Source: Escherichia coli (GTDB lineage: Bacteria > Pseudomonadota > Gammaproteobacteria > Enterobacterales > Enterobacteriaceae). From it: a DNA stretch of 64,000 bases. A program made the position numbers and the translations under genes. The notes under the pieces are model-generated. The model was not told the DNA's origin. It saw only the letters and a list, made by a program, of their open reading frames with translations, and searched no databases. Of this stretch, positions 1-64,000 are shown piece by piece. How positions within the stretch are numbered: position 1 is the first letter of the stretch; the number at the start of each line of letters is the position of its first letter. The stretch lies in the NCBI RefSeq assembly GCF_003334765.1, contig NZ_QOWT01000021.1; one strand, written 5' to 3'.

Positions 1-49
1 CGCGAGGCATCGTCTTAACGAGGCACCGAGGCGTCGCATTCTTCAGATG

Positions 50-95
50 GTTCAACCCTTAAGTTAGCGCTTATGGGGAAACATCCCCATATACT
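50..95 (+). promoter_or_regulatory. lon heat-shock promoter region; CCCCATAT (sigma32 -10-like) at 85-92 inside a GGGG-N6-CCCC element at 75-88
   Basis: Motif read directly about 85 nt upstream of the lon ATG; matches sigma32 -10 consensus CCCCATnT. The -35 element was not placed confidently. Confidence 0.5.
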
Positions 96-175
96 GACGT
101 ACATGTTAATAGATGGCGTGAAGCACAGTCGTGTCATCTGATTACCTGGCGGAAATTAAACTAAGAGAGAGCTCT

Positions 176-2530
176 ATGAATCCTGAGCGTTCTGAACGCA
201 TTGAAATCCCCGTATTGCCGCTGCGCGATGTGGTGGTTTATCCGCACATGGTCATCCCCTTATTTGTCGGGCGGGAAAAATCTATCCGTTGTCTGGAAGC
301 GGCGATGGACCATGATAAAAAAATTATGCTGGTCGCGCAGAAAGAAGCTTCAACGGATGAGCCGGGTGTAAACGATCTTTTCACCGTCGGGACCGTGGCC
401 TCTATATTGCAGATGCTGAAACTGCCTGACGGCACCGTCAAAGTGCTGGTCGAGGGGTTACAGCGCGCGCGTATTTCTGCGCTCTCTGACAATGGCGAAC
501 ACTTTTCTGCGAAGGCGGAGTATCTGGAGTCGCCGACCATTGATGAGCGGGAACAGGAAGTGCTGGTGCGTACTGCAATCAGCCAGTTCGAAGGCTACAT
601 CAAGCTGAACAAAAAAATCCCACCAGAAGTGCTGACGTCGCTGAATAGCATCGACGATCCGGCGCGTCTGGCGGATACCATTGCTGCACATATGCCGCTG
701 AAACTGGCTGACAAACAGTCTGTTCTGGAGATGTCCGACGTTAACGAACGTCTGGAATATCTGATGGCAATGATGGAATCGGAAATCGATCTGCTGCAGG
801 TTGAGAAACGCATTCGCAACCGCGTTAAAAAGCAGATGGAGAAATCCCAGCGTGAGTACTATCTGAACGAGCAAATGAAAGCTATTCAGAAAGAACTCGG
901 TGAAATGGACGACGCGCCGGACGAAAACGAAGCCCTGAAGCGCAAAATCGACGCGGCGAAGATGCCGAAAGAGGCAAAAGAGAAAGCGGAAGCAGAGTTG
1001 CAGAAGCTGAAAATGATGTCTCCGATGTCGGCAGAAGCGACCGTAGTGCGTGGTTATATCGACTGGATGGTACAGGTGCCGTGGAATGCGCGTAGCAAGG
1101 TCAAAAAAGACCTGCGTCAGGCGCAGGAAATCCTTGATACCGACCATTATGGTCTGGAGCGCGTGAAAGATCGAATCCTTGAGTATCTTGCGGTTCAAAG
1201 CCGTGTCAACAAAATCAAGGGACCGATCCTCTGCCTGGTAGGGCCGCCGGGGGTAGGTAAAACCTCTCTTGGTCAGTCCATTGCCAAAGCCACCGGGCGT
1301 AAATATGTCCGTATGGCGCTGGGCGGCGTGCGTGATGAAGCGGAAATCCGTGGTCACCGCCGTACTTACATCGGTTCTATGCCGGGTAAACTGATCCAGA
1401 AAATGGCGAAAGTGGGCGTGAAAAACCCGCTGTTCCTGCTCGATGAGATCGACAAAATGTCTTCTGACATGCGTGGCGATCCGGCCTCTGCACTGCTTGA
1501 AGTGCTGGATCCAGAGCAGAACGTAGCGTTCAGCGACCACTACCTGGAAGTGGATTACGATCTCAGCGACGTGATGTTTGTCGCGACGTCGAACTCCATG
1601 AACATTCCGGCACCGCTGCTGGATCGTATGGAAGTGATTCGCCTCTCCGGTTATACCGAAGATGAAAAACTGAACATCGCCAAACGTCACCTGCTGCCGA
1701 AGCAGATTGAACGTAATGCACTGAAAAAAGGTGAGCTGACCGTCGACGATAGCGCCATTATCGGCATTATTCGTTACTACACCCGTGAGGCGGGCGTGCG
1801 TGGTCTGGAGCGTGAAATCTCCAAACTGTGTCGCAAAGCGGTTAAGCAGTTACTGCTCGATAAGTCATTAAAACATATCGAAATTAACGGCGATAACCTG
1901 CATGACTATCTCGGTGTTCAGCGTTTCGACTATGGTCGCGCGGATAACGAAAACCGTGTCGGTCAGGTAACCGGTCTGGCGTGGACGGAAGTGGGCGGTG
2001 ACTTGCTGACCATTGAAACCGCATGTGTTCCGGGTAAAGGCAAACTGACCTATACCGGTTCGCTCGGCGAAGTGATGCAGGAGTCCATTCAGGCGGCGTT
2101 AACGGTGGTTCGTGCGCGTGCGGAAAAACTGGGGATCAACCCTGATTTTTACGAAAAACGTGACATCCACGTCCACGTACCGGAAGGTGCGACGCCGAAA
2201 GATGGTCCGAGTGCCGGTATTGCTATGTGCACCGCGCTGGTTTCTTGCCTGACCGGTAACCCGGTTCGTGCCGATGTGGCAATGACCGGTGAGATCACTC
2301 TGCGTGGTCAGGTACTGCCGATCGGTGGTTTGAAAGAAAAACTCCTGGCAGCGCATCGCGGCGGGATTAAAACAGTGCTAATTCCGTTCGAAAATAAACG
2401 CGATCTGGAAGAGATTCCTGACAACGTAATTGCCGATCTGGACATTCATCCTGTGAAGCGCATTGAGGAAGTTCTGACTCTGGCGCTGCAAAATGAACCG
2501 TCTGGTATGCAGGTTGTGACTGCAAAATAG
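176..2530 (+). CDS. lon: Lon ATP-dependent protease (784 aa)
   Basis: Track ORF 131-2530 begins at a GTG; the known N-terminus [18 protein letters not shown] starts at ATG 176. Walker [10 protein letters not shown] and catalytic Ser motif PKDGPSAG are present. Confidence 0.97.
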
Positions 2531-2562
2531 TGACCTCGCGCAAAATGCACTAATAAAAACAG

Positions 2563-2599
2563 GGCTGGCAGGCTAATTCGGGCTTGCCAGCCTTTTTTT
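2563..2599 (+). terminator. Rho-independent terminator after lon
   Basis: GC-rich imperfect hairpin GGCTGGCAGGC...GCTTGCCAGCC followed by TTTTTTT. Confidence 0.7.
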
Positions 2600-2738
2600 G
2601 TCTCGCTAAGTTAGATGGCGGATCGGGCTTGCCCTTATTAAGGGGTGTTGTAAGGGGATGGCTGGCCTGATATAACTGCTGCGCGTTCGTACCTTGAAGG
2701 ATTCAAGTGCGATATAAATTATAAAGAGGAAGAGAAGA

Positions 2739-3011
2739 GTGAATAAATCTCAATTGATCGACAAGATTGCTGCAGGGGCTGATATCTCTAAAGCTGCGGC
2801 TGGCCGTGCGTTAGATGCTATTATTGCTTCCGTAACTGAATCTCTGAAAGAAGGGGATGATGTAGCACTGGTAGGTTTTGGTACTTTTGCCGTTAAAGAG
2901 CGTGCTGCCCGTACTGGCCGCAACCCGCAGACCGGTAAAGAGATCACCATCGCTGCTGCTAAAGTACCGAGCTTCCGTGCAGGTAAAGCACTGAAAGACG
3001 CGGTAAACTAA
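2739..3011 (+). CDS. hupB: Nucleoid protein HU-beta (90 aa), GTG start
   Basis: Full-length match to HU-beta ([29 protein letters not shown]...). Confidence 0.97.
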
Positions 3012-3043
3012 GCGTTGTCCCCAGTGGGGATGTGACGAAGTTC

Positions 3044-3073
3044 AAGGGCGCATCTACTGATGTGCCTTTTTTA
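3044..3073 (+). terminator. Probable hupB terminator
   Basis: Imperfect hairpin GGGCGCATC...GATGTGCC followed by TTTTTTA. Confidence 0.5.
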
Positions 3074-3202
3074 TTTGTATTCGGTGACTTTCTGCGTCTT
3101 GTGGGCTGACAATTGCCCCCGTTTCTTGTCACAATAGGCCTTTGCGCGCATCGATACGTTGCGTGAGGTACACAGTCATCTACAGCGGAGTGTTGTTACA
3201 CC

Positions 3203-5648
<2,446 letters not shown>

Positions 5649-5689
5649 TGACCTCTGTACTTATAACAACAACGTAAGGTTATTGCGCT

Positions 5690-6088
5690 ATGCAAACACA
5701 AATCAAAGTTCGTGGATATCATCTCGACGTTTACCAGCACGTCAACAACGCCCGCTACCTTGAATTTCTCGAAGAAGCCCGCTGGGATGGGTTGGAAAAT
5801 AGCGACAGTTTTCAGTGGATGACGGCCCATAACATCGCCTTCGTCGTGGTCAATATCAATATTAACTATCGTCGCCCAGCGGTATTAAGTGACCTGTTAA
5901 CTATTACCAGTCAGTTGCAGCAATTAAACGGTAAAAGCGGCATCTTAAGCCAGGTCATTACACTGGAGCCGGAAGGGCAGGTGGTAGCGGATGCGCTTAT
6001 TACGTTTGTTTGTATTGATCTTAAAACGCAGAAAGCATTAGCTCTGGAAGGGGAATTGCGCGAAAAGCTGGAGCAGATGGTTAAGTAA
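5690..6088 (+). CDS. fadM: Long-chain acyl-CoA thioesterase III, hotdog fold (132 aa)
   Basis: Sequence MQTQIKVRGYHLDVYQHVNNARYLEFLEEARW typical of the 4HBT/YbgC family; synteny. Confidence 0.93.
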   Translation: MQTQIKVRGYHLDVYQHVNNARYLEFLEEARWDGLENSDSFQWMTAHNIAFVVVNININYRRPAVLSDLLTITSQLQQLNGKSGILSQVITLEPEGQVVADALITFVCIDLKTQKALALEGELREKLEQMVK

Positions 6089-6139
6089 ACGTTTTGTGGT
6101 GCCGGATGCTCAAGCCGCATCCGGCGACACCCGGAATAA

Positions 6140-6835
6140 TTACCTCAACCCGGTTTTCTGCTTCATCGCTGCCATCACCGTCGGTTTATCGGCCAGATAA
6201 TGATTCAAACCGTTGGCGCGTAAATTACATGCCGCACAATGACCGCAACCGTCGCCTTTAAAGCCGTTATAGCAGGTCAACGTTTCGTTACGGACTAAAT
6301 CCAGTTTGCCGTAATAATCTGCCAGCGCCCAGGTTTCCGCTTTATCAATCCACATCAGCGGCGTTTCAAAACGAATATCTTTCGCCATGCCCAAACTGAC
6401 GGCATGGTTTAGTGCTTTCACAAACTCATCGCGGCAATCCGGGTAGCCGGAGAAATCCGTTTCGCAGACGCCAGTAATTACGGCTTCTGCTTTTACCTGA
6501 TACGCATATATTGCCGCCAGCGTCAGGAACAAAATATTACGCCCTGGGACAAACGTATTCGGGATACCATCGGCTTCAGGTTCATAATCAGGCACCGGAA
6601 TGCTGTCACGCGTCAGGCTACTGACCGCCAGCTCGTTGAGCAGGGTGACATCCAGCACCTTATGCGCGCGTGCCCCCAGTTTCAGCGCCAGTTCGCGTGC
6701 CACGTCGATTTCTGCGCGATGCCGCTGACCGTAATCGAACGTCACGCAATGGACTTCATCATATTGTTGTAATGCCTGCACCAGACAGGTGGTGGAATCC
6801 TGACCTCCACTGAACACAACGACAGCACGTTTCAT
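6140..6835 (-). CDS. queC: 7-cyano-7-deazaguanine synthase QueC (231 aa)
   Basis: PP-loop SGGQDS at the N-terminus and C-terminal Zn-binding cysteines CGHCAAC. Confidence 0.95.
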
Positions 6836-6899
6836 AGATAATCCTGCTTGAACAATAAAAGCGTTATGGTAACGCCTGCGATTAACCCGGACCAGCTAT

Positions 6900-8600
6900 T
6901 CATTGCGATGGCGCGGGAAGCCAGGCTTCGGTAAATTCAAACCAGCCGCGCGGTGTCAGTCGCACACCGTTCACGCCGGGAGGGGCACTAATGCGATAGT
7001 GATAGTTGAACAGCGGCGTCAGCGTCGCATCTGTCATTAACTGGCTAAAAACCGCTTTCAGGGCATTAAATCGGTTTTCTTCATCAGGCATTATTTGCAC
7101 GGCATCCAGTGTCGATTGTAGATGTGCGTATGCTGGAGCGTCGAAAACATGTGGCCACAGCGGATCGCAGCGCAGCCATTGCTCCAGAGTATATTCCGGT
7201 GCTTCGCCAATTAATCTGTCGCCCATCATGAGGTCTGCGTGTGCCTGTAGGGTCGTGTCGTCCCAGTTTTTTGCGTTATGAAAAATAATTGTGAGTTCAC
7301 AGCCTTCCGCTGCCAGTGTCGCCTGTAGGCGTTCTGCCATGGTATGAAGTTCTATCGGTAGGTGATAAACCAGCGTCAAGGTTTTCGGTAGTTTGACTTC
7401 ATCCGGTACCTGCCAATGCGGAATAGTCCAGCCTGGCAGTAATGCATGACTGGCGGTGATCAGGTTTTCTCCGACTTCTAACGTTTGTAATAAACCGGAT
7501 TGATGAATAATGGAGATCACTTTTCGCGCCTGCCAGAGGGAGAGTCGGGGACTTTTGCGCAACGTCAAATAGCAAAAACCTAAACTGATGCCGCTACTGA
7601 CCTGGCTGACCCGTTGCAGCTCCTCCGGTTTGCCGATGGTGATTTGCACGGGATGCCGACAACTGGTTCCCAAATCTTTTTCGAAAAGCGGCGGAGTTAT
7701 CCAGTACTCAACCGCTTTAAGCAGCGGATGACGTAAATGGTAATAATCATGGCTTTCCAGGCGCACCAGCTCTGCTGTGAATTGTGTTAAGCGAAAAGGA
7801 CCCGTGCCGATCAGTGGGAATTGCGGATGCGCCAGATGGCTGCAATAGCTCGCCAGCCGGTGCGCAAGCCAGTAATCAGGGCGATGTAAAAAGAAGGTCA
7901 GACACTGCGGATGGGTGACTTCAATACGCTTCACGCTAATAAATAATTGATCCAGTGCTGGCAGTTGTAACAGCATCAATAATCGCTGGTGTAAGTGTGA
8001 GGCTTTTACTGCATCGCCGTTATGCCAGTGTAGGGTTGAACGAAGATAAAAGTCCCAGCGTAACCCGTCAGTAGAGGTTTCCCAGTGATGCGCTAAATCG
8101 CCAATCGGGCGCTGAGTATTATTATCGAAGCGGGTCAGGCCGGAAAATATCTGCCCGGCGAGATGCTGCTCGGCACGGCCGGGCAAAAAGCCTGGTTGTA
8201 GCGGTTCGAGCGGGCGATAGTAGGGAATACGCAACGTGGGTGTATCGTTTTGCCATTGTCCGCCCATAAACGGCTGTAACAGAGTGCGCAGCTCACCTGG
8301 GGCCAGTTGCGCCAGCTCCAGCACATCTTGCTGCTTTCCGGTTTCCAGTGCCTGTTCCATCATCGCATTGCGTAGCGATTCCGGCGTGACCAGAAAGCGT
8401 AATTGTCCGCGCTTTCCGCGTCCTGACTGCGCCTGCCACTCCAGCCATCCCGCCTCCTGTGCCTGACGCAACAGCGTACGAACATGGCGTTCGCTGCAAA
8501 AACAGCGTTCGGCCAGTTCGCTGACGGTGACGGTTTGCGGCTTTCCGGCGGAAGGTTGCCACAGACGTTGATACTGGTTAAGACGGTTGAGCAATCGCAT
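6900..8600 (-). CDS. ybaE: SgrR-like protein: N-terminal winged-HTH plus solute-binding-protein-like domain (566 aa)
   Basis: Track ORF starts at a TTG; first ATG at 8598-8600 gives MRLLNRLNQYQRLW. HTH-like segment VTVSELAERCFCSERHVRTLLRQAQEAGWL. Confidence 0.9.
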   Translation of the reverse strand: MRLLNRLNQYQRLWQPSAGKPQTVTVSELAERCFCSERHVRTLLRQAQEAGWLEWQAQSGRGKRGQLRFLVTPESLRNAMMEQALETGKQQDVLELAQLAPGELRTLLQPFMGGQWQNDTPTLRIPYYRPLEPLQPGFLPGRAEQHLAGQIFSGLTRFDNNTQRPIGDLAHHWETSTDGLRWDFYLRSTLHWHNGDAVKASHLHQRLLMLLQLPALDQLFISVKRIEVTHPQCLTFFLHRPDYWLAHRLASYCSHLAHPQFPLIGTGPFRLTQFTAELVRLESHDYYHLRHPLLKAVEYWITPPLFEKDLGTSCRHPVQITIGKPEELQRVSQVSSGISLGFCYLTLRKSPRLSLWQARKVISIIHQSGLLQTLEVGENLITASHALLPGWTIPHWQVPDEVKLPKTLTLVYHLPIELHTMAERLQATLAAEGCELTIIFHNAKNWDDTTLQAHADLMMGDRLIGEAPEYTLEQWLRCDPLWPHVFDAPAYAHLQSTLDAVQIMPDEENRFNALKAVFSQLMTDATLTPLFNYHYRISAPPGVNGVRLTPRGWFEFTEAWLPAPSQ

Positions 8601-8699
8601 ATAAACCCGGAACAATATTATTTAACTATTCACTATTACTTCCGTATATATCAGGTGATACTCAATCACCATTAACCGTGTCACAGAGTGGAGAAAGAA

Positions 8700-9518
8700 A
8701 TGGCTCGTCTGGCAGCATTTGATATGGATGGCACTTTATTGATGCCTGACCATCATTTAGGTGAGAAAACCCTCTCTACTTTGGCGCGACTGCGTGAACG
8801 CGACATTACCCTCACTTTTGCCACGGGGCGTCATGCGCTGGAGATGCAGCATATTCTCGGGGCGCTATCGCTGGATGCGTATTTGATTACCGGCAACGGA
8901 ACGCGCGTGCATTCTCTGGAAGGTGAACTTTTACATCGTGATGATTTACCTGCGGATGTCGCGGAGCTGGTGCTGTATCAGCAATGGGATACCCGAGCCA
9001 GCATGCATATCTTCAATGACGACGGTTGGTTTACCGGGAAAGAGATCCCTGCGTTGTTGCAGGCATTTGTCTATAGCGGTTTTCGTTATCAGATAATCGA
9101 TGTCAAAAAAATGCCACTCGGCAGCGTCACCAAGATCTGCTTCTGTGGCGATCACGACGATCTTACACGCTTGCAGATCCAGCTATACGAAGCATTAGGC
9201 GAGCGTGCACATTTGTGTTTTTCCGCCACGGATTGCCTCGAAGTGCTGCCGGTGGGCTGCAATAAAGGCGCTGCATTGACGGTGCTGACCCAACATTTAG
9301 GTTTATCGTTGCGCGATTGCATGGCCTTTGGTGATGCGATGAACGATCGCGAAATGTTAGTCAGCGTCGGTAGCGGATTTATTATGGGCAATGCGATGCC
9401 GCAACTGCGCGCGGAGCTCCCGCATTTACCGGTGATTGGACATTGCCGAAATCAGGCTGTCTCTCACTATTTGACGCACTGGCTGGACTATCCACATCTA
9501 CCTTATTCCCCCGAATAA
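8700..9518 (+). CDS. cof: HAD-family HMP-PP phosphatase Cof (272 aa)
   Basis: HAD motif I FDMDGTLL near the N-terminus; start set at ATG 8700 ([14 protein letters not shown]); the track used GTG 8688. Confidence 0.92.
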
Positions 9519-9670
9519 CGAGATCCCTTCCAGCACCGGGCAATTGCCCGGTTTTTTTTGCGTTGAATTTGTCATTTTGTGCCGTGGTGTTTAAACCGCA
9601 CAGAATAAATTGTCGTGATTTCACCTTTAAAATAAAATTAAAAGAGAAAAAAATTCTCTGTGGAAGGGCT

Positions 9671-10129
9671 ATGTTAGATAAAATTGACCGTAAGCTGCTG
9701 GCCTTACTGCAGCAGGATTGCACCCTCTCTTTGCAGGCACTGGCTGAAGCCGTTAATCTGACAACCACCCCTTGCTGGAAGCGCCTGAAACGGCTGGAGG
9801 ACGACGGTATCCTTATCGGCAAAGTCGCCCTGCTGGATCCGGAAAAAATAGGCCTCGGCCTGACCGCTTTTGTGCTGATAAAAACGCAACATCACAGCAG
9901 CGAATGGTATTGCCGCTTTGTCACGGTGGTTACCGAAATGCCAGAAGTGCTGGGGTTCTGGCGCATGGCTGGTGAATACGATTATCTGATGCGCGTCCAG
10001 GTTGCCGACATGAAACGCTACGACGAGTTTTGTAAGCGTCTGGTAAACAGCGTGCCGGGGCTGTCGGACGTCACTTCCAGCTTCGCGATGGAACAGATTA
10101 AATACACCACTTCTTTACCCATCGAATAA
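9671..10129 (+). CDS. decR: Lrp/AsnC-family transcriptional regulator (152 aa)
   Basis: Track ORF is over-extended; ATG at 9671 gives [16 protein letters not shown], the typical Lrp/AsnC HTH N-terminus, with a RAM domain C-terminal. Confidence 0.92.
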
Positions 10130-10158
10130 ATATCCAGAATCAGGTCAGGACACAACGC

Positions 10159-13705
<3,547 letters not shown>

Positions 13706-13817
13706 ATAGCGCAATATTTCATCGTTGGTGCAAAAATGTAACGCACTGTGCACTGTCATAGTGCGTTTTCATTTTCAAACTTCTTAACTTCCTGCTCTCT
13801 TTCTCGTTTTTCATTTC

Positions 13818-13833
13818 TGGCACACCGCTTGCA
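13818..13833 (+). promoter_or_regulatory. sigma54 (-24/-12) promoter TGGCAC-N5-TTGCA for glnK-amtB
   Basis: Exact consensus TGGCACaccgcTTGCA about 50 nt upstream of the glnK ATG; inverted CGCACT...AGTGCG element further upstream is a candidate NtrC site. Confidence 0.85.
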
Positions 13834-13885
13834 ATACCTTCTTCGTGTAGCAGAACCATTACCGAATTCTGACCGGAGGGGATCT

Positions 13886-14224
13886 ATGAAGCTGGTGACC
13901 GTGATAATCAAACCATTCAAGCTGGAAGACGTTCGTGAAGCGTTATCTTCCATTGGTATTCAGGGCCTGACCGTCACCGAAGTGAAAGGTTTCGGGCGTC
14001 AGAAAGGGCATGCCGAGCTGTACCGGGGGGCGGAATACAGCGTCAATTTCCTGCCAAAAGTAAAAATTGATGTGGCGATTGCTGATGACCAACTCGATGA
14101 AGTGATCGATATCGTCAGTAAGGCGGCTTACACCGGAAAAATTGGCGACGGCAAAATCTTCGTCGCTGAATTGCAACGCGTCATTCGTATTCGTACCGGC
14201 GAAGCCGACGAAGCGGCGCTGTAA
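13886..14224 (+). CDS. glnK: PII nitrogen regulatory protein GlnK (112 aa)
   Basis: Track ORF is over-extended; ATG 13886 gives MKLVTVIIKPFKLEDVREAL; T-loop uridylylation region GAEY present. Confidence 0.97.
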   Translation: MKLVTVIIKPFKLEDVREALSSIGIQGLTVTEVKGFGRQKGHAELYRGAEYSVNFLPKVKIDVAIADDQLDEVIDIVSKAAYTGKIGDGKIFVAELQRVIRIRTGEADEAAL

Positions 14225-14253
14225 TCTCTGGCACACAGCAACAGGAACGAAAA

Positions 14254-15540
14254 ATGAAGATAGCGACGATAAAAACTGGGCTTGCTTCACTGGCGATGCT
14301 TCCGGGACTGGTAATGGCTGCACCTGCGGTGGCCGATAAAGCCGACAATGCGTTTATGATGATTTGTACTGCGCTGGTGCTGTTTATGACTATTCCGGGG
14401 ATTGCCCTGTTTTACGGTGGGTTGATTCGCGGCAAAAACGTGCTGTCGATGCTGACGCAGGTGACGGTGACATTTGCACTGGTCTGTATTCTCTGGGTGG
14501 TTTACGGTTACTCGCTGGCGTTTGGTGAGGGCAACAACTTCTTCGGCAACATTAACTGGTTGATGCTGAAAAACATCGAACTGACGGCGGTGATGGGCAG
14601 CATTTATCAGTATATCCACGTGGCGTTTCAGGGATCGTTTGCCTGCATTACCGTCGGCTTGATAGTTGGGGCGCTGGCGGAACGAATCCGCTTCTCAGCT
14701 GTGTTGATTTTCGTGGTGGTATGGCTGACGCTCTCTTACATTCCGATTGCGCATATGGTGTGGGGCGGTGGTTTGCTGGCTTCTCACGGTGCGCTGGATT
14801 TCGCGGGTGGCACCGTGGTGCACATTAACGCCGCAATCGCCGGTCTGGTGGGCGCGTATCTGATAGGAAAACGCGTGGGCTTCGGTAAAGAGGCGTTTAA
14901 ACCGCACAACCTGCCGATGGTCTTCACCGGGACTGCCATTCTCTATATCGGTTGGTTTGGCTTTAACGCCGGGTCAGCGGGCACGGCGAATGAAATCGCG
15001 GCACTGGCATTTGTGAATACTGTGGTCGCAACGGCGGCGGCAATTCTTGGCTGGATCTTCGGTGAATGGGCGCTGCGTGGTAAGCCTTCACTGCTGGGGG
15101 CGTGTTCTGGCGCGATTGCCGGTCTGGTCGGCGTGACGCCAGCCTGCGGCTACATTGGGGTTGGCGGCGCGTTGATTATCGGCGTGGTAGCTGGTCTGGC
15201 GGGCTTGTGGGGCGTTACCATGCTCAAACGCTTGCTGCGGGTGGATGATCCCTGCGATGTCTTCGGTGTGCACGGCGTTTGTGGCATTGTCGGCTGTATC
15301 ATGACCGGGATTTTTGCCGCCAGCTCGCTGGGCGGCGTGGGCTTCGCTGAAGGTGTGACGATGGGCCATCAGTTGCTGGTACAGCTGGAAAGCATCGCCA
15401 TTACGATCGTCTGGTCCGGTGTTGTGGCATTTATCGGCTACAAATTGGCGGATCTGACGGTTGGTCTGCGTGTACCGGAAGAGCAGGAGCGAGAAGGGCT
15501 GGATGTCAACAGCCACGGCGAGAATGCCTATAACGCGTAA
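14254..15540 (+). CDS. amtB: Ammonium channel AmtB (428 aa)
   Basis: Signal peptide and multi-TM Amt/MEP family sequence; directly downstream of glnK. Confidence 0.97.
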   Translation: MKIATIKTGLASLAMLPGLVMAAPAVADKADNAFMMICTALVLFMTIPGIALFYGGLIRGKNVLSMLTQVTVTFALVCILWVVYGYSLAFGEGNNFFGNINWLMLKNIELTAVMGSIYQYIHVAFQGSFACITVGLIVGALAERIRFSAVLIFVVVWLTLSYIPIAHMVWGGGLLASHGALDFAGGTVVHINAAIAGLVGAYLIGKRVGFGKEAFKPHNLPMVFTGTAILYIGWFGFNAGSAGTANEIAALAFVNTVVATAAAILGWIFGEWALRGKPSLLGACSGAIAGLVGVTPACGYIGVGGALIIGVVAGLAGLWGVTMLKRLLRVDDPCDVFGVHGVCGIVGCIMTGIFAASSLGGVGFAEGVTMGHQLLVQLESIAITIVWSGVVAFIGYKLADLTVGLRVPEEQEREGLDVNSHGENAYNA

Positions 15541-15550
15541 CAAGCACTGC

Positions 15551-15588
15551 AAAAAACAGCCGGACGGTTTTCACCTCCGGCTATTTTT
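15551..15588. terminator. Bidirectional hairpin between convergent amtB and tesB
   Basis: AAAAAA-CAGCCGGA...TCCGGCT-ATTTTTTT; U-runs on both strands. Confidence 0.75.
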
Positions 15589-16449
15589 TTAATTGTGATT
15601 ACGCATCACCCCTTCCTGAACGGTCGAGGCAACCAGTACGCCGTCTTGGGTATAAAACTCACCGCGCACAAAGCCACGTGCGCTGGACGCCGAGGTGCTC
15701 TCCACGCTATACAGCAGCCATTCATTCAAATTAAACGGGCGATGGAACCACATGGAATGGTCAATGGTGGCAATCTGAATCCCCGGTTCGAGAAAACCGA
15801 TGCCGTGCGGCTGTAGAGCTACCGGCAGGAAGTTAAGATCAGAAGCGTAACCGAGCAGATACTGATGAACGCGCAGGTCATCCGGCACGCTACCATTTGC
15901 GCGGATCCACACCTGACGATGTGGTTCTGCGACGTGACCTTTCAGTGGGTTATGAAACTCCACCGGACGGACTTCCAGCGGACGATCGCAGATGAATTTA
16001 TCTTTCAGCACTGGCGGCAGCAGGTGCGCCAGCGATTGGGCGATTTGCGTTTCCGAAGGTAGGCCATCAGGCGCTGGCGCGGACGGCATTGTTTTTTGAT
16101 GTTCGAAACCCGCTTCTGGTGCCTGGAAAGAGGCAGTCATATAAAAAATCGGTTTGCCGTTTTGAATAGCAGCAACCCGGCGGGCGCTGAAGCTGTTACC
16201 GTCACGCAGCGTTTCGACATCATAAATAATCGGCTTCTTACTATCGCCAGGGCGAAGAAAGTAGCTGTGAAACGAATGTACCAGCCGCTCTTCAGGGACG
16301 GTCTCTTTTGCAGCATACAAGGCCTGACCCACGACCTGGCCGCCAAACACCTGGCGTAAACCTAAATCTTCACTCTGGCCGCGAAAGAGTCCTTCCTCAA
16401 TTTTTTCCAGATTTAACAATGTCAGTAAATTTTTTAGCGCCTGACTCAT
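15589..16449 (-). CDS. tesB: Acyl-CoA thioesterase II TesB (286 aa)
   Basis: Start set at ATG 16447-16449 ([24 protein letters not shown]); full-length match. Confidence 0.95.
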
Positions 16450-16666
16450 ATAACTCTCCAGTAACAAAGCTGCCGCAGCAAGCCAAAGTGAGTTGAGTAT
16501 AACGCAAATTTGCTACTGGTCCGATGGGTGCAATGGTCTGAATTACGGGCTAATTACAGGCAGAAATGCGTGATGTGTGCCACACTTGTTGACGTTACTA
16601 TTTTGTTAACCACTCTTCCGGCGAGGAAAGTTAGCCCGCTGGTGCATTGATAATAAGGAGAAATGA

Positions 16667-17239
16667 ATGAAACTCGTGCACATGGCCAGTGGTTTAGCGG
16701 TTGCGATTGCGTTGGCGGCTTGCGCAGATAAAAGCGCGGATATTCAGACGCCAGCACCGGCTGCAAATACGTCTATTTCAGCAACACAACAACCAGCTAT
16801 CCAGCAACCGAATGTCTCCGGTACCGTCTGGATCCGTCAGAAAGTCGCACTGCCGCCTGATGCTGTGCTGACCGTGACACTTTCTGACGCGTCGTTAGCC
16901 GATGCACCGTCAAAAGTGCTGGCGCAGAAAGCGGTGCGTACTGAAGGTAAACAGTCACCATTCAGCTTTGTTCTGCCATTTAACCCGGCAGATGTTCAGC
17001 CGAACGCGCGTATTCTGTTGAGTGCGGCGATTACCGTGAATGACAAACAGGTATTTATCACCGATACCGTTCAGCCGGTGATCAACCAGGGCGGAACTAA
17101 AGCCGACCTGACATTGGTGCCGGTACAGCAAACCGCCGTGCCGGTTCAGGCCAGCGGTGGCGCAACGACTACCGTACCTTCGACTTCACCAACTCAGGTG
17201 AATCCGTCTTCGGCAGTTCCAGCTCCTACGCAATATTAA
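16667..17239 (+). CDS. ybaY: Predicted outer-membrane lipoprotein YbaY (190 aa)
   Basis: Lipobox LAAC in the signal peptide, followed by a Pro/Ala/Thr-rich low-complexity region. Confidence 0.9.
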   Translation: MKLVHMASGLAVAIALAACADKSADIQTPAPAANTSISATQQPAIQQPNVSGTVWIRQKVALPPDAVLTVTLSDASLADAPSKVLAQKAVRTEGKQSPFSFVLPFNPADVQPNARILLSAAITVNDKQVFITDTVQPVINQGGTKADLTLVPVQQTAVPVQASGGATTTVPSTSPTQVNPSSAVPAPTQY

Positions 17240-17247
17240 GCGACGTT

Positions 17248-17271
17248 AACCCTCTCCGCCCGGAGAGGGTT
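17248..17271. repeat. GC-rich perfect palindrome AACCCTCTCCG-CC-CGGAGAGGGTT (possible bidirectional terminator / boxC-like element)
   Basis: Read directly between the convergent ybaY and atl 3' ends; overlaps the atl stop codon. Confidence 0.6.
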
Positions 17272-17659
17272 AGTAGTTCCAGCGATAACGCTGCAAGTCG
17301 ATTTGCCCGCTTCCCGATACCATCACACCTTCTGCCAGTAATGCCTGTCGCTGACGCTGTAAATCCGGTCCGGTTAGCGAAATTGTGCCGTGGCGATTAA
17401 CCACCCGGTGCCAGGGTAAGGTGCTGCCTTCAGGGAGACGCTTTAACACACCGCCCACCTGGCGCGCGGCGCGGGGCGATCCCGCCAGTTTCGCCACATC
17501 ACCGTAAGTGGTGACATAGCCTTCGGGAATAGCGGCGACGATTTGCCAGACGCGTTGGGGAAATGAATCTTCTTTTTCCATCTTTTCTTCCTGAGGTAAT
17601 TTTTCAGCATAATCTGGAAAAACGCCCGAGTGAAGTCGCATTGCGCAAGAAACCAGCAT
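17270..17659 (-). CDS. atl: Alkyltransferase-like DNA-binding protein Atl (129 aa)
   Basis: Start set at ATG 17657-17659 (MLVSCAMRLHSGVF); MGMT-like HTH fold; the active-site cysteine of true alkyltransferases is replaced (PWHRVV). Confidence 0.9.
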   Translation of the reverse strand: MLVSCAMRLHSGVFPDYAEKLPQEEKMEKEDSFPQRVWQIVAAIPEGYVTTYGDVAKLAGSPRAARQVGGVLKRLPEGSTLPWHRVVNRHGTISLTGPDLQRQRQALLAEGVMVSGSGQIDLQRYRWNY

Positions 17660-17735
17660 CTGGCACGCGATGGGTTGCAATTAGCCGGGGCAGCAGTGAT
17701 AATGCGCCTGCGCGTTGGTTCTCAACGCTCTCAAT

Positions 17736-17849
17736 GGGGGCTCTGTTGGTTCTCCCGCAACGCTACTCTGTTTACCAGGTCAGGTCCGGAAGGAAGCAGC
17801 CAAGGCAGATGACGCGTGTGCCGGGATGTAGCTGGCAGGGCCCCCACCC
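17736..17849 (+). ncRNA. ffs: 4.5S RNA, the signal recognition particle RNA (114 nt)
   Basis: Sequence GGGGGCTCTGTTGGTTCTCCCGCAACGC...GGCAGGGCCCCCACCC recognised; conserved domain IV GGAA tetraloop region; lies in the atl-ybaA gap. Confidence 0.95.
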
Positions 17850-17959
17850 ATTTCTGCCTCCCACCGTTTCGTCAAAAAATCCCAACATGGCTAAACTTTA
17901 ACCACAACTGACGTCGCAAGAATTGTCTGGCTGCGCAGTACGCTTCGGAGGTATGTCTG

Positions 17960-18313
17960 ATGAAGTATGTTGATGGTTTTGTGGTTGCCGTTCCTGCCGA
18001 TAAAAAGGATGCCTATCGGGAAATGGCCGCTAAGGCTGCGCCATTGTTTAAAGAGTTTGGCGCGCTTCGTATTGTCGAATGCTGGGCCAGCGATGTACCG
18101 GATGGCAAAGTGACCGATTTTCGTATGGCGGTGAAAGCGGAAGAGAATGAAGAGGTTGTCTTTAGCTGGATTGAATACCCTTCAAAAGAGGTCCGCGACG
18201 CTGCTAATCAAAAGATGATGTCGGACCCACGGATGAAAGAGTTCGGCGAGTCCATGCCGTTTGACGGCAAGCGAATGATCTATGGCGGATTCGAGTCAAT
18301 CATCGACGAATAG
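17960..18313 (+). CDS. ybaA: DUF1428 family protein YbaA (117 aa)
   Basis: ORF with plausible RBS; sequence matches YbaA. Confidence 0.88.
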   Translation: MKYVDGFVVAVPADKKDAYREMAAKAAPLFKEFGALRIVECWASDVPDGKVTDFRMAVKAEENEEVVFSWIEYPSKEVRDAANQKMMSDPRMKEFGESMPFDGKRMIYGGFESIIDE

Positions 18314-18354
18314 GTAGCGTGACGGGCTGTGCGGCGTGCCGTCAGCCCAAAAAT

Positions 18355-19911
18355 TCACAAATGTTGCTCGGCCCAGCGTAAGAAATCTTCTTTCGGTAAT
18401 GCCTTGCTGTAGAGCCAGCCCTGACCGTAGTGCACGCCATGCTGGCGTAACCACTCTTCTTGTTTACTGGTTTCGATTCCCTCCGCTACCATTTTCAGTT
18501 TCAGTGTTTTTGCCATTTCGATGATATGCGGCGTGACATTTTTATATTCCAGCGCATCAACGAAAGATTTATCGATCTTCAGAATGTCGACATCCAGATC
18601 CTGTAAATAACTTAAACTTGAATACCCCGTACCAAAATCATCAAGATAAATTTCATGGCCCGCCTCCCGGTAGCGAGAAATTATCGGGGCGCTGGTTTTC
18701 GGATCGGCAAACTCGCGTTCAGTGAGTTCAAGCGCGATCTGTCTGGGATTAACCTGATAGTGATTGATCATGTCACGCAGCAATTGCGGGATTTTTTCCG
18801 AGGTGAGCACGGGGGATTCAAGATTGATCGAAATATGCTGCTGTGGATGCTGACGCAGCCAGTCGCCCATATCTTCAAAGACGCTTCTTATAATCAGTAG
18901 CGTCAATGGCTCAGAAAGGCCCGTTTGCTGTGCCAGCGGAATAAAACTATCTGGTGACAACCAACTACCGTCTGTCTGCGGCCAGCGCGCCAGTGCCTCA
19001 GCACCGACAATTTTGCCATTGGCTAAGGAGACAATCGGCTGATAGTGCACGCAAATATCACGATTTTCGATAGCATCCTGCAGCCGATGATGCGGTGACT
19101 GAATACGGCGCAAAATACGCAGCACAAACATCGCTGCCAGCAGGCCAATCACCAACCCGAGCGGTAACCAAATAAAGACTTGCCGATGCCAGCCTTTCTG
19201 CAACATTTTCGTTGAAGCCCATGTGATGATCGAAATATTCATCTCCGGTAAGGGCAGGATATCGTAAATGATTCCATTATTTTCGATATGCTCACCGGGT
19301 GTTTTTTGTAGCCTGGTAATAATTCCCTGAGCAATTTCATCGCTGCTGGTTATGACAACGTTATGGGCATTGCCAATAATGGCGGCATCAATTTGCCATG
19401 AGCTATAGGGAATGACATCAATAAAGGAAGCGGGGTCGATCATGACGACATAATGTGCCGTTCCCATGGCGACCATGTAACGGATAATGCCTAAATCGTT
19501 ATGCGATGTTAACCAGACACGATAACCATCTTTCGAAATTTTACCTGGCTCGGGGAAGGTATCGGGCGGACTTTCATGCTCCAGAGACGAACACTGGGGA
19601 ACGTTGTTATCGATATAAGCCACTTCCTGAATATAGCGATAACTGTAAGATACCCGACGCATTTCCATGAGATGGGCTTCGCTACAGGCAGCGCCTTGCC
19701 ATCTTTCCAGCTCCTGCAGCGCATCTTTCCCTTGTGTCGCCACCTTATTGGCTCGAATAGCGACGCGGGAGGAATAGGTATCCAGCTCTTCAATAAACGA
19801 TGTTTCTACCTGCTGATGGGCCAGCCAGATGCTTAAGCCGACAGGCAGCAATACTGAAAGAATCAGTACTCCCGAAATAAGGCCGACCAGATGTCGTGTT
19901 CTCACCAGCAT
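18355..19911 (-). CDS. pdeB: c-di-GMP phosphodiesterase: CSS periplasmic domain plus EAL domain (about 516-518 aa)
   Basis: Two TM segments, periplasmic Cys-containing domain, C-terminal EAL domain (EALARW...DDFGTGYSS). Start may be ATG 19909-19911 or the in-frame GTG 6 nt downstream. Confidence 0.9.
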   Translation of the reverse strand: MLVRTRHLVGLISGVLILSVLLPVGLSIWLAHQQVETSFIEELDTYSSRVAIRANKVATQGKDALQELERWQGAACSEAHLMEMRRVSYSYRYIQEVAYIDNNVPQCSSLEHESPPDTFPEPGKISKDGYRVWLTSHNDLGIIRYMVAMGTAHYVVMIDPASFIDVIPYSSWQIDAAIIGNAHNVVITSSDEIAQGIITRLQKTPGEHIENNGIIYDILPLPEMNISIITWASTKMLQKGWHRQVFIWLPLGLVIGLLAAMFVLRILRRIQSPHHRLQDAIENRDICVHYQPIVSLANGKIVGAEALARWPQTDGSWLSPDSFIPLAQQTGLSEPLTLLIIRSVFEDMGDWLRQHPQQHISINLESPVLTSEKIPQLLRDMINHYQVNPRQIALELTEREFADPKTSAPIISRYREAGHEIYLDDFGTGYSSLSYLQDLDVDILKIDKSFVDALEYKNVTPHIIEMAKTLKLKMVAEGIETSKQEEWLRQHGVHYGQGWLYSKALPKEDFLRWAEQHL

Positions 19912-20068
19912 ATCCTTATTAACACAGTGTAGGGAAAGTATATCTGATTGTGGAAAAAGGCTGGCTGGAGATAAGGAGGTAGAGCTGGTATTTCATGAAG
20001 TGATGGGTGGAAACGATCATTGTCATTTGACCAGGCGCAGAGCTTTACGCCTGGTATGTAACCCTAAC

Positions 20069-20539
20069 TTAAGATGTTGATTCGGCGCGAGCGAGGGTAA
20101 AAATATCGTAAAAAGACAGTTCACCTTTACGGACGATCATTTTTTGCAGTTGTTCCTTATGAACATCCGCGACACGCGGAGAGTTCAAGATGGCTTCAAC
20201 CAGCGCGGCAGGTACAAAGCGCGTGTTGTACCATTCGCCGTTATAGCAAACGCGGAAATCCAGCACGTCGATATCTTCATAGCGGTAGCGTGGGTAGACA
20301 TCGAAAAAGAAGAAACCATTAAGCAGGATAAATAATACAACCAGTAGCCAGACAGAGCCTGACAGCGTTTCGGACTGCAACATCACCGCCAGGGTGGCAA
20401 AAAAAGCAACGTACATACCGATAAACAGCCCCGGATGTTTACGGATAAAACTGATACTAAAGCGGGGTTTGTTGTCGCGTTTTTCGCGGGTATTCAGAGA
20501 CTCAATCGTTTCGGTCAGCAGGCGTTGTATTTCGGTCAT
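20069..20539 (-). CDS. ylaC: Inner-membrane protein YlaC (156 aa)
   Basis: Start set at ATG 20537-20539 ([15 protein letters not shown]); two hydrophobic TM segments. Confidence 0.88.
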
Positions 20540-20654
20540 CGTTTGCCTTCGTGGTATCTGCAACTTTCCAGGGAACACCCTATTTTAACGTGGGAATAGT
20601 AGAGGGGAAGTAACAGATCTACCACAATTTTGCATAACAGTTGCGAAAAACCGA

Positions 20655-21206
20655 TTACAATTTTTTAATTATTCTGGCTGGATTACCGCCCACGACAACG
20701 TTGTCCGGGACATCTTTTGTGACAACTGCACCTGAGGCTACCACGACGTTATCACCAATGGTCACACCAGGGTTAATGACCGCGCGTCCGCCAATCCAGA
20801 CGTTATTACCGATGGTGACGGGTTTCCCCAGTTCAGCACCGCTATTACGTGCTACAGGGTCGATGGGATGTGTTGCCGTGTAGATATGAACGCCTGGTGC
20901 CAACATACAGTTATCACCGATGCGAATAGGGCAGACATCAAGCATCACGCAATCGAAGTTGGCGAAAAAATTATTACCGAGAAAAATGTTATAGCCATAG
21001 TCACAGCGAAACGTTGGCTCAATATAAGCCTCTGTCACCTGACCGAATAGATCAGCGAGAATTTGCTGGCGTAATGTGTGCTCTTCCGCCAGGGAATGAT
21101 TGTATCGGTGAATAAGCTGACGAGCGCGCAGGCGATCGCGAGATAACGTCTCATCTGCCGAGCGATACAACTCACCAGCAATCATCTTTTCTTTTTCTGT
21201 GCTCAT
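20655..21206 (-). CDS. maa: Maltose O-acetyltransferase, left-handed beta-helix hexapeptide repeat (183 aa)
   Basis: Hexapeptide repeats ([15 protein letters not shown]..., [25 protein letters not shown]). Confidence 0.95.
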
Positions 21207-21377
21207 TACTGACCTCCGGTTGCTGAAAATGCGGCAACACAGTAAGACGAAAAGTCAGTGAAGAGAACGTTCCCATTACATCTGTGTGATAAAGATCACA
21301 TAGGGTATGTCTTCATGGCGAAAAAGTATAAAATTCTTAATAAACAGCCGGTTATAGCTCCGAAAGCGAATTATTTA

Positions 21378-21596
21378 TTAGCGAATAAATTTCCATACTG
21401 AGGAAGGGATCTTGTCGTACAGTTTATTCATGGTCAATTCGGCGAGGCGGTGATCTGCGGCTGAGTAAAATACCGCCAGTTCATTATCTGATAATTCGTA
21501 TTTATTTTTCTCGATAACACGCTCCAGCGTGTCAATTGTCTGGCAACGACGTAAACGCATTAAATAATCGGTTTTCGTTAAAGGTTTTTCGGACAT
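21378..21596 (-). CDS. hha: Hha haemolysin-expression modulator, H-NS co-regulator (72 aa)
   Basis: Track ORF 21378-21842 is over-extended; ATG 21594-21596 gives [27 protein letters not shown]. Confidence 0.95.
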
Positions 21597-21621
21597 ACTT
21601 CTACCTATGGTTGTAATAATT

Positions 21622-21996
21622 CTAACAAGATAAACTCGCAGGATTCTCTTTCGTCGCATTGACAAAACAACGGAATAGTCGATTACCTGACTTCCGCCAT
21701 TTCTGAAGATCCTGCATATTAATACCATAACTACTGAACAACATAAAGGTGTCATCCAGATATTCGTCGATCTGCTCAATGAGCTTATTGTCTTCATTAT
21801 ACTTAATTTTGTAATTAAGTGCGAAGGTCGCAATATGCTCAATCAGTTCATTCAACTGGAGGTTGATCGCCGAGGTTGGGTCGTTTACCCAGCCATGATT
21901 GCTTTCTTCAAGGTTTGCAAGGCAGTCATGATACAGGGTTTCACAGAGAAACTTAAGCTGTGCGATATCATGTCTTTTGGGTGAGTATTCATCCAT
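21622..21996 (-). CDS. tomB: TomB (YbaJ), Hha-associated modulator (124 aa)
   Basis: Full-length match [26 protein letters not shown]; immediately upstream of hha in the same orientation. Confidence 0.93.
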
Positions 21997-22501
21997 AACG
22001 CGTCCCCTTCTTAGCGGTTGAACTAACGGACACCTTTCGGGATGGAAAAAACTTACTGACCTGGACTTGCCCTCTCGTTTGTTAGCTTAACTATAAGCCA
22101 CTCTTTGCAGGTTTTCATCGCATTATTACGAAAAATTACAATTAGGAAGGAAGCGGGACAGGACTCACTTTTTCATACTAGCACTAACCCGCAGCAGGTA
22201 AAAGCAGTTTGCTCGAACTATTCATAACATTTCAGGATTATCGCCAGATGAAATTGGTGACACTAATACCAGGATTGCTCTGAATATGACGTAATAACCG
22301 AGGAATGAATAAAGAATTACCGCAAATAATTAAGAATAGCCTCTAAATGATTATGGATTATTAAATCTATTAGCGCTACTTAATATAAATTAACTAACAA
22401 TCAGTATTTTTTATGAATTTTATCCGTGGTTAATACTGGTTTTCGTATGAGATCCTGAGTTGGTGGTTCAATTACTCCTTAATGTTCGTAGGTTATGCAT
22501 A

Positions 22502-22527
22502 AAAAAGGCCGCTTACGCGGCCTTAGT
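22502..22527 (-). terminator. Rho-independent terminator of acrAB
   Basis: On the minus strand GGCCGCGTAAGCGGCC hairpin followed by TTTTTT, just downstream of the acrB stop. Confidence 0.8.
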
Positions 22528-22541
22528 GATTACACGTTGTA

Positions 22542-25694
<3,153 letters not shown>

Positions 25695-25713
25695 TTAACG
25701 GCTCCTGTTTAAG

Positions 25714-26907
25714 TTAAGACTTGGACTGTTCAGGCTGAGCACCGCTTGCGGCTTGCTGGTTATTATCAGCGGTAACTTCTTGTGCTTTTACCTGGACACC
25801 AGGACGCACTTTCTGCAGCCCACTTATTACTACGCGATCGCCTGCTTTCAGACCTTCTGTCACCAGCCACTTATCGCCAATAGCCTGGCTTGCAACGATC
25901 GGACGGGTTTCCACTTTGTCATCCGCGCCAACTACCAGTACGGTGGCATCGCCACGCGGCGTACGGGTTACGCCCTGTTGCGGGACTAAAATAGCGTTTG
26001 GATTAAGCCCTTCTTCCAGACGTGCGCGCACGAACATACCCGGCAGCAGAGTGTGATCCGGGTTCGGGAAGATAGCGCGTAGGGTGATAGACCCAGTGGT
26101 CTGATCAACGGTAACGTCAGAGAATTCCAGCGTACCGTCCTGCGGGAACTTAATGCCGTCACTGGTGATCAGTGACACTTTGGCTTTGCCGTTCTCTTGT
26201 TTCAGCGTGCCATTCGCCAGTTCCTGTTTCAGGCGCAGGAAGTCGTTGCTGGACTGGGTCACATCAACGTAGATCGGATCAAGTTGCTGCACGGTTGCCA
26301 GCGCAGTCGCCTGACCGTTCTGTACCAATGCGCCTTCCGTCACGTTCGACTTACCAATGCGACCGCTAATCGGAGAGGTGACTTTGGTGTAAGCCAGATT
26401 GATCCGCGCAGTTTCAACGGCAGCTTTCGCCGCAGTTACCGCAGCATTCGCCTGTTGCGCATCAGCCAGAGCCTGATCGTACTCTTGCTTACTGATGTAC
26501 TGAGTACCGAGCAGTTTCTGATAACGATTCACCGTCAATTGCGCGATATTGGCTGCAGCCTGGGCTTTCGCCAGATCACCTTTCGCACTGTCGTATGTCG
26601 CCTGATAGGTCGCAGGATCAATCTGATAGAGAGAGACACCTGCTTCGATGTCGCTACCTTCTTTGAAATTACGCTTCAGGATAATCCCGCTAACTTGAGG
26701 ACGAACTTCTGCGATCCGGTAGGCACTGGTGCGACCCGGAAGCTCGGTTGTGATCTGCAGAGGTTCAGTTTTGACTGTTACTACGCCAACGGCGGGCATC
26801 TGCTGGCCACCTTGTTGGGCCTGTTTGTCGTCACATCCTGTTAGGGCTAAGCTGCCTGAGAGCATCAGAACGACCGCCAGAGGCGTAAACCCTCTGTTTT
26901 TGTTCAT
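25714..26907 (-). CDS. acrA: RND efflux periplasmic adaptor lipoprotein AcrA (397 aa)
   Basis: Start set at ATG 26905-26907 (MNKNRGFTPLAVVLMLSGSLALTGC, lipobox). Confidence 0.97.
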   Translation of the reverse strand: MNKNRGFTPLAVVLMLSGSLALTGCDDKQAQQGGQQMPAVGVVTVKTEPLQITTELPGRTSAYRIAEVRPQVSGIILKRNFKEGSDIEAGVSLYQIDPATYQATYDSAKGDLAKAQAAANIAQLTVNRYQKLLGTQYISKQEYDQALADAQQANAAVTAAKAAVETARINLAYTKVTSPISGRIGKSNVTEGALVQNGQATALATVQQLDPIYVDVTQSSNDFLRLKQELANGTLKQENGKAKVSLITSDGIKFPQDGTLEFSDVTVDQTTGSITLRAIFPNPDHTLLPGMFVRARLEEGLNPNAILVPQQGVTRTPRGDATVLVVGADDKVETRPIVASQAIGDKWLVTEGLKAGDRVVISGLQKVRPGVQVKAQEVTADNNQQAASGAQPEQSKS

Positions 26908-26996
26908 ATGTAAACCTCGAGTGTCCGATTTCAAATTGGTCAATGGTCAAAAGTTAATAAACCCATTGCTGCGTTTATATTATCGTCGTGCTATGG

Positions 26997-27020
26997 TACA
27001 TACATTCACAAATGTATGTA
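26997..27020. promoter_or_regulatory. AcrR operator, 24-bp palindrome TACATACATTCACAAATGTATGTA, in the divergent acrAB/acrR promoter region
   Basis: Palindrome read directly between acrA and acrR; matches the known AcrR binding site. Confidence 0.9.
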
Positions 27021-27048
27021 AATCTAACGCCTGTAAATTCACGAACAT

Positions 27049-27696
27049 ATGGCACGAAAAACCAAACAAGAAGCGCAAGAAACGCGCCAACACATCCTCG
27101 ATGTGGCTCTACGTCTTTTCTCACAGCAGGGGGTATCATCCACCTCGCTGGGCGAGATTGCAAAAGCAGCTGGCGTTACGCGCGGTGCAATCTACTGGCA
27201 TTTTAAAGACAAGTCGGATTTGTTCAGTGAGATCTGGGAACTGTCAGAATCCAATATTGGTGAACTAGAGCTTGAGTATCAGGCAAAATTCCCTGGCGAT
27301 CCACTCTCAGTATTAAGAGAGATATTAATTCATGTTCTTGAATCCACGGTGACAGAAGAACGGCGTCGATTATTGATGGAGATTATATTCCACAAATGCG
27401 AATTTGTCGGAGAAATGGCTGTTGTGCAACAGGCACAACGTAATCTCTGTCTGGAAAGTTATGACCGTATAGAACAAACGTTAAAACATTGTATTGAAGC
27501 GAAAATGTTGCCTGCGGATTTAATGACGCGTCGCGCAGCAATTATTATGCGCGGCTATATTTCCGGCCTGATGGAAAACTGGCTCTTTGCCCCGCAATCT
27601 TTTGATCTTAAAAAAGAAGCCCGCGATTACGTTGCCATCTTACTGGAGATGTATCTCCTGTGCCCCACGCTTCGTAATCCTGCCACTAACGAATAA
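27049..27696 (+). CDS. acrR: TetR-family repressor AcrR (215 aa)
   Basis: Tet[34 protein letters not shown]; divergent from acrAB. Confidence 0.97.
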
Positions 27697-27823
27697 CCCT
27701 GAATCTGACTCCAGGATTTTTCCTGGACATTTTCGTCGTTGCTATTCTGGTTCACTGCGTCGTGATATTCTTGCGGTTTGACTTTTTCAGGTCGTTCTTC
27801 AGGTTCAGAAACCTTCATTCATC

Positions 27824-39342: not shown

Positions 39343-40305
39343 ATGCGTCAGACTAAAACCGGTATCCTGCTGGCAAACCTGGGTACGCCCGATGCCCCCA
39401 CACCTGAAGCGGTAAAACGCTATCTGAAACAATTTTTAAGCGACAGACGCGTGGTTGATACCTCACGGTTGTTATGGTGGCCATTGCTGCGCGGCGTGAT
39501 TTTGCCGCTGCGCTCGCCGCGTGTGGCGAAGCTGTATGCCTCTGTCTGGATGGAAGGTGGCTCGCCGCTGATGGTTTACAGCCGCCAGCAACAGCAGGCG
39601 CTGGCACAACGTTTACCGGAGATGCCCGTAGCGCTGGGAATGAGCTACGGCTCGCCATCACTGGAAAGCGCCGTAGATGAACTCCTGGCAGAGCATGTAG
39701 ATCATATTGTGATGCTGCCGCTTTATCCGCAATTCTCCTGTTCTACGGTCGGTGCGGTATGGGATGAACTGGCACGCATTCTGGCGCGCAAACGTAGCAT
39801 TCCGGGGATATCGTTTATACGTGATTACGCCGATAACCACGATTACATTAATGCACTGGCGAACAGCGTACGCGCTTCTTTTGCCAAACATGGCGAACCG
39901 GATCTGCTACTGCTCTCTTATCATGGCATTCCCCAGCGTTATGCAGATGAAGGCGATGATTACCCGCAACGTTGCCGCACAACGACTCGTGAACTGGCTT
40001 CCGCATTGGGGATGGCACCGGAAAAAGTGATGATGACCTTTCAGTCGCGCTTTGGTCGGGAACCCTGGCTGATGCCTTATACCGACGAAACGCTGAAAAT
40101 GCTCGGAGAAAAAGGCGTAGGTCATATTCAGGTGATGTGCCCGGGCTTTGCTGCGGATTGTCTGGAGACGCTGGAAGAGATTGCCGAGCAAAACCGTGAG
40201 GTCTTCCTCGGTGCCGGCGGGAAAAAATATGAATATATTCCGGCGCTTAATGCCACGCCGGAACATATCGAAATGATGGCTAATCTTGTTGCCGCGTATC
40301 GCTAA
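39343..40305 (+). CDS. hemH: Ferrochelatase (320 aa)
   Basis: Full-length match [34 protein letters not shown]. Confidence 0.97.
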
Positions 40306-41261
40306 AGCTGAGCGGTAAAGAACTGAGCGCCGTCGCGAAGAGCCTCGTCGGCGGTTTTCATCATCCGTGAATAATGCAAAAAGGCGTGCAGCGTGCCTGG
40401 GTAGAGTTTGAACTCACAGGGCTGCTGATGCGCCGCTAACGTCTGGTAAAGCAGACGGCTGTCATCCAGCAGCGGATCGAACTCCGCCCCGGCAATAAAA
40501 CAGGGCGGAACTTCGCGAGTGAGATCATTATTAAACAGACAGTAATACGGCGACTCGCGGTCCGCGTCGTTGCTTAAATATGCCTCTTCGTACATCTGCA
40601 AATCCTGTTGCGTTAAGCCATCCCAGACACCGCCCAACAGACGACGAGTCACGGAATCCCGTAATCCGTAAAGCCCATACCACAGCAAAACGCCCGCAAC
40701 TTTACCGCAATCGATCTGTTTATCACGCAACCACAACGCACTGGCGAGCGCCAGCATGGCACCTGCGGAATCACCGGCAAAGCCAATGCGGGACATATTG
40801 ATTTGATAATCCTCCGCCTGCTGGTGGAAATAACAACAAGCAGCCACAATTTCCTCTATCGCTTGCGGAAAACGCGCTTCAGGTGAAAGGGTGTAATCAA
40901 TACCAATCACCGTACATTGGCTGTAGCTTGCCAGCAGGCGCATGATGCGATCGTGGGTATCGAGATTGCCGAGAATAAAACCGCCTCCATGCAAATAAAA
41001 TAGCGTCGCTGGGCTATCTGGCTGCGGACAAAAGAGACGTGTTTCCACCTGCCCATATTTTGTTGGAACCATGTAAGCTCTGGTTGCCATTTCTGGAGCG
41101 CCCGCATTCCAGAATCGGCGCTCAAGCGTGTAATACTGTCGTTGCTCAGCAATCGTTCCCGTTGCGGGCCAGGGCGGTAAATCCGGCTGAAGAGTATTCA
41201 CAACGGTCTTCATTTCAGCAGAAATAAGGTCCAGAACAGGTAGTTTGTTTTCCGGCTTCAT
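40302..41261 (-). CDS. aes: Acetyl esterase, hormone-sensitive-lipase family (319 aa)
   Basis: HGGGF oxyanion motif and GDSAG catalytic serine motif; stop overlaps the hemH stop (convergent). Confidence 0.96.
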
Positions 41262-41412
41262 ACAAAAACTCCTTTCAAATTACGTCATTGTAAGGAACCA
41301 CTGCCATGAAAATGCGATCCCGCCTGCTGATATTGAAACTGGCTGCGTCTCGCGCGCTCCCGTCAGATTGTGTTAACATTCGCCGCTCAGTTAACCACCC
41401 GTAAAAACAACC

Positions 41413-42717
41413 ATGAAATTTCCCGGTAAACGTAAATCCAAACATTACTTCCCCGTAAACGCACGCGATCCGCTGCTTCAGCAATTCCAGCCAGAAAACG
41501 AAACCAGCGCTGCCTGGGTAGTGGGTATCGATCAAACGCTGGTCGATATTGAAGCGAAAGTGGATGATGAATTTATTGAGCGTTATGGATTAAGCGCCGG
41601 GCATTCACTGGTGATTGAGGATGATGTAGCCGAAGCGCTTTATCAGGAACTAAAACAGAAAAACCTGATTACCCATCAGTTTGCGGGTGGCACCATTGGT
41701 AACACCATGCACAACTACTCGGTGCTCGCGGACGACCGTTCGGTGCTGCTGGGCGTCATGTGCAGCAATATTGAAATTGGCAGTTATGCCTATCGTTACC
41801 TGTGTAACACTTCCAGCCGTACCGATCTTAACTATCTACAAGGCGTGGATGGCCCGATTGGTCGTTGCTTTACGCTGATTGGCGAGTCCGGGGAACGTAC
41901 CTTTGCTATCAGTCCAGGCCACATGAACCAGCTGCGGGCTGAAAGCATTCCGGAAGATGTGATTGCCGGAGCCTCGGCACTGGTTCTCACCTCATATCTG
42001 GTGCGTTGCAAGCCGGGTGAACCCATGCCGGAAGCAACCATGAAAGCCATTGAGTACGCGAAGAAATATAACGTACCGGTGGTGCTGACGCTGGGCACCA
42101 AGTTTGTCATTGCCGAGAATCCGCAGTGGTGGCAGCAATTCCTCAAAGATCACGTCTCTATCCTTGCGATGAACGAAGATGAAGCCGAAGCGTTGACCGG
42201 AGAAAGCGATCCGTTGTTGGCATCTGACAAGGCGCTGGACTGGGTAGATCTGGTGCTGTGCACCGCCGGGCCAATCGGCTTGTATATGGCGGGCTTTACC
42301 GAAGACGAAGCGAAACGTAAAACCCAGCATCCGCTGCTGCCGGGCGCTATAGCGGAATTCAACCAGTATGAGTTTAGCCGCGCCATGCGCCACAAGGATT
42401 GCCAGAATCCGCTGCGTGTATATTCGCACATTGCGCCGTACATGGGCGGGCCGGAAAAAATCATGAACACTAATGGAGCGGGGGATGGCGCATTGGCAGC
42501 GTTGCTGCATGACATTACCGCCAACAGCTACCATCGTAGCAACGTACCAAACTCCAGCAAACATAAATTCACCTGGTTAACTTATTCATCGTTAGCGCAG
42601 GTGTGTAAATATGCTAACCGTGTGAGCTATCAGGTACTGAACCAGCATTCACCTCGTTTAACGCGCGGCTTGCCGGAGCGTGAAGACAGCCTGGAAGAGT
42701 CTTACTGGGATCGTTAA
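41413..42717 (+). CDS. gsk: Inosine-guanosine kinase (434 aa)
   Basis: PfkB-family ribokinase-like sequence; full-length match MKFPGKRKSKHYFPVNARDPLLQQF. Confidence 0.96.
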   Translation: MKFPGKRKSKHYFPVNARDPLLQQFQPENETSAAWVVGIDQTLVDIEAKVDDEFIERYGLSAGHSLVIEDDVAEALYQELKQKNLITHQFAGGTIGNTMHNYSVLADDRSVLLGVMCSNIEIGSYAYRYLCNTSSRTDLNYLQGVDGPIGRCFTLIGESGERTFAISPGHMNQLRAESIPEDVIAGASALVLTSYLVRCKPGEPMPEATMKAIEYAKKYNVPVVLTLGTKFVIAENPQWWQQFLKDHVSILAMNEDEAEALTGESDPLLASDKALDWVDLVLCTAGPIGLYMAGFTEDEAKRKTQHPLLPGAIAEFNQYEFSRAMRHKDCQNPLRVYSHIAPYMGGPEKIMNTNGAGDGALAALLHDITANSYHRSNVPNSSKHKFTWLTYSSLAQVCKYANRVSYQVLNQHSPRLTRGLPEREDSLEESYWDR

Positions 42718-42730
42718 GTTATCGTCGGTT

Positions 42731-42815
42731 CGTAGGCCAGATAAGGCGTTCACGCCGCATCTGGCATTTGGCTCTCGATGCCTGATGCGACGCTGGCGCG
42801 TCTTATCATGCCTAC
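42731..42815. repeat. REP element pair downstream of gsk
   Basis: GTAGGCCAGATAAGGCGTTCACGCCGCATCTGGC and inverted GCCTGATGCGACGCTGGCGCGTCTTATCATGCCTAC. Confidence 0.85.
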
Positions 42816-42849
42816 ATATTTTTCATATTTTACATCCGGCAACCACCGT

Positions 42850-44526
42850 TTACCCCGTCACCACCTCACCCGCCGGTGGCGTTTCCAGCAGTTCCAGCAT
42901 GGTACGGGCGATTTCACGCTCGCCCATCACTACCTGATTCGCACCACGTTCGGTGATATACGCCACTTCATCGTCATAATGGGCGCGGGCAATAATCTCA
43001 ATATCCGGATTTTTCGCGCGGGCAGATGCCACAATCTCACCCGCTTCATAACCGTTGGGAATCGTCAGGATCAGCCATTTTGCACATTCCAGATGCGCCA
43101 GTTGCATAATTTCTTCGTTCGCCGCATTGCCCAATACTGCGCGGACCCCGCGCTCTCGCAGCTCATCAACACGGGTTCGTGACGTCTCAATCACCACCAG
43201 CGGAATATCAGAGGCGAGCAATTTCTCCCCCAGCAGGCTGCCTACACGACCGTAACCCACCAGTAGCGCATGGTTGCAAATATCCACTGGGATCTGCTTC
43301 TCTTCTTCGATTGCCTCTTCCAGCGTCTGCTCTTCCAGCGTTTCGGTCTTCGCCAGATATTTCTCCAGTAGTGCGAACAGTACCGGGTTGAGCATAATCG
43401 ACAGGATCGCCCCTGCCAGTACCAGGTTTTGTCCGGCCTGCGGCAGTAAATTCAATGCCATTCCCAGTCCCGCCAGGATAAACGCGAACTCACCAATCTG
43501 CGCCAGGCTGGCGGCGATGGTTAATGCCGTACGTTGGGAGTGACCAAACAGTCGCACCAGGAAAAATGCGGCTAACGACTTACCAAACAGAATAATCGCC
43601 AGCGTCGCCAGCACTGCCAGCGGTTGCTGAATCAGAATTAACGGATCAAACAACATCCCGACGGAGACAAAAAACAGCACCGCAAACGCGTCGCGCAATG
43701 GCAGCGTATCGTGGGCGGCACGGTGACTCAGTTCAGACTCGTTCAGTACCATCCCGGCAAAGAACGCACCGAGTGCAAAGGAGACATCAAACAGCTCTAC
43801 CGCACCAAAGGCAACCCCTAACGCCAGCGCCAGCACCGACAGGGTAAACAGCTCGCGAGAACCGGTTGCCGCGCTGCGTGCCATAATCCACGGCACCAGA
43901 CGGCGACCTACCAGCATCATAATGGCGATAAATGCGATCACTTTGCCGATGGTGATCCCCATATCGACTGCAAGAGTGGCAAAGCCCACATCGCCCTGTT
44001 CCATCATTCCTGCCACTGCGGGCAGCAACACCAGCGTCAGAACCATTACCAGGTCTTCCACAATCAACCAACCGATGGCGATTTGCCCACGCTGACTGTC
44101 AATTAATTGCCGTTCTTCAAGTGCGCGCAGTAACACCACGGTACTGGCGGTGGAAAGACATAAACCGAACACGATACCGGTCATTAACGACCAGCCCAGC
44201 ACGGCAGAGAGCGCCATACCCAGCAGCGTCGCCACGGCTATCTGGGCGATCGCACCGGGAATGGCGATGGCCTTTACCGCCATCAAATCCTTCAGCGAAA
44301 AGTGCAAACCGACGCCAAACATCAACAGAATGACGCCCAGTTCAGCCAGTTCCGGGGCAAGCTTGGTATCGGCAACAAAGCCCGGAGTGAATGGTCCTGC
44401 CAGCACACCCGCTAACAGATATCCCACCAGAGGAGAAATACGTAGTTTATTGGCCAGCATGCCGAGGATAAAGGCGAGCACAAGGCCGCCAACAATGGTG
44501 GTGATAAGCGGGGTGGCGTGATGCAT
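42850..44526 (-). CDS. ybaL: CPA2-family cation:proton antiporter with C-terminal TrkA-N (RCK) domain (558 aa)
   Basis: Multi-TM Kef-type domain followed by a Rossmann NAD-binding motif (LLVGYGRVG). Confidence 0.93.
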   Translation of the reverse strand: MHHATPLITTIVGGLVLAFILGMLANKLRISPLVGYLLAGVLAGPFTPGFVADTKLAPELAELGVILLMFGVGLHFSLKDLMAVKAIAIPGAIAQIAVATLLGMALSAVLGWSLMTGIVFGLCLSTASTVVLLRALEERQLIDSQRGQIAIGWLIVEDLVMVLTLVLLPAVAGMMEQGDVGFATLAVDMGITIGKVIAFIAIMMLVGRRLVPWIMARSAATGSRELFTLSVLALALGVAFGAVELFDVSFALGAFFAGMVLNESELSHRAAHDTLPLRDAFAVLFFVSVGMLFDPLILIQQPLAVLATLAIILFGKSLAAFFLVRLFGHSQRTALTIAASLAQIGEFAFILAGLGMALNLLPQAGQNLVLAGAILSIMLNPVLFALLEKYLAKTETLEEQTLEEAIEEEKQIPVDICNHALLVGYGRVGSLLGEKLLASDIPLVVIETSRTRVDELRERGVRAVLGNAANEEIMQLAHLECAKWLILTIPNGYEAGEIVASARAKNPDIEIIARAHYDDEVAYITERGANQVVMGEREIARTMLELLETPPAGEVVTG

Positions 44527-44763
44527 TCCGTCTCCTTTTCCTGGTGGTTATTGTCCATTTTTGGCCGGGAAAACCAAAATTACAGGTAATAGTTTATGAC
44601 AATTTCATTGATGATGTTCATGAATAATTATTGAATTTTGCAGAAAAATGGAATTAGCTGCAAAAAAAGCACGGATCGGAAAACAGAAGGCGGTTTAACA
44701 GAGGAAAGGCTTATGGCGACTGTAAAACGATGCAGCCAAAGTTTGCCTTTGGCTGCAATGAAA

Positions 44764-45984
44764 TCAGTCTTTATGCCGGTTATCAGGCAGGAATATGGTC
44801 AACATCCCCAATAGTGGCAGGAAAGCACAGATTTTATAGACTAACTCGATGCTGGTGTGATCGGCGATAAGCCCCAGAACTGCCGCTCCCAGACCTCCCA
44901 TGCCAAAAGCAAAACCGAAAAAGAGTCCAGAAACCATACCGATACGTCCTGGAAGCAGCTCCTGAGCGTAGACCAGAATGGCAGAGAATGCCGAAGCGAG
45001 GATAAATCCAATAATCACCGTTAAAACCCCCGTCCAGTGCAGGCTGGCGTAGGGTAAAATCAGCGTAAACGGCGCAACGCCGAGGATAGAGCCCCAAATC
45101 ACATATTTCCGCCCAATTTTATCCCCTACAGGCCCGCCGATCACCGTACCTGCCGCAACGGCAAACAGGAAGGCAAACAGATGAAGCTGAGCATTCTGGA
45201 TAGATAATCCGAATTTTTGCATCAGATAAAAGGTGTAATAGCTGCTGATGCTCGCCATATAGAAATATTTCGAGAAAATGAGGATTAACAGAATGCTGAC
45301 CGCCAGTACAACTTTATTGCGCGGCAGTGGATTGATAATCGTCGCTTTGGGTTTTCCTTTATTCATTCGGTGCTGTGCCGAGTACCAACGGCTGATTTGC
45401 GCCAACACCACGATCGCCAGCAGTGCCGCAAGCACAAACCAGGCAACGTTGCCTTTGCCATAAGGCGCGATAATCACCGCCGCCAGCAAGGGTCCCAGGG
45501 AACTGCCAAAGTTGCCGCCGACCTGAAAGATAGATTGCGCCAGGCCATGCCGCCCGCCGGAAGCCATACGGGCCACGCGAGAAGATTCCGGATGAAAGAC
45601 CGATGAACCGGTACCGACCAGCGCCGCCGCCAGCAGAACTGCGCCAAAACTGCCCGCCAGCGCAAGCAGCACCAGACCGCTTAAGGTAAAGCACATGCCA
45701 ATTGGCAACGACCATGGCATCGGATATTTATCGGTCCAGTAGCCGACCACTGGTTGCAGTAGCGAAGAGGCGAGCTGGAAGGTGAGGGTTATCATGCCAA
45801 TCTGCATAAATGTCAGAGAAAATTCTGACTGAAGCAGCGGATAAATCGCCAGAATCAGCGATTGGATCATGTCGTTCAGCAGATGTGAGAGGCTGATAGC
45901 ACCTAAAATACCAAACGATGTTCGGGCCTTGGTCGTTGACGCAGCCGCGCCCGCCACAGGCTGGGGTTGTTCACTCATTGCCAT
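44764..45984 (-). CDS. fsr: MFS transporter, fosmidomycin resistance protein (406 aa)
   Basis: 12-TM MFS sequence; matches Fsr. Confidence 0.93.
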   Translation of the reverse strand: MAMSEQPQPVAGAAASTTKARTSFGILGAISLSHLLNDMIQSLILAIYPLLQSEFSLTFMQIGMITLTFQLASSLLQPVVGYWTDKYPMPWSLPIGMCFTLSGLVLLALAGSFGAVLLAAALVGTGSSVFHPESSRVARMASGGRHGLAQSIFQVGGNFGSSLGPLLAAVIIAPYGKGNVAWFVLAALLAIVVLAQISRWYSAQHRMNKGKPKATIINPLPRNKVVLAVSILLILIFSKYFYMASISSYYTFYLMQKFGLSIQNAQLHLFAFLFAVAAGTVIGGPVGDKIGRKYVIWGSILGVAPFTLILPYASLHWTGVLTVIIGFILASAFSAILVYAQELLPGRIGMVSGLFFGFAFGMGGLGAAVLGLIADHTSIELVYKICAFLPLLGMLTIFLPDNRHKD

Positions 45985-46201
45985 AGGAAAGTCACTTTTT
46001 CAGGGTTGCGATGTAAAGAATGATCTTATTTGTGATTATTACCAGACTAACATACCTGTATGCGTCGTCTGAAGGAAGTCTCAACGCCGAATACAGAATT
46101 TCTAATCTGGATGCAGATTTATCTTCACCGGACGCAGACTTGTCTATGATGTCGCGTCATACTATTTTTCAACACGTTGAAATCAGGTCAGGGAGAGAAG
46201 T

Positions 46202-47854
46202 ATGAAATTATTGCAGCGGGGCGTGGCGTTAGCGCTGTTAACCACATTTACACTGGCGAGTGAAACTGCTCTGGCGTATGAGCAGGATAAAACCTACAAA
46301 ATTACAGTTCTGCATACCAATGATCATCATGGGCATTTTTGGCGCAATGAATATGGCGAATATGGTCTGGCGGCGCAAAAAACGCTGGTGGATGGTATCC
46401 GCAAAGAGGTTGCGGCTGAAGGCGGTAGCGTGCTGCTACTTTCCGGTGGCGACATTAACACTGGCGTGCCCGAGTCTGACTTACAGGATGCCGAACCTGA
46501 TTTTCGCGGTATGAATCTGGTGGGCTATGACGCGATGGCGATCGGTAATCATGAATTTGATAATCCGCTCACCGTATTACGCCAGCAGGAAAAGTGGGCC
46601 AAGTTCCCGTTGCTTTCCGCGAATATCTACCAGAAAAGTACTGGCGAGCGCCTGTTTAAACCGTGGGCGCTGTTTAAGCGTCAGGATCTGAAAATTGCCG
46701 TTATTGGGCTGACAACCGATGACACAGCAAAAATTGGTAACCCGGAATACTTCACTGATATCGAATTTCGTAAGCCCGCCGATGAAGCGAAGCTGGTGAT
46801 TCAGGAGCTGCAACAGACAGAAAAGCCAGACATTATTATCGCGGCGACCCATATGGGGCATTACGATAATGGTGAGCACGGCTCTAACGCACCGGGCGAT
46901 GTGGAGATGGCACGCGCGCTGCCTGCCGGATCGCTGGCGATGATCGTCGGTGGTCACTCGCAAGATCCGGTCTGCATGGCGGCAGAAAACAAAAAACAGG
47001 TCGATTACGTGCCGGGTACGCCATGCAAACCAGATCAACAAAACGGCATCTGGATTGTGCAGGCGCATGAGTGGGGCAAATACGTGGGACGGGCTGATTT
47101 TGAGTTTCGTAATGGCGAAATGAAAATGGTTAACTACCAGCTGATTCCGGTGAACCTGAAGAAGAAAGTGACCTGGGAAGACGGGAAAAGCGAGCGCGTG
47201 CTTTACACTCCTGAAATCGCTGAAAACCAGCAAATGATCTCGCTGTTATCACCGTTCCAGAACAAAGGCAAAGCGCAGCTGGAAGTGAAAATAGGCGAAA
47301 CCAATGGTCGTCTGGAAGGCGATCGTGACAAAGTGCGTTTTGTACAGACCAATATGGGGCGGTTGATTCTGGCAGCCCAAATGGATCGCACTGGTGCCGA
47401 CTTTGCGGTGATGAGCGGAGGCGGAATTCGTGATTCTATCGAAGCAGGCGATATCAGCTATAAAAACGTGCTGAAAGTGCAGCCATTCGGCAATGTGGTG
47501 GTGTATGCCGACATGACCGGTAAAGAGGTGATTGATTACCTGACCGCCGTCGCGCAGATGAAGCCAGATTCAGGTGCCTACCCGCAATTTGCCAACGTTA
47601 GCTTTGTGGCGAAAGACGGCAAACTGAACGACCTTAAAATCAAAGGCGAACCGGTCGATCCGGCGAAAACTTACCGTATGGCGACATTAAACTTCAATGC
47701 CACCGGCGGTGATGGATATCCGCGCCTTGATAACAAACCGGGCTATGTGAATACCGGCTTTATTGATGCCGAAGTGCTGAAAGCGTATATCCAGAAAAGC
47801 TCGCCGCTGGATGTGAGTGTTTATGAACCGAAAGGTGAGGTGAGCTGGCAGTAA
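46202..47854 (+). CDS. ushA: Periplasmic UDP-sugar hydrolase / 5'-nucleotidase (550 aa)
   Basis: Signal peptide, metallophosphatase motifs (HTNDHHG, GNHEFD). Confidence 0.97.
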   Translation: MKLLQRGVALALLTTFTLASETALAYEQDKTYKITVLHTNDHHGHFWRNEYGEYGLAAQKTLVDGIRKEVAAEGGSVLLLSGGDINTGVPESDLQDAEPDFRGMNLVGYDAMAIGNHEFDNPLTVLRQQEKWAKFPLLSANIYQKSTGERLFKPWALFKRQDLKIAVIGLTTDDTAKIGNPEYFTDIEFRKPADEAKLVIQELQQTEKPDIIIAATHMGHYDNGEHGSNAPGDVEMARALPAGSLAMIVGGHSQDPVCMAAENKKQVDYVPGTPCKPDQQNGIWIVQAHEWGKYVGRADFEFRNGEMKMVNYQLIPVNLKKKVTWEDGKSERVLYTPEIAENQQMISLLSPFQNKGKAQLEVKIGETNGRLEGDRDKVRFVQTNMGRLILAAQMDRTGADFAVMSGGGIRDSIEAGDISYKNVLKVQPFGNVVVYADMTGKEVIDYLTAVAQMKPDSGAYPQFANVSFVAKDGKLNDLKIKGEPVDPAKTYRMATLNFNATGGDGYPRLDNKPGYVNTGFIDAEVLKAYIQKSSPLDVSVYEPKGEVSWQ

Positions 47855-47890
47855 TCCGAAAGTGCCGGATGTTTGCATCCGGCACAATGC

Positions 47891-48385
<495 letters not shown>

Positions 48386-48491
48386 TTAAACAAAAAAACG
48401 AAGCAAGCATACGCCTGATGGCGGTCCAAAAAAAAGAGTCATCTTGCCTAAGAGTATTGGCAGGATGGTGAGATTGAGCGACAATCGAGTT

Positions 48492-48575
48492 ACACCGTCG
48501 CTTAAAGTGACGGCATAATAATAAAAAAATGAAATTCCTCTTTGACGGGCCAATAGCGATATTGGCCATTTTTTT
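48492..48575 (+). ncRNA. chiX: ChiX (MicM/SroB) Hfq-dependent sRNA, about 84 nt
   Basis: ACACCGTCGCTTAAAGTGACGGCATAATAATAAAAAAATGAAATTCCTCTTTGACGGGCCAATAGCGATATTGGCCATTTTTTT recognised; intrinsic terminator hairpin GGCCAATAGCGATATTGGCC plus U-run. Confidence 0.93.
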
Positions 48576-49368
48576 AGCGCAACATTTGCGGCAAATTCCC
48601 TTCTCCATACAGGTGTAGTGCACCGACCGCGACCACATATCGCCCCGGCGGCATGGCGCGTAATTTATCCCGCCAGGCGAGATTTCGCTGATGCATCAGC
48701 ACATCGTACAGCGACTGACTGAACGTATTGGGCAGCGTTATATCATTATTTTGCGGCGGTGCATTCAGCCACCAGCTCATCATTTGTTGCAGCAACCGTG
48801 CGTTGGTATGCCAGTGGGTCAGCGTATCGTCCAGCAGCGCCAGTCCTTTGTCAGGGAGCTGGAGCAACATGGCAATCTGGTTTTCAGCCCCTTCCAGTTC
48901 AATCACGGGTTTATGTTGTTGCTTCGCCGCCTGCAATAGCTGGTAATCGATACCGTATTCTGCCCGCAGCCCCAGTTTTTGTGCCTGCGTCGCCTGAAGA
49001 ACCATCGCGATTTGCCACAGCGGTTGGGTAGAAAAGAGTGAGGGAGAAATGCCCATCTCCTGGCTAATGTGCTGCAGGTTTTGGAGTTGCTCCTCGCTAA
49101 TGCGCTCTTCCAGCGCCTCGCAGGCAGGCAAATTAGCAAAAGGCGTATCGCTGGTGGAAACATCCGCCTCGACGATCAGCGCATCGGCGTTTTTGAGCTT
49201 TTTGAGCAAACGGGTGGGCAGGGGAGCCATATCGTGGCTACCCATATGAATACTGCCAATCAGATGAAAATGGCGATTGCCGGGGAGGGTGATATCGATG
49301 GCAGGCCAGGTGTAATGATTACCGCGCAGCGCGGCCCAAAGCGTTTTTACCCGGTACAACAGATCCAT
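48574..49368 (-). CDS. ybaP: TraB/GumN-family protein YbaP (264 aa)
   Basis: Full-length match MDLLYRVKTLWAALRGNHYTWPAIDITL. Confidence 0.9.
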   Translation of the reverse strand: MDLLYRVKTLWAALRGNHYTWPAIDITLPGNRHFHLIGSIHMGSHDMAPLPTRLLKKLKNADALIVEADVSTSDTPFANLPACEALEERISEEQLQNLQHISQEMGISPSLFSTQPLWQIAMVLQATQAQKLGLRAEYGIDYQLLQAAKQQHKPVIELEGAENQIAMLLQLPDKGLALLDDTLTHWHTNARLLQQMMSWWLNAPPQNNDITLPNTFSQSLYDVLMHQRNLAWRDKLRAMPPGRYVVAVGALHLYGEGNLPQMLR

Positions 49369-49505
49369 ACGACCTCCCTTTGTGAAATATCATGCTAGCG
49401 CGCGGTGAGGGATGGCGCAAATGGAGTTGGAGACTTGTTTAATGTGTTTGTATGATTCAGTATGTTCTTGCATCGCTATTCACAAGGAAGCAACAGTTAA
49501 AAACC

Positions 49506-49847
49506 ATGAAACAGGCAACAAGAAAACCGACGACACCCGGAGATATTCTTCTCTATGAATATCTGGAACCGCTCGATTTGAAAATCAATGAGTTAGCAGA
49601 GTTGCTGCATGTTCATCGTAATAGCGTCAGTGCACTGATCAATAACAATCGTAAACTCACTACTGAGATGGCATTTCGTCTGGCGAAAGTTTTTGATACC
49701 ACAGTCGATTTTTGGCTAAACCTCCAGGCGGCGGTTGATCTTTGGGAAGTTGAAAACAACATGCGCACCCAGGAAGAATTGGGACGGATTGAAACAGTGG
49801 CTGAATATTTGGCACGCCGTGAAGAGCGTGCAAAAAAGGTCGCGTAA
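49506..49847 (+). CDS. ybaQ: XRE-family HTH protein, HigA-antitoxin-like (113 aa)
   Basis: Track ORF is over-extended; ATG 49506 gives MKQATRKPTTPGDILLYEYLEPLDLKINELAELLHVHRNSVSALINNNRKLT (HTH_XRE). Confidence 0.92.
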   Translation: MKQATRKPTTPGDILLYEYLEPLDLKINELAELLHVHRNSVSALINNNRKLTTEMAFRLAKVFDTTVDFWLNLQAAVDLWEVENNMRTQEELGRIETVAEYLARREERAKKVA

Positions 49848-49870
49848 GGCCAAAACATCGCTTCATCTCG

Positions 49871-50120
<250 letters not shown>

Positions 50121-50162
50121 CCAAATGCGCCACCCTAAAGCAGCGCATCCGCAATGATGTAC

Positions 50163-64000: not shown

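Follow-up and report, generated by a model that had tools for sequence, protein, structure and literature searches.

The intergenic region between ybaE and cof in Escherichia coli carries a near-invariant block that is built like the promoter region on which SgrR acts, and from this block we predict that YbaE is a ligand-sensing local transcription factor, probably an activator, of the divergent cof gene. Because the conserved promoter and operator are constructed like SgrR's, the likely target is cof itself rather than some small RNA concealed in the spacer. New here are the conserved block, the placement of the published cof start within it, the pattern common to the cof and sgrS promoters, the side of the block on which insertions fall, and the kinship of Cof with YigL. 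That sgrR homologs have their divergent genes as targets was already proposed by Horler and Vanderpool (2009), so the hypothesis of a local regulatory module is not original to the sequence-only reading of this DNA that our analysis followed up.

The ybaE-cof locus

The window, by which we mean the whole stretch of 64,000 nucleotides that was analysed, contains ybaE and cof as a divergent gene pair. The sequence-only reading had put the spacer between them at about 99 bp; it is exactly that length, and in RefSeq, E. coli DNA of identical sequence is annotated with the same calls for both genes. The features of the locus are as follows.

6836 to 6899, minus strand: ybaE-queC spacer, with the queC start inside it at about 6860-6861
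6900 to 8600, minus strand: ybaE coding sequence, 566 aa, an SgrR_N winged helix-turn-helix plus a family-5 solute-binding-protein-like domain
8601 to 8699, no strand assigned: divergent intergenic region ybaE/cof, 99 bp
8700 to 9518, plus strand: cof coding sequence, HMP-PP phosphatase (Cof-type HAD-IIB hydrolase), 272 aa, beginning MARLAAF
9535 to 9562, plus strand: cof intrinsic terminator from terminator prediction, a G+C-rich hairpin followed by a T-run

The start codon of ybaE is the ATG at 8600, from which the protein reads MRLLNRL. A longer open reading frame beginning at a TTG at 8615 was rejected because in other species indels whose lengths are not multiples of three fall between the ATG at 8600 and the conserved block described below; the TTG is not a conserved start.

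In Pfam, SgrR_N (PF12793) matches residues 7-119 of YbaE (E 5e-39) and SBP_bac_5 (PF00496) matches residues 165-303 (E 1e-16), which bears out the two-domain, SgrR-like architecture that had been read from the sequence. The N-terminus forms the DNA-binding domain and contains no signal-peptide-like hydrophobic stretch, and we therefore take YbaE to be cytoplasmic; it thus combines the SgrR_N domain and the cytoplasmic C-terminal SBP-like domain that mark members of the SgrR family. Against the SgrR equivalog model of NCBIfam, YbaE scores 231.9 bits, below the cut-off of 476, which marks it as a paralog of SgrR rather than SgrR itself. Its matches in the PDB and NCBIfam are DppA/OppA/NikA-type binding proteins, and the structure search returned matches to binding-protein domains only and no structure of an SgrR-family protein. 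The absence of a known YbaE target, as stated in the sequence-only reading, agrees with the MG1655 RefSeq label ('uncharacterized protein YbaE') and with the accessible portions of the full-text literature mentioning ybaE, which give no function for the gene. Horler and Vanderpool (2009) placed it, as a gene of 'unknown function', in Clade 2 of the SgrR homologs. Up-regulation of ybaE under carbon limitation has been reported. SMRT-Cappable-seq lists no b0445 (ybaE) transcript.

The product of cof passes the cut-offs both of the NCBIfam equivalog NF011705 (554 bits, cut-off 336) and of the TIGR00099 Cof subfamily (209 bits, cut-off 137). Its second-best family, at 222 bits, is YigL, the phosphatase that is up-regulated post-transcriptionally by SgrS; Cof, YigL and YbiV are grouped together among the HAD-IIB phosphatases. 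Neither annotation nor the searchable literature describes a transcriptional regulator of cof.

On the far side of ybaE, the spacer to queC contains a hairpin at 6877-6859, and SMRT-Cappable-seq reports a start for b0444 (queC) at 465572. With a start of its own, queC does not depend on read-through from ybaE. In every genome found, ybaE and cof lie within a larger syntenic block, fadM-queC-ybaE-cof-decR, and their adjacency by itself therefore proves little; we set synteny aside as proof of a link between the two genes, with which it is consistent but not decisive. We found no genome that has cof without ybaE, and in both Erwiniaceae candidates for such an arrangement ybaE adjoins cof.

A near-invariant block that stays with cof

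In about 65 orthologous loci of Enterobacteriaceae and Erwiniaceae, a block corresponding to 8603-8662 is kept nearly unchanged, and it survives where the identity of YbaE falls to 46% (46-55% range). Synonymous positions in the two flanking genes are, for the most part, randomised: at the third positions of the first 60 codons of ybaE and cof, the frequency of the major allele averages only 0.58-0.61. Conservation of the block was computed over 51 aligned orthologous spacers; among the 60 orthologous loci with measurable spacers, most have a spacer of 97-103 bp. Three elements can be delineated within the block.

8603 to 8613, plus strand: Box 1, AAACCCGGAAC, predicted distal half-site for YbaE, at -68 to -58 relative to the start of cof
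8627 to 8638, plus strand: Box 2, TATTCACTATTA, conserved core, covering the cof -35 region
8639 to 8649, plus strand: Box 3, (C/G)TTCCGTATAT, predicted proximal half-site, from comparative alignments

Box 1 is the most invariant part, with all 11 of its columns at least 98% conserved (51 sequences), and the GTTCCG in Box 3 is an inverted copy of the CGGAAC in Box 1, the two centres lying 31 bp apart. Longer spacers occur in 14 species; in all of them the additional DNA is found between the ybaE ATG and Box 1, if the species has that box, and the rest of the block is held at a fixed distance of about 95 nt from the cof ATG. Since the insertions always fall on the ybaE side, the block stays with cof. 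BLAST finds no second copy of it in E. coli, matching the ybaE/cof site only.

A candidate -10 element for ybaE, AATAGT, runs from 8637 to 8632 on the strand opposite Box 2 and would put the ybaE start near 8625, and the overlap of two core promoters may explain part of the conservation of the block. A palindrome in the E. coli sequence, GGTGAT-N5-ATCACC (8654-8670), was also considered as an operator; genera other than Escherichia do not conserve its right arm, and we set it aside as lineage-specific.

The cof promoter and its mapped start

Two independent published datasets place the start of cof at 8671, 8 nt downstream of the conserved -10 hexamer: Cappable-seq, at U00096.2 position 466607 with a coordinate offset that we validated on 52 starts, and SMRT-Cappable-seq, in which the start of a monocistronic b0446 transcript, listed at 467382, agrees with this position once the MG1655 coordinates are taken into account.

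8624, plus strand: weak second start, score 2.0, Cappable-seq
8657 to 8662, plus strand: cof -10 hexamer GATACT, from conservation across orthologous loci
8671, plus strand: cof transcription start (A), experimentally mapped by Cappable-seq and SMRT-Cappable-seq, giving a 29-nt 5' UTR
8671 to 8699, plus strand: cof 5' UTR, poorly conserved and unstructured, with a Shine-Dalgarno GGAG at 8690-8693

The ATACT of the -10 hexamer is invariant, except in two Pantoea loci that have GATAGT. The sole -35 candidate is a weak ATTACT at 8635-8640, which matches at 3/6 positions, and the Cappable-seq signal at the cof start is 4.2, compared with 814 for hupB. Taken together, the poor -35 and the low basal start signal fit an activator-dependent promoter. 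The weak start at 8624, whose A is invariant (51 sequences), has a candidate promoter, TTGAGC-18-AACAAT, with a -10 that overlaps Box 1. An operator that overlaps the -35 and the spacer of the cof promoter is compatible with repression too.

We considered whether YbaE might be a repressor that its ligand releases from the DNA, seated across the -35 and spacer of cof and also across the weak promoter further upstream, at Box 1. Relative to the cof start, Boxes 2 and 3 extend from -44 to -22; the weak promoter with its start at 8624 has a -10 that Box 1 overlaps; and SgrR reportedly acts from the same region to repress its own promoter, all of which would suit such an arrangement. However, the cof layout matches, box for box, a promoter that SgrR activates, and a poor -35 with low basal expression would be unusual where repression is needed. 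We therefore regard repression as the less natural account of these data and an unlikely one, and retain activation of cof by YbaE as the preferred reading.

Shared layout of the cof and sgrS promoters

SgrR, which serves the sgrST-setA module of E. coli in glucose-phosphate stress, is like YbaE a regulator transcribed divergently from its target (a presumed one in the case of YbaE) across a short spacer. The resemblance of the two proteins is concentrated in the DNA-binding N-domain, which is 43% identical and has the same CSxRHxRTLL helix and GRGKR wing, whereas the C-terminal ligand domain is only 24% identical and the proteins as a whole are 27% identical.

The promoters also resemble one another. 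GGAAC lies at -62 to -58 in the cof promoter and at -61 to -57 in the sgrS promoter; CC[CG]TATAT, which in cof is Box 3, is common to both at about -28 to -20, as is a -10 of the form [AG]ATA[AC]T. Written as the pattern GGAAC-N27-30-CC[CG]TATAT-N5-8-[AG]ATA[AC]T, which was defined post hoc, after both promoters had been seen, this layout has 1 match in the 64-kb window and 0 in 100 shuffles. In about 800 kb of loci, the pattern occurs only in cof promoters (62 loci) and in the E. coli and Pantoea sgrS promoters. Aligned globally and judged against shuffles, the promoter regions of cof and sgrS show no significant similarity (p 0.07-0.87), so that we reject overall homology of the two regions and claim only the shared box layout. 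Upstream of alaC, which is activated by SgrR according to the literature, we find GAGGAACTC, a 9/10 match to Box 1 of sgrS. No consensus site for the SgrR family is given in the accessible literature.

We extended the comparison to Clades 3-7 of Horler and Vanderpool (2009). A third clade (L079) has a perfect inverted repeat that contains GGAAC, AACAGGAACA-N22-TGTTCCTGTT, with the same spacing of about 32 bp, and no GGAAC repeat was seen upstream of several more distant SgrR-family members. The relatives of YbaE at 31-39% identity adjoin oxidoreductases, a PTS EIIBC gene or chaperone-usher fimbrial clusters, and not cof.

A different interpretation of the block is that it consists of two overlapping divergent core promoters and the site of another factor, either SgrR or a global regulator, and that the targets of YbaE lie elsewhere. 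The candidate ybaE elements GTATCA-18-AATAGT (8661 to 8632) do overlap the cof -10 and Box 2, and the recognition helices of SgrR and YbaE are nearly identical, which makes cross-talk conceivable. Moreover, the bare repeat is not rare: GGAAC-N24-30-TTCC has 2 matches in the window, where about 3 would be expected for 64 kb, and we discarded it as a specific signal. On the other hand, Box 1, the most invariant element, is placed 45 bp ahead of the -10 of cof and is not a core element of that promoter; the block, single-copy in E. coli at the BLAST level, is always found beside ybaE; and the flanks of the half-sites differ consistently between the clades, being CCCGGAACA for YbaE and RGGAACTC for SgrR. 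These features lead us to consider it improbable that the block serves only core promoters and a factor other than YbaE.

Search for a small RNA or riboswitch

The target of SgrR, sgrS, is a small RNA, whereas the gene predicted to be the target of YbaE codes for a protein, and the leader of its mRNA is 29 nt long. The idea that the spacer or the cof leader encodes an unannotated small RNA, which would be the true target of YbaE as sgrS is of SgrR, draws on the sgrR/sgrS analogy and on the weak extra plus-strand start at 8624, but we judge it very improbable, as the main start lies just 29 nt ahead of the cof ATG, no part of the spacer is less conserved than the leader (51 sequences), no terminator was found between the cof start and 9535, there is no Rfam match in 5000-11000 even at E<=1, no fold in the spacer or leader on either strand is more stable than those of shuffled sequences (z-scores -0.9 to +0.3), and long-read Cappable-seq reports a full-length monocistronic cof transcript from the start at 8671. 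With no Rfam match, terminator or stable fold, we rejected both a small RNA and a riboswitch for this spacer and leader. In other words, the ybaE/cof locus has no small-RNA target with its own terminator of the kind that defines SgrR proper, and the cof leader has no conserved structured RNA before the start codon of the kind that defines a riboswitch.

The sequence-only reading had thought plausible either a local regulatory module or an unannotated small transcript in the leader. The second suggestion is disfavoured by the short UTR and by the results just given. The first gains from the invariant block, the sgrS-like three-box layout and a cof start that lies at the predicted place, on a basis of comparative evidence and published start sites.

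A model for the control of cof by YbaE

We suggest that the winged-helix domains of YbaE bind the two GGAAC-type half-sites, Box 1 and Box 3, which are about three helical turns apart, so that the predicted half-sites would span -68 to -22 of a promoter with a weak -35. When its solute-binding-like domain is occupied, YbaE would activate cof, as SgrR does at sgrS, and it would probably also limit its own overlapping divergent promoter. The outcome would be a higher level of Cof, the HAD-IIB phosphatase whose substrates are HMP-PP and other phospho-metabolites. Such a circuit would form a direct, sRNA-free counterpart of the route from SgrR through SgrS to YigL. The SgrR pathway and the predicted YbaE pathway both end in a Cof-type HAD-IIB phosphatase, YigL in the one and Cof in the other, with the difference that YigL is controlled post-transcriptionally by SgrS whereas cof is predicted to be controlled at its promoter.

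A broader extension of this model, which we offer tentatively and hold to be doubtful at present, is that YbaE-Cof is a second phospho-metabolite stress circuit, sRNA-independent and paralogous to SgrR-SgrS-YigL, in which YbaE uses its binding-protein-like domain to sense the build-up of a phosphorylated metabolite and directly switches on Cof, which removes the phosphate from it, and that GGAAC-N(~26)-GTTCC with its three-turn spacing is the operator that SgrR-family proteins of enterobacteria generally recognise. Candidate ligands under this extension could include HMP-PP, a toxic pyrimidine analogue (bacimethrin-derived HMP-PP), PLP or a sugar phosphate.

Implications for the SgrR family

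YbaE is one of the E. coli K-12 transcription factors that still lack characterisation. The prediction made here specifies the operator (8603-8649) and the promoter (-10 at 8657-8662, start at 8671), with cof as the one likely target and activation as the likely sign of regulation. If true, it would show that the SgrR-SgrS-YigL pathway has a counterpart that acts directly on transcription. It would also give the SgrR family a defined DNA recognition motif, which would matter because our searches found no structure for the family and the accessible literature gives no consensus site. A cof reporter would then provide a handle on the ligands of sensors derived from binding proteins, and thiamin-pyrimidine or phospho-metabolite housekeeping would be linked to a dedicated sensor.

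The ybaE/cof locus

The window is E. coli chromosome; the region around ybaE and cof (6000-10200) is matched by megablast in 5425 of 5426 complete genomes, with the annotated order fadM, queC, ybaE, cof, decR, mdlA. The sequence-only reading had described the two genes accurately to the base: their coordinates, the 99-bp spacer and the pairing of SgrR_N (Pfam, residues 7-119, E 5e-39) with SBP_bac_5 (165-303, E 1e-16) in YbaE were all confirmed.

Features of the locus
6140-6835, queC
6836-6899, ybaE-queC spacer, 64 bp
6900-8600, minus strand, ybaE, 566 aa
8601-8699, ybaE/cof spacer, exactly 99 bp
8603-8613, AAACCCGGAAC (Box 1), every column at least 0.98 in 51 aligned spacers
8627-8649, TATTCACTATTA[C/G]TTCCGTATAT (Boxes 2 and 3), part of the near-invariant block in the 51 spacers
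8652-8653, CA, part of the same block in the 51 spacers
8658-8662, ATACT (in the cof -10), every column 1.00 in the 51 spacers
8700-9518, plus strand, cof, 272 aa

The statement that ybaE has no known target also holds for the sources surveyed: the MG1655 RefSeq product is 'uncharacterized protein YbaE', and the surveyed papers that mention the gene assign it no function. It is listed as up-regulated under carbon limitation and in one biofilm regime, and its knockout is among the hits resistant to a lacritin-derived peptide in a study that calls YbaE periplasmic or outer-membrane (2025, PMC12147183). Such a localisation is unlikely for a protein that begins with a DNA-binding domain and lacks a signal peptide. 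Horler and Vanderpool (2009) assigned YbaE to 'Clade 2' of the SgrR homologs, function unknown, and the genes divergent from sgrR homologs were already proposed there as their targets.

The gene seems to be dispensable in some lineages. It is disrupted in some E. coli strains (NZ_OW968288.1, L019 and proteins P0022 and P0023 are the examples): one strain carries an IS4-like ISVsa5 insertion; in another (L019) the protein match stops at residue 447; and a 444-aa form, N-terminally truncated and without the DNA-binding domain, represents 305 member sequences. In one assembly, QueC, SgrR_N and SBP_bac_5 domains are combined in a predicted protein of 818 aa (P0002), where ybaE and queC have probably been fused by read-through or a frameshift.

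A conserved block in the ybaE/cof spacer

An ortholog scan with one genome per species yielded 74 loci. All Enterobacteriaceae and Erwiniaceae orthologs (56-95% identity) retain the order queC-ybaE / cof-decR, and the spacer is mostly 97-103 bp long. ybaE and cof lie within a larger syntenic block wherever they are present, the genes beside relatives 31-39% identical to YbaE are of quite other kinds (oxidoreductases, a PTS gene, fimbrial clusters), and no genome among those examined has cof without ybaE; adjacency and co-occurrence alone therefore cannot prove regulation.

Alignment of 51 spacers reveals a near-invariant block, far more conserved than neutral sites: at third positions of codons 1-60 of ybaE and of cof, the major allele has an average frequency of 0.58-0.61, and no more than 4-6 of these 60 columns attain 0.95. 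The block is still present at 52-55% YbaE identity, in Pantoea and another Enterobacterales genome, and in a 46%-identical ortholog (L077), and conservation collapses 3' of 8662. Within it, CGGAAC (8608-8613) forms an inverted repeat with GTTCCG (8639-8644; CTTCCG in E. coli), with 31 bp, roughly three helical turns, from centre to centre. GGTGAT-N5-ATCACC (8654-8670), a palindrome in E. coli, is unconserved.

Overlapping divergent core promoters may account for part of this conservation, and a candidate ybaE promoter, GTATCA-18-AATAGT, overlaps both the cof -10 and Box 2. A role for Box 1 as the ybaE ribosome-binding region is ruled out by the 14 loci whose spacers exceed 115 bp: the additional 20-275 bp consistently separates the ybaE ATG from Box 1, in those loci that have this box, and the other parts of the block stay at a constant ~95 nt from the cof ATG. 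This arrangement points to a block that works with the cof promoter.

In four Citrobacter loci (L006, L009, L017 and L047) the extra sequence between the ybaE ATG and Box 1, some 100-275 bp 5' of the ybaE start, is partly shared, several species having in common segments such as ...CCCAGTCACATACTGG...CACTTGCCGCCTCGA...; it resembles a mobile insertion or a small repeat. Three loci probably come from mislabelled or contaminated assemblies: one labelled 'Methylobacterium organophilum' (L074, a contig of 245 bp that shares 99% identity with ybaE of E. coli), one labelled 'Chryseobacterium sp.' (L066, a contig carrying an enterobacterial fadM-queC-ybaE-cof-decR region), and one labelled 'Citrobacter freundii' (L056), in which YbaE has only 65% identity to its E. 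coli counterpart, versus 79-82% in other Citrobacter loci.

Mapped transcription starts

In the Cappable-seq data of Ettwiller et al. (2016), plus-strand starts are recorded at 466607 (score 4.2) and 466560 (score 2.0) of U00096.2. Among 2,400 window-to-genome offsets tried on the 52 plus-strand starts inside the window, 457,936 is the unique optimum, with a purine at 46/52 starts and TANNNT ahead of 23/52 (background means, 25.9 and 2.6). The main cof start is A8671, 29 nt upstream of the cof ATG and 8 nt past the conserved GATACT (8657-8662). The best -35 candidate, ATTACT, matches at 3/6 positions and the basal signal is low; promoters that depend on an activator typically show both features. 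Independently, Yan et al. (2018) recorded by SMRT-Cappable-seq a monocistronic b0446 transcript whose start is position 467382 of U00096.3; given cof at 467412 and the systematic one-base shift of that table, also visible at the hupB starts, this is the same start as A8671.

The weaker start (466560) falls on an invariant A at 8624 (+). Its candidate promoter, TTGAGC-18-AACAAT, has a -10 that forms part of Box 1, and a protein on Box 1 would occlude it. In SMRT-Cappable-seq, queC has a start of its own at ~6860-6861, ~25 nt upstream of its ATG in the ybaE-queC spacer and overlapped by a hairpin (6877-6859), which means that the 3' end of ybaE must contain the queC promoter. In the stretch 9610-9645 (+), 5' of decR, TTGTCG-17-TAAAAT resembles a promoter and ends 7 nt ahead of a Cappable-seq start at 9645, 26 nt from the decR ATG; stronger starts lie within decR, at 9692 and 9767.

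The suggestion of an unannotated small transcript in the leader was not borne out: a small RNA hidden in spacer or leader is very unlikely, because no Rfam family matches at E<=1 within 5000-11000, no terminator occurs from the cof start to the end of cof, folding energies of the leader and of either spacer strand cannot be told apart from those of shuffles (z -0.9 to +0.3), and the cof leader is short and variable.

Comparison with the sgrR/sgrS spacer

We compared the spacer with the sgrR-sgrS spacers of E. coli and of three Pantoea/Erwinia sgrR loci from the scan. From regulator start codon to target, the sgrS and cof promoters present the same elements.

Elements common to the sgrS and cof promoters
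GGAAC box: sgrS, -61 to -57; cof, -62 to -58
CC[CG]TATAT box: sgrS, -27 to -20; cof, -29 to -22
-10 hexamer: sgrS, [AG]ATAAT, or GATACT in one locus (L072); cof, GATACT

The pattern GGAAC-N27-30-CCSTATAT-N5-8-RATAMT, defined after both promoters had been seen, has one match in the 64-kb window (8609-8662) and none in 100 shuffles; across the 89 loci retrieved (~800 kb) it occurs only at ybaE/cof spacers (62 loci) and at the sgrR/sgrS spacers of E. coli and two Pantoea/Erwinia genomes. The two promoter regions give no significant global alignment; what they share is a set of boxes and their spacing, without a likeness of the sequence as a whole. A shared layout is supported by GAGGAACTC upstream of alaC, a gene reported as SgrR-activated, which matches sgrS Box 1 at 9/10 positions; by a perfect AACAGGAACA-N22-TGTTCCTGTT repeat of the same spacing in a third clade (L079); and by the DNA-binding domains, which are 43% identical and have the recognition helix CSxRHxRTLL and wing GRGKR in common. 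The ligand domains are only 24% identical, and YbaE scores 232 bits against the SgrR equivalog model (cut-off 476); by domain content it is a member of the SgrR family, not an SgrR equivalog.

Beyond the orthologs, the SgrR-family proteins closest to YbaE (31-37% identity) are encoded within chaperone-usher fimbrial clusters on metagenome and genome contigs (L081/L084 and L083), one cluster having two tandem SgrR-family genes followed by a GerE/LuxR regulator. To our knowledge, SgrR-family proteins had no previous link to fimbriae. Both E. coli SgrR-family genes adjoin thiamin-related genes: sgrR (E. coli sgrR region, L076 1-2433) is directly upstream of the TPP riboswitch and thiB (thiamin transporter), and ybaE adjoins cof (thiamin pyrimidine pyrophosphate phosphatase). 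Horler and Vanderpool discerned no functional connection for thiB, so the arrangement may be coincidental.

Implications for YbaE function

The local regulatory module that had been suggested is supported by the conserved block, the sgrS-like layout and a mapped cof start, whereas its small transcript is not supported. The most likely reading, and a reasonably likely one, is that cof is under the control of YbaE bound at Boxes 1 to 3, which would probably activate it in response to a ligand; analogy with SgrR is the basis for the proposed sign of regulation, for autoregulation and for the ligand. Unlike that of SgrR, the predicted target is not a small RNA.

Cof is the HMP-PP phosphatase equivalog; after its own model, NCBIfam ranks YigL next (222 bits), a HAD phosphatase that SgrS activates at the mRNA level. 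Thus each paralogous regulator would reach one of two closely related phosphatases, and SgrR and YbaE appear to be paired with the paralogs YigL and Cof, SgrR through a small RNA whereas YbaE, as proposed, acts directly. The evidence partly supports ybaE/cof as a well-defined further instance of the SgrR-type module, a kind unsurprising in itself; what a long-standing y-gene does can now be tested directly.

What the first reader, a model, noticed from the sequence alone, without database searches (positions are those of the whole stretch)
13710..13890. Textbook sigma54 promoter drives glnK-amtB
The exact TGGCAC-N5-TTGCA element sits at 13818-13833, about 50 nt upstream of glnK, with an upstream inverted repeat CGCACT-N12-AGTGCG that is a candidate NtrC site. 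It anchors the window as a nitrogen-regulated locus and is a good internal check on frame assignment, since the track's glnK ORF is over-extended through the promoter.
Basis: partly seen in the sequence, partly recalled or inferred. Interest (0 to 1): 0.3.

Follow-up and report, generated by a model that had tools for sequence, protein, structure and literature searches.

The report
Known E. coli glnK sigma-54 promoter

Summary
The window is E. coli chromosome (decR-mdlA-mdlB-glnK-amtB-tesB). TGGCAC-N5-TTGCA sits exactly at 13818-13833, 52 nt before the glnK ATG (13886). It is the only exact match in 64 kb (0.09 expected). The motif is kept in all 18 Enterobacterales glnK loci examined. Published sigma-54 ChIP-seq, NtrC ChIP-seq, genomic SELEX and a glnG deletion already establish it as glnKp. 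The finding is therefore correct but already known.

One correction is needed. CGCACT-N12-AGTGCG exists (13742-13765) but has the wrong geometry for NtrC. The conserved NtrC-type dyad is TGCACT-N5-AGTGCG (13749-13765, centre about -87), with a conserved TGGTGCA half-site 33 bp upstream. Relatives carry better copies, such as TGCACCGTCATGGTGCG.

I read it as an mdlB terminator overlapping the enhancer; this is inferred, not shown.

The ORF over-extension claim is right: GTG 13748 gives 158 aa, against the real 112 aa.

Minor extras:
- The enhancer-to-promoter distance varies among relatives in steps of about 10-11 bp.
- The spacer is 82% pyrimidine.
- A CCTTCTTC anti-Shine-Dalgarno at -4 is the published glnKp "insulator".

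The parts
13703..13705 (+). mdlB stop codon (TGA), the end of the upstream co-directional gene
   Evidence: ORF 11810..13705. RefSeq annotates mdlB up to this point in genomes with identical sequence.
13726..13732 (.). Conserved TGGTGCA half-site; probable weak second NtrC contact, with its 17-mer centred 33 bp upstream of the main dyad
   Evidence: Invariant in 8 of 9 Enterobacteriaceae in alignment A1. The 33-bp offset recurs in E. coli, E. albertii, Superficieibacter, three Enterobacter species and L083, and by my reading also in the two Citrobacter loci. It resembles the 32-bp spacing of the glnAp2 sites at -108 and -140. The exact register of a second NtrC dimer was not resolved.
13749..13765 (.). 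Main NtrC-type dyad, TGCACTGTCATAGTGCG (TGCACT-N5-AGTGCG), centred at 13757, about -87 from the predicted start
   Evidence: Matches 10 of 14 positions of the consensus TGCACCA-N3-TGGTGCA. Alone this is not above chance: 32 window hits against 36.7 expected. However, an orthologous dyad is present in 17 of 18 Enterobacterales loci, often as a better match, for example TGCACCAGCATGGTGCG and TGCACCGTCATGGTGCG. It lies about 50-130 bp upstream of the interval called as the NtrC ChIP-seq peak.
13740..13776 (+). Terminator-like element behind mdlB: 11-bp stem AACGCACUGUG / CAUAGUGCGUU (13740-13767), 6-nt loop, then tail UUCAUUUUC.
   Evidence: Called by the terminator scan. The fold gives -23 kcal/mol with z = -2.8. 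A hairpin plus T-run is present in all 9 aligned Enterobacteriaceae and in L081 and L083. 92.9% of cells are paired, and one pair switches U-A to C-G in a 4:5 split. No 3' end was mapped, so the function is inferred.
13768..13817 (+). Pyrimidine-rich (82% C+T) spacer, the looping region between enhancer and promoter; contains the direct repeat TTTTCATTT at 13766 and 13808
   Evidence: It is the most strand-biased 50-mer in the whole window; only 0.03% of 50-mers reach 80%. The repeat is reported. The spacer is about 58 bp shorter than in most relatives.
13818..13833 (+). Sigma-54 -24/-12 promoter element TGGCAC-N5-TTGCA (glnKp)
   Evidence: Conserved in all 18 Enterobacterales loci. It is sigma-54 ChIP-seq site OS03, CTGGCACACCGCTTGCA, and an RpoN holoenzyme SELEX peak. 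Described as a perfect consensus match in PMC7045595.
13837..13844 (+). CCTTCTTC anti-Shine-Dalgarno ('insulator') just upstream of the start site; present only in read-through RNA
   Evidence: Levy et al. mapped glnKp silencing to a 7-nt CT-rich region centred at -4. In the read-through fold this segment pairs with GGAGGGG. The probability that the SD is unpaired is 0.50 in the native transcript and 0.00 in the read-through transcript, but it is also 0.03 when the upstream sequence is shuffled.
13844..13885 (+). Predicted transcription start (13844, give or take 2 nt) and 42-nt 5' UTR, with SD GGAGGGG at 13875-13881
   Evidence: C13832 taken as -12 gives +1 at 13844. This equals Bonocora's predicted start, 19 bp from the motif centre and 42 bp from glnK. 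The native UTR is unusually unstructured (z = +1.97). The start site is inferred; I did not see it mapped.
13886..14224 (+). glnK coding sequence (112 aa, PII-family regulator)
   Evidence: NCBIfam equivalog NF007946, 236.8 bits; RefSeq annotation.
14254..15540 (+). amtB coding sequence (428 aa, ammonium transporter), second gene of the operon
   Evidence: NCBIfam equivalog NF007947, 880.5 bits; annotation. A single promoter for glnK-amtB is stated in PMC4958250.

Best explanation
The region is glnKp, the single promoter of the E. coli glnK-amtB operon.

How it works:
1. RNA polymerase carrying sigma-54 binds TGGCAC-N5-TTGCA (13818-13833) as a closed complex that cannot open on its own.
2. Under nitrogen limitation, phosphorylated NtrC binds the upstream enhancer. 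This comprises the main dyad TGCACT-N5-AGTGCG at 13749-13765 (about -87) and a conserved TGGTGCA half-site 33 bp further upstream.
3. NtrC oligomerises, contacts the polymerase by looping the roughly 50-bp pyrimidine-rich spacer, and uses ATP to open the promoter.
4. Transcription starts near 13844. The 42-nt leader is unstructured, so the Shine-Dalgarno sequence is free.

The enhancer is a poor consensus match, which fits the published description of glnK as a weak-enhancer promoter that fires only at high NtrC-P.

Two further layers are inferred. Second, any RNA that reads through carries the CT-rich sequence, including CCTTCTTC at -4, which pairs with the glnK Shine-Dalgarno and blocks translation. 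Together these would keep glnK-amtB silent unless NtrC fires.

Status of each step:
- Shown by sequence and comparison here, and by published experiments: sigma-54 and NtrC binding, and glnG dependence.
- Inferred: the exact start site, the register of the second NtrC dimer, terminator function, and insulation in the native context.
For: Identity of the locus. The intergenic DNA is present in 5424 of 5426 complete E. coli genomes between mdlB and glnK.

Promoter motif. It is exact and unique in the window. A -24/-12 element lies 59-104 nt before the ATG in all Enterobacterales loci. No sigma-70-like promoter was found in 13300-14400.

Published experiments.
- Sigma-54 ChIP-seq peak OS03 on this 17-mer (PMC4591121).
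- NtrC ChIP-seq peak 1, at 471741-471821, which is window 13805-13885, with glnK mRNA not readily detected in a glnG deletion and restored by complementation (PMC4066584).
- Genomic SELEX peaks for RpoN holoenzyme and for NtrC in the mdlB-glnK spacer (PMC8743547).
- glnK transcription 'depends exclusively' on NtrC activation (PMC3870243).
- glnK has a weaker enhancer than glnAp2 (PMC10657418).

NtrC dyad. The consensus is a 17-bp dyad. Orthologous dyads with 1-4 mismatches out of 14 occur in 17 of 18 loci. The block 13726-13765 is a phylogenetic footprint and is invariant in the sampled E. coli variants.

Terminator.

Insulator.
Against: - The E. coli dyad alone (10 of 14 consensus positions, counted as 9 of 12 in the scan) is no better than chance in the window. 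Its assignment rests on position, conservation and low-resolution ChIP.
- I could not read the primary footprinting or start-site papers (van Heeswijk 1996; Atkinson 2002), so -87 and +1 = 13844 are my inferences. EcoCyc listed the promoter as 'predicted' in 2015.
- Terminator: the T-tail in E. coli is interrupted (UUCAUUUUC). Covariation amounts to one pair, which follows phylogeny, and its 3' base also lies in the NtrC dyad.
- Insulator: shuffling the upstream 76 nt sequesters the SD almost as well (0.03 against 0.00). The effect therefore reflects CT-rich composition, and it was measured by Levy et al. with a synthetic ribosome-binding site, not the native one.
Confidence: 0.93

Rival explanations
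1. The reader's inverted repeat (CGCACT-N12-AGTGCG) is itself the NtrC binding site, and there is no terminator function.
For: It overlaps the conserved enhancer block. NtrC binds inverted repeats, and NtrC occupies this intergenic region in vivo and in vitro.
Against: The NtrC consensus is a 17-bp dyad with 5 nt between the hexamers, not a 24-bp dyad with 12 nt. In Yersinia, Rahnella, Acerihabitans and Photorhabdus only the N5 dyad is conserved, and the outer left arm is absent. The outer arm AACGCA and an immediately following T-run co-occur in every Enterobacteriaceae locus aligned. That pattern is the signature of an intrinsic terminator.
Confidence: 0.05
2. The hairpin is only an mdlB terminator. 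The dyad match is coincidental and NtrC activates from another site.
For: The E. coli dyad is no better than chance matches elsewhere in the window. The published ChIP-seq interval (13805-13885) is centred on the promoter, not on 13757.
Against: The dyad is conserved where no T-run or terminator exists, and it approaches consensus in relatives, with as few as 1 mismatch in 14. No alternative NtrC-like site exists between the mdlB stop and the promoter. Its distance from the promoter changes only by whole helical turns, which makes sense for a looping activator site but not for a terminator.
Confidence: 0.04
3. The sigma-54 motif is a non-productive or chance binding site, like the many intragenic sigma-54 sites, and glnK is transcribed from another promoter or by read-through from mdlB.
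For: Many sigma-54 sites in E. coli are transcriptionally silent (PMC4591121). EcoCyc listed glnKp as predicted. glnKp reporters were among the weakest of 12 sigma-54 promoters tested.
Against: The motif is conserved in position and orientation in all 18 loci. No sigma-70-like promoter was found. glnK mRNA depends on glnG. Read-through is opposed by a terminator-like hairpin and by anti-SD pairing. glnKp drives NtrC-dependent reporter expression in synthetic enhancers.
Confidence: 0.02

Closest known systems
E. coli K-12 glnKp (the glnK-amtB promoter; sigma-54 ChIP-seq site OS03 of Bonocora et al. 2015)
   Same: It is the same element. The 17-mer CTGGCACACCGCTTGCA is identical, as are the flanking genes and the 42-bp distance from the predicted start to glnK. 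Window coordinate plus 457936 gives the U00096.2 coordinate.
   Different: Nothing of substance. The window carries A at 13779, where 5 other sampled E. coli genomes have T.
glnAp2, the archetypal NtrC/sigma-54 promoter of glnALG
   Same: Both have the -24/-12 architecture, an upstream NtrC enhancer and activation by looping. The two NtrC contacts lie about three helical turns apart: 33 bp here, against sites at -108 and -140 in glnAp2.
   Different: glnAp2 has two high-affinity dyads, whereas glnK has one imperfect dyad plus a half-site, described as a 'weaker enhancer'. The glnAp2 enhancer overlaps a sigma-70 promoter (glnAp1). The glnK enhancer overlaps a terminator-like hairpin instead. 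The glnK enhancer also lies closer to the promoter (about -87).
Anti-Shine-Dalgarno 'insulator' in sigma-54 promoters (Levy et al. 2017, bioRxiv 10.1101/086108)
   Same: glnKp is the founding example. The CT-rich segment centred at -4 is CCTTCTT at 13837-13843, and my folds reproduce anti-SD:SD pairing only in read-through RNA.
   Different: The published assays used a synthetic ribosome-binding site and reporter. Pairing with the native glnK SD is only predicted here, and it is not specific relative to shuffled CT-rich sequence.
Helical-repeat indel tolerance of bacterial enhancers (Brunwasser-Meirom et al. 2016; qrr/LuxO enhancers in Vibrio)
   Same: Enhancer-to-promoter distances at glnK orthologues fall at -87, -97, -107, -117/-118, -130/-131 and -140 to -142. 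These steps are about one helical turn each.
   Different: The published case is LuxO-qrr. The glnK/NtrC series is my own observation from only six spacing classes (Monte Carlo p about 0.013).

Membership tests
Sigma-54 (RpoN) -24/-12 promoter | GG and GC doublets exactly 10 bp apart in the context TGGCAC-N5-TTGCA | tested here: met
   Exact match at 13818-13833. It is unique in the window, with 0.09 expected by chance.
Sigma-54 (RpoN) -24/-12 promoter | Correct strand and a plausible distance upstream of a gene, conserved at orthologous loci | tested here: met
   52 nt before the glnK ATG. A -24/-12 element is present 59-104 nt before the ATG in all 18 Enterobacterales loci, and in 44 of 79 loci overall.
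Sigma-54 (RpoN) -24/-12 promoter | Occupied by sigma-54 holoenzyme | not testable with these tools
   From the literature: ChIP-seq site OS03 with a fold-above-threshold score of 18 (PMC4591121), and an RpoN holoenzyme SELEX peak (PMC8743547).
Sigma-54 (RpoN) -24/-12 promoter | Transcription strictly dependent on an enhancer-binding protein, with the start about 12 nt after the GC | not testable with these tools
   glnK mRNA is lost in a glnG deletion and restored by complementation (PMC4066584). Exclusive dependence on NtrC is stated in PMC3870243. I did not see the start site mapped; 13844 is a prediction.
NtrC (NRI) enhancer site | 17-bp dyad resembling TGCACCA-N3-TGGTGCA | tested here: inconclusive
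   TGCACTGTCATAGTGCG matches 10 of 14 positions. Matches at this level occur at chance frequency in the window: 32 observed against 36.7 expected.
NtrC (NRI) enhancer site | The site is conserved upstream (about -80 to -150) of the sigma-54 promoter in orthologues | tested here: met
   An orthologous dyad occurs in 17 of 18 loci at -87 to -142, often closer to consensus.
   It spans 24 bp with a 12-nt spacer, whereas the consensus is 17 bp with 5 nt between the hexamers. The outer left arm is not conserved outside the Enterobacteriaceae.
NtrC (NRI) enhancer site | NtrC occupancy | not testable with these tools
   NtrC ChIP-seq peak 1 with 39.7-fold enrichment, and an NtrC SELEX peak. The resolution is too low to name the bases bound.
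Intrinsic (Rho-independent) terminator | Stable stem-loop followed directly by a U-rich tail, just downstream of a co-directional stop codon | tested here: met
   The 11-bp stem at 13740-13767 is followed by UUCAUUUUC and begins 35 nt after the mdlB TGA.
Intrinsic (Rho-independent) terminator | Structure maintained in relatives, with compensatory change | tested here: inconclusive
   A hairpin plus T-run occurs in 11 of 11 Enterobacteriaceae-type loci, and 92.9% of cells are paired. Only one pair shows a double change, and it follows phylogeny.
Intrinsic (Rho-independent) terminator | RNA 3' ends at the U-tract | not testable with these tools
   No 3'-end data were found.
Anti-SD insulator of sigma-54 promoters (Levy et al.) | CT-rich motif upstream of the start site that can pair with the downstream SD only in read-through RNA | tested here: met
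   CCTTCTTC (13837-13844) pairs with GGAGGGG in the read-through fold. The SD unpaired probability is 0.50 in the native transcript and 0.00 in the read-through transcript.
Anti-SD insulator of sigma-54 promoters (Levy et al.) | The effect is specific to the sequence arrangement, not just to composition | tested here: not met
   Shuffled upstream sequence gives 0.03 +/- 0.04, so any CT-rich arrangement sequesters the SD.

The most novel reading that the evidence does not exclude
The NtrC enhancer of glnK and the intrinsic terminator of mdlB may be written in the same 28 bp, with the terminator loop and 3' arm forming the NtrC dyad. In that case one sequence would have to satisfy an RNA-structure constraint and a protein-DNA constraint at once. 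Together with the anti-SD spacer, this would form a compact two-layer insulator. In addition, spacer indels between enhancer and promoter have been tolerated in Enterobacterales evolution only in whole helical turns (-87, -97, -107, -118, -131, -141). That would be a natural demonstration of face-of-helix dependence for an NtrC enhancer.
Probability: 0.35. Interest if true: 0.25.

Novelty: already known. Interest (0 to 1): 0.1.

Why it matters
As a discovery it matters little. glnKp is one of the standard NtrC/sigma-54 promoters of E. coli and has been used for decades as a reporter of NtrC activity.

Its value here is as a calibration point:
- It fixes the window's identity and coordinates (window + 457936 = U00096.2).
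- It confirms the true glnK start.
- It also shows the limit of that approach: choosing the most obvious inverted repeat gave the wrong activator-site geometry.

The side observations would be of modest interest to people who study enhancer looping and operon insulation. These are the terminator overlapping the enhancer and the spacing changes in whole helical turns.

Tried and rejected
- Rfam scan of 13500-14400 at E-value 1 or below found no known RNA family.
- A consensus scan for NtrC sites in the window cannot separate the real site from chance, so I relied on conservation instead.
- The metagenome pattern scan, meant to enlarge the alignment for covariation, returned only 3 loci, of which 2 were usable.
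- The primary papers were not held: Atkinson et al. 2002 (PMC135341), Reitzer and Schneider 2001 (PMC99035) and Zimmer et al. 2000 (PMC18977). The ChIP-exo supplement of PMC9853098 was not held either. I therefore could not confirm published footprint or start-site coordinates.
- A literature search for a mapped mdlB terminator found nothing relevant.
- I considered a second sigma-54 promoter at CTGGCACAC (14228-14236) and rejected it, because there is no GC at the -12 position.
- I considered a coding role for the 46-codon upstream extension of the ORF and rejected it. The extension crosses the promoter, the region carries indels that do not preserve frame (about 58 bp) in relatives, and GlnK homologues all start at MKL.
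- The specificity test for anti-SD sequestration was negative against shuffled sequence of the same composition.

Full report
**1. What and where**

The window is E. coli chromosome. The 401 bases around the finding are 100% identical to many complete E. coli genomes and occur in 5424 of 5426 of them. The annotated neighbours are decR, mdlA, mdlB, glnK, amtB, tesB, ybaY and ffs.

Two published sigma-54 motif centres let me tie the window to K-12 coordinates. Window position plus 457936 equals the U00096.2 position.

**2. Observation check**

- TGGCACACCGCTTGCA lies at 13818-13833. It is the only exact TGGCAC-N5-TTGCA in 64 kb on either strand, against 0.09 expected.
- The glnK ATG is at 13886, with GGAGGGG at 13875-13881. 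The motif ends 52 nt upstream of the ATG.
- CGCACT (13742-13747), 12 nt, AGTGCG (13760-13765) is present. It is part of a longer repeat, AACGCACTGTG / CATAGTGCGTT.
- The mechanical ORF 13748-14224 (GTG, 158 aa) does run through the promoter. The real protein is 112 aa and matches the GlnK equivalog end to end. RefSeq starts glnK at this ATG.

**3. The promoter**

Taking C13832 as -12 puts +1 at 13844 and gives a 42-nt leader. Bonocora et al. predict the same start for their sigma-54 ChIP-seq site OS03, whose motif is this exact 17-mer.

No sigma-70-like promoter is found in 13300-14400.

I fetched 79 glnK loci from other species without reference to the promoter. All the Enterobacterales loci among them, together with the E. 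coli window and two metagenomic loci, carry a -24/-12 element 59-104 nt before the ATG (18 loci in all). So do 44 of the 79 fetched loci overall.

Published experiments settle the function:
- Sigma-54 ChIP-seq occupancy (PMC4591121).
- An NtrC ChIP-seq peak at window 13805-13885, with glnK mRNA not readily detected in a glnG deletion and restored by complementation (PMC4066584).
- RpoN holoenzyme and NtrC genomic SELEX peaks in the mdlB-glnK spacer (PMC8743547).
- The statement that glnK transcription depends exclusively on NtrC activation, with 400-fold higher NtrC activity under starvation (PMC3870243).
- NtrC-inducible reporter activity of glnKp (bioRxiv 10.1101/086108).
- glnKp described as a perfect consensus match (PMC7045595).

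**4. The NtrC site: a correction**

The NtrC consensus is a 17-bp dyad, TGCACCA-N3-TGGTGCA.

A second left arm, TGCACT at 13749-13754, pairs with the same right arm at the correct spacing. This gives TGCACTGTCATAGTGCG (13749-13765, centre 13757, about -87).

In E. coli this matches only 10 of 14 consensus positions. Matches of that quality occur at chance frequency in the window, 32 against 36.7 expected. The sequence alone therefore proves nothing.

The comparative evidence does. The orthologous position carries:
- TGCACCAGCATGGTGCG in Superficieibacter.
- TGCACCGTCATGGTGCG in Enterobacter sp. Bisph1.
- TGCACTAATTTGGTGCG in Photorhabdus.
- CGCACTAATTTGGTGCG in Yersinia.

In all, 17 of 18 loci have such a dyad. 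The 40-bp block 13726-13765 is the strongest footprint in the intergenic alignment. It is invariant in the sampled E. coli variants.

A TGGTGCA half-site at 13726-13732 is conserved with a fixed 33-bp offset. This recalls the 32-bp spacing of the two glnAp2 sites at -108 and -140.

One imperfect dyad plus a half-site agrees with the published description of glnK as a weak-enhancer promoter. I could not obtain the original footprinting paper, so the register of the second NtrC dimer remains open.

**5.

The 11-bp stem at 13740-13767 has a 6-nt loop and the tail UUCAUUUUC. It begins 35 nt after the mdlB stop. The terminator scan calls it, and it folds at -23 kcal/mol with z = -2.8.

Every Enterobacteriaceae-type locus has the same arrangement, usually with a cleaner run of 5-8 T. 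On the nine-sequence alignment, 92.9% of cells pair, against 25-66% for slid controls. One pair switches U-A to C-G in a 4:5 split, with no broken intermediates.

This evidence is limited. It is a single event that follows phylogeny, and the 3' base of that pair also lies inside the NtrC dyad.

In Yersinia, Rahnella, Acerihabitans and Photorhabdus the dyad is kept, but the outer arm and T-run are not. My reading is therefore as follows:
- The NtrC dyad is the older and wider constraint.
- In Enterobacteriaceae an mdlB terminator has been built around it.
- The terminator's loop and 3' arm double as the NtrC site.

Terminator activity itself is inferred, not shown.

**6. Spacer and leader**

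The spacer 13768-13817 is 82% pyrimidine on the coding strand. It is the most strand-biased 50-mer in the window.

Levy et al. showed that glnKp silences translation of a downstream gene when it is transcribed by read-through. The effect is independent of rpoN and depends on orientation. It maps mainly to a 7-nt CT-rich segment centred at -4. That segment is CCTTCTT at 13837-13843, which independently agrees with +1 = 13844.

My folds give the same picture:
- The native leader is less structured than 198 of 200 shuffles.
- The read-through RNA pairs CCUUCUUC with GGAGGGG.
- The SD unpaired probability falls from 0.50 to 0.00.

However, shuffling the upstream 76 nt gives 0.03. The effect is therefore one of CT-rich composition, not of a specific arrangement.

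**7. Spacing in whole helical turns**

The distance from dyad centre to predicted +1 falls into six classes across the 18 loci: -87, -97, -107, -117/-118, -130/-131 and -140 to -142. The phases cluster at a 10.5-bp period, with R = 0.81 and a Monte Carlo p of about 0.013 for six classes.

E. coli and E. albertii have the shortest spacer, about 58 bp less than most relatives.

Tolerance of 10-11 bp indels was predicted and shown for LuxO-qrr enhancers (PMC4740811). glnK appears to be a second natural example. The sample is small and the classes are not fully independent.

**8. Verdict**

The finding is real, correctly located and correctly interpreted in its main claim, but it is already known in detail.

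The one substantive correction is that the NtrC site is the N5 dyad at 13749-13765 plus an upstream half-site. The N12 repeat is not the NtrC site; it is best read as the stem of a terminator-like hairpin behind mdlB.

Interest is low. The side observations are minor and partly anticipated in the literature.

Noticed in passing
window 54594-54609 (+): This is the only other near-match to the sigma-54 consensus in the window: TGGCACTGGTTTTGCT, with 1 mismatch. It corresponds exactly to the published intragenic sigma-54 ChIP-seq site IS02 inside ybaT (motif centre 512537 in U00096.2). It is therefore a documented sigma-54 binding site within a gene whose function is unknown.
   Followed up: partly
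window 13749-13765 versus loci L002-L018, L081, L083: The distance from the NtrC dyad to the glnK promoter takes six values across Enterobacterales: -87, -97, -107, -118, -131 and -141. The steps are about one helical turn each (Rayleigh R = 0.81 at 10.5 bp; Monte Carlo p about 0.013). E. coli and E. albertii have the shortest spacer.
   Followed up: partly
window 13768-13817: The enhancer-promoter spacer is 82% pyrimidine on the + strand, making it the most strand-biased 50-mer in the whole 64-kb window. It contains TTTTCATTT twice, 42 bp (four helical turns) apart, at 13766 and 13808.
   Followed up: partly
window 14228-14236: The 9-mer CTGGCACAC of the promoter recurs in the 29-nt glnK-amtB intergenic spacer. 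It is conserved in Escherichia, Citrobacter and Superficieibacter. It has no GC at the -12 position, so it is not a sigma-54 promoter. Its meaning is unknown, and it may simply be part of the amtB translation-initiation region.
   Followed up: partly
locus L087 (E. coli isolate 30859_5#287, NZ_OZ040756.1), equivalent to window ~13872: In this isolate the match to the window breaks off inside the glnK leader, between the promoter and the Shine-Dalgarno sequence. It continues as GGTGATGCTGCCAACTTACTGATTTAGTGTATGATGGTGTT. From memory this looks like an IS1 terminal inverted repeat, which I did not verify. An insertion there would uncouple glnK-amtB from glnKp.
   Followed up: no
locus L001 (E. 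coli ER1709, NZ_CP030240.1) 4287-4624: glnK is annotated as a frameshifted pseudogene in this laboratory strain, although its promoter region is identical to the window. In the window itself glnK is intact.
   Followed up: no
loci L004-L006 and L083, about 60-75 bp upstream of the main dyad: Enterobacter-type loci carry an additional NtrC-like sequence overlapping the mdlB stop codon, for example CCTGATGCACCAAAAATAAGCA and TGCACCACAACCATGCA. E. coli lacks it. This suggests a stronger or three-site enhancer in those species.
   Followed up: no

Follow-up and report, generated by a model that had tools for sequence, protein, structure and literature searches.

The atl (ybaZ) gene of Escherichia coli: an alkyltransferase-like lesion sensor with a probable start codon inside the annotated reading frame

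The alkyltransferase-like proteins (ATLs), described between 2005 and 2010, are defined by a tryptophan in place of the cysteine of the alkyltransferase (AGT) active site. Atl, the product of the Escherichia coli gene ybaZ (atl, also written eATL), is a named protein whose biochemistry and genetics are already on record, and it is the member from E. coli with which the bacterial ATLs were founded as a group.

The activities of these proteins are summarized in a review by Tessmer and Margison (PMC10779285), which cites Pearson et al. 2005 and 2006 both for the tight binding of the E. coli ATL to O6-alkylguanine in DNA and for its lack of alkyltransferase, glycosylase, or endonuclease activity. 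In the same review, the E. coli ATL is described as staying inactive when the tryptophan of its PWHRV motif is changed to cysteine, and the tyrosine and arginine finger found in AGTs and ATLs are said to serve base flipping. ATLs (Schizosaccharomyces pombe Atl1 and/or E. coli ATL) bind the UvrA and UvrC proteins of E. coli directly, and UvrA and ATL co-translocate on DNA (PMC10779285); a figure legend in the review gives a KD of about 100 nM for the binding of UvrA by E. coli ATL and states that UvrB is not bound. Atl1 passes lesions to the eukaryotic nucleotide excision repair (NER) machinery, not to UvrABC (PMC10779285). As cited in two further articles (PMC7835731, PMC6449902), the ybaZ product boosts NER of O6-alkylguanine adducts (Mazon et al. 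2009) and guards against mismatch-repair-mediated toxicity (Mazon et al. 2010). Pearson et al. 2005, listed in PMC10779285, name inhibition of MGMT by the E. coli ATL in their title.

This report concerns a window of 64,000 nucleotides from an E. coli genome (contig NZ_QOWT01000021.1 of assembly GCF_003334765.1), within which all positions are given. One of its genes is the E. coli atl (ybaZ) gene, an already known locus and an ordinary member of the ATL family. Taken as a whole, the evidence makes it very probable that this gene encodes a single AGT C-terminal domain acting as a lesion sensor for NER, with translation probably beginning at position 17581.

The atl locus and its neighbors

The atl open reading frame (17270..17659, minus strand) translates into 129 codons with no internal stop, followed by a stop codon; the product reads MLVSCAMRLHSG...LPWHRVVNRHG...RYRWNY (also written MLVSCAMRLHSGVFPDYAEKLPQEEKMEKEDSFPQRVW...STLPWHRVVNRHGTISL...RYRWNY). 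Its 390-nt CDS is 100% identical to ybaZ/b0454 of E. coli K-12 MG1655, whose product is named “DNA base-flipping protein” in the K-12 record, and the surrounding 6 kb differ from MG1655 at only 3 positions. The gene order is amtB, tesB, ybaY, ybaZ (atl), ffs, ybaA, and pdeB, and the 1.8-kb region holding atl is found in 5425 of 5426 complete E. coli genomes. An initial annotation of the window had assigned atl to the full interval 17270-17659. The identity of the gene stands, whereas its 5' boundary, judged by comparison with related genomes, was probably drawn too far upstream. The features of the locus are as follows:

17247..17272, no strand: perfect 12-nt inverted repeat TAACCCTCTCCG/CGGAGAGGGTTA, located between ybaY and atl, which are convergent
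17270..17581, minus strand: conserved atl (ybaZ) CDS, 103 codons plus TAA, starting MEKEDSF and holding a single PF01035 domain; this is the PGAP span
17582..17659, minus strand: N-terminal extension of 26 codons in the K-12 gene model (MLVSCAMRLHSGVFPDYAEKLPQEEK; K-12 476,294..476,371), likely to be promoter and 5' UTR DNA and not coding sequence
17587..17592, minus strand: AGGAAG, resembling a Shine-Dalgarno sequence, with 5 nt between it and the ATG at 17581
17606..17614, minus strand: candidate -10 element of atl, GATTATGCT, proposed from conservation
17641..17659, minus strand: conserved block ATGCTGGTTTCTTGCGCAA with the annotated ATG and the palindrome TTGCGCAA in it, located 16-34 bp ahead of the -35 hexamer of ffs
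17675..17703, plus strand: ffs promoter-like site TTGCAA-17 nt-GATAAT, from a sigma-70 scan
17736..17849, plus strand: ffs, the 4.5S RNA of the signal recognition particle, mapped onto the window from the K-12 annotation

The essential ffs gene is divergent from atl and lies 76 bp from its annotated start. That the two genes are direct neighbors, as the initial annotation had proposed, is confirmed by the K-12 annotation and by a match to the Rfam family RF00169 at 17744..17840 (68.1 bits, E = 1.2e-14). The promoter-like site ahead of ffs is the only sigma-70-type match in 17150..17960; it agrees with the consensus at 9 of 12 positions, where 0.3 matches are expected by chance, and both of its hexamers are invariant across seven genera. 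Each of the eight other Enterobacteriaceae loci that were sampled (S. enterica, S. bongori, Citrobacter, Raoultella, Klebsiella, Enterobacter, Kluyvera, and Buttiauxella) also has atl and ffs side by side and divergent. The Klebsiella pair has about 550 bp of extra DNA, including a 135-aa ORF, between its two genes. A functional link between atl and ffs was considered and rejected, as nothing beyond inherited synteny speaks for it and the Klebsiella genes are spaced apart by the extra DNA. Regulation of atl by MarA, RamA, or SoxS, for which a Salmonella ChIP table has an entry “ybaZ”, was likewise set aside: the motif, GCCCTGCCAGCTACA, lies inside ffs (17827..17841), and the ChIP signal over this abundantly expressed RNA gene could be non-specific.

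At the other end of the gene, atl converges with ybaY. The right arm of the inverted repeat between them ends with the atl stop codon. No T-run follows this repeat on either strand, and the repeat is absent from the terminator scan list. In MG1655, ExcludonFinder reports ybaY-ybaZ as a convergent pair with overlapping transcription.

The start codon of atl

Two gene models have been given for the same DNA. The K-12 model begins at 17659 and yields 129 aa, whereas the RefSeq PGAP annotation of strain H3 spans 17270..17581 and yields a 103-aa “MGMT family protein” (WP_000409911.1). Comparison among enterobacteria argues for the shorter model, and the main native product is probably, with some margin for doubt, the 103-aa protein translated from the ATG at 17581 (Met27 of the long form). 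This methionine is invariant in 17 enterobacterial proteins and nine loci, while the residues that precede it in the 17 proteins are poorly conserved and include indels. A GGA or GGAG core stands about 6-9 nt before the ATG in all nine loci, irrespective of the state of the upstream frame. Upstream of the Met27 position, the loci of Enterobacter, Raoultella, and Klebsiella have no in-frame start, and in Enterobacter a stop codon occurs six codons before that position.

The substitutions in the two parts of the long frame also differ in kind. Between E. coli and S. enterica, the core (codons from Met27 onward) differs at 11, 6, and 53 first, second, and third codon positions, mostly third positions, and of its codon changes 47 are synonymous and 13 non-synonymous; this pattern indicates that the core is under strong purifying selection. 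The corresponding differences in the extension between E. coli and Salmonella are 11, 6, and 7, and its codon changes comprise 2 that are synonymous and 13 that are non-synonymous. The contrast between extension and core is significant by Fisher's test for both codon changes (p = 5.6e-6) and position bias (p = 1.3e-4), and among the four genomes with an open long frame, the substitutions found within the extension have no codon periodicity. The extension shows no coding-type selection, and native Atl is therefore probably 103 aa long.

The alternative is that the 129-aa product from 17659 is real and that its 26-residue tail is a fast-evolving feature specific to Escherichia, Salmonella, and Citrobacter. 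The K-12 annotation agrees with it, and E. coli, S. enterica, S. bongori, and Citrobacter all have an open long frame whose ATG occupies one and the same position. The chance of a 26-codon frame staying open is about 0.27, however, so an open frame in three related genera is weak evidence either way. Besides the aperiodic and mostly non-synonymous changes described above, the surroundings of the upstream ATG argue against its use. Inspection of the sequence ahead of the ATG at 17659 found no Shine-Dalgarno motif, in contrast to the AGGAAG that precedes 17581. Only 16 bp separate the upstream ATG from the -35 hexamer of ffs, so there is no room for a promoter, and this ATG falls within a block of DNA that is conserved even when it is out of frame. 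The solved ATLs lack such a tail, their sequences beginning at what corresponds to residue 30-31, and PGAP likewise gives 103 aa for strain H3. A genuine 129-aa product is thus unlikely. The papers found to mention ybaZ contain no start-site data. An E. coli variant of 128 aa whose extension is scrambled (P0010) was excluded as evidence; it comes from a single assembly and looks like the result of homopolymer sequencing errors.

If translation starts at 17581, the annotated extension would be DNA upstream of the gene, and two elements within it are candidates for regulatory sites. The first is a possible -10 element of the atl promoter. In the alignment, GATTA is invariant or nearly so across seven genera, with variable flanks, and GATTAT (17609..17614), which precedes the ATG at 17581 by about 25 nt, is kept even where it is out of frame. 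A consensus sigma-70 scan of 17150..17960 gave no match on the atl strand; the candidate went unscored because the best pairing on that strand, TTCACT-17-TATGCT, agrees at only 8 of 12 positions. It is plausible, from conservation and position, that GATTAT/TATGCT is the -10 element of atl. The second element is the block ATGCTGGTTTCTTGCGCAA, which is kept in seven genera. One of these is Enterobacter, in which the block is out of the atl frame; the block therefore appears to be conserved as DNA and not as codons. It may be a regulatory site that atl shares with the divergent promoter of ffs. The combined proposal, in which the 129-aa model of K-12 and of UniProt-style records is wrong at its 5' end, Atl is a cysteine-free protein of 103 aa, and both the GATTAT promoter and the block ATGCTGGTTTCTTGCGCAA lie inside the annotated extension, is favored by this evidence, although not strongly.

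The refinement of the start is the sole addition made here to what is recorded for this gene. If it is correct, any biochemistry on a 129-aa construct would have been done with a non-native N-terminal tail, and the refinement may concern both the expression of “full-length” eATL and the reading of the atl-ffs intergenic region.

Domain, active site, and handling of lesions

The core of Atl, 103 aa in length, is basic (calculated pI about 9.9) and consists of a single recognizable domain. The Pfam match is to PF01035, the DNA-binding domain of O6-methylguanine-DNA methyltransferase; it lies at residues 33-112 and spans model positions 2-81 of 81 (E = 5.1e-27), and the Pfam search of the 129-aa form found no domain besides it. 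Homology to relatives begins at residue 30-33 of the 129-aa form, and the N-terminal domain of AGTs is absent by Pfam, alignment, and Foldseek. Across all PDB sequences, the best matches are themselves ATLs (vpAtl, 2kif, E = 1.8e-28; S. pombe Atl1, 3gva, E = 1.7e-17), whereas true AGTs match more weakly (Mycobacterium tuberculosis OGT, 6e-10; human AGT, 3e-9; the C-terminal domain of E. coli Ada, 1sfe, 1e-6).

Structure prediction agrees with this placement. An AlphaFold2 model of the 103-aa form, built with a 100-sequence alignment drawn from 16063 relatives, has a pLDDT of 96.4 and a pTM of 0.87. A run on the 129-aa form with a shallow alignment of 17 enterobacterial sequences gave a pLDDT of 50.6, which is uninformative on disorder of the extension. 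In a Foldseek search of the PDB, vpAtl ranks first (TM 0.88, rmsd 1.7 Å), followed by Atl1 in free and DNA-bound form (TM 0.80-0.86) and then by about 35 AGT structures matched over their C-terminal half only (TM about 0.7 by query, about 0.45 by target). The MGMT fold named in the initial annotation is thus upheld by PF01035, by the matches to solved ATLs, and by AlphaFold2 and Foldseek together; since the AGTs are matched over the C-terminal half alone, the term is correct if the C-terminal domain is meant.

The active-site motif and the base-flipping residues are encoded in two segments:

17399..17416, minus strand: PWHRVV motif (P82-W83-H84-R85-V86-V87), read from the sequence
17411..17413, minus strand: TGG codon of Trp83, opposite Ogt Cys139 and Ada Cys321
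17462..17506, minus strand: helix-turn-helix segment TYGDVAKLAGSPRAAR, from Tyr52 (17504..17506) to Arg66 (17462..17464), located by alignment

With E. coli ogt and ada taken from the K-12 record, BLASTP aligns Atl to Ogt at 37% identity (E = 6e-15), with Trp83 opposite Cys139, and to Ada at 37% identity (E = 2e-11), with Trp83 opposite Cys321. A multiple alignment concurs, giving PWHRV or PWFRV in ATLs versus PCHRV in Ogt, Ada, and M. tuberculosis OGT. The substitution of tryptophan for the catalytic cysteine, which had been read from the motif, is therefore confirmed by pairwise and multiple alignment with Ogt and Ada, and the active-site column holds no conserved cysteine in Atl. The DNA-binding residues, by contrast with the acceptor, are retained. 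Tyr52 and Arg66 (Tyr26 and Arg40 in 103-aa numbering) are invariant among Atl, Ogt, Ada, M. tuberculosis OGT, vpAtl, and Atl1, as they are in the 100-sequence alignment; in 149 aligned sequences, the arginine is present in 145 and the tyrosine in 136. His84, Arg85, and Glu110 are likewise kept in the alignments, including that of the 17 enterobacterial proteins.

These features suggest a course of events at the lesion. With its helix-turn-helix, Arg66 finger, Tyr52, and PxHRV pocket retained, Atl would find O6-alkylguanine and flip the base into the pocket. As Trp83 stands in place of the alkyl-accepting cysteine, the lesion would be flipped but the alkyl group would stay on. The stable Atl-lesion complex would then be recognized through UvrA and UvrC, so that the lesion enters NER, and the same complex would also screen the lesion from futile cycles of mismatch repair. 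According to the reviews cited above, this same protein lacks transferase activity, binds lesions, interacts with UvrA and UvrC, and enhances NER. As binding without repair and flagging for NER are stated there for E. coli ATL, the interpretation offered in the initial annotation is the established one. The analysis turned up nothing that speaks against the identity of the gene or against this mechanism.

A different emphasis would make lesion masking the main role of Atl, its tight binding to O6-alkylguanine blocking both mismatch repair and Ogt/Ada, with NER enhancement secondary. The protection from mismatch-repair-mediated toxicity attributed to eATL (Mazon et al. 2010, via PMC6449902) and the inhibition of MGMT announced in the title of Pearson et al. 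2005 (via PMC10779285) fit this view. The reported binding of UvrA (KD about 100 nM) and UvrC and the co-translocation with UvrA (PMC10779285), together with the enhanced NER attributed to the protein (Mazon et al. 2009, via PMC7835731 and PMC6449902), speak against it, and masking as the principal role is improbable. Masking and recruitment of NER are compatible, and both may be at work; the screening of lesions from mismatch repair complements flagging for NER rather than competing with it.

The NER sensor reading also holds against the proposal that Atl is a genuine suicide alkyltransferase using a nucleophile other than the canonical cysteine. His84 and Glu110 belong to the AGT catalytic network and are kept in Atl, and of the NCBIfam models only TIGR00589, the “ogt” superfamily model, is passed (53.2 bits versus a cut-off of 46.4). 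The more specific equivalog models are missed by a wide margin, however, both for Ogt (NF007626, 44.3 bits versus 192) and for Ada (NF011964, 37.1 bits versus 345). A search of the 103-aa core for cysteine found none, and the sole cysteine of the long form, Cys5, lies inside the non-conserved extension. With the E. coli ATL and its Trp-to-Cys mutant both reported inactive (PMC10779285), the proposal is effectively refuted.

In its family, Atl groups with other proteins that carry the tryptophan. A search of 1.84 billion representative proteins at E <= 1e-3 recovered 16063 relatives. Among the representatives of the 148 closest 50%-identity clusters, the cysteine column holds Trp in 138 and Cys in 4, and the commonest motifs are PWHRV (98), PWQRV (12), and PWYRV (10). 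Atl has the PF01035 fold in a single domain of about 100-130 aa, the Trp that usually replaces Cys, and the Arg finger and Tyr, all of which mark the ATLs; it lacks the acceptor cysteine, the equivalog score, and the two-domain architecture of Ogt, Ada-C, and MGMT. Membership in a Trp-bearing clade, Ogt and Ada scores below the cut-offs, and purifying selection therefore point to a functional ATL and not to a decayed ogt. The missing AGT N-terminal domain and catalytic cysteine are what a functionless pseudogene, decaying from a truncated ogt paralogue, would have in its favor, but the selection pattern of the core relative to Salmonella (47 synonymous to 13 non-synonymous changes, with third-position bias) refutes that idea, against which also stand the near-universal presence of the 1.8-kb region in E. 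coli genomes, the Trp kept by most of the closest clusters in a family whose relatives number more than 16000, and the phenotypes and biochemistry in print (PMC10779285, PMC6449902).

Comparison with described systems

The E. coli proteins Ogt and Ada are true O6-alkylguanine-DNA alkyltransferases. The C-terminal domains of both are homologous to Atl through PF01035 (37% identity over 63-82 residues) and have the helix-turn-helix, the Arg finger, the Tyr, and the His-Arg-Val of the active-site loop in common with it. In contrast to Atl, which has Trp83 and is without the N-terminal domain, they possess an acceptor cysteine (Cys139 in Ogt, Cys321 in Ada) and an N-terminal domain.

Among the solved ATLs, Atl1 of S. 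pombe (PDB 3gva, 3gx4, and others) shares PWHRV, the Arg finger, and the Tyr with E. coli Atl. It is a eukaryotic protein, 37-39% identical to Atl, and has short insertions in the C-terminal part. The protein vpAtl of Vibrio parahaemolyticus (PDB 2kif, 2kim) is 52% identical to Atl over 98 residues and has the same single-domain architecture with Trp for Cys; its motif is PWFRV, with Phe where E. coli Atl has His84. The described system that corresponds in full is Atl/YbaZ of E. coli K-12 (b0454), which is the same gene with the same neighbors (ybaY, ffs, ybaA, and pdeB). Between K-12 ybaZ and the atl gene of the window, the annotation alone differs: 129 aa in K-12 versus 103 aa in the PGAP annotation of strain H3.

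The annotated amino-terminal extension of atl and the conserved block upstream of ffs

The K-12 gene model of atl (ybaZ) begins 26 codons upstream of the 103-aa conserved core, and two nested features occupy this region:

17582..17659, minus strand: first 26 codons of the atl/ybaZ gene model in the K-12 annotation
17641..17659, minus strand: DNA block ATGCTGGTTTCTTGCGCAA, kept in seven enterobacterial genera

Between E. coli and Salmonella, codons 1-26 carry two synonymous and 13 non-synonymous codon changes, and the differences in this stretch are even across codon positions. The comparison reveals no coding-type selection in this part of the K-12 model. An in-frame start within 17582..17659 is missing in some of the genera compared, and in strain H3 the PGAP annotation gives a 103-aa atl product starting at 17581. 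Conservation of the ATGCTGGTTTCTTGCGCAA block is independent of reading frame; across the seven genera, the block is retained both where it is in frame with atl and where it is not. It includes an 8-bp palindrome, TTGCGCAA, and is situated 16-34 bp upstream of the ffs -35 hexamer. The block is a candidate regulatory site that may serve either ffs or atl.

Annotation of ffs and the site labelled ybaZ

Mature 4.5S RNA is 114 nt long (17736..17849), and the Rfam small-SRP model matches just 97 nt of it, at 17744..17840. Because the model covers only this portion, ffs annotated in PGAP style is shorter than in the K-12 annotation, at 97 nt in strain H3. A MarA/RamA/SoxS site with the motif GCCCTGCCAGCTACA has been reported by ChIP in Salmonella under the label "ybaZ" (PMC10268841). 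The exact GCCCTGCCAGCTACA sequence occurs at 17827..17841 on the minus strand, within ffs and outside both atl and its promoter. ChIP signal at ffs, an abundantly expressed RNA gene, could be non-specific in origin.

The convergent ybaY-atl junction

The 30-bp gap separating the convergent genes ybaY and atl is filled by an inverted repeat that includes the atl stop codon:

17247..17272, ybaY-atl gap: perfect 12-nt inverted repeat TAACCCTCTCCG/CGGAGAGGGTTA

No T-run follows the repeat on either strand. In MG1655, ybaY-ybaZ is listed by ExcludonFinder as a convergent transcriptional overlap (PMC12288877).

Variation of the locus across genera

The ffs-atl distance is 163-173 bp in most other genera, whereas in Klebsiella quasipneumoniae (L007:786..1501) it is 715 bp, measured from the ffs Rfam model start to the atl ATG; Raoultella is intermediate (269 bp). 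The Klebsiella interval contains a called ORF (135 aa), without a Pfam match. Beyond ffs, the called gene in the Salmonella loci encodes a CSS-motif/EAL (pdeB-like) protein, and no ybaA-sized gene is among the calls there. In contrast to E. coli, in which ybaA and pdeB occupy this position, the Raoultella, Klebsiella, Enterobacter, and Kluyvera loci (L006, L007, L008, and L009, respectively) have two small ORFs (71 aa and 82-85 aa) that lack Pfam matches, overlap by 4 bp in their called coordinates, and, at the Raoultella, Enterobacter, and Kluyvera loci, are followed by a GntR/aminotransferase regulator.

Follow-up and report, generated by a model that had tools for sequence, protein, structure and literature searches.

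The interval 17736-17849 on the (+) strand of the window, the stretch of 64,000 nucleotides analysed here, is, with a probability that we put at about 99%, ffs, the single-copy Escherichia coli gene for 4.5S RNA, the RNA subunit of the bacterial signal recognition particle (SRP). The earlier note had placed a 114-nt SRP RNA at these coordinates, and they prove exact in the light of the match to the RF00169 family, the hairpin fold and the identity with the gene of strain K-12. Three rival readings, namely a protein-coding gene, a hairpin acting only in cis and a duplicate copy, are all rejected and jointly hold a probability of ~1%. The finding itself is already known and belongs to the textbook, the gene being E. 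coli K-12 ffs itself; ffs RNA is among the best-characterised of bacterial RNAs, and nothing new is learnt biologically from locating its gene. The use of the result lies in annotation. ORF tracks miss an essential non-coding RNA gene at this place, and a naive caller puts a spurious protein of 112 aa there. The features discussed are collected in Table 1.

Table 1 Features at and around ffs. Positions are those of the window unless a locus (L001, L123 or L124) is named.
Feature	Position	Strand	Basis
atl (alkyltransferase-like, MGMT family), upstream divergent neighbour	17270-17581; alternative starts 17659, 17680	-	ORF list, TIGR00589, PGAP
sigma-70-like ffs promoter	17675-17703	+	-35 TTGCAA at 17675-17680, 17-nt spacer, -10 GATAAT at 17698-17703
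pre-4.5S 5' leader (~22-26 nt)	17710-17735	+	removed by RNase P according to the literature; predicted hairpin 17712-17728
ffs, mature 114-nt 4.5S RNA	17736-17849	+	sequence, K-12 identity, hairpin, 3'-CCC terminus
RF00169 match, equal to the RefSeq/PGAP 'ffs' feature	17744-17840	+	cmscan; PGAP SRP_RNA at L001 1585-1681
asymmetric-loop bases A39 C40 C41 A42	17774-17777	+	A39 invariant, neighbouring columns at least 90% conserved (alignment A1, outside the search pattern)
domain IV (helix 8) core GTCAGGTCCGGAAGGAAGCAGC with GGAA tetraloop and symmetric-loop bases	17779-17800	+	search pattern; alignment A1
distal site GUGCC (nt 83-87)	17818-17822	+	conservation in alignment A1
unoccupied attB core TGGCAGGGCCCCCACCCATTTCTG, last 17 nt of ffs and 7 nt beyond	17833-17856	+	direct repeat flanking islands elsewhere
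ybaA (DUF1428), downstream neighbour	17960-18313	+	ORF list, RefSeq annotation
islands between ffs and ybaA	L123 38879-49130; L124 15977-24501		flanking direct repeats
internal attP-like site (P arm, core, P' arm, ~263 bp)	L123 47642-47904; L124 17203-17461	inverted	

Identity of the RNA gene

Read directly from the DNA, the 114 nt at 17736-17849 (+) run GGGGGCTCTG...GGCCCCCACCC (also GGGGGCTCTGTTGG...GGCAGGGCCCCCACCC). Base for base, this is the sequence of the 4.5S RNA of K-12. The 3'-CCC end agrees with the description of the RNA in PMC5499578. The whole 64-kb window was scanned against Rfam 15 at the gathering threshold, and the search with the covariance model of the bacterial small SRP RNA (RF00169, Bacteria_small_SRP), which the earlier note had named as its check, was clearly positive: the match at 17744-17840 (+) scores 68.1 bits, the gathering score being 40, with an E value of 5.5e-13 for the 64-kb window, and cmscan aligns it to the full model (positions 1-97 of 97). 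Such a match is far beyond chance. A permissive Rfam rescan of 17560-18000 returned nothing beyond RF00169, weaker matches to further SRP-clan families having been dropped in favour of the small type. The RefSeq/PGAP ffs feature is shorter than the mature RNA because the bounds of the Rfam model were copied; it has 97 nt where the mature RNA has 114 nt, so that the first 8 and the last 9 nt of the RNA are left out, and with them most of the att core discussed below.

Other RNA elements were seen in the window at a distance from ffs. These are the DnaX programmed -1 ribosomal frameshifting element (RF00382; 34644-34708, +; 96.8 bits), which is expected inside dnaX, the sroB small RNA (RF00368; 48492-48575, +; 82.1 bits) and three matches to naRNA4 (RF02564; 42735-42812, 49873-49950 and 49974-50051), the two adjacent ones of which score on both strands, as is typical of clusters of REP/BIME palindromic repeats.

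Fold and conservation across bacteria

On its own, the 114-nt RNA folds into one long hairpin with a minimum free energy (MFE) of -57 kcal/mol, which corresponds to z = -3.15 when compared with dinucleotide-preserving shuffles. The centroid structure, like that of the MFE, is a single hairpin made of helices 5 and 8, and a GGAA tetraloop caps it at 17788-17791 (nt 53-56). One genome per species was scanned with a degenerate domain IV core, GTCAGGNCCGGAAGGNAGCAGC, which yielded at least 120 loci from many phyla, and 103-nt segments of 114 of these SRP RNA loci, from diverse bacteria, were aligned together with that of E. coli, 115 sequences in all, using MAFFT, which is blind to structure (alignment A1). 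The fixed bases of the core at 17779-17800 are invariant in A1, but they are the search pattern itself and so do not count as independent evidence; the two free (N) positions of the pattern covary, taking the forms UA, CG, AU and GC, and are paired in 113 of the 115 sequences. RNAalifold applied to A1 recovers helix 8 only (7 pairs), three of the pairs, among them that of the two N positions, each occurring as four Watson-Crick types.

The longer structure was assessed by projecting the E. coli MFE hairpin on A1. Standard pairs then form in 70.3% of cells; sliding the 3' partners by 1-3 columns lowers this share to 34-49%. Covariation is scored at 0.361, where the controls give 0.115-0.191, and 685 cells have both bases changed, as compared with 332 after shuffling. 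None of 500 column shuffles attains the value of the real structure on any of these three measures. The projected structure was taken from one of the sequences of A1, which favours it somewhat, yet the slid and shuffled controls are still well separated from it. In the outer helices only 55-76% of cells pair in A1, as is to be expected because the alignment is structure-blind and includes large-type SRP RNAs. Compensatory base changes across species support the whole hairpin.

Conservation outside the search pattern falls on bases with a known part in SRP. A39-A42 (17774-17777) are contacts of the Ffh M domain in published structures, and A47-G49 (17782-17784), within the core, are the symmetric-loop bases of domain IV that the same domain binds. 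Both G83 (17818) and G85 (17820) reach at least 90% conservation among the 115 sequences of A1, again outside the pattern; they lie in the distal site at 17818-17822, which published work credits with activating the Ffh-FtsY GTPases.

Neighbouring genes and the overlapping open reading frame

The flanking genes are atl and ybaA, as the earlier note had named them, the former of the MGMT family with a PWHRV motif and the latter of the DUF1428 family. The upstream ORF matches TIGR00589 (MGMT superfamily) with 53 bits, and its translation has PWHRV where the active site of MGMT has PCHRV; this exchange is the alkyltransferase-like signature, and the name atl is therefore apt. The start of atl is ambiguous, the longest ORF (17270-17680, TTG, 136 aa) being longer than the RefSeq/PGAP gene, which starts with ATG at 17581 and encodes 103 aa. 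The classic K-12 annotation of atl, 129 aa long, gives a 300-bp gap (17660-17959), which begins at the boundary used in the earlier note. The note's gap of 279 bp between atl and ybaA is right if atl is the longest ORF, and is not right with the PGAP gene (17270-17581), for which the gap is 378 bp. In its longer versions atl would extend into the promoter region of ffs and over the minor 5' ends that have been reported for pre-4.5S RNA at about -127 and -153.

That the gap contains no ORF, as had also been claimed, holds for annotated genes and does not hold mechanically. The mechanical ORF list has a 112-aa ORF at 17563-17901 (+), with an ATG start, which covers all of ffs and, in antisense, part of atl, and several further ORFs of 31-60 aa lie in the gap. 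The 112-aa ORF has no match in NCBIfam (E<=0.01) or Pfam (E<=10) and is unannotated in every E. coli record inspected. With neither a family match nor an annotation it was rejected as coding and is regarded as spurious, and it is likely to be a false positive for naive ORF callers. The warning that an ORF-only annotation would miss an essential gene here gains further weight from this ORF, which covers ffs with a spurious protein.

One could nonetheless hold that the 112-aa protein is the real gene and the hairpin incidental, given that the ORF exists mechanically and opens with ATG. We consider this extremely improbable. Beyond the missing family match and annotation, the 5' part of the ORF runs antisense within atl, and an island inserted at 17856 swaps the C-terminus of the ORF in ~1% of strains whilst the RNA is kept exactly; the conservation seen across phyla, moreover, takes the form of base-pair covariation and is not codon-like.

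Promoter, leader and transcript ends

The sole promoter-like site within 17500-18100, TTGCAA-17-GATAAT, matches the sigma-70 consensus at 9/12 positions and stands at the distance from ffs that its published transcript calls for. The start predicted from it, G17710, lies 7 nt past the -10 element and 26 nt ahead of the mature G17736, and coincides with the main 5' end of pre-4.5S RNA at -26 in the literature; RNA-seq places these ends 'primarily at -26', and a minority of them near -127 and -153 (PMC5499578). Pre-4.5S RNA is a substrate of RNase P, and lengths of its leader have been given (PMC5499578, PMC7049720).

A consensus scan downstream of 17849 revealed no canonical intrinsic terminator. 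The sole terminator-like match, at 17727-17741, straddles the junction of leader and mature RNA and is no better than shuffles, and the fold of 17712-17900 has only a weak downstream hairpin that lacks a U-run. Because no convincing intrinsic terminator was found, the formation of the 3' end is a matter of inference: the terminal stem and the ACCCAUUUCU that follows it may contribute, together with exonucleolytic trimming. Insertions of the islands described below keep the sequence just to 7 nt past the mature end of ffs, which fits such a 3' end formation. For the identical K-12 sequence, a stable 4.5S RNA, its binding to Ffh and its requirement for growth are documented (PMC5499578, PMC7049720), and the literature cited in PMC5499578 describes 4.5S RNA as essential, in agreement with the status that the earlier note had given to the gene.

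These data also bear on the suggestion that the hairpin is a cis-acting element only, whether the terminator of a neighbour or a REP-like repeat, and that there is no RNA gene at all. A long, GC-rich, intergenic hairpin could be taken for such an element, the more so as REP-derived hairpins (naRNA4) occur elsewhere in the window. The ffs hairpin, on the other hand, is preceded at a fitting distance by a promoter of its own (PMC5499578), is single-copy, matches the SRP model over its full length with no match to REP or naRNA4, and carries an Ffh-binding core that is invariant across phyla. The neighbours are transcribed away from the hairpin or start after it, and it therefore terminates nothing. 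We judge a purely cis-acting role to be vanishingly improbable.

Genomic context and copy number

The 301-bp gap that holds the gene is 100% identical to that of E. coli K-12 MG1655 and of many other strains, and the 1.2 kb around ffs (17200-18400) has zero mismatches to MG1655. Among 5426 complete E. coli genomes the gap is matched in 5425, the median being one place per genome; the remaining genome has no match. Every E. coli record among those listed annotates the gap as 'ffs: signal recognition particle sRNA small type'. The order tesB-ybaY-MGMT-family gene (atl)-ffs-ybaA-pdeB of K-12 is identical in the window. In plasmid records, two matching places were found in the E. coli collection and 12 PLSDB records match the ffs gap; several of the matching E. 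coli PLSDB 'plasmid' records are of megabase size and are probably mislabelled chromosomes. ARAGORN found no tRNA or tmRNA gene in the window. The notion of a non-functional extra copy or pseudogene, with the working ffs elsewhere in the genome, has no point in its favour and can be set aside as having a negligible probability, for there is a median of one matching place per E. coli genome, the maximum of two places reflects matches split by an island (5482 places in 5425 genomes, with 62 island carriers), and the sequence is that of K-12 ffs, a characterised gene, with the native order tesB-ybaY-atl-ffs-ybaA-pdeB around it. It came into consideration only because the window is a fragment of a genome.

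A possible attachment site at the 3' end of ffs

We tentatively suggest, at a confidence well short of even, that 17833-17856 may be the empty attachment site of undescribed, ffs-targeting tyrosine-integrase islands with defence-like cargo, an unusual layout of three att sites and an invertible cargo segment. The window has no insertion at 17833-17856 and is in this respect K-12-like, so that the evidence for occupation comes from other genomes. In 64 genomes the match to the gap covers less than 80% of the query, with a break at ~17856 in the instance examined. Strain S1-SRB-02-B has a site-specific integrase gene directly 3' of ffs, and an island of 10,228 bp parts ffs from ybaA. The 10,228-bp island of NZ_CP145618.1 has a perfect 24-bp direct repeat, TGGCAGGGCCCCCACCCATTTCTG, at both flanks, and the 8,503-bp island of NZ_CM129847.1 (strain TB06053; L124 in Table 1) has a direct repeat of 22 bp at its flanks. 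The repeat consists of the 3' end of ffs and the next 7 nt, and integration therefore regenerates an intact ffs. The integrase segment was found in 62 of the 5426 complete E. coli genomes (~1%); the median number of places with att arms is three per genome.

Besides attL and attR, the island has the core a third time, in inverted orientation and just past the integrase gene. This copy is accompanied by both arms, which gives a complete attP-like site of 123 + 24 + 116 = 263 bp. The internal site being inverted, the integrase gene therefore lies between inverted repeats of 140 bp and the cargo between inverted repeats of 147 bp. Within each island genome the inverted arms are 99-100% identical, and the island of TB06053, which is ~7% divergent, has the same three-site layout with arms that are 100% identical. 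Between the two islands compared, the integrase segment is collinear whilst the cargo, from the internal site to attR, is reverse-complemented; the cargo therefore occurs in both orientations. Flipping could be brought about either by the integrase acting on the inverted cores or by homologous recombination across the inverted repeats.

The island encodes a tyrosine integrase (phrog_1) and a serine DNA invertase (phrog_125). Its AAA ATPase resembles the defence proteins NsnB and AriA (PADLOC, 9.8e-56), and its DUF2188 protein matches the candidate defence family PDC-S16; a further gene is annotated as a type III restriction subunit. As regards a phage origin, blastn of the integrase/att region gave no match in 50,697 phage records. 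The integrase gene has the same orientation as the strongly expressed ffs and lies directly downstream of it, and one may speculate that it might be transcribed by read-through from ffs.

Insertion at ffs has precedents in other elements. Type I-F3b CRISPR-associated transposons use the gene for attachment (PMC11406308), and so does the Enterococcus phage phiEf11, whose authors, in the latest paper on this use of ffs, state that they found no other prophage inserted in it (PMC12540744). The main text of a survey of defence-island hotspots in E. coli makes no mention of ffs, 4.5S, ybaA or atl (PMC10121019). PMC5422975 was considered as a source on ffs and genomic islands and rejected, the 'FFs' of that paper being fitness factors. 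For the field of mobile elements and defence islands, an island at the 3' end of ffs that is invertible, has three att sites and occurs in ~1% of genomes is of modest interest.

Proposed mechanism of 4.5S RNA action

The gene in the window can be read as working in a series of linked steps. RNase P processing, the transcript ends, essentiality and the Ffh/FtsY mechanism are here drawn from the literature or from established knowledge. Transcription of ffs would proceed from its own sigma-70 promoter, with a start ~26 nt upstream of the mature RNA. RNase P would then take off the 5' leader and the 3' end would be trimmed to ...ACCC, leaving a mature RNA of 114 nt that is expected to adopt one long hairpin. 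Its apical domain IV, with the symmetric and asymmetric loops and the GGAA tetraloop, would bind the M domain of Ffh and help to recruit FtsY. The GGAA tetraloop speeds the docking of the receptor FtsY, after which the complex of the Ffh and FtsY NG domains moves to the distal site of the RNA. [quoted passage not shown] The scaffold role of 4.5S RNA is summarised in PMC5499578.

Comparison with known systems

The closest system is E. coli K-12 ffs, to which the gene in the window is identical in sequence (in the gene and over 1.2 kb), in its neighbours, in the position of its promoter and in its full-length match to the model, with no difference but the length of the annotation. A wider comparison is with the large bacterial SRP RNA, such as the scRNA of Bacillus subtilis, and with the eukaryotic and archaeal 7SL/7S RNAs of the SRP clan (CL00003). 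Common to these and to 4.5S RNA are helix 5 and the domain IV core, the latter with a GGAA-type tetraloop and with symmetric and asymmetric loops, and in A1 the E. coli core is aligned with sequences of the Bacillus type. An Alu domain is typical of the large bacterial SRP RNA and of 7SL/7S RNA. Whereas large SRP RNAs and 7SL carry this extra domain, the E. coli 4.5S RNA is a bare hairpin; the mature 114-nt RNA has no Alu domain, forms one hairpin without extra helices, and within the clan matches the small-type family best.

As a target for insertion, ffs can be set beside the tRNA and tmRNA genes. It differs from them in that the fold of 4.5S RNA is not tRNA-like and in that ffs has rarely been reported as a target of integrases. 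Like them, it specifies a hairpin-like RNA that is a substrate of RNase P (PMC5499578), and, as in many tRNA and tmRNA genes, its 3' end would serve as the attB of a tyrosine integrase, with the island restoring the 3' end of the gene.

Follow-up and report, generated by a model that had tools for sequence, protein, structure and literature searches.

Hha is described in the literature as a protein of 72 aa that partners the nucleoid protein H-NS and would help to silence horizontally acquired and virulence genes, and it is reported to be toxic upon over-production. It binds to the N-terminal domain of H-NS (PMC2408971, PMC5133643). The toxicity of over-expressed Hha is attenuated by YbaJ (TomB), which is encoded in the same operon at a distance of 25 bp, and Garcia-Contreras et al. 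(2008) proposed a toxin-antitoxin reading of the pair on the basis of the shared operon, the small sizes and also the autoregulation of Hha (PMC2408971). Marimon et al. (2016) found that the antitoxin activity of TomB requires oxygen and that YmoB can replace TomB in vivo. By NMR, the variant [C117S]YmoB touched Hha only transiently. It also accelerated the oxidation of C18 in Hha, and this oxidation, with -SOxH species as its products, destabilised Hha; the in-vitro oxidation was carried out with this variant rather than with TomB itself, and cysteine-free YmoB retained some antitoxin activity (PMC5155140). According to the same authors, the Hha cysteine is conserved in nearly all family members (PMC5155140). 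Reviews have labelled the system a type VII toxin-antitoxin system (PMC11951105). In S. Typhimurium, Jaiswal et al. (2016) reported a labile TomB, a stable Hha, and a stable, SDS-resistant complex of the two with a co-purifying band of ~25 kDa (PMC5133643).

Several described systems are close to this pair. The ymoB-ymoA pair of Yersinia is orthologous: YmoB (PDB 2mn2) aligns with TomB residues 1-112, and YmoA (PDB 2k5s) matches Hha with an E-value of 3.7e-34. YmoB has two cysteines (C18 and C117) and a shorter C-terminus, whereas TomB has four cysteines. Plasmid-borne Hha-family genes (IncF, IncI/K, IncH and others) belong to the same HHA fold family and have no tomB partner. The chromosomal paralogue YdgT/Cnu is another member of this fold family; Hha used as a query hits NCBIfam NF007703 below the cut-off, and also PDB 2jqt. 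Classical type II modules such as relBE and mazEF likewise consist of two small co-oriented genes, with the antitoxin first, a short spacer and, as reported, negative autoregulation. Unlike their toxins, Hha is a cofactor of a nucleoid protein and not an enzyme, and its neutralisation is reported to be chemical and transient. Unlike the patchy type II modules, tomB-hha is a core locus that is syntenic across Enterobacteriaceae.

Identity and layout of the tomB and hha genes

The window, i.e., the whole 64,000-nt stretch of E. coli DNA that was analysed (contig NZ_QOWT01000021.1 of assembly GCF_003334765.1), carries on its minus strand a chromosomal module of two genes, tomB followed by hha, that are very probably translated separately and are identical to b0461 and b0460 of E. 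coli K-12 (Table 1). Positions 21201-22600 are 100% identical to E. coli K-12 MG1655 (NC_000913.3), in whose RefSeq annotation hha and tomB are distinct CDSs with 25 nt between them, flanked by maa and acrB. With the same sequence, neighbours and spacer, no difference from the K-12 tomB-hha (ybaJ-hha) locus was found, and the two are the same locus. Earlier publications describe the locus, its organisation in two genes, the 25-bp spacer and also the oxidation model; the feature is already known.

Table 1 Features of the tomB-hha region (positions in the window)
Feature	Coordinates	Strand	Description and basis
maa, downstream neighbour	20655..21206	-	ORF listing, annotation
hha (b0460) CDS	21378..21596	-	72 aa + TAA; ATG at 21596, TAA stop at 21378-21380; ORF listing, profiles, structures
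tomB-hha spacer	21597..21621	-	25 nt, sequence AATTATTACAACCATAGGTAGAAGT; carries the predicted hha ribosome-binding site
Upstream extension of the hha frame, very probably non-coding	21597..21842	-	82 codons from TTG 21842; overlaps tomB codons 52-124 in the +1 frame
tomB (ybaJ, b0461) CDS	21622..21996	-	124 aa + TAG; ATG at 21996, TAG stop at 21622-21624; ORF listing, profiles, MG1655 annotation
Promoter-like block upstream of tomB	22085..22145	-	-35 ATGAAA from 22118, 17-nt spacer, -10 TATAGT ending at 22090, A/T-rich tract before; promoter scan and alignment
Predicted intrinsic terminator of acrAB	22505..22524	-	AAGGCCGCGTAAGCGGCCTT followed by a T-run; terminator scan, stem kept in the 67-locus alignment
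acrB, upstream neighbour	22542..25691	-	ORF listing, annotation

The identity of Hha was supported by full-length matches to several resources. It matched Pfam HHA (PF05321) with an E-value of 9.5e-40 over model positions 1-57 of 57, NCBIfam NF008191 with 169.1 bits (cut-off 90) over profile positions 1-72 of 72, and the Hha structures PDB 1jw2 and 2mw2 over its full length (1.2e-44). It also matched a chain of PDB 4icg (3.8e-44), an H-NS complex. The translation contains 72 amino acids with C18 as the sole cysteine. TomB matched Pfam YbaJ (PF10757) with an E-value of 1.1e-65 (residues 1-117; model positions 1-117 of 118), the NCBIfam equivalog NF007948 with 234 bits (cut-off 108), and the NMR structure of YmoB (PDB 2mn2) with 2.3e-50. 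Its N-terminus, MDEYSPKR, is unchanged among 17 homologues, and with K15, L17, C18 and E19 it has the K/R15-L17-C18-E/D19 setting of the TomB/YbaJ family around the buried C18; F108 and F111 are the channel residues. All residues named by Marimon et al. (2016) are present, namely C18 of Hha and C18, C25, C110, C124, F108, F111, N49, E53, A56, E78, D81, D82 and F84 of TomB. Most of the TomB channel and Hha-contact residues are invariant or nearly so in the alignment of the 17 homologues.

The comparative set comprised the tomB loci of 80 Enterobacteriaceae species (the best 80, all from that family), 67 of which were aligned for position-wise conservation. In all 80 loci, as well as in Erwinia and Providencia, tomB is immediately followed by a co-oriented hha-family gene. 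Within the species, the module was found in 5425 of the 5426 complete E. coli genomes, in 5203 of them at 99% identity or more to the 871-nt query.

The initial annotation had described two co-oriented genes separated by 25 bp. The coordinates were reproduced exactly, and the same spacer figure was given by Garcia-Contreras et al. (2008; PMC2408971). This length is true here but confined to few lineages, spacers of 27 or 26 nt being the most common across the 80 Enterobacteriaceae species. The spacer measured 27 nt in 40 loci, 26 nt in 23, 25 nt in nine, 23 nt in three, 28 nt in two and 24 nt in one, so that 78 of the 80 fell between 23 and 28 nt; the remaining two, both from Leclercia, had spacers of 7-8 nt and a longer TomB. 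Because the spacer length varies, the frame of hha relative to tomB varies as well. In the window the two starts are 400 nt apart, which shifts the reading frame of hha by +1 with respect to that of tomB.

The start of hha itself does not vary. It is an ATG in all 80 loci, and each of them has a GGT core (usually AGGT) 6-8 nt before this ATG. The AGGT Shine-Dalgarno core of the window lies inside the spacer at 21603..21606. Conservation and anatomy together suggest that hha would be translated from its own ATG through this ribosome-binding site. The RNA of the tomB-hha junction folded no more strongly than shuffled sequence (z = +0.89), giving no sign of a masked hha ribosome-binding site or of a frameshift stimulator.

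Predicted transcription signals around the pair

The gap between acrB and tomB is 545 nt long, AT-rich and mostly unconserved, with a GC content of ~30% at 22200-22500. The only strongly conserved non-coding block in it is the promoter-like block of Table 1, which is near-invariant among the 67 aligned Enterobacteriaceae loci and precedes tomB by ~90-150 nt. Its sequence makes it the probable promoter of tomB-hha, possibly with an upstream element. An ATG within the block opens a 21-codon ORF, which was rejected as a small gene: three-base periodicity was not seen, and the conservation ends in the middle of the ORF.

The anatomy suggests that the pair would be transcribed from the conserved block, past the acrAB terminator, which would separate the transcription of acrAB from that of tomB-hha. 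Co-transcription is reported in the literature (PMC2408971); the sequence itself shows adjacent, co-oriented genes, with a predicted terminator and one conserved promoter-like block upstream of them. A further promoter-like match, TTCGCA-18-TATAAT at 21825..21796, lies inside tomB; such hits numbered 4 in the region versus 4.1 in shuffled sequences. An Rfam scan of 20500..23000 at E <= 1 gave no match.

In the 171 nt that separate hha from maa (21207..21377), neither the terminator scan nor folding (z = -0.81) revealed a convincing intrinsic terminator. This spacer contains the palindrome TGTGATCTTTATCACA at 21283..21298, ~85 nt upstream of the maa start, which is an exact TGTGA-N6-TCACA match to the half-sites of a CRP site. 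In the 67-locus alignment the half-sites show moderate conservation, in contrast to the flanking hha-maa spacer, which is unconserved.

Conservation of the pair and of its neighbourhood

The adjacency to acrAB had been put forward as conserved. Within Enterobacteriaceae this held: acrB lies upstream in the same orientation in all 76 loci with enough upstream DNA (tblastn), usually at a distance of ~440-560 nt, and maa lies downstream in most of the 80 loci. Outside the family the statement did not hold in full, as the adjacency is loosened in Erwinia amylovora and absent in Providencia alcalifaciens. In E. amylovora, acrB is ~4 kb off, with seven genes between it and tomB (ykgM- and ykgO-like ribosomal protein genes, a Znu-like ABC transporter and small ORFs), and the tomB-hha spacer is 29 nt. 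P. alcalifaciens retains both genes of the pair, 72 nt apart, and downstream of them, as in E. coli, ybaY-tesB-mdlBA. The genes upstream of the pair are mltD-gloB-rnhA-dnaQ, and no AcrB homologue was found within 8 kb of it. These two loci indicate that the tomB-hha pair is the conserved unit and that the adjacency to acrAB is a feature of Enterobacteriaceae.

The two proteins differ in their rate of change. Identity to E. coli in Providencia is 44% for TomB versus 85% for Hha, and in Erwinia it is 77% versus 86%; TomB diverges much faster than Hha. C18 is kept in both TomB and Hha of Erwinia and Providencia.

Insertion alleles were also observed. IS1 lies within the module (about 21400..22170) in six complete E. 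coli genomes that are unrelated to each other and derive from poultry, cheese and humans in five countries. The insertion site differs in each of the six, and both orientations occur; one insertion is in hha, three are in tomB and two in the promoter/leader region. These insertions could reflect a bias of IS1 towards AT-rich DNA, or selection in favour of changed amounts of Hha and TomB. In the K-12 derivative CV601 and its relatives, IS5 has inserted into the acrB-tomB gap, on the acrB side of the conserved promoter-like block.

Mode of action of TomB

In the oxidation model, TomB, a four-helix bundle, would contact Hha transiently and accelerate the oxygen-dependent oxidation of C18 to sulfenic, sulfinic or sulfonic acid, and this modification would unfold and inactivate Hha. 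The description of the pair as toxin-antitoxin-like, with inactivation by oxidation, agrees with Marimon et al. (2016; PMC5155140), but the chemistry was shown with [C117S]YmoB, and in the Salmonella study the two proteins are claimed to form a stable complex (PMC5133643). Hha is called a toxin on the strength of over-expression.

An alternative is that TomB acts as a classical type II antitoxin, holding Hha in a stable stoichiometric complex instead of promoting its oxidation. The co-purification, the ~25 kDa band, the labile TomB and the stable Hha of Jaiswal et al. (2016; PMC5133643) speak for this reading, and the antitoxin-first order, short spacer and negative autoregulation suit type II habits. 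Against it stand the merely transient contacts of [C117S]YmoB with Hha by NMR and the oxygen dependence of the antitoxin activity (PMC5155140), together with the genomic distribution. A toxin that always comes with its antitoxin and a patchy, mobile distribution are typical of type II modules, if not strictly defining, and neither was found for tomB-hha: the module is a syntenic core locus, and plasmids carry hha genes with no tomB partner.

The plasmid distribution was obtained by tblastn against 72,556 plasmids. Hha homologues with 55-68% identity were found on at least 5000 plasmid records, mostly conjugative. TomB was found on only 14 records of the collection, six of which are 1.2-5.4 Mb long. 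The one smaller TomB record that was inspected, NZ_CP137697.1 (128 kb), carries the complete chromosomal acrAB-tomB-hha-maa-ylaC-pdeB segment and is apparently a piece of chromosome deposited as a plasmid. Two true plasmids were inspected; in them hha had no tomB-like neighbour and sat between excA genes or among hypothetical genes. Considering both sides, we regard a type II mode of action as improbable.

The open +1 frame and TomB-Hha fusions

The ORF lister, which takes as the start the first ATG, GTG or TTG past a stop, gave a single ORF of 154 aa over hha (21378..21842, TTG start). Codon-by-codon reading confirmed that the hha frame is stop-free from tomB codon 52 onwards, i.e., through the last 73 tomB codons. 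The +2 frame of tomB has a dozen stops across the same stretch (codons 52-124).

This open run is not a general property of the locus. The extension of the hha frame is just 3 codons long in 40 of the 80 Enterobacteriaceae loci, and a length of 82 codons was found in only two, those of E. albertii and one Escherichia sp. The offset of the hha frame to tomB was 0 in 41 loci, 2 in 27 and 1 in 12. Even within the genus the frame can be closed: three stops occur in the extension among Escherichia sp. E1V33, E. whittamii and a cryptic-clade 'E. coli', all of them arising from synonymous third-position changes in tomB.

The probability of such a run was estimated in two ways. When the synonymous codons of tomB were permuted, 8% of the permutations had an extension of at least 82 codons. 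An open run of that length precedes ~1% of random +1-frame positions of long ORFs in the window, and since the window has some sixty genes, one such run is expected. The open 82-codon extension is thus only mildly unusual and compatible with chance.

Proteins that join TomB to Hha do exist in nature. The homologue search identified at least 14 distinct proteins of 151-205 aa with both Pfam domains in public genomes and read assemblies, a count taken from 120 of the 297 homologues listed. The extension frame links TomB to Hha in these proteins; the junction falls at TomB residue 97, 105, 106, 107, 110, 115 or 121, and two further fusions derive from in-frame deletions. The fusion alleles that were checked in the DNA are single-base deletions. 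The deletion at codon 107 belongs to an E. albertii-like lineage that is ~8% divergent and was present in four contigs from at least three samples; because it recurs across samples, it is inherited and no sequencing error. A deletion in the T-run at codon 110 was found in two samples, and deletions at tomB codons 115 and 116 are two DNA events with an identical protein product. These alleles are what an open +1 frame predicts for a one-base deletion, and they are no evidence that the long ORF is translated in the wild type. That wild-type cells make TomB-Hha fusions at a low level, or that some lineages select them, so that the modulator would be tethered to its target with altered regulation, seems very unlikely to us.

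Salmonella enterica has a 27-nt spacer that puts hha in the frame of tomB, but the genes are separated by tomB's own stop and by a second in-frame stop, a TAG located three codons ahead of the hha start. At ~25 kDa, the SDS-resistant Hha-TomB band of Salmonella (PMC5133643) is close to the mass of a fusion. Making one by read-through would require ribosomes to pass both stops and seems unlikely.

A more specific proposal is that low-level +1 ribosomal frameshifting within the last 73 tomB codons produces a 205-aa TomB-Hha fusion and that the frame has been kept open for this purpose. The absence of stops in the +1 frame from tomB codon 52 to the hha ATG, the rare codons CGA-CUA at tomB codons 106-107, the reported repression of rare-codon tRNA genes by Hha (PMC2408971) and the stable fusion alleles yielded by natural 1-nt deletions are in its favour. 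However, the required offset of 1 occurs in just 12 of the 80 species, the frame is closed in the three other Escherichia lineages named above, and the open run is compatible with chance. Furthermore, inspection by eye at the tomB stop, judged against the prfB site, revealed neither a slippery codon for re-pairing nor a Shine-Dalgarno stimulator upstream, and the junction shows no local RNA structure. A programmed +1 frameshift is unlikely, and the full proposal, including a frame maintained for it, is extremely so.

The remaining alternative is that the 154-aa ORF, from TTG 21842 to TAA 21378, is translated into a single protein, an Hha with an N-terminal extension whose coding sequence overlaps tomB. 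It draws on the 82 open codons upstream of the hha ATG, on the rarity of an equally long run among random +1-frame positions in the window, and on its several candidate starts, i.e., TTG 21842 and the in-frame ATGs at tomB codons 67, 81, 90 and 113. The NCBIfam scan contradicts it: only residues 83-154 of the long ORF match a profile, spanning the whole 72-position Hha profile, and residues 1-82 have no family match. The solved Hha structures are those of a 72-aa protein. Conservation of tomB third positions was 0.632 in codons 1-51 versus 0.614 in codons 52-110, which lie in the overlap (67-locus alignment); as third positions are no better conserved there, no second frame constrains them. 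Together with the extension of just 3 codons in half of the species, a frame relation that shifts with spacer length, the synonymous stops within Escherichia and the 8% chance probability given the TomB amino-acid sequence, this leaves the extended protein close to refuted and almost without probability.

The evidence thus strongly supports the view that the 154-aa ORF is the hha frame, by chance stop-free back through tomB, and not a gene. The initial annotation had called it an artefact of an in-frame upstream extension, and the variable frame and extension length, the synonymous stops, the lack of third-position constraint and the placement of the profile hit all bear this out.

Implications for the biology of the pair

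The 154-aa ORF can be dismissed on evidence and need not be carried forward. The open frame has a consequence in E. coli and E. albertii, where any +1 shift in the last 73 tomB codons, whether ribosomal or by a one-base deletion, gives a 205-aa fusion. The reach of the acrAB adjacency is now sharper: it holds in Enterobacteriaceae, is loosened in Erwinia and does not extend to Providencia.

Two cautions apply to the toxin-antitoxin label: plasmid hha genes without tomB are abundant, and the chromosomal pair acts as a core syntenic locus. Considering these two facts, a picture in which Hha is primarily an H-NS cofactor and TomB its chromosomal modulator fits better than a mobile addiction module, and this picture does not contradict the published oxidation mechanism.

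Follow-up and report, generated by a model that had tools for sequence, protein, structure and literature searches.

The AT-rich acrB-tomB gap of Escherichia coli is probably a composite intergenic region with an 87-nt tomB leader

The gene pair equivalent to tomB-hha in Yersinia is ymoB-ymoA (tomB/ymoB, then hha/ymoA). At the orthologous ymoBA promoter, binding of phosphorylated CpxR, by EMSA, and promoter activation have been shown, with the CpxR box 56 bp upstream of TSS2; the ymoBA leader measures 106 nt and a second start lies at -188 (PMC13353760). A further group of comparable regions comprises the intergenic spacers flagged "HNS" in the SELEX tables of the Ishihama laboratory (for example upstream of osmB, galE and ompC), which are AT- and TpA-rich and in which an H-NS site adjoins a sigma-70 promoter that RNA polymerase binds alone. 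RcsB and RcsAB boxes can likewise lie far upstream, as in Salmonella at osmB (-215) and ytfK (-161) (PMC7913699) and in the flhDC box (PMC5829831); the 14-bp RcsB-box consensus is TN(G/A)GAN4TC(T/C)NA (PMC7913699), and the half-site contacted by RcsB is TTAGGAA (PMC5829831). Long regulatory 5' leaders (riboswitches, attenuators, leader peptides and RNA thermometers) also place a long non-coding stretch before a start codon. Hha, the second product of the operon, acts as a co-repressor, adjusting how strongly H-NS silences virulence, biofilm and horizontally acquired genes.

Like ymoB-ymoA, tomB-hha has a CpxR box about 50 bp upstream of its proximal start; the E. coli leader is 87 nt long, and no second start has been mapped in E. 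coli. The tomB spacer resembles the "HNS"-flagged spacers both in being AT- and TpA-rich and in the closeness of its H-NS site to a sigma-70 promoter bound by RNA polymerase alone. It differs from them in its length, which is unusual between genes of the same direction, in holding no good match to the high-affinity H-NS motif, and in that the operon product Hha is itself an H-NS partner, so that feedback is possible. The likeness to long regulatory leaders is superficial and extends to a weak conserved UCCC:GGGA pairing over the Shine-Dalgarno sequence; unlike those leaders, tomB has its start 87 nt upstream and shows no Rfam match, covariation, unusual stability or temperature dependence.

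The window analysed here is a 64,000-nt stretch of E. coli DNA corresponding to NC_000913.3 458713-522712 of E. coli K-12 MG1655 (window position = genome position - 458712), to which it was identical across the 4-kb stretch compared. The acrB-tomB intergenic region occupies window positions 21997-22541 (genome 480709-481253). The earlier note had singled it out as the largest non-coding gap, visibly AT-rich and lying between the acrAB terminator and the tomB start, and the AT-rich 545-bp gap was confirmed on each of these points. Annotated features leave 48 gaps in the window, of which the second longest measures 315 bp, with a median of 125.5 bp. The GC content of the gap is 0.378; the window as a whole has 0.524, and the length-weighted value over the other gaps is 0.457. 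It falls to 0.24 in the core of the gap (22301-22400), and the 200 bp poorest in GC anywhere in the 64 kb (0.28) fall inside the gap. The acrA-acrR promoter region, a shorter gap, has a lower overall GC still (0.355). The run quoted as an example by the earlier note, TTAATATAAATTAACTAACAATCAGTATTTTTTATGAATTTTATCC, is at 22381-22426 on the + strand, and a terminator hairpin was found on the - strand where expected from the third point. No features are annotated between 21997 and 22541 by RefSeq, nor beneath the matching DNA by PGAP in other E. coli genomes. Features recognized in and around the gap are listed in Table 1.

Table 1. Features of the acrB-tomB gap and its neighbours, in window positions
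Feature	Position	Strand	Details and basis
tomB	21622-21996	-	RefSeq annotation
tomB 5' UTR, 87 nt	21997-22083	-	start-site map and conservation profile
tomB-hha sigma-70 promoter	22083-22118	-	promoter scan; -35 ATGAAA 22118-22113, -10 TATAGT 22095-22090, start A 22083
CpxR box (predicted), GTAAT-N5-GTAAT	22125-22141	-	inside invariant block TTGTAATTTTTCGTAAT; pentamers 22139-22125
AT-rich upstream spacer	22145-22425		GC 0.342; likely H-NS-bound DNA
Conserved island ATGAA..(T)AAG(GA)	22218-22225	-	ATG kept in 69/76 species
RcsB-box-like element (candidate)	22270-22283	-	E. coli K-12 TCAGAGCAATCCTG; other genera TTAAGAATATTCCTGG or perfect palindrome TTAGGAATATTCCTAA
Distal conserved AT-rich islands	22355-22420	-	conservation profile; in or adjoining lowest-GC stretch 22301-22400
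Escherichia-only segment, ~68 nt	22426-22493	-	somewhat C-rich on transcribed strand; single-copy
acrAB intrinsic terminator	22499-22524	-	terminator scan; hairpin AAGGCCGCGTAAGCGGCCTT at 22524-22505, then T run
acrB	22542-25691	-	RefSeq annotation

We consider it likely that the gap is a composite intergenic region and not a leader. Along the - strand it comprises the acrAB terminator, about 360 bp of non-transcribed AT-rich DNA, a sigma-70 promoter and an 87-nt leader with a strong Shine-Dalgarno sequence. The 360 bp of upstream DNA are probably what H-NS binds and carry a few conserved islands resembling protein sites at fixed distances from the promoter, which is itself served by an invariant CpxR box near -49. 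This layout, the transcription start and the pattern of conservation are established, as are, from published work, Cpx regulon membership and the in-vitro binding of H-NS and RNA polymerase to the spacer. In such a region, H-NS, with Hha riding on it, would coat the AT-rich tract and lower tomB-hha transcription, creating a negative feedback of Hha on its own operon; phosphorylated CpxR, bound beside the -35, would activate the promoter under envelope stress; and the terminator and long untranslated spacer would stop transcription of the strongly regulated acrAB operon from running on into tomB-hha. The region is ordinary, largely documented E. coli K-12 promoter-upstream DNA of a well-studied operon. 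The main correction to the earlier note is a leader of 87 nt rather than 545 nt, and the comparative residue is that spacer length, AT-richness and island spacing are kept across Enterobacteriaceae, most of the sequence being free to change.

The promoter places a weak -35 and a good -10 at the spacing ATGAAA-17-TATAGT, and the promoter found in the tomB<acrB spacer by genomic SELEX with RpoD holoenzyme has identical hexamers and spacing (PMC3946193). A promoter-like site occurs at the aligned position in 76/76 species of the comparison set, which covers Enterobacteriaceae from some twenty genera. The genome-wide start-site map in the supplement of Kim et al. 2012 (PMC3415461) has a single tomB start, at window 22083, in a table that assigns starts to genes, from which orphan or condition-specific starts could be absent. 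The tomB 5' UTR is therefore 87 nt and not 545 nt, and the "long 5' UTR" of the earlier note does not hold; in Klebsiella, where the promoter is conserved, the orthologous start is 97 nt upstream of tomB (PMC3415461). In the leader, UCCAUCCCG (22046-22038) is conserved, and the Shine-Dalgarno sequence is AAGGGGA (22009-22003). Since UCCAUCCCG can pair with GGGGAUG, an RNA thermometer or a switch sequestering the Shine-Dalgarno sequence was considered. Folded together with 30 nt of the tomB start (117 nt in all), the UTR was unremarkable (-23.9 kcal/mol, z = -0.12 versus shuffles), and the consensus fold (Alifold) retained the UCCC:GGGA helix as its sole one, 4 bp long and covering the Shine-Dalgarno sequence, with no covariation. 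Shine-Dalgarno accessibility was 0.24 compared with 0.335 when the upstream sequence was shuffled, barely changed from 25 to 42 C, and was under the 10th percentile of shuffles in only 13/71 species. On account of the z-score, the lack of covariation, the near temperature-independent accessibility and the small share of species, the thermometer or switch was rejected.

The CpxR box immediately precedes the -35, with its centre some 49 bp before the transcription start. As a pattern match it has two mismatches to GTAAA-N5-GTAAA, a level of similarity that is not significant by itself in the window (58 matches found versus 43 expected); the 12-mer GTAATTTTTCGT of the block that contains it is present in 74/76 species. 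Both tomB and hha belong to the CpxR regulon in RegulonDB, and tomB is in the CpxR iModulon; tomB is not among the direct ChIP-exo targets of the CpxR iModulon study. By published regulon membership the tomB-hha promoter is Cpx-controlled, with a predicted box as the site.

That the gap would act as an H-NS nucleation site, as the earlier note had proposed, stood in part. TpA steps make up 0.114 of the spacer compared with 0.041 of the window, and the composition is of the type preferred by H-NS, with an AT-rich tract of at least 100 bp and TpA enrichment; AA/TT periodicity at 10-11.2 bp was of a strength reached by 3% of shuffles, and there are only four A/T tracts of at least 4 bases. Less favourable is the outcome for the 10-bp motif TCGATAAATT, reportedly described by Lang et al. 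in 2007 as a high-affinity H-NS site. No good match to it was found in the gap, where a site with at most two mismatches occurs once, inside the CpxR box; when up to three are allowed, the gap has 14.7 matches per kb and the window 8.2 per kb. In the SELEX-based (in vitro) table of Shimada et al. 2014 (PMC3946193), one flag marks the tomB<acrB spacer as having an H-NS site adjoining the RpoD-holoenzyme site, with no coordinates inside the spacer. The H-NS tables of Higashi have no entry for the locus. These properties are consistent with H-NS binding, and silencing of the promoter by H-NS is what we infer from them. Hha reaches the chromosome solely via H-NS/StpA (PMC3686432); because of this, autoregulatory feedback of Hha through the spacer DNA is plausible. 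Against this stands a reported feedback in Salmonella, which has been ascribed to binding of the promoter by TomB and not to Hha/H-NS.

The acrAB terminator begins 17 nt past the acrB stop codon and has the make-up of an intrinsic terminator, a G+C-rich hairpin (8-bp stem with 6 G-C pairs, 4-nt loop) followed by a T run. By the conservation profile, 71 sequences from other genera retain both the hairpin arms and the T run. The adjacent 68-nt segment is an alignment gap in all non-Escherichia genera. It is present in one copy per genome in 5424 E. coli genomes, with identity down to 80-95% in about 780 of them, and on account of the single copy a repeat or mobile element was rejected.

Rho requires long untranslated RNA, and the spacer is both long and untranslated. 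We weighed the possibility that it is mainly an insulator, in which Rho would stop acrAB read-through in the C-rich untranslated stretch and the AT-rich DNA would serve termination and not the promoter. The 76 nt after the terminator (22496-22421) have a C/G ratio of 1.64, and Adams et al. 2021 reported a bicyclomycin-sensitive "Rho region" at genome 481133 (window 22421) with a score of 2.08 (p = 5.6e-6). That score, however, compares 800-nt windows and is ambiguous because the downstream window includes the tomB promoter and the entire tomB ORF: a rise in tomB mRNA would yield an equal number, as would relief of a Rho-dependent 3' end at +72 inside tomB. Moreover, the C-rich stretch is confined to Escherichia whereas the long spacer is family-wide, and the conserved hairpin terminator looks strong. 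We regard this account as unlikely, and prefer the composite region, to which an insulating role would belong as one function of the terminator and spacer.

Across the 76 species the gap measures 435-559 bp with a GC content of 0.35-0.40, and the greater part of its sequence is free of constraint. What is conserved comprises the terminator hairpin, the CpxR box with the -35 and -10, certain motifs of the leader, and islands lying farther from tomB. Evolution in the middle of the spacer (22268-22145) looks unconstrained, which speaks against our main explanation: identity to other genera there is 0.20-0.35, versus about 0.55 at four-fold synonymous sites of acrB. The spacer could accordingly be a functionless leftover, either a decayed gene or neutral DNA under mutational AT bias, of which only the last ~150 bp matter. 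The Escherichia-only 68-nt insertion, tolerated and polymorphic, would fit this, as would a transposon insertion in the gap that is viable and was even selected in long-term culture, and the situation in Erwiniaceae, where tomB has a different neighbour and an additional 117-aa gene upstream. A remnant of this Erwinia/Pantoea gene was rejected as the source of the spacer, since tblastn gave E values of at least 0.16. If bacterial deletion bias is taken as the neutral expectation for spacer length, the length range kept in 76 species argues against a functionless spacer. The islands also keep near-fixed spacing across sequence that cannot be aligned: the RcsB-like island starts a median 171 bp (IQR 167-178) from the CpxR-box start and is kept in 71/76 species, and the ATGA island lies a median 102 bp (IQR 96.5-103) from the CpxR box. 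Together with the published binding of the spacer by H-NS in SELEX, these observations make a functionless spacer improbable, somewhat more so than an insulator. Two apparent exceptions in the gap were set aside: the IS1 "in the gap" of five strains is an insertion inside tomB (21956-21964), and the 869 bp measured for the gap in Enterobacter sp. EA-1 are an artefact, acrB being truncated there. The PdhR SELEX entry for tomB concerns a box that, by eye, seems to lie within acrB (~22999-23015) and not in the gap.

It is very unlikely that the gap is mostly transcribed as a long tomB-hha leader with a regulatory RNA, small ORF or small RNA, perhaps from a distal promoter, given the single mapped start at -87 in E. 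coli and -97 in Klebsiella. The second Yersinia start and the roughly 2-fold rise in downstream reads after bicyclomycin would favour such a leader, as would a TATAAT-like hexamer aligned at 22362-22357 in 45/76 species; in E. coli, however, AATAAT stands in its place, and the scan accepted no -35 for it. It lies among the distal islands, which in other genera read aa.tc.taaa..CTTATTG, TTTATTTT and ATAAG..TAT.AT, and the table of Kim et al. 2012 maps no start at 22355-22420 in E. coli or Klebsiella. The embedded small transcript that the earlier note had thought possible was not found: a search of 21300-22800 against Rfam at permissive thresholds gave best scores of 14-19 bits versus gathering scores of 37-51, the sub-threshold matches overlapping the terminator hairpin, and no published Term-seq 3' end is called inside the gap. 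Nor does the leader fold better than shuffles. The earlier note's statement that only tiny ORFs of a few codons occur here also needs amending, as a mechanical ORF list contains four of 21-44 aa touching the gap; with no NCBIfam family match, and none within conserved sequence, these were rejected as genes. In every case a short ORF with the initial residues M-[NKI]-x-K-[ED] starts at the ATG at 22225, but the ORFs vary from 5 to 47 codons, have unrelated tails and lack a Shine-Dalgarno sequence, and a conserved small protein was rejected on these grounds. The earlier note had opposed to its proposal a picture of one promoter immediately upstream of tomB, with neither H-NS nor other transcripts; the promoter is single and proximal and no other transcripts were found, and the published SELEX flag records H-NS at the spacer.

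Within the composite region, the lead that may be new, perhaps unreported, is the RcsB-box-like island, and this is the only such lead. It resembles the distant RcsB and RcsAB boxes in being a 14-bp pseudo-palindrome with a TTAGGAA half-site far upstream, and differs from known boxes in that it is known from sequence alone and that the K-12 copy departs from the consensus. At the aligned position, the consensus is exact in 38/76 species and its core is present in 71/76, some species having perfect palindromes. The E. coli K-12 copy, whose longer form is TTCAGAGCAATCCTGG at 22285-22270, is degenerate: it has the core, a divergent centre and G in place of the final A. Alone, this match is not significant, one-mismatch matches numbering 37 in the window versus 53 expected. 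Within the literature searched, no paper links tomB or ybaJ with the Rcs system in a regulatory sense. We tentatively suggest, and consider it rather doubtful, that this family-wide pseudo-palindrome, located some 170 bp before the CpxR box, may be a working site for RcsB or RcsB with a partner. If so, Hha levels would be tied to the Rcs envelope-stress relay, and tomB-hha, and through Hha the silencing by H-NS, would be under both the Cpx and the Rcs envelope-stress pathways, acting from an upstream nucleoprotein region of fixed geometry over H-NS-bound DNA; the Escherichia copy would then be a weakened one. In most genera the island precedes the start site by roughly 230 bp; in E. coli K-12 the distance is 200 bp, and the island sits about 27 bp nearer the promoter there than it does in other genera.

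The acrB-tomB gap is a composite: an intrinsic terminator, a long AT-rich tract that is bound by H-NS and in which a few sites are conserved, a sigma-70 promoter under Cpx control and an 87-nt leader. The start site, the promoter, Cpx control and H-NS binding have been published or databased for E. coli K-12 MG1655. The MG1655 sequence NC_000913.3 is identical to the window over the 4-kb stretch compared, and window positions were obtained by subtracting 458712 from genome positions. No feature is annotated in the gap by RefSeq, nor beneath its match in other E. coli genomes by PGAP. The earlier note had called it the largest gap and AT-rich, and so it is: at 545 bp it ranks first among the 48 inter-feature gaps of the window (next 315 bp, median 125.5 bp), with a GC of 0.378, where the window as a whole has 0.524 and the other gaps have 0.457. 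It includes the 200 bp that are poorest in GC in the entire window (0.28), GC is 0.24 in its core (22301-22400), and the AT run quoted in that note was located at 22381-22426. The hha and tomB genes are also AT-rich (21141-21992; 200-bp GC down to 0.355), so that the low-GC island extends over some 1.4 kb between the maa-hha gap and the end of acrB. A clone with a DARS1 mini-transposon inserted in the gap was among the winners of a 700-generation competition, for which the authors had no explanation (PMC5010248).

Features of the acrB-tomB region, with the identity of other genera to E. coli
Feature	Window position	Strand	Remark	Identity
acrB	22542-25691	-		
acrB-tomB gap	21997-22541		between tomB and acrB; genome 480709-481253	
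Terminator hairpin AAGGCCGCGTAAGCGGCCTT, then T run	22524-22505	-	terminator scan	
Terminator segment				0.64-0.89
Escherichia-only insertion	22493-22426		68 nt, single-copy, fairly polymorphic	
Distal AT-rich islands	22420-22355		conservation profile	
RcsB-like copy of E. coli K-12, TCAGAGCAATCCTG	22283-22270		weakened	
Intervening segment	22268-22145			0.20-0.35
ATGAA..AAG island	22225-22218		median 102 bp from CpxR box	
CpxR box block TTGTAATTTTTCGTAAT	22141-22125		essentially invariant	
Promoter ATGAAA-17-TATAGT	22118-22090	-	promoter scan	
Promoter block				0.70-0.85
Leader				0.60-0.78
Leader motif UCCAUCCCG	22046-22038		conserved	
Shine-Dalgarno region AAGGGGA	22009-22003		conserved	
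tomB	21622-21996	-		
acrB four-fold synonymous sites			reference	about 0.55

The terminator scan returned a single minus-strand site, 17 nt past the acrB stop codon. Back-up termination by Rho within the gap, as a rival or in an accessory role, is a reading that we hold with low confidence. Adams et al. placed a bicyclomycin-sensitive region, scored 2.08, at genome 481133 (window 22421), but this score compares 800-nt windows either side, of which the downstream one spans the tomB promoter and the entire tomB ORF, itself carrying a Rho-dependent 3' end at +72 (PMC7815308); the score thus cannot tell acrB read-through from more abundant tomB mRNA. The stretch past the terminator is only mildly C-rich (C/G 1.64) and is confined to Escherichia. 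The +72 end implies a 5' fragment of the tomB mRNA of about 160 nt. Term-seq 3' ends at 21924, 21727 and 21595 (minus strand) lie within tomB and at its junction with hha (PMC7815308).

In the composite, the leader is short. Kim et al. 2012 give one tomB start site in their supplementary table, which has no further start within the gap (PMC3415461); the 51-mer upstream of this start ends at window 22083, which sets the 5' UTR at 87 nt. Only 16% of the gap is therefore leader, and the 545-bp leader proposed in the earlier note was not borne out. In Klebsiella pneumoniae, transcription of the orthologue begins 97 nt upstream, from a nearly identical promoter (PMC3415461). The hexamers ATGAAA and TATAGT also form the RpoD-holoenzyme SELEX promoter of tomB-hha in Shimada et al. 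2014 (PMC3946193). Two more starts in the start-site table, at about 21612 and 21711 (minus strand, inside tomB), 16 and 115 nt 5' of hha, suggest that hha could be transcribed independently of tomB.

The same note had envisaged an embedded small transcript, for which we found no support: with permissive settings, Rfam matches in the gap reached only 14-19 bits against gathering scores of 37-51 and overlapped the terminator hairpin, and no 3' end falls within genome 480700-481299 in the Term-seq lists of Adams et al. 2021 (PMC7815308). Its description of tiny ORFs of a few codons needs correction, as a mechanical search gives four ORFs of 21-44 aa; one begins 5' of the transcription start, three lie on the opposite strand and none has an NCBIfam family match. 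Within the leader, UCCAUCCCG and AAGGGGA are able to pair briefly; a thermometer or switch was considered and rejected, as there was no covariation, unusual stability or temperature dependence.

Cpx control fits an essentially invariant block of the gap. The CpxR 12-mer GTAATTTTTCGT occurs in 74 of the 76 species compared, and a -35 and -10 follow the box in all 76. The box is a GTAAT-N5-GTAAT variant centred about 49 bp 5' of the start site, and it fits with the inclusion of tomB and hha in the RegulonDB CpxR regulon, that of tomB in the CpxR iModulon, and the binding and activation of the Yersinia ymoBA promoter by CpxR~P through a box 56 bp 5' of the proximal start (PMC13353760). On the plus strand, the reverse complement of the box and -35 region resembles a promoter, TTCATC-17-TACAAT (about 22113-22141), facing the AT-rich tract, away from tomB, in 60 of the 76 species; it may be a mere by-product of the CpxR box.

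The AT-rich tract (22145-22425, 281 bp) has a GC of 0.342, and its TpA frequency is 0.114, compared to 0.041 in the window, a composition that fits the preference of H-NS; its AA/TT periodicity at 10-11 bp is modest, 3% of shuffles reaching it. The tract has no good match to the 10-bp high-affinity H-NS motif that Lang et al. reportedly described in 2007. An H-NS site in the gap, as anticipated in the earlier note, was upheld by the Shimada tables, where the spacer is marked 'HNS', meaning that it includes an H-NS binding site (PMC3946193). Hha/H-NS feedback through this DNA, which the earlier note also proposed, is reasonable but unproven, reasonable because Hha reaches the chromosome solely via H-NS/StpA (PMC3686432). 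The sole published claim of feedback concerns Salmonella and ascribes promoter binding to TomB (PMC5133643).

A one-genome-per-species scan returned 80 loci (Escherichia, Citrobacter, Salmonella, Enterobacter, Klebsiella, Raoultella, Kosakonia, Kluyvera, Leclercia and others). In 76 distinct sequences the gap measured 435-559 bp (median 509) with GC 0.35-0.40; in Cronobacter it is 463 bp, and the lone apparent length outlier was an artefact of a truncated acrB. Conservation across the gap is a mosaic, with nearly constant distances between islands and unalignable sequence between them, a spacing that would reflect selection on geometry, for instance by a nucleoprotein complex or phased binding. 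In 45 of the 76 species a TATAAT-like hexamer lies among the distal islands (E. coli has AATAAT). The ATG of the ATGAA..AAG island is kept in 69, and the ORFs that it opens are not conserved across the 76.

One further island, starting a median 171 bp (IQR 167-178) 5' of the CpxR box, has the sequence TTAAGAATATTCCTGG or, as a perfect palindrome, TTAGGAATATTCCTAA, in agreement with both the RcsB consensus TN(G/A)GAN4TC(T/C)NA (PMC7913699) and the half-site TTAGGAA contacted by RcsB in a crystal structure (PMC5829831). The consensus is exact in 38/76 species and its core is present in 71/76. The K-12 copy alone is not significant, since one-mismatch matches in the window number 37 against 53 expected. 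We found no report of this family-wide RcsB-like box at a fixed promoter distance in the literature searched, and judge that a working RcsB site is possible but rather unlikely. The distance from island to CpxR box is 144 bp in K-12, 162-168 bp in other Escherichia and about 171 bp in other genera, which suggests that the E. coli lineage lost about 20-27 bp between the Rcs-like and ATGA islands.

The only real length outlier seen was Mangrovibacter (locus L088, 1655-2500; 846 bp, GC 0.42), whose gap has no called gene and lacks an exact CpxR 12-mer. In Erwinia and Pantoea, tomB lies away from acrB, and a 117-aa ORF without a Pfam match stands about 145-150 bp 5' of tomB (2004-2357 in the E. 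amylovora locus L085, 1995-2348 in the Pantoea sp. locus L086). The GC 0.33 region preceding this ORF carries a CTGTAATTTTCAGG...CTATAGAG stretch that resembles the CpxR-box/-10 arrangement. Finally, five genomes of E. coli that came from chicken, cheese and pig sources carry IS1 within the first tomB codons (21956-21964) with a 9-bp target duplication, and RefSeq annotates a shortened tomB in them.

Follow-up and report, generated by a model that had tools for sequence, protein, structure and literature searches.

The 24-bp inverted repeat at positions 26997-27020 of the window (the whole 64-kb stretch of DNA analysed here) is, with a probability that we put at roughly 0.96, the known operator of the local TetR-family repressor AcrR, placed within the 141-bp region between acrR and acrAB. 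It is an operator that was already known, present here in its commonest allelic state, and the observation, though correct, is unremarkable. E. coli has AcrAB-TolC as its main intrinsic multidrug efflux pump, and resistance goes up when repression by AcrR is lost. The genes of the locus, the region between them and the operator are as follows.

22542-25691, minus strand: acrB, RND permease, 1049 aa (open reading frame, annotation)
25714-26907, minus strand: acrA, periplasmic adaptor of the AcrAB-TolC pump, 397 aa from the ATG at 26907 (open reading frame, annotation)
26908-27048, no strand: divergent acrA/acrR intergenic control region, 141 bp (open reading frames, annotation, PMC9769551)
26997-27020, no strand: AcrR/EnvR operator, 24-bp inverted repeat (sequence, repeat finder, published site, arm conservation)
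27049-27696, plus strand: acrR, TetR-family repressor, 215 aa (open reading frame, annotation, PDB, NCBIfam, Pfam)
27094-27234, plus strand: TetR_N (helix-turn-helix) of AcrR, residues 16-62 (Pfam)
27298-27654, plus strand: TetR_C_2 of AcrR, residues 84-202 (Pfam)

Identity of the operator and its regulator

Direct reading of the sequence gives TACATACATTCACAAATGTATGTA for 26997-27020, in which a repeat finder recognises two arms of 10 nt, TACATACATT (26997-27006) and AATGTATGTA (27011-27020), that are 100% complementary and separated by a gap of 4 nt. The centre, CACA (27007-27010), has no self-complementarity, so the element, though its 10-nt arms are perfect, is an inverted repeat of 24 bp that falls short of being a perfect palindrome. 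This agrees with the initial annotation, which had described a palindrome with perfect arms some 30 bp upstream of the acrR ATG; the distance is 28 nt. The span that it had singled out, 26908-27048, is exactly the intergenic region between the divergent genes, the acrA ATG occupying 26907-26905 on the minus strand and the acrR ATG starting at 27049, and a length of 141 bp is likewise stated for the acrR/acrA intergenic region in PMC9769551.

That the site belongs to AcrR, also proposed at the outset, is borne out by the site, its neighbours and the regulator alike. Positions 26997-27020 are the exact reverse complement of the published 24-bp AcrR site, 5'-TACATACATTTGTGAATGTATGTA, which PMC9769551 and PMC10597343 both give as the AcrR-binding site of the acrAB promoter (PMC10597343 also prints the opposite strand, as it reads here). 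In the passages that give the site, both papers credit it to Su, Rutherford & Yu 2007, and a review illustrates TetR-family binding sites with the operator sequence. Annotation names the neighbouring genes acrA, acrB and acrR, and the regulator adjoining the operator is AcrR: a TetR-family protein with an N-terminal helix-turn-helix and a MAATS-type C-terminal domain, matched over residues 1-215 by PDB entries 2QOP/3BCG (E 1.6e-141) and scoring 419 bits with the NCBIfam AcrR equivalog NF007949, the cutoff of which is 271.

Positions 26700-27800 are 100% identical to E. coli K-12 MG1655, whose annotation has acrB, acrA, acrR and mscK arranged and oriented as expected. When the whole window is compared base by base with MG1655, acrB, acrA, the intergenic region and acrR show zero differences. 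The K-12 acrR-acrAB system has an identical 24-bp operator (given on the opposite strand), an identical AcrR protein and the same divergent layout over 141 bp, and differences from the MG1655 assembly lie outside acrRAB only, consisting of nine SNPs and an IS186 upstream of lon. Every element of the operator locus here is thus in the wild-type K-12 state, which upholds the earlier statement that the operator and a full-length, 215-aa acrR are intact.

As for function, purified AcrR retards a 179-bp acrAB promoter fragment in an electrophoretic mobility shift assay, and the shift is blocked by ethidium, putrescine, cadaverine and spermidine. In a ΔacrR background acrABp-lacZ is strongly induced, and its induction by ethidium requires acrR. 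Since this literature concerns an identical sequence, binding of AcrR and its release by ligands would by analogy be expected at the operator described here.

Might the repeat instead be a chance, functionless feature of AT-rich intergenic DNA? The AT-richness of the region is all that speaks for such an origin. The pattern TACATACATTNNNNAATGTATGTA, with its centre left free, occurs once in the 64 kb, even when three mismatches are allowed, and in none of 100 dinucleotide-preserving shuffles of the window. The site is, in addition, near-invariant in more than 5,380 genomes, is found at 19 of 22 independent loci and on a plasmid beside diverged regulators (see below), and has published binding. 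Shuffles, conservation, recurrence and binding together refute a chance origin, which we regard as vanishingly improbable.

Conservation of the arms across species

We scanned one genome per species with an anchor made of the degenerate first nine codons of acrR (MARKTKQEA), in which the operator has no part, and recovered 22 loci. Salmonella, Klebsiella and others have different residues 8-9, which keeps the set small and the main enterobacterial genera out of it; the comparison with Salmonella and Yersinia is drawn from the literature.

The arm pattern, ACATACAT-N6 (or N2)-ATGTATGT, is present with at most two mismatches at 19 of the 22 loci, always just upstream of an acrA-like gene; the expectation from shuffles is about 0.35 matches per 199 kb. 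Loci with the arms range from Escherichia to Burkholderiales and Desulfobulbus-like genomes, plus one plasmid. Among the three negative loci, two are without the relevant region, leaving one true exception, a Desulfobulbus MAG (L010) in which no recognisable palindrome is found upstream of the acrA-like gene (1850-2300, best site with five mismatches); this genome has an acrA/acrB-like pair and an AcrR-like regulator with the invariant recognition helix. The initial annotation had held that nothing in sequence could refute the reading, which was too pessimistic: conservation at orthologous loci could have gone against it, and the result, 19 of 22, is favourable.

No change in the arms, or in their distance of 28 nt from the ATG, is seen among close relatives (Escherichia albertii, E. 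whittamii, two further Escherichia species and three Pseudocitrobacter genomes), and the single variable position of the 24-mer in Escherichia and Pseudocitrobacter is the third base of the centre (C or T, window 27009). The whole intergenic region is 97% conserved in these genomes, so alignment of close relatives alone cannot single out the operator.

In Burkholderiales (Roseateles, Paucibacter, Pelomonas and relatives), regulators that are 39-44% identical to AcrR adjoin divergent acrA/acrB-like genes, and ACATACAT-N6-ATGTATGT precedes the regulator ATG by 18-23 nt. Two Desulfobulbus-like genomes have a regulator that is not divergent, and there too the palindrome is found just upstream of the acrA-like gene (L004 3665-3682 and L014 3494-3515). 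When the otherwise unalignable upstream regions of distant loci are aligned, mean column identity is 49% and the left arm is the sole invariant run. At orthologous and homologous loci, then, the operator is more conserved than the DNA that surrounds it.

AcrR-like regulators are 31-44% identical to AcrR overall and 47-63% identical in their DNA-binding domains, and the recognition-helix residues T44, R45, G46, A47, Y49, W50, H51, F52 and K55 are invariant in all 13 regulators compared. Protein recognition of the two arms predicts just such a pattern, with arms and reading helix conserved and the centre free. Set beside the AcrR system, the cassettes of Burkholderiales, Motiliproteus, Desulfobulbus-like MAGs and plasmid pKTa005_1 share the arms and the helix TRGA(I/V)YWHF, whereas the centre is free, the spacing is mostly 6 nt but 2 nt in L004 and L015, and the regulator is non-divergent in L004 and L014.

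The spacing of 2 nt, and not 6, is found at L004 3665-3682 (Desulfobulbus-like MAG) and L015 1611-1628 (Motiliproteus), where the site reads ACATACAT-GA/TC-ATGTATGT; it equals the 6-nt spacing minus one 4-nt ACAT unit. The existence of two arm-spacing registers hints at a register-tolerant or two-dimer mode of binding. The arms have an (ACAT)2 periodicity, and the E. coli site also fits registers of 2, 6 and 10 nt at two mismatches or fewer.

The plasmid locus is an acrRAB-like cassette on pKTa005_1, a 162-kb plasmid of E. coli (NZ_CP147085.1, about 76262-76285; L027 5001-5024). In the cassette, a TetR regulator (38% identity with AcrR) is joined by an adaptor gene with a frameshift and by an RND permease. 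The site of this cassette, TACATACATTCATAAATGTATGTA, shares its arms with the chromosomal operator and precedes the regulator by 34 nt; the DNA around it is unrelated.

These comparisons also bear on the possibility that the palindrome acts as an RNA hairpin in the acrR leader, controlling the stability or translation of acrR mRNA, in which 26986-26994 might pair with the start-codon region (27049-27057) and so close the hairpin. Plus-strand RNA 26988-27060 does fold into a 10-bp hairpin inside an outer stem that covers the AUG (-16.3 kcal/mol, z = -2.43, with 2 of 200 shuffles equal or better), and an outer inverted repeat, TCGTGCTAT (26986-26994) and ATGGCACGA (27049-27057), 89% complementary, flanks the operator. 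Any DNA palindrome yields an RNA hairpin, however, so that a fold of this kind is expected, and the minus strand also folds (z = -1.6). Close relatives are invariant here and so offer no covariation in favour of a hairpin, and at distant loci the arms are kept as sequence, which argues for protein recognition and not for pairing alone. We judge the folding result unconvincing and an RNA role highly improbable, and retain the reading of the palindrome as the AcrR operator.

Variation within E. coli

Positions 26700-27800 are matched in 5,424 of 5,426 complete E. coli genomes. The 141-bp intergenic region has at least 99% identity in 5,420 of 5,424 genomes. The operator with 12 nt on either side is identical in 5,284 of 5,424 genomes (140 differ, only 20 of them with the centre variant CATA), while with 3 nt on either side 5,383 of 5,425 complete E. 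coli records carry it without change and 41 have one mismatch. The centre variant CATA, also the normal state in other Escherichia species, was found by a separate search in 20 E. coli genomes; up to 20 of the 42 records (of 5,425) that deviate within 3 nt of the operator could be this variant, the two counts coming from separate searches.

With fewer than 1% of records varying, operator mutation does not look like a common route to resistance. The earlier statement that operator and acrR mutations are such a route is better supported for acrR, where disruptions are documented, than for the operator. IS1 lies inside acrR in at least four complete E. coli genomes (H1-H4), IS186 in acrR is cited in literature on lon and IS186, and acrR point mutants are documented in PMC11642870.

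Two peculiarities of individual records were noticed in passing. In NZ_CP148461.1 the match to the intergenic region stops after query position 120 (about window 27027), where an IS481-family transposase is annotated, the break coming after the operator and before the acrR start. Chromosomal lon, or acrR-acrA intergenic DNA, turns up in a few records that are typed as plasmids (NZ_CP137697.1, 128,814 bp, and 2-3 other places); these could be mis-assigned replicons or large chromosomal fragments.

A site shared with EnvR

EnvR (AcrS) is a paralogous TetR repressor encoded beside acrEF. The palindrome could on this basis be mainly an EnvR operator, with EnvR binding more tightly and serving to toggle between acrAB and acrEF, and with AcrR as a minor occupant. 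Work on Salmonella (PMC9780535) lends this some weight: EnvR binds the acrAB promoter, its binding is lost when five positions are mutated in each arm of the 24-bp palindrome, its affinity is reported to be higher than that of AcrR, and its overexpression brings acrAB transcription down to 0.05-fold. AcrR also scores 179 bits with the NCBIfam model for the acrEF/envCD regulator, pointing to close paralogy between AcrR and EnvR. On the other hand, the same fragment is bound by AcrR, acrABp-lacZ is derepressed in ΔacrR, envR expression is negligible under laboratory conditions (PMC9780535), and the palindrome accompanies acrR-like genes at loci without a second regulator. Binding by EnvR supplements the AcrR reading and does not exclude AcrR, and we consider it possible but rather doubtful that EnvR is the main occupant. 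By analogy with Salmonella, 26997-27020 is an operator common to AcrR and EnvR.

The Salmonella Typhimurium acrAB palindrome (PMC9780535) resembles the site described here in being 24 bp long, in lying in a 141-bp acrR/acrA intergenic region and in its arm-dependent binding. It differs in being the ortholog in another species, and EnvR binding is shown there, whereas a literature search found none for E. coli. In the same study, deletion of acrR was without significant change in MIC, and the unchanged MICs suggest that AcrR is a modulator and not a master switch.

Promoters and proposed mechanism

The regulatory elements that surround the operator, all but the first found by a consensus scan, are listed below.

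26924-26929, minus strand: TCGGAC in the acrA leader (GGA motif)
26954-26983, plus strand: candidate acrR promoter, TTAATA, 16-18 nt spacer, TATATT/TATTAT (consensus scan)
26993-27022, minus strand: candidate acrAB core promoter, -35 TTTACA at 27022-27017, 18-nt spacer, -10 TACCAT at 26998-26993 (consensus scan)

The exact promoter hexamers and start sites are inferred; a literature search found no mapped transcription starts for acrAB or acrR and returned predicted elements in figures, without coordinates. The candidate acrAB promoter matches the consensus at 9 of 12 positions, all of its positions are invariant in Escherichia and Pseudocitrobacter, and the operator fills the gap between its two hexamers and overlaps both, an arrangement that fits repression by occlusion. 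A Yersinia prediction puts the -35 element about 15 nt away from that of our scan, and the Yersinia AcrR motif lies at -52 to -29 from the acrR ATG, offsets identical to those in the window.

The -35-like hexamer of the candidate acrR promoter differs among relatives and remains -35-like. Were this promoter the one used, the operator would lie just downstream of the acrR start, as a roadblock; were an alternative element, TAAATT at 27034-27039, used in its place, the right arm would become part of the -35 region. Autoregulation of acrR is mentioned in PMC9769551, in a passage that cites Ma 1996.

A degenerate copy of the operator core, TAAATTCACGAACATATG, is found 33 nt downstream, at 27030-27053 (core 27034-27051), with a 78% match to 27001-27018 and agreement with the full operator at 14 of 24 positions. 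Published 'predicted AcrR sites' in other promoters have a mismatch level equal to that of this copy. Placed between operator and marbox, it might serve as a weak auxiliary site, or be no more than the -10 region of acrR.

No recognisable Shine-Dalgarno sequence is found for acrR in 27034-27048. The -10-like TAAATT stops 9 nt before the acrR ATG, and in Burkholderiales homologues (L017, L018, L019 and L009) TAAAAT stands 6-9 nt upstream of the regulator ATG. The lack of a Shine-Dalgarno sequence, together with -10-like elements so near the ATG, suggests that the mRNAs of AcrR-like regulators may be leaderless or near-leaderless.

Two other candidates were rejected on inspection by eye: CpxR-type GTAAA repeats, whose spacing is wrong (15 nt from start to start), and a second TTTACA hexamer as a promoter, which is without a -10 partner. 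In the acrA leader, TCGGAC exactly matches the sequence reported as a secondary CsrA site of acrAB in Salmonella (PMC5727465), and the primary Salmonella CsrA motif, TAAGGAC, is absent from the part of the leader inspected by eye.

In the mechanism that we propose, the N-terminal helix-turn-helix of AcrR would grip both arms, and the bound protein would stop RNA polymerase at the acrAB promoter, the best -35/-10 match of which brackets the operator, and would also restrain the transcription of its own gene. Ligands, ethidium and polyamines among them, would occupy the C-terminal domain of AcrR and bring about its release from the DNA. The paralogue EnvR/AcrS would work through the same operator, and MarA, SoxS or Rob would turn up the acrAB promoter from a marbox at 27049-27068.

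The geometry of the operator may say something about how it is bound. The centres of the 8-nt conserved arm cores are 14 bp apart, and the operator, at 24 bp, far exceeds a 15-bp tetO-type site in length, so that there could be room for two dimers. This geometry is compatible with the QacR type, and would resemble QacR more than tetO; a literature search found no statement on the dimer stoichiometry of AcrR at its operator. QacR IR1 of Staphylococcus aureus, bound by a dimer of dimers, is likewise a long inverted repeat, and QacR, too, is a multidrug-binding repressor of an efflux gene, but the sequence of IR1 is unrelated to that of the AcrR operator. The next-best PDB matches after AcrR are TtgR of Pseudomonas putida (E 2e-44) and MtrR of Neisseria gonorrhoeae (E 2e-32), both of them local repressors of RND pumps like AcrR, but with different operators; MtrR is described as a global regulator without an obvious consensus site.

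The marbox, the lon promoter and pump expression

An activator site coincides with the start of acrR. The marbox consensus, AYnGCACnnWnnRYYAAAYn, reportedly from Martin et al. 1999, has a single match in the 64-kb window:

27049-27068, plus strand: marbox ATGGCACGAAAAACCAAACA, MarA/SoxS/Rob activator site, the first 20 nt of acrR (PMC11642870, consensus search)

According to a 2024 preprint (PMC11642870), a marbox within the first 20 coding nucleotides of acrR is needed for full up-regulation of acrAB, and full acrAB-dependent resistance needs inactivation of AcrR with the marbox kept. As the marbox lies within the start of acrR, full deletions of acrR also lose the activator site. The initial annotation, right on the AcrR operator, was silent on this marbox, on EnvR at the same palindrome and on the rarity of operator variants.

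The level of these activators may be altered in the source strain. The window is colinear with MG1655, and its first 74 nt are unrelated to the native clpX-lon spacer: it opens inside the right end of an IS186/IS421-family element, with the junction at 74/75 and the lon coding sequence at 176-2530 on the plus strand. The few genomes with a complete match to window positions 1-700 have an IS4-like, IS421-family (IS186) transposase between clpX and lon. The junctions place the insertion at GGGGAAACATCC in the promoter of lon, a known IS186 hotspot, with GTTGAAT on one side and CCCCATAT on the other. In E. coli B strains the match sets in only at position 53, the terminal repeat, which suggests an IS186 at the same hotspot in the opposite orientation.

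According to the literature, IS186 at the lon hotspot reduces Lon, gives MarA and SoxS greater stability and increases AcrAB-TolC. The source strain may thus, judging from sequence and literature together, have elevated efflux via the marbox despite a wild-type operator and acrR; given IS186 in the lon promoter and activation at the marbox, an intact operator and an intact acrR are no guarantee of basal pump expression.

The nine SNPs relative to the MG1655 assembly NZ_CP032667.1 are at 8747, 10032, 12521, 16060, 16976, 17049, 36833, 39712 and 59925, and coordinate mapping places them in cof, decR, mdlB, tesB, ybaY (two), htpG, hemH and ybbO. This is more than would be expected between MG1655 isolates, and the source may therefore be a close relative of K-12.

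Implications for efflux regulation

A record of a wild-type operator and acrR is useful bookkeeping and brings no new biology. Since operators vary in so few records, screening for resistance should focus on acrR, marR, soxR, lon and IS insertions. A wider reading, which we advance tentatively and hold to be unlikely, is that the arms ACATACAT/ATGTATGT and the helix TRGA(I/V)YWHF form a fixed recognition code of a wide AcrR-like clade, so that foreign repressors could cross-repress acrAB. The clade that might share this code would span gamma- and betaproteobacteria, Desulfobulbus-like genomes and at least one E. coli plasmid. If this is true, an AcrR-like repressor encoded on a plasmid, such as that of pKTa005_1, could cross-repress chromosomal acrAB as EnvR does, and gain of a plasmid-borne RND cassette would rewire intrinsic efflux.

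Follow-up and report, generated by a model that had tools for sequence, protein, structure and literature searches.

Organization of the ybaQ locus

The analysed window is a stretch of 64,000 nucleotides from Escherichia coli (assembly GCF_003334765.1, contig NZ_QOWT01000021.1) that carries the K-12 form of the locus, in which the small gene ybaQ lies between ybaP and copA. The features referred to below are the following.

48574..49368, minus strand: ybaP (TraB/GumN family), divergently oriented on the left side and an anchor of the locus
49369..49429, no strand: ybaP-proximal part of the intergenic region, common to toxin-bearing, toxin-less and ybaQ-less alleles according to alignments
49428..49456, plus strand: predicted ybaQ promoter, the best sigma-70-like candidate (TGGAGA-17-TATGAT; 9/12 matches in a consensus scan)
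49430..49497, no strand: K-12-type allele-specific segment of ~68 nt, delimited by alignments, with no toxin coding remnant
49431..49455, plus strand: operator-equivalent position, a probable decayed operator, placed by 5'-anchored alignment to the B2 promoter
49506..49847, plus strand: ybaQ coding sequence, an ORF from ATG to TAA (113 aa plus stop)
49815..49844, plus strand: codons of the C-terminal tail RREERAKKVA, assigned as a degron from the literature only
49869..50129, no strand: BIME/REP array of three units with a 101-nt period, found by repeat search between the convergent ybaQ and copA
50163..52667, minus strand: copA, convergently oriented on the right side and likewise an anchor of the locus

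The encoded protein matches the NCBIfam model TIGR02607, 'HigA family addiction module antitoxin', with 105.3 bits (cutoff 47.7; E 1.1e-30), and the match spans model positions 2-80 of 81. Residues 16-70 additionally match Pfam HTH_3, a Cro/C1-type helix-turn-helix (1.6e-10), and a solved structure of identical sequence exists (PDB 2EBY). YbaQ is a HigA-family XRE-HTH antitoxin/repressor that stands here without its cognate toxin, and the proposal of a sequence-only reading that this is a lone HigA-type gene, with no toxin-sized ORF upstream, was borne out. The RefSeq product name of ybaQ already reads 'HigA family addiction module antitoxin', and the annotation needs no change. The C-terminal tag of YbaQ has been used as a ClpXP/ClpAP degron (PMC2907309; PMC12239797); the exact extent of the published tag aside, this literature is consistent with an antitoxin-type proteolytic lability of the protein.

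Absence of a toxin gene in the K-12 intergenic region

The region between the ybaP start at 49368 (minus strand) and ybaQ comprises 137 nt (49369-49505). ORFs of at least 25 aa touching this gap are restricted to fragments of 27, 33 and 48 aa and an in-frame ybaQ extension of 131 aa, in line with the earlier statement that no toxin-sized ORF is present. The extension had been called an artefact and was also rejected here as the real start of ybaQ: it is interrupted by a TAG codon in the cryptic-clade allele L005, and its ATG (49452) falls within the best predicted -10 hexamer. By chance, 1.1 sigma-70-like sites would be expected in the region and two were detected, which lends the predicted promoter weak support. 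The Shine-Dalgarno-like sequence nearest to the ybaQ ATG is AGGA at a distance of 17 nt in K-12, compared with AAGG at 7 nt in the B2 allele described below.

A HigB profile HMM built from 14 homologues and run with filters off gave negative bit scores only in the six frames of 49300-49520, and no match below E = 3 across the whole 64-kb window. Likewise, tblastn with HigB-1 as the query returned no match in the K-12 region at E values up to 1e-3. These scores and the empty tblastn search rule out a toxin pseudogene in the gap, and the degenerate toxin that the sequence-only reading had suggested searching for between 49300 and 49520 was thus not recovered. In K-12, the toxin ORF therefore appears, from these comparisons, to have gone cleanly and without a coding remnant. 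A HigB-like (PF05015) toxin gene immediately upstream, as found in a complete HigBA/GraTA module, is missing.

The toxin-bearing allele and its distribution

In PMV-1, the same locus has the order ybaP, a 100-aa RelE/ParE-family toxin (higB-1), a 35-nt spacer, ybaQ and copA. HigB-1 matches Pfam HigB-like_toxin over its full length (9.4e-32), and its closest solved relative is PDB 6F8S chain B, a 'Putative Killer protein' (3.4e-14), which we take to be the GraT toxin of the Pseudomonas putida GraTA complex. The previously assumed distance between toxin and antitoxin genes, overlapping or within about 10 bp, does not apply to the YbaQ subfamily, where the spacer measures ~20-90 nt (35 nt in E. 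coli B2). The B2 operon promoter (-35 TTGCGC, 17 nt, -10 TACAAT) is situated inside a 25-bp nested palindrome. When compared with this allele, K-12 has lost the 303-nt higB-1 gene together with its ribosome-binding site, and the ~68 nt K-12-type segment replaces ~400 nt of B2 sequence containing operator/promoter, higB-1 and spacer. The ybaP-proximal part to its left (49369..49429) is 97-98% identical even in cryptic-clade loci. YbaQ itself shows 100% amino-acid identity between K-12 and the B2 strain, with 0 nonsynonymous and 4 synonymous differences, and the first roughly 160 nt of the gene are identical.

Among 5426 complete E. coli genomes, higB-1 was found in 1266, always chromosomal and single-copy, either intact or recently inactivated. 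The K-12-type toxin-less junction is present once per genome in 3567/5426 genomes (about two thirds). At a coverage of at least 80%, the ybaQ region was detected in 4829/5426 genomes, leaving ~590 (~11%) without ybaQ. The toxin-less allele also occurs in three divergent Escherichia cryptic-clade genomes, whose ybaP and copA are 92-95% identical to those of K-12. For two of the three (L004 and L005), a comparison with K-12 ybaQ yielded a dN/dS of ~0.1; toxin-less ybaQ alleles thus appear to be under purifying selection.

The central part of this picture is already published, and neither the orphan antitoxin nor the toxin loss in K-12 is new. YbaQ was called a solitary antitoxin, the first reported for E. 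coli, by RASTA-Bacteria in 2007 (PMC2374986). Rousset et al. found that higB-1 upstream of ybaQ in phylogroups B2/F makes ybaQ essential there, that a ybaQ knock-down in S88 strongly over-expresses higB-1, and that the toxin was lost in K-12 and both genes in phylogroup D (bioRxiv 10.1101/2020.05.25.114553). The practical consequence, that strains require ybaQ only if their higB-1 is intact, is accordingly part of the published record. The loss of the operator, the recurrent inactivation of the toxin and the close homologue in D6-like elements appear to be new details.

Probable decay of the ybaQ operator

The 25-bp nested palindrome is the presumed YbaQ operator. The family pattern GCAC-N4-GCAC-N-GTGC-N4-GTGC is conserved in 15 modules and present in exact form in 12 toxin-bearing loci. 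A search of the whole 64-kb K-12 window for this pattern with up to three mismatches gave 0 matches. At the operator-equivalent position (49431-49455), K-12 reads AGAC-TTGT-TTAA-T-GTGT-TTGT-ATGA, with 8/16 half-site bases changed and all four half-sites affected. The palindromic operator overlapping the promoter, a feature of the complete module, thus seems to be absent from K-12, and ybaQ autoregulation has probably been lost there, a prediction from the sequence.

Whether this position is homologous to the B2 operator depends on how the segments are aligned. A 5'-anchored collinear alignment of the K-12 segment with the B2 promoter gave 21/40 identities, equalled by 0.4% of shuffles (p ~0.004), and the similarity takes in TTGT, a B2-specific non-conserved spacer. 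The 3'-anchored test revealed no significant similarity to B2 (p = 0.39). When the K-12-specific 74 nt were aligned freely with the 406-nt B2 segment (Smith-Waterman), the score of 8 did not reach the average of shuffled sequences (8.9). Support for homology between the K-12-specific and B2 segments is therefore weak. In a distant blastn search for the source of this filler, the segment was found once per genome and at this locus only.

Between K-12 and B2, the segment shows ~19 differences in 40 nt, as opposed to a synonymous divergence of 0.053 in the neighbouring ybaQ. Toxin-less alleles differ from one another in this segment by 6.5-9%, roughly as much as in the flanking genes. A recent simple deletion followed by gradual neutral decay therefore cannot account for the divergence; either the segment must have been replaced or patched in a discrete event, or the alleles must have split much earlier.

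Coexisting stages of module decay

The alleles of this locus can be arranged in four stages: an intact toxin in PMV-1; a toxin frameshifted (T7 to T6) with the operator intact in NC101; a deleted toxin in K-12; and the additional deletion of ybaQ on a toxin-less background in M7424 and EC556. Independent inactivation of the toxin was also observed in the loci L007, L012 and L013, and it has been described for CFT073 (bioRxiv 10.1101/2020.05.25.114553). One species hence offers, at one locus, four coexisting stages of toxin-antitoxin decay and a clean textbook case of this process. The HS-02 allele, with half of higB-1 at 88%, was considered as a decay intermediate and rejected, as the remaining toxin region consists of long poly-A/poly-C runs; errors of assembly or polishing are its most likely source. 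In EC556-type genomes, ybaQ is replaced by a ~270-nt multicopy repeat with no annotated feature under its matches; a search of this replacing sequence against Rfam matched no family.

Relatives outside the locus and known systems

Outside ybaP-copA, a scan of species-representative genomes identified 13 YbaQ homologues, each with a HigB homologue directly upstream (13/13; 39-79% identical to HigB-1) and none flanked by ybaP or copA. When all modules encoding close YbaQ homologues outside the locus are counted, the antitoxin is paired with a HigB homologue in 15/15; the D6-like plasmid module L022 was fetched separately from the scan. The idea that relatives might never carry an adjacent toxin gene, which would have spoken against a decayed module, is thus contradicted.

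The nearest known system is higB-1/ybaQ of B2/F, which shares the ybaP-copA locus, a 100% identical antitoxin and the same ybaP-side flank; K-12 differs in lacking higB-1, its ribosome-binding site and the four-half-site operator, and in having a BIME array downstream. The higBA module of phage-plasmid D6 and D6-like plasmid prophages (MF356679; PMC6799933) belongs to the same subfamily, with an identical operator pattern and antitoxins that both end in KK-x-A. It is complete and located on a mobile replicon, whereas K-12 ybaQ is chromosomal, confined to one locus and orphaned. Orphan antitoxins of degraded modules are common in Klebsiella and other bacteria (PMC7354431), and YbaQ is one of this class, with the distinction that its intact parent module persists in E. 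coli.

The closest solved toxin-antitoxin complex is found in PDB 6F8S/6F8H/6FIX, presumably the HigBA-type GraTA system of Pseudomonas putida, in which the toxin gene likewise comes first and the HTH antitoxin second. Its antitoxin chains match YbaQ at 3-4e-10; the proteins are distant homologues, and GraTA is a complete module whereas K-12 retains the antitoxin only. Solved HigA chains, which we take to stem from Proteus vulgaris (4MCX/4MCT/6CHV) and E. coli CFT073 (2ICT/2ICP), match at 3e-9 to 6e-6. Canonical HigBA systems, known in K-12 from ygjN-ygjM, have the same inverted order with the toxin upstream, an XRE-HTH antitoxin repressing the operon and a RelE-fold toxin, but they belong to different subfamilies with only remote sequence similarity to YbaQ.

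Origin and possible roles of the orphan antitoxin

Altogether, K-12 ybaQ is very probably the antitoxin/autorepressor half of a chromosomally fixed GraTA-like HigBA module that has lost its toxin. The orphan's origin can be demonstrated rather than inferred, since the intact parent module persists at this very locus in other strains of the species. The two options named by the sequence-only reading, an orphan antitoxin or a decayed module, were essentially right, with higB-1 at the same locus making the decay demonstrable. In the GraTA-like subfamily layout, a PF05015 HigB-like toxin is encoded upstream and a TIGR02607 HigA antitoxin downstream, and a single promoter in B2 drives higB-1 and then ybaQ. 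By family analogy, YbaQ is expected to bind and neutralise HigB-1, a putative ribosome-dependent mRNA endonuclease. In K-12, the unchanged protein is expected to have retained DNA binding through its HTH domain and, following the published degron-tag work, to be ClpXP-labile; it would have no toxin to neutralise, and its own promoter is probably no longer repressed. If K-12 YbaQ acts at all, it would do so in trans, at other chromosomal sites or on incoming homologous modules. With ybaQ missing from ~11% of E. coli genomes, the gene appears to be dispensable in K-12. In most E. coli, however, an antitoxin that has neither toxin nor operator is still under purifying selection.

One possible explanation, which we regard as unlikely, is that YbaQ was rewired after toxin loss to unrelated chromosomal genes and is kept for that role. 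ChIP-exo in K-12 reportedly yielded YbaQ binding regions in which a motif was sought (PMC6237786). Rousset et al. state that this motif occurs in the higB-1 promoter, and they take the persistence of ybaQ in strains lacking the toxin as a hint at further functions (bioRxiv 10.1101/2020.05.25.114553); toxin-less alleles also appear to be under purifying selection. The 64-kb window, however, contains no operator-like site, the gene is dispensable and was lost repeatedly, and neofunctionalization is not apparent, as strains with and without the toxin share an identical protein.

A second explanation would be that orphan YbaQ is kept to cross-repress or cross-neutralise the homologous HigBA modules that D6-like phage-plasmids and small plasmids carry; post-segregational killing would then be blunted, and the loss of the chromosomal operator would lead to constitutive expression. 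In phage D6 and D6-like plasmids of ~90 kb, HigB and HigA are 80% and 75% identical to HigB-1 and YbaQ, respectively, the presumed HTH recognition helix (assigned by position) is nearly identical, and the operator pattern is exact. Given this near-identity of the DNA-binding regions and the fit of the D6 operator, YbaQ could silence or neutralise incoming HigB. YbaQ homologues are encoded on 176 plasmids, D6 higBA is viewed as causing post-segregational killing (PMC6799933), and orphan antitoxins have been proposed as a source of anti-addiction (PMC7354431); the low dN/dS of toxin-less ybaQ would also fit. Nevertheless, an identity of 75-80% is no guarantee of cross-neutralization, as toxin-antitoxin pairs are usually insulated, and the poor Shine-Dalgarno spacing in K-12 speaks against high expression. 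Furthermore, ybaQ is absent from about a tenth of genomes and frameshifted in Escherichia sp. E1V33, which has a D6-like module in the same genome. Many E. coli do harbour D6-like plasmids, and for ~61/63 of these the host genome lacks chromosomal higB-1 and in most cases presumably has orphan ybaQ. By the raw counts, at most 2/63 are in higB-1-positive genomes, compared with ~15 expected under independence. We consider this explanation distinctly unlikely. Its stronger form, in which YbaQ would serve as an immunity factor against D6-like HigB and the operator replacement as an adaptive escape from autorepression, seems quite improbable.

As for the origin of the locus, distribution does not settle the polarity, and loss is preferred over gain on parsimony. 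Under the reverse order, ybaQ would have stood alone at ybaP-copA from the beginning, B2/F would have gained higB-1 with its operator-promoter later, and K-12 would never have carried the toxin. This finds some backing in the majority status of the toxin-less allele, its occurrence in the three cryptic-clade genomes and the lack of robust similarity between the K-12-specific 68 nt and B2 in free alignment. It is nonetheless very improbable, as it demands the precise insertion of a cognate toxin and operator with no foreign sequence left in ybaQ, whose first part is identical in K-12 and B2. The invariable pairing of toxin and antitoxin behind the same operator in the outside modules also argues for loss, as do the 5'-anchored similarity across the non-conserved B2 spacer, the repeated and independent inactivation of the toxin (in NC101, CFT073 and the three further loci) and the published analysis, which arrived at loss too (bioRxiv 10.1101/2020.05.25.114553).

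That a small toxin is hidden within the gap, on the other strand or further down in the BIME array has next to no probability: the 27-48-aa gap ORFs are far below the length of a RelE-fold toxin, the in-frame extension is stopped in L005, and the 40-134-aa ORFs over ybaQ and the array on both strands are, in the array, translated REP repeats that are missing or variable in other alleles, with none of the candidates being HigB-like (negative HMM scores).

The BIME array downstream of ybaQ

The BIME array that had been noted after ybaQ was recovered as three units of 101-nt period (49869-50129). Rfam naRNA4, which we take to be modelled on the REP/BIME element, matches at 49873-49950, 49974-50051 and 50075-50116, with scores of 89.3 and 79.9 bits compared with a gathering score of 59.5. 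With a megablast query that included the first REP unit, the median number of matching places in a genome was 4. Alleles of the locus have between 0 and 3 copies, and the B2 alleles have none. The K-12 locus thus carries tandem REP-containing units between convergent genes, the arrangement that defines a BIME/REP array.

The ybaQ locus of K-12 holds an antitoxin gene without a toxin

The window is that of E. coli K-12, and its segment 49200-49900 matches MG1655 at 100% identity. Genes in this neighbourhood are arranged as follows.

ushA, + strand, first gene in the order
ybaK, - strand, between ushA and sroB
48502-48575, + strand, sroB sRNA, between ybaK and ybaP (Rfam RF00368, 71.9 bits against a gathering score of 44)
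48574-49368, - strand, ybaP
49506-49847, + strand, ybaQ, 113 aa
49869-50129, BIME array between ybaQ and copA, three units with a 101-nt period
50163-52667, - strand, copA, beyond the BIME array

Here, sroB is a known gene, also called ChiX/MicM. As the sequence-only reading had proposed, K-12 ybaQ belongs to the HigA antitoxin family: its product scores 105.3 bits against NCBIfam TIGR02607 ('HigA family addiction module antitoxin', cutoff 47.7) and matches Pfam HTH_3 at 1.6e-10, and PDB 2EBY is exactly this protein. YbaQ was termed a solitary antitoxin in 2007 (PMC2374986), and its C-terminal tail serves as a degron for ClpXP/ClpAP (PMC2907309, PMC12239797).

The 137-nt gap between ybaP and ybaQ had been described as free of any toxin-sized ORF, and indeed the only ORFs touching it are fragments of 27, 33 and 48 aa and an 18-codon in-frame extension of ybaQ. 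This extension, already suspected to be an artefact, was rejected on three grounds: one cryptic-clade allele (L005) has a TAG within it, its ATG falls within the best of the predicted -10 hexamers, and all homologues start at MKQATRKP. Further, a toxin pseudogene was sought in all six frames of 49300-49520 with an HMM of 14 HigB homologues adjoining YbaQ homologues (all filters off). Every score was negative, so no toxin remnant was found in this segment, and the same HMM gave nothing better than E = 3.7 over the whole 64-kb window. The K-12 locus, in which both the toxin and the operator described below are missing, contains no complete HigBA module.

A HigB-like toxin occupies the orthologous site in other strains

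When 49200-49900 was compared by megablast with 5426 complete E. coli genomes, three allele classes emerged.

Allele classes at the ybaP-ybaQ boundary
K-12-type toxin-less junction (49425-49510): 3567 genomes
Toxin insertion (higB-1, chromosomal, single-copy): 1266 genomes
ybaQ absent: the remainder, about 590 genomes

The insertion between ybaP and ybaQ is annotated as 'type II toxin-antitoxin system RelE/ParE family toxin'. In the B2 strain PMV-1, it encodes a protein of 100 aa, which ends 35 nt ahead of the ybaQ ATG and matches Pfam HigB-like_toxin (PF05015) over its full length at 9.4e-32. Among solved structures, its nearest relative is chain B of PDB 6F8S (3.4e-14), presumably the P. putida GraTA complex. 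Wherever higB-1 is intact, ybaQ is essential, and knock-down of ybaQ leads to strong over-expression of higB-1 (bioRxiv 10.1101/2020.05.25.114553). In strain HS-02, long poly-A/poly-C runs make up the 3' two thirds of higB-1 (L021 1640-1810), for which the annotation gives a 78-aa hypothetical protein and a 123-aa ybaQ; this allele was set aside, as the runs almost certainly arose through sequencing or polishing errors.

In addition, a YbaQ scan with one genome per bacterial species returned 17 loci. All four Escherichia loci flanked by ybaP/copA are toxin-less, and the remaining 13 of 13, which have neither ybaP nor copA nearby, carry a HigB homologue directly upstream. These paired loci come from Trabulsiella, Citrobacter, Enterobacter, Kluyvera, Sodalis, Erwinia, a Caldilineaceae MAG, E. 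albertii and Escherichia sp. E1V33, and their arrangement identifies the family as a mobile two-gene module. Relatives therefore do carry an adjacent toxin, both at the same ybaP-copA locus (1266/5426) and in the 13 loci elsewhere. The observation of a lone antitoxin is confirmed, and its interpretation as an orphan or the remnant of a decayed TA module is supported by a toxin that is absent in K-12 and present at the orthologous site.

A nested palindrome at the higB promoter is missing from K-12

In 15 modules, the sequence ahead of higB contains a strongly conserved element, (a)TGCAC-TTG(c/t)-GCAC-N-GTGC-N4-GTGC, with a TAnnnT -10 hexamer behind it. The element forms a nested palindrome, GCAC-N4-GCAC-N-GTGC-N4-GTGC, which has exact matches in 12 loci, all of them at the higB promoter; in Citrobacter portucalensis (L007) and Enterobacter sp. 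Bisph1 (L012), the fourth half-site is mutated to ATGC. In B2, a good promoter (TTGCGC, 17 nt, TACAAT) and the palindrome overlap. We infer that the palindrome is the YbaQ/HigA operator, that is, a putative binding site. This is consistent with the YbaQ ChIP-exo motif present in the higB-1 promoter (bioRxiv 10.1101/2020.05.25.114553) and with the over-expression of higB-1 on ybaQ knock-down.

The collinearity of K-12 and B2 breaks off after GGAGTTG (49429) and resumes at about 49498 (TAAAAC, then the ATG), with about 400 nt between these flanks in B2 versus about 68 nt in K-12. An ungapped alignment of the 5' part of the K-12 segment with the B2 operator/promoter has 21/40 identities, a value that only 0.4% of shuffles reach at an anchored offset. 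Among the matching positions is the TTGT spacer of B2 itself, which is different in other species. A free local alignment of the segment with B2 stays at chance level, and its 3' part shows no significant similarity to B2. All four half-sites are changed in K-12 (AGAC, TTAA, GTGT, ATGA), and no match to the operator pattern with up to three mismatches occurs in the whole window. The nearest Shine-Dalgarno-like sequence is AGGA at 17 nt from the K-12 ATG, compared with AAGG at 7 nt in B2. If YbaQ binds the palindrome, autoregulation would be lost in K-12 and YbaQ could act in trans only.

The ybaQ genes of K-12 and B2 differ by four synonymous and no nonsynonymous changes, and when K-12 is compared with the three cryptic-clade toxin-less alleles, dN/dS comes to about 0.1 for two of them (L004, L005). 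In the operator region, about 19 of 40 nt differ, against a synonymous divergence of 0.053 in the adjoining gene, and among toxin-less alleles the same segment differs by 6.5-9%, approximately the level of the flanking genes. The change therefore did not come about by gradual neutral decay after a recent deletion. The segment stems either from a discrete event (deletion plus a replacement patch) or from an old split of the alleles, after which ybaQ was homogenised. The three cryptic-clade genomes with the toxin-less allele have ybaP and copA only 92-95% identical to K-12. In one of them, Escherichia sp. MOD1-EC7003, ybaQ (L004 3001-3342) is 98.0% identical to K-12 with ybaP and copA at 93.3%, a pattern suggesting inter-clade recombination at this small gene or unusual constraint on its synonymous sites.

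Stages of module decay

The alleles can be arranged in four stages.

Stages of decay of the higB-1/ybaQ module
Stage 1, intact module: PMV-1; strain 201609 with a 97.7% toxin variant
Stage 2, toxin inactivated, operator intact: NC101 (L023 501-802); CFT073
Stage 3, toxin deleted and operator erased: K-12; 3567 genomes in total
Stage 4, ybaQ lost too, always in a toxin-less background: M7424, EC556-type, E1V33

In NC101, higB-1 is frameshifted at nucleotide 57 (T7 to T6), with an intact ybaQ behind it. About 3 of 30 sampled higB-1 hits share its 302-nt length, and a homopolymer-mediated toxin off-switch may be common in B2 strains. The higB-1 gene of CFT073 carries a stop codon (bioRxiv 10.1101/2020.05.25.114553). 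Beyond E. coli, 3 of 13 relatives combine a disrupted HigB with an intact antitoxin, through in-frame stops in C. portucalensis and C. koseri (L013) and a frameshift in Enterobacter sp. Bisph1.

At stage 4, M7424 has kept the upstream segment of the K-12 type, joined to the final 25 nt of ybaQ. In EC556-type genomes (n=347), a GC-rich multicopy repeat of about 270 nt (L003 2770-3045) stands in place of ybaQ. This element has a median of 4 copies in every E. coli genome, including K-12; it has no Rfam match, and its copies coincide with no annotated feature. The chromosomal ybaQ of the cryptic-clade genome E1V33 (L009 3001-3342) has a 10-nt deletion that frameshifts its last ~20 codons at the C-terminus, and in the same assembly a 94.6-kb contig (L010) carries a complete higBA module of the D6 type.

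The BIME array noted behind ybaQ stands as described, and its units match Rfam naRNA4, a family modelled on a REP/BIME element. The number of units varies by allele, with none in PMV-1 and L005, one in L004, at least two in L009 and three in K-12, indicating that the array expanded after toxin loss.

Related modules on D6-like phage-plasmids

D6-like phage-plasmids encode a complete module (NZ_CP020051.1, L022 2920-3703; phage D6, MF356679 67422-68232) with the same operator, and its HigB and HigA are 80% and 75% identical to HigB-1 and YbaQ. The antitoxins of E. albertii and the E1V33 contig are nearly identical to that of the plasmid. Since anti-addiction has been proposed as a role for orphan antitoxins in general (review PMC7354431), the D6 homologue allows the hypothesis that YbaQ counteracts D6-type modules, which we consider improbable. 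Complete E. coli genomes yielded 63 D6-type higB plasmid hits, of which at most 2 coincide with chromosomal higB-1, with about 15 expected under independence (raw counts, phylogroup ignored); this rarity may simply reflect host range.

The core conclusion, namely that ybaQ is an orphan antitoxin left from a higB-1/ybaQ module persisting in B2/F, is already published, and the case is an ordinary one for the field. Absent from the literature examined, as it appears, are the four-half-site operator, which toxin-less alleles have lost entirely, the excess divergence of the operator segment, the recurrent toxin pseudogenisation in other genera, and the module with the same operator in D6 and relatives, together with the 176 plasmids encoding YbaQ homologues. 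As a separate observation, K-12 ybaQ and its upstream region recur at 100% identity in a 128,814-bp record labelled plasmid (NZ_CP137697.1 33722-34141), which may be an F-prime-like element or a wrongly assigned chromosomal contig.
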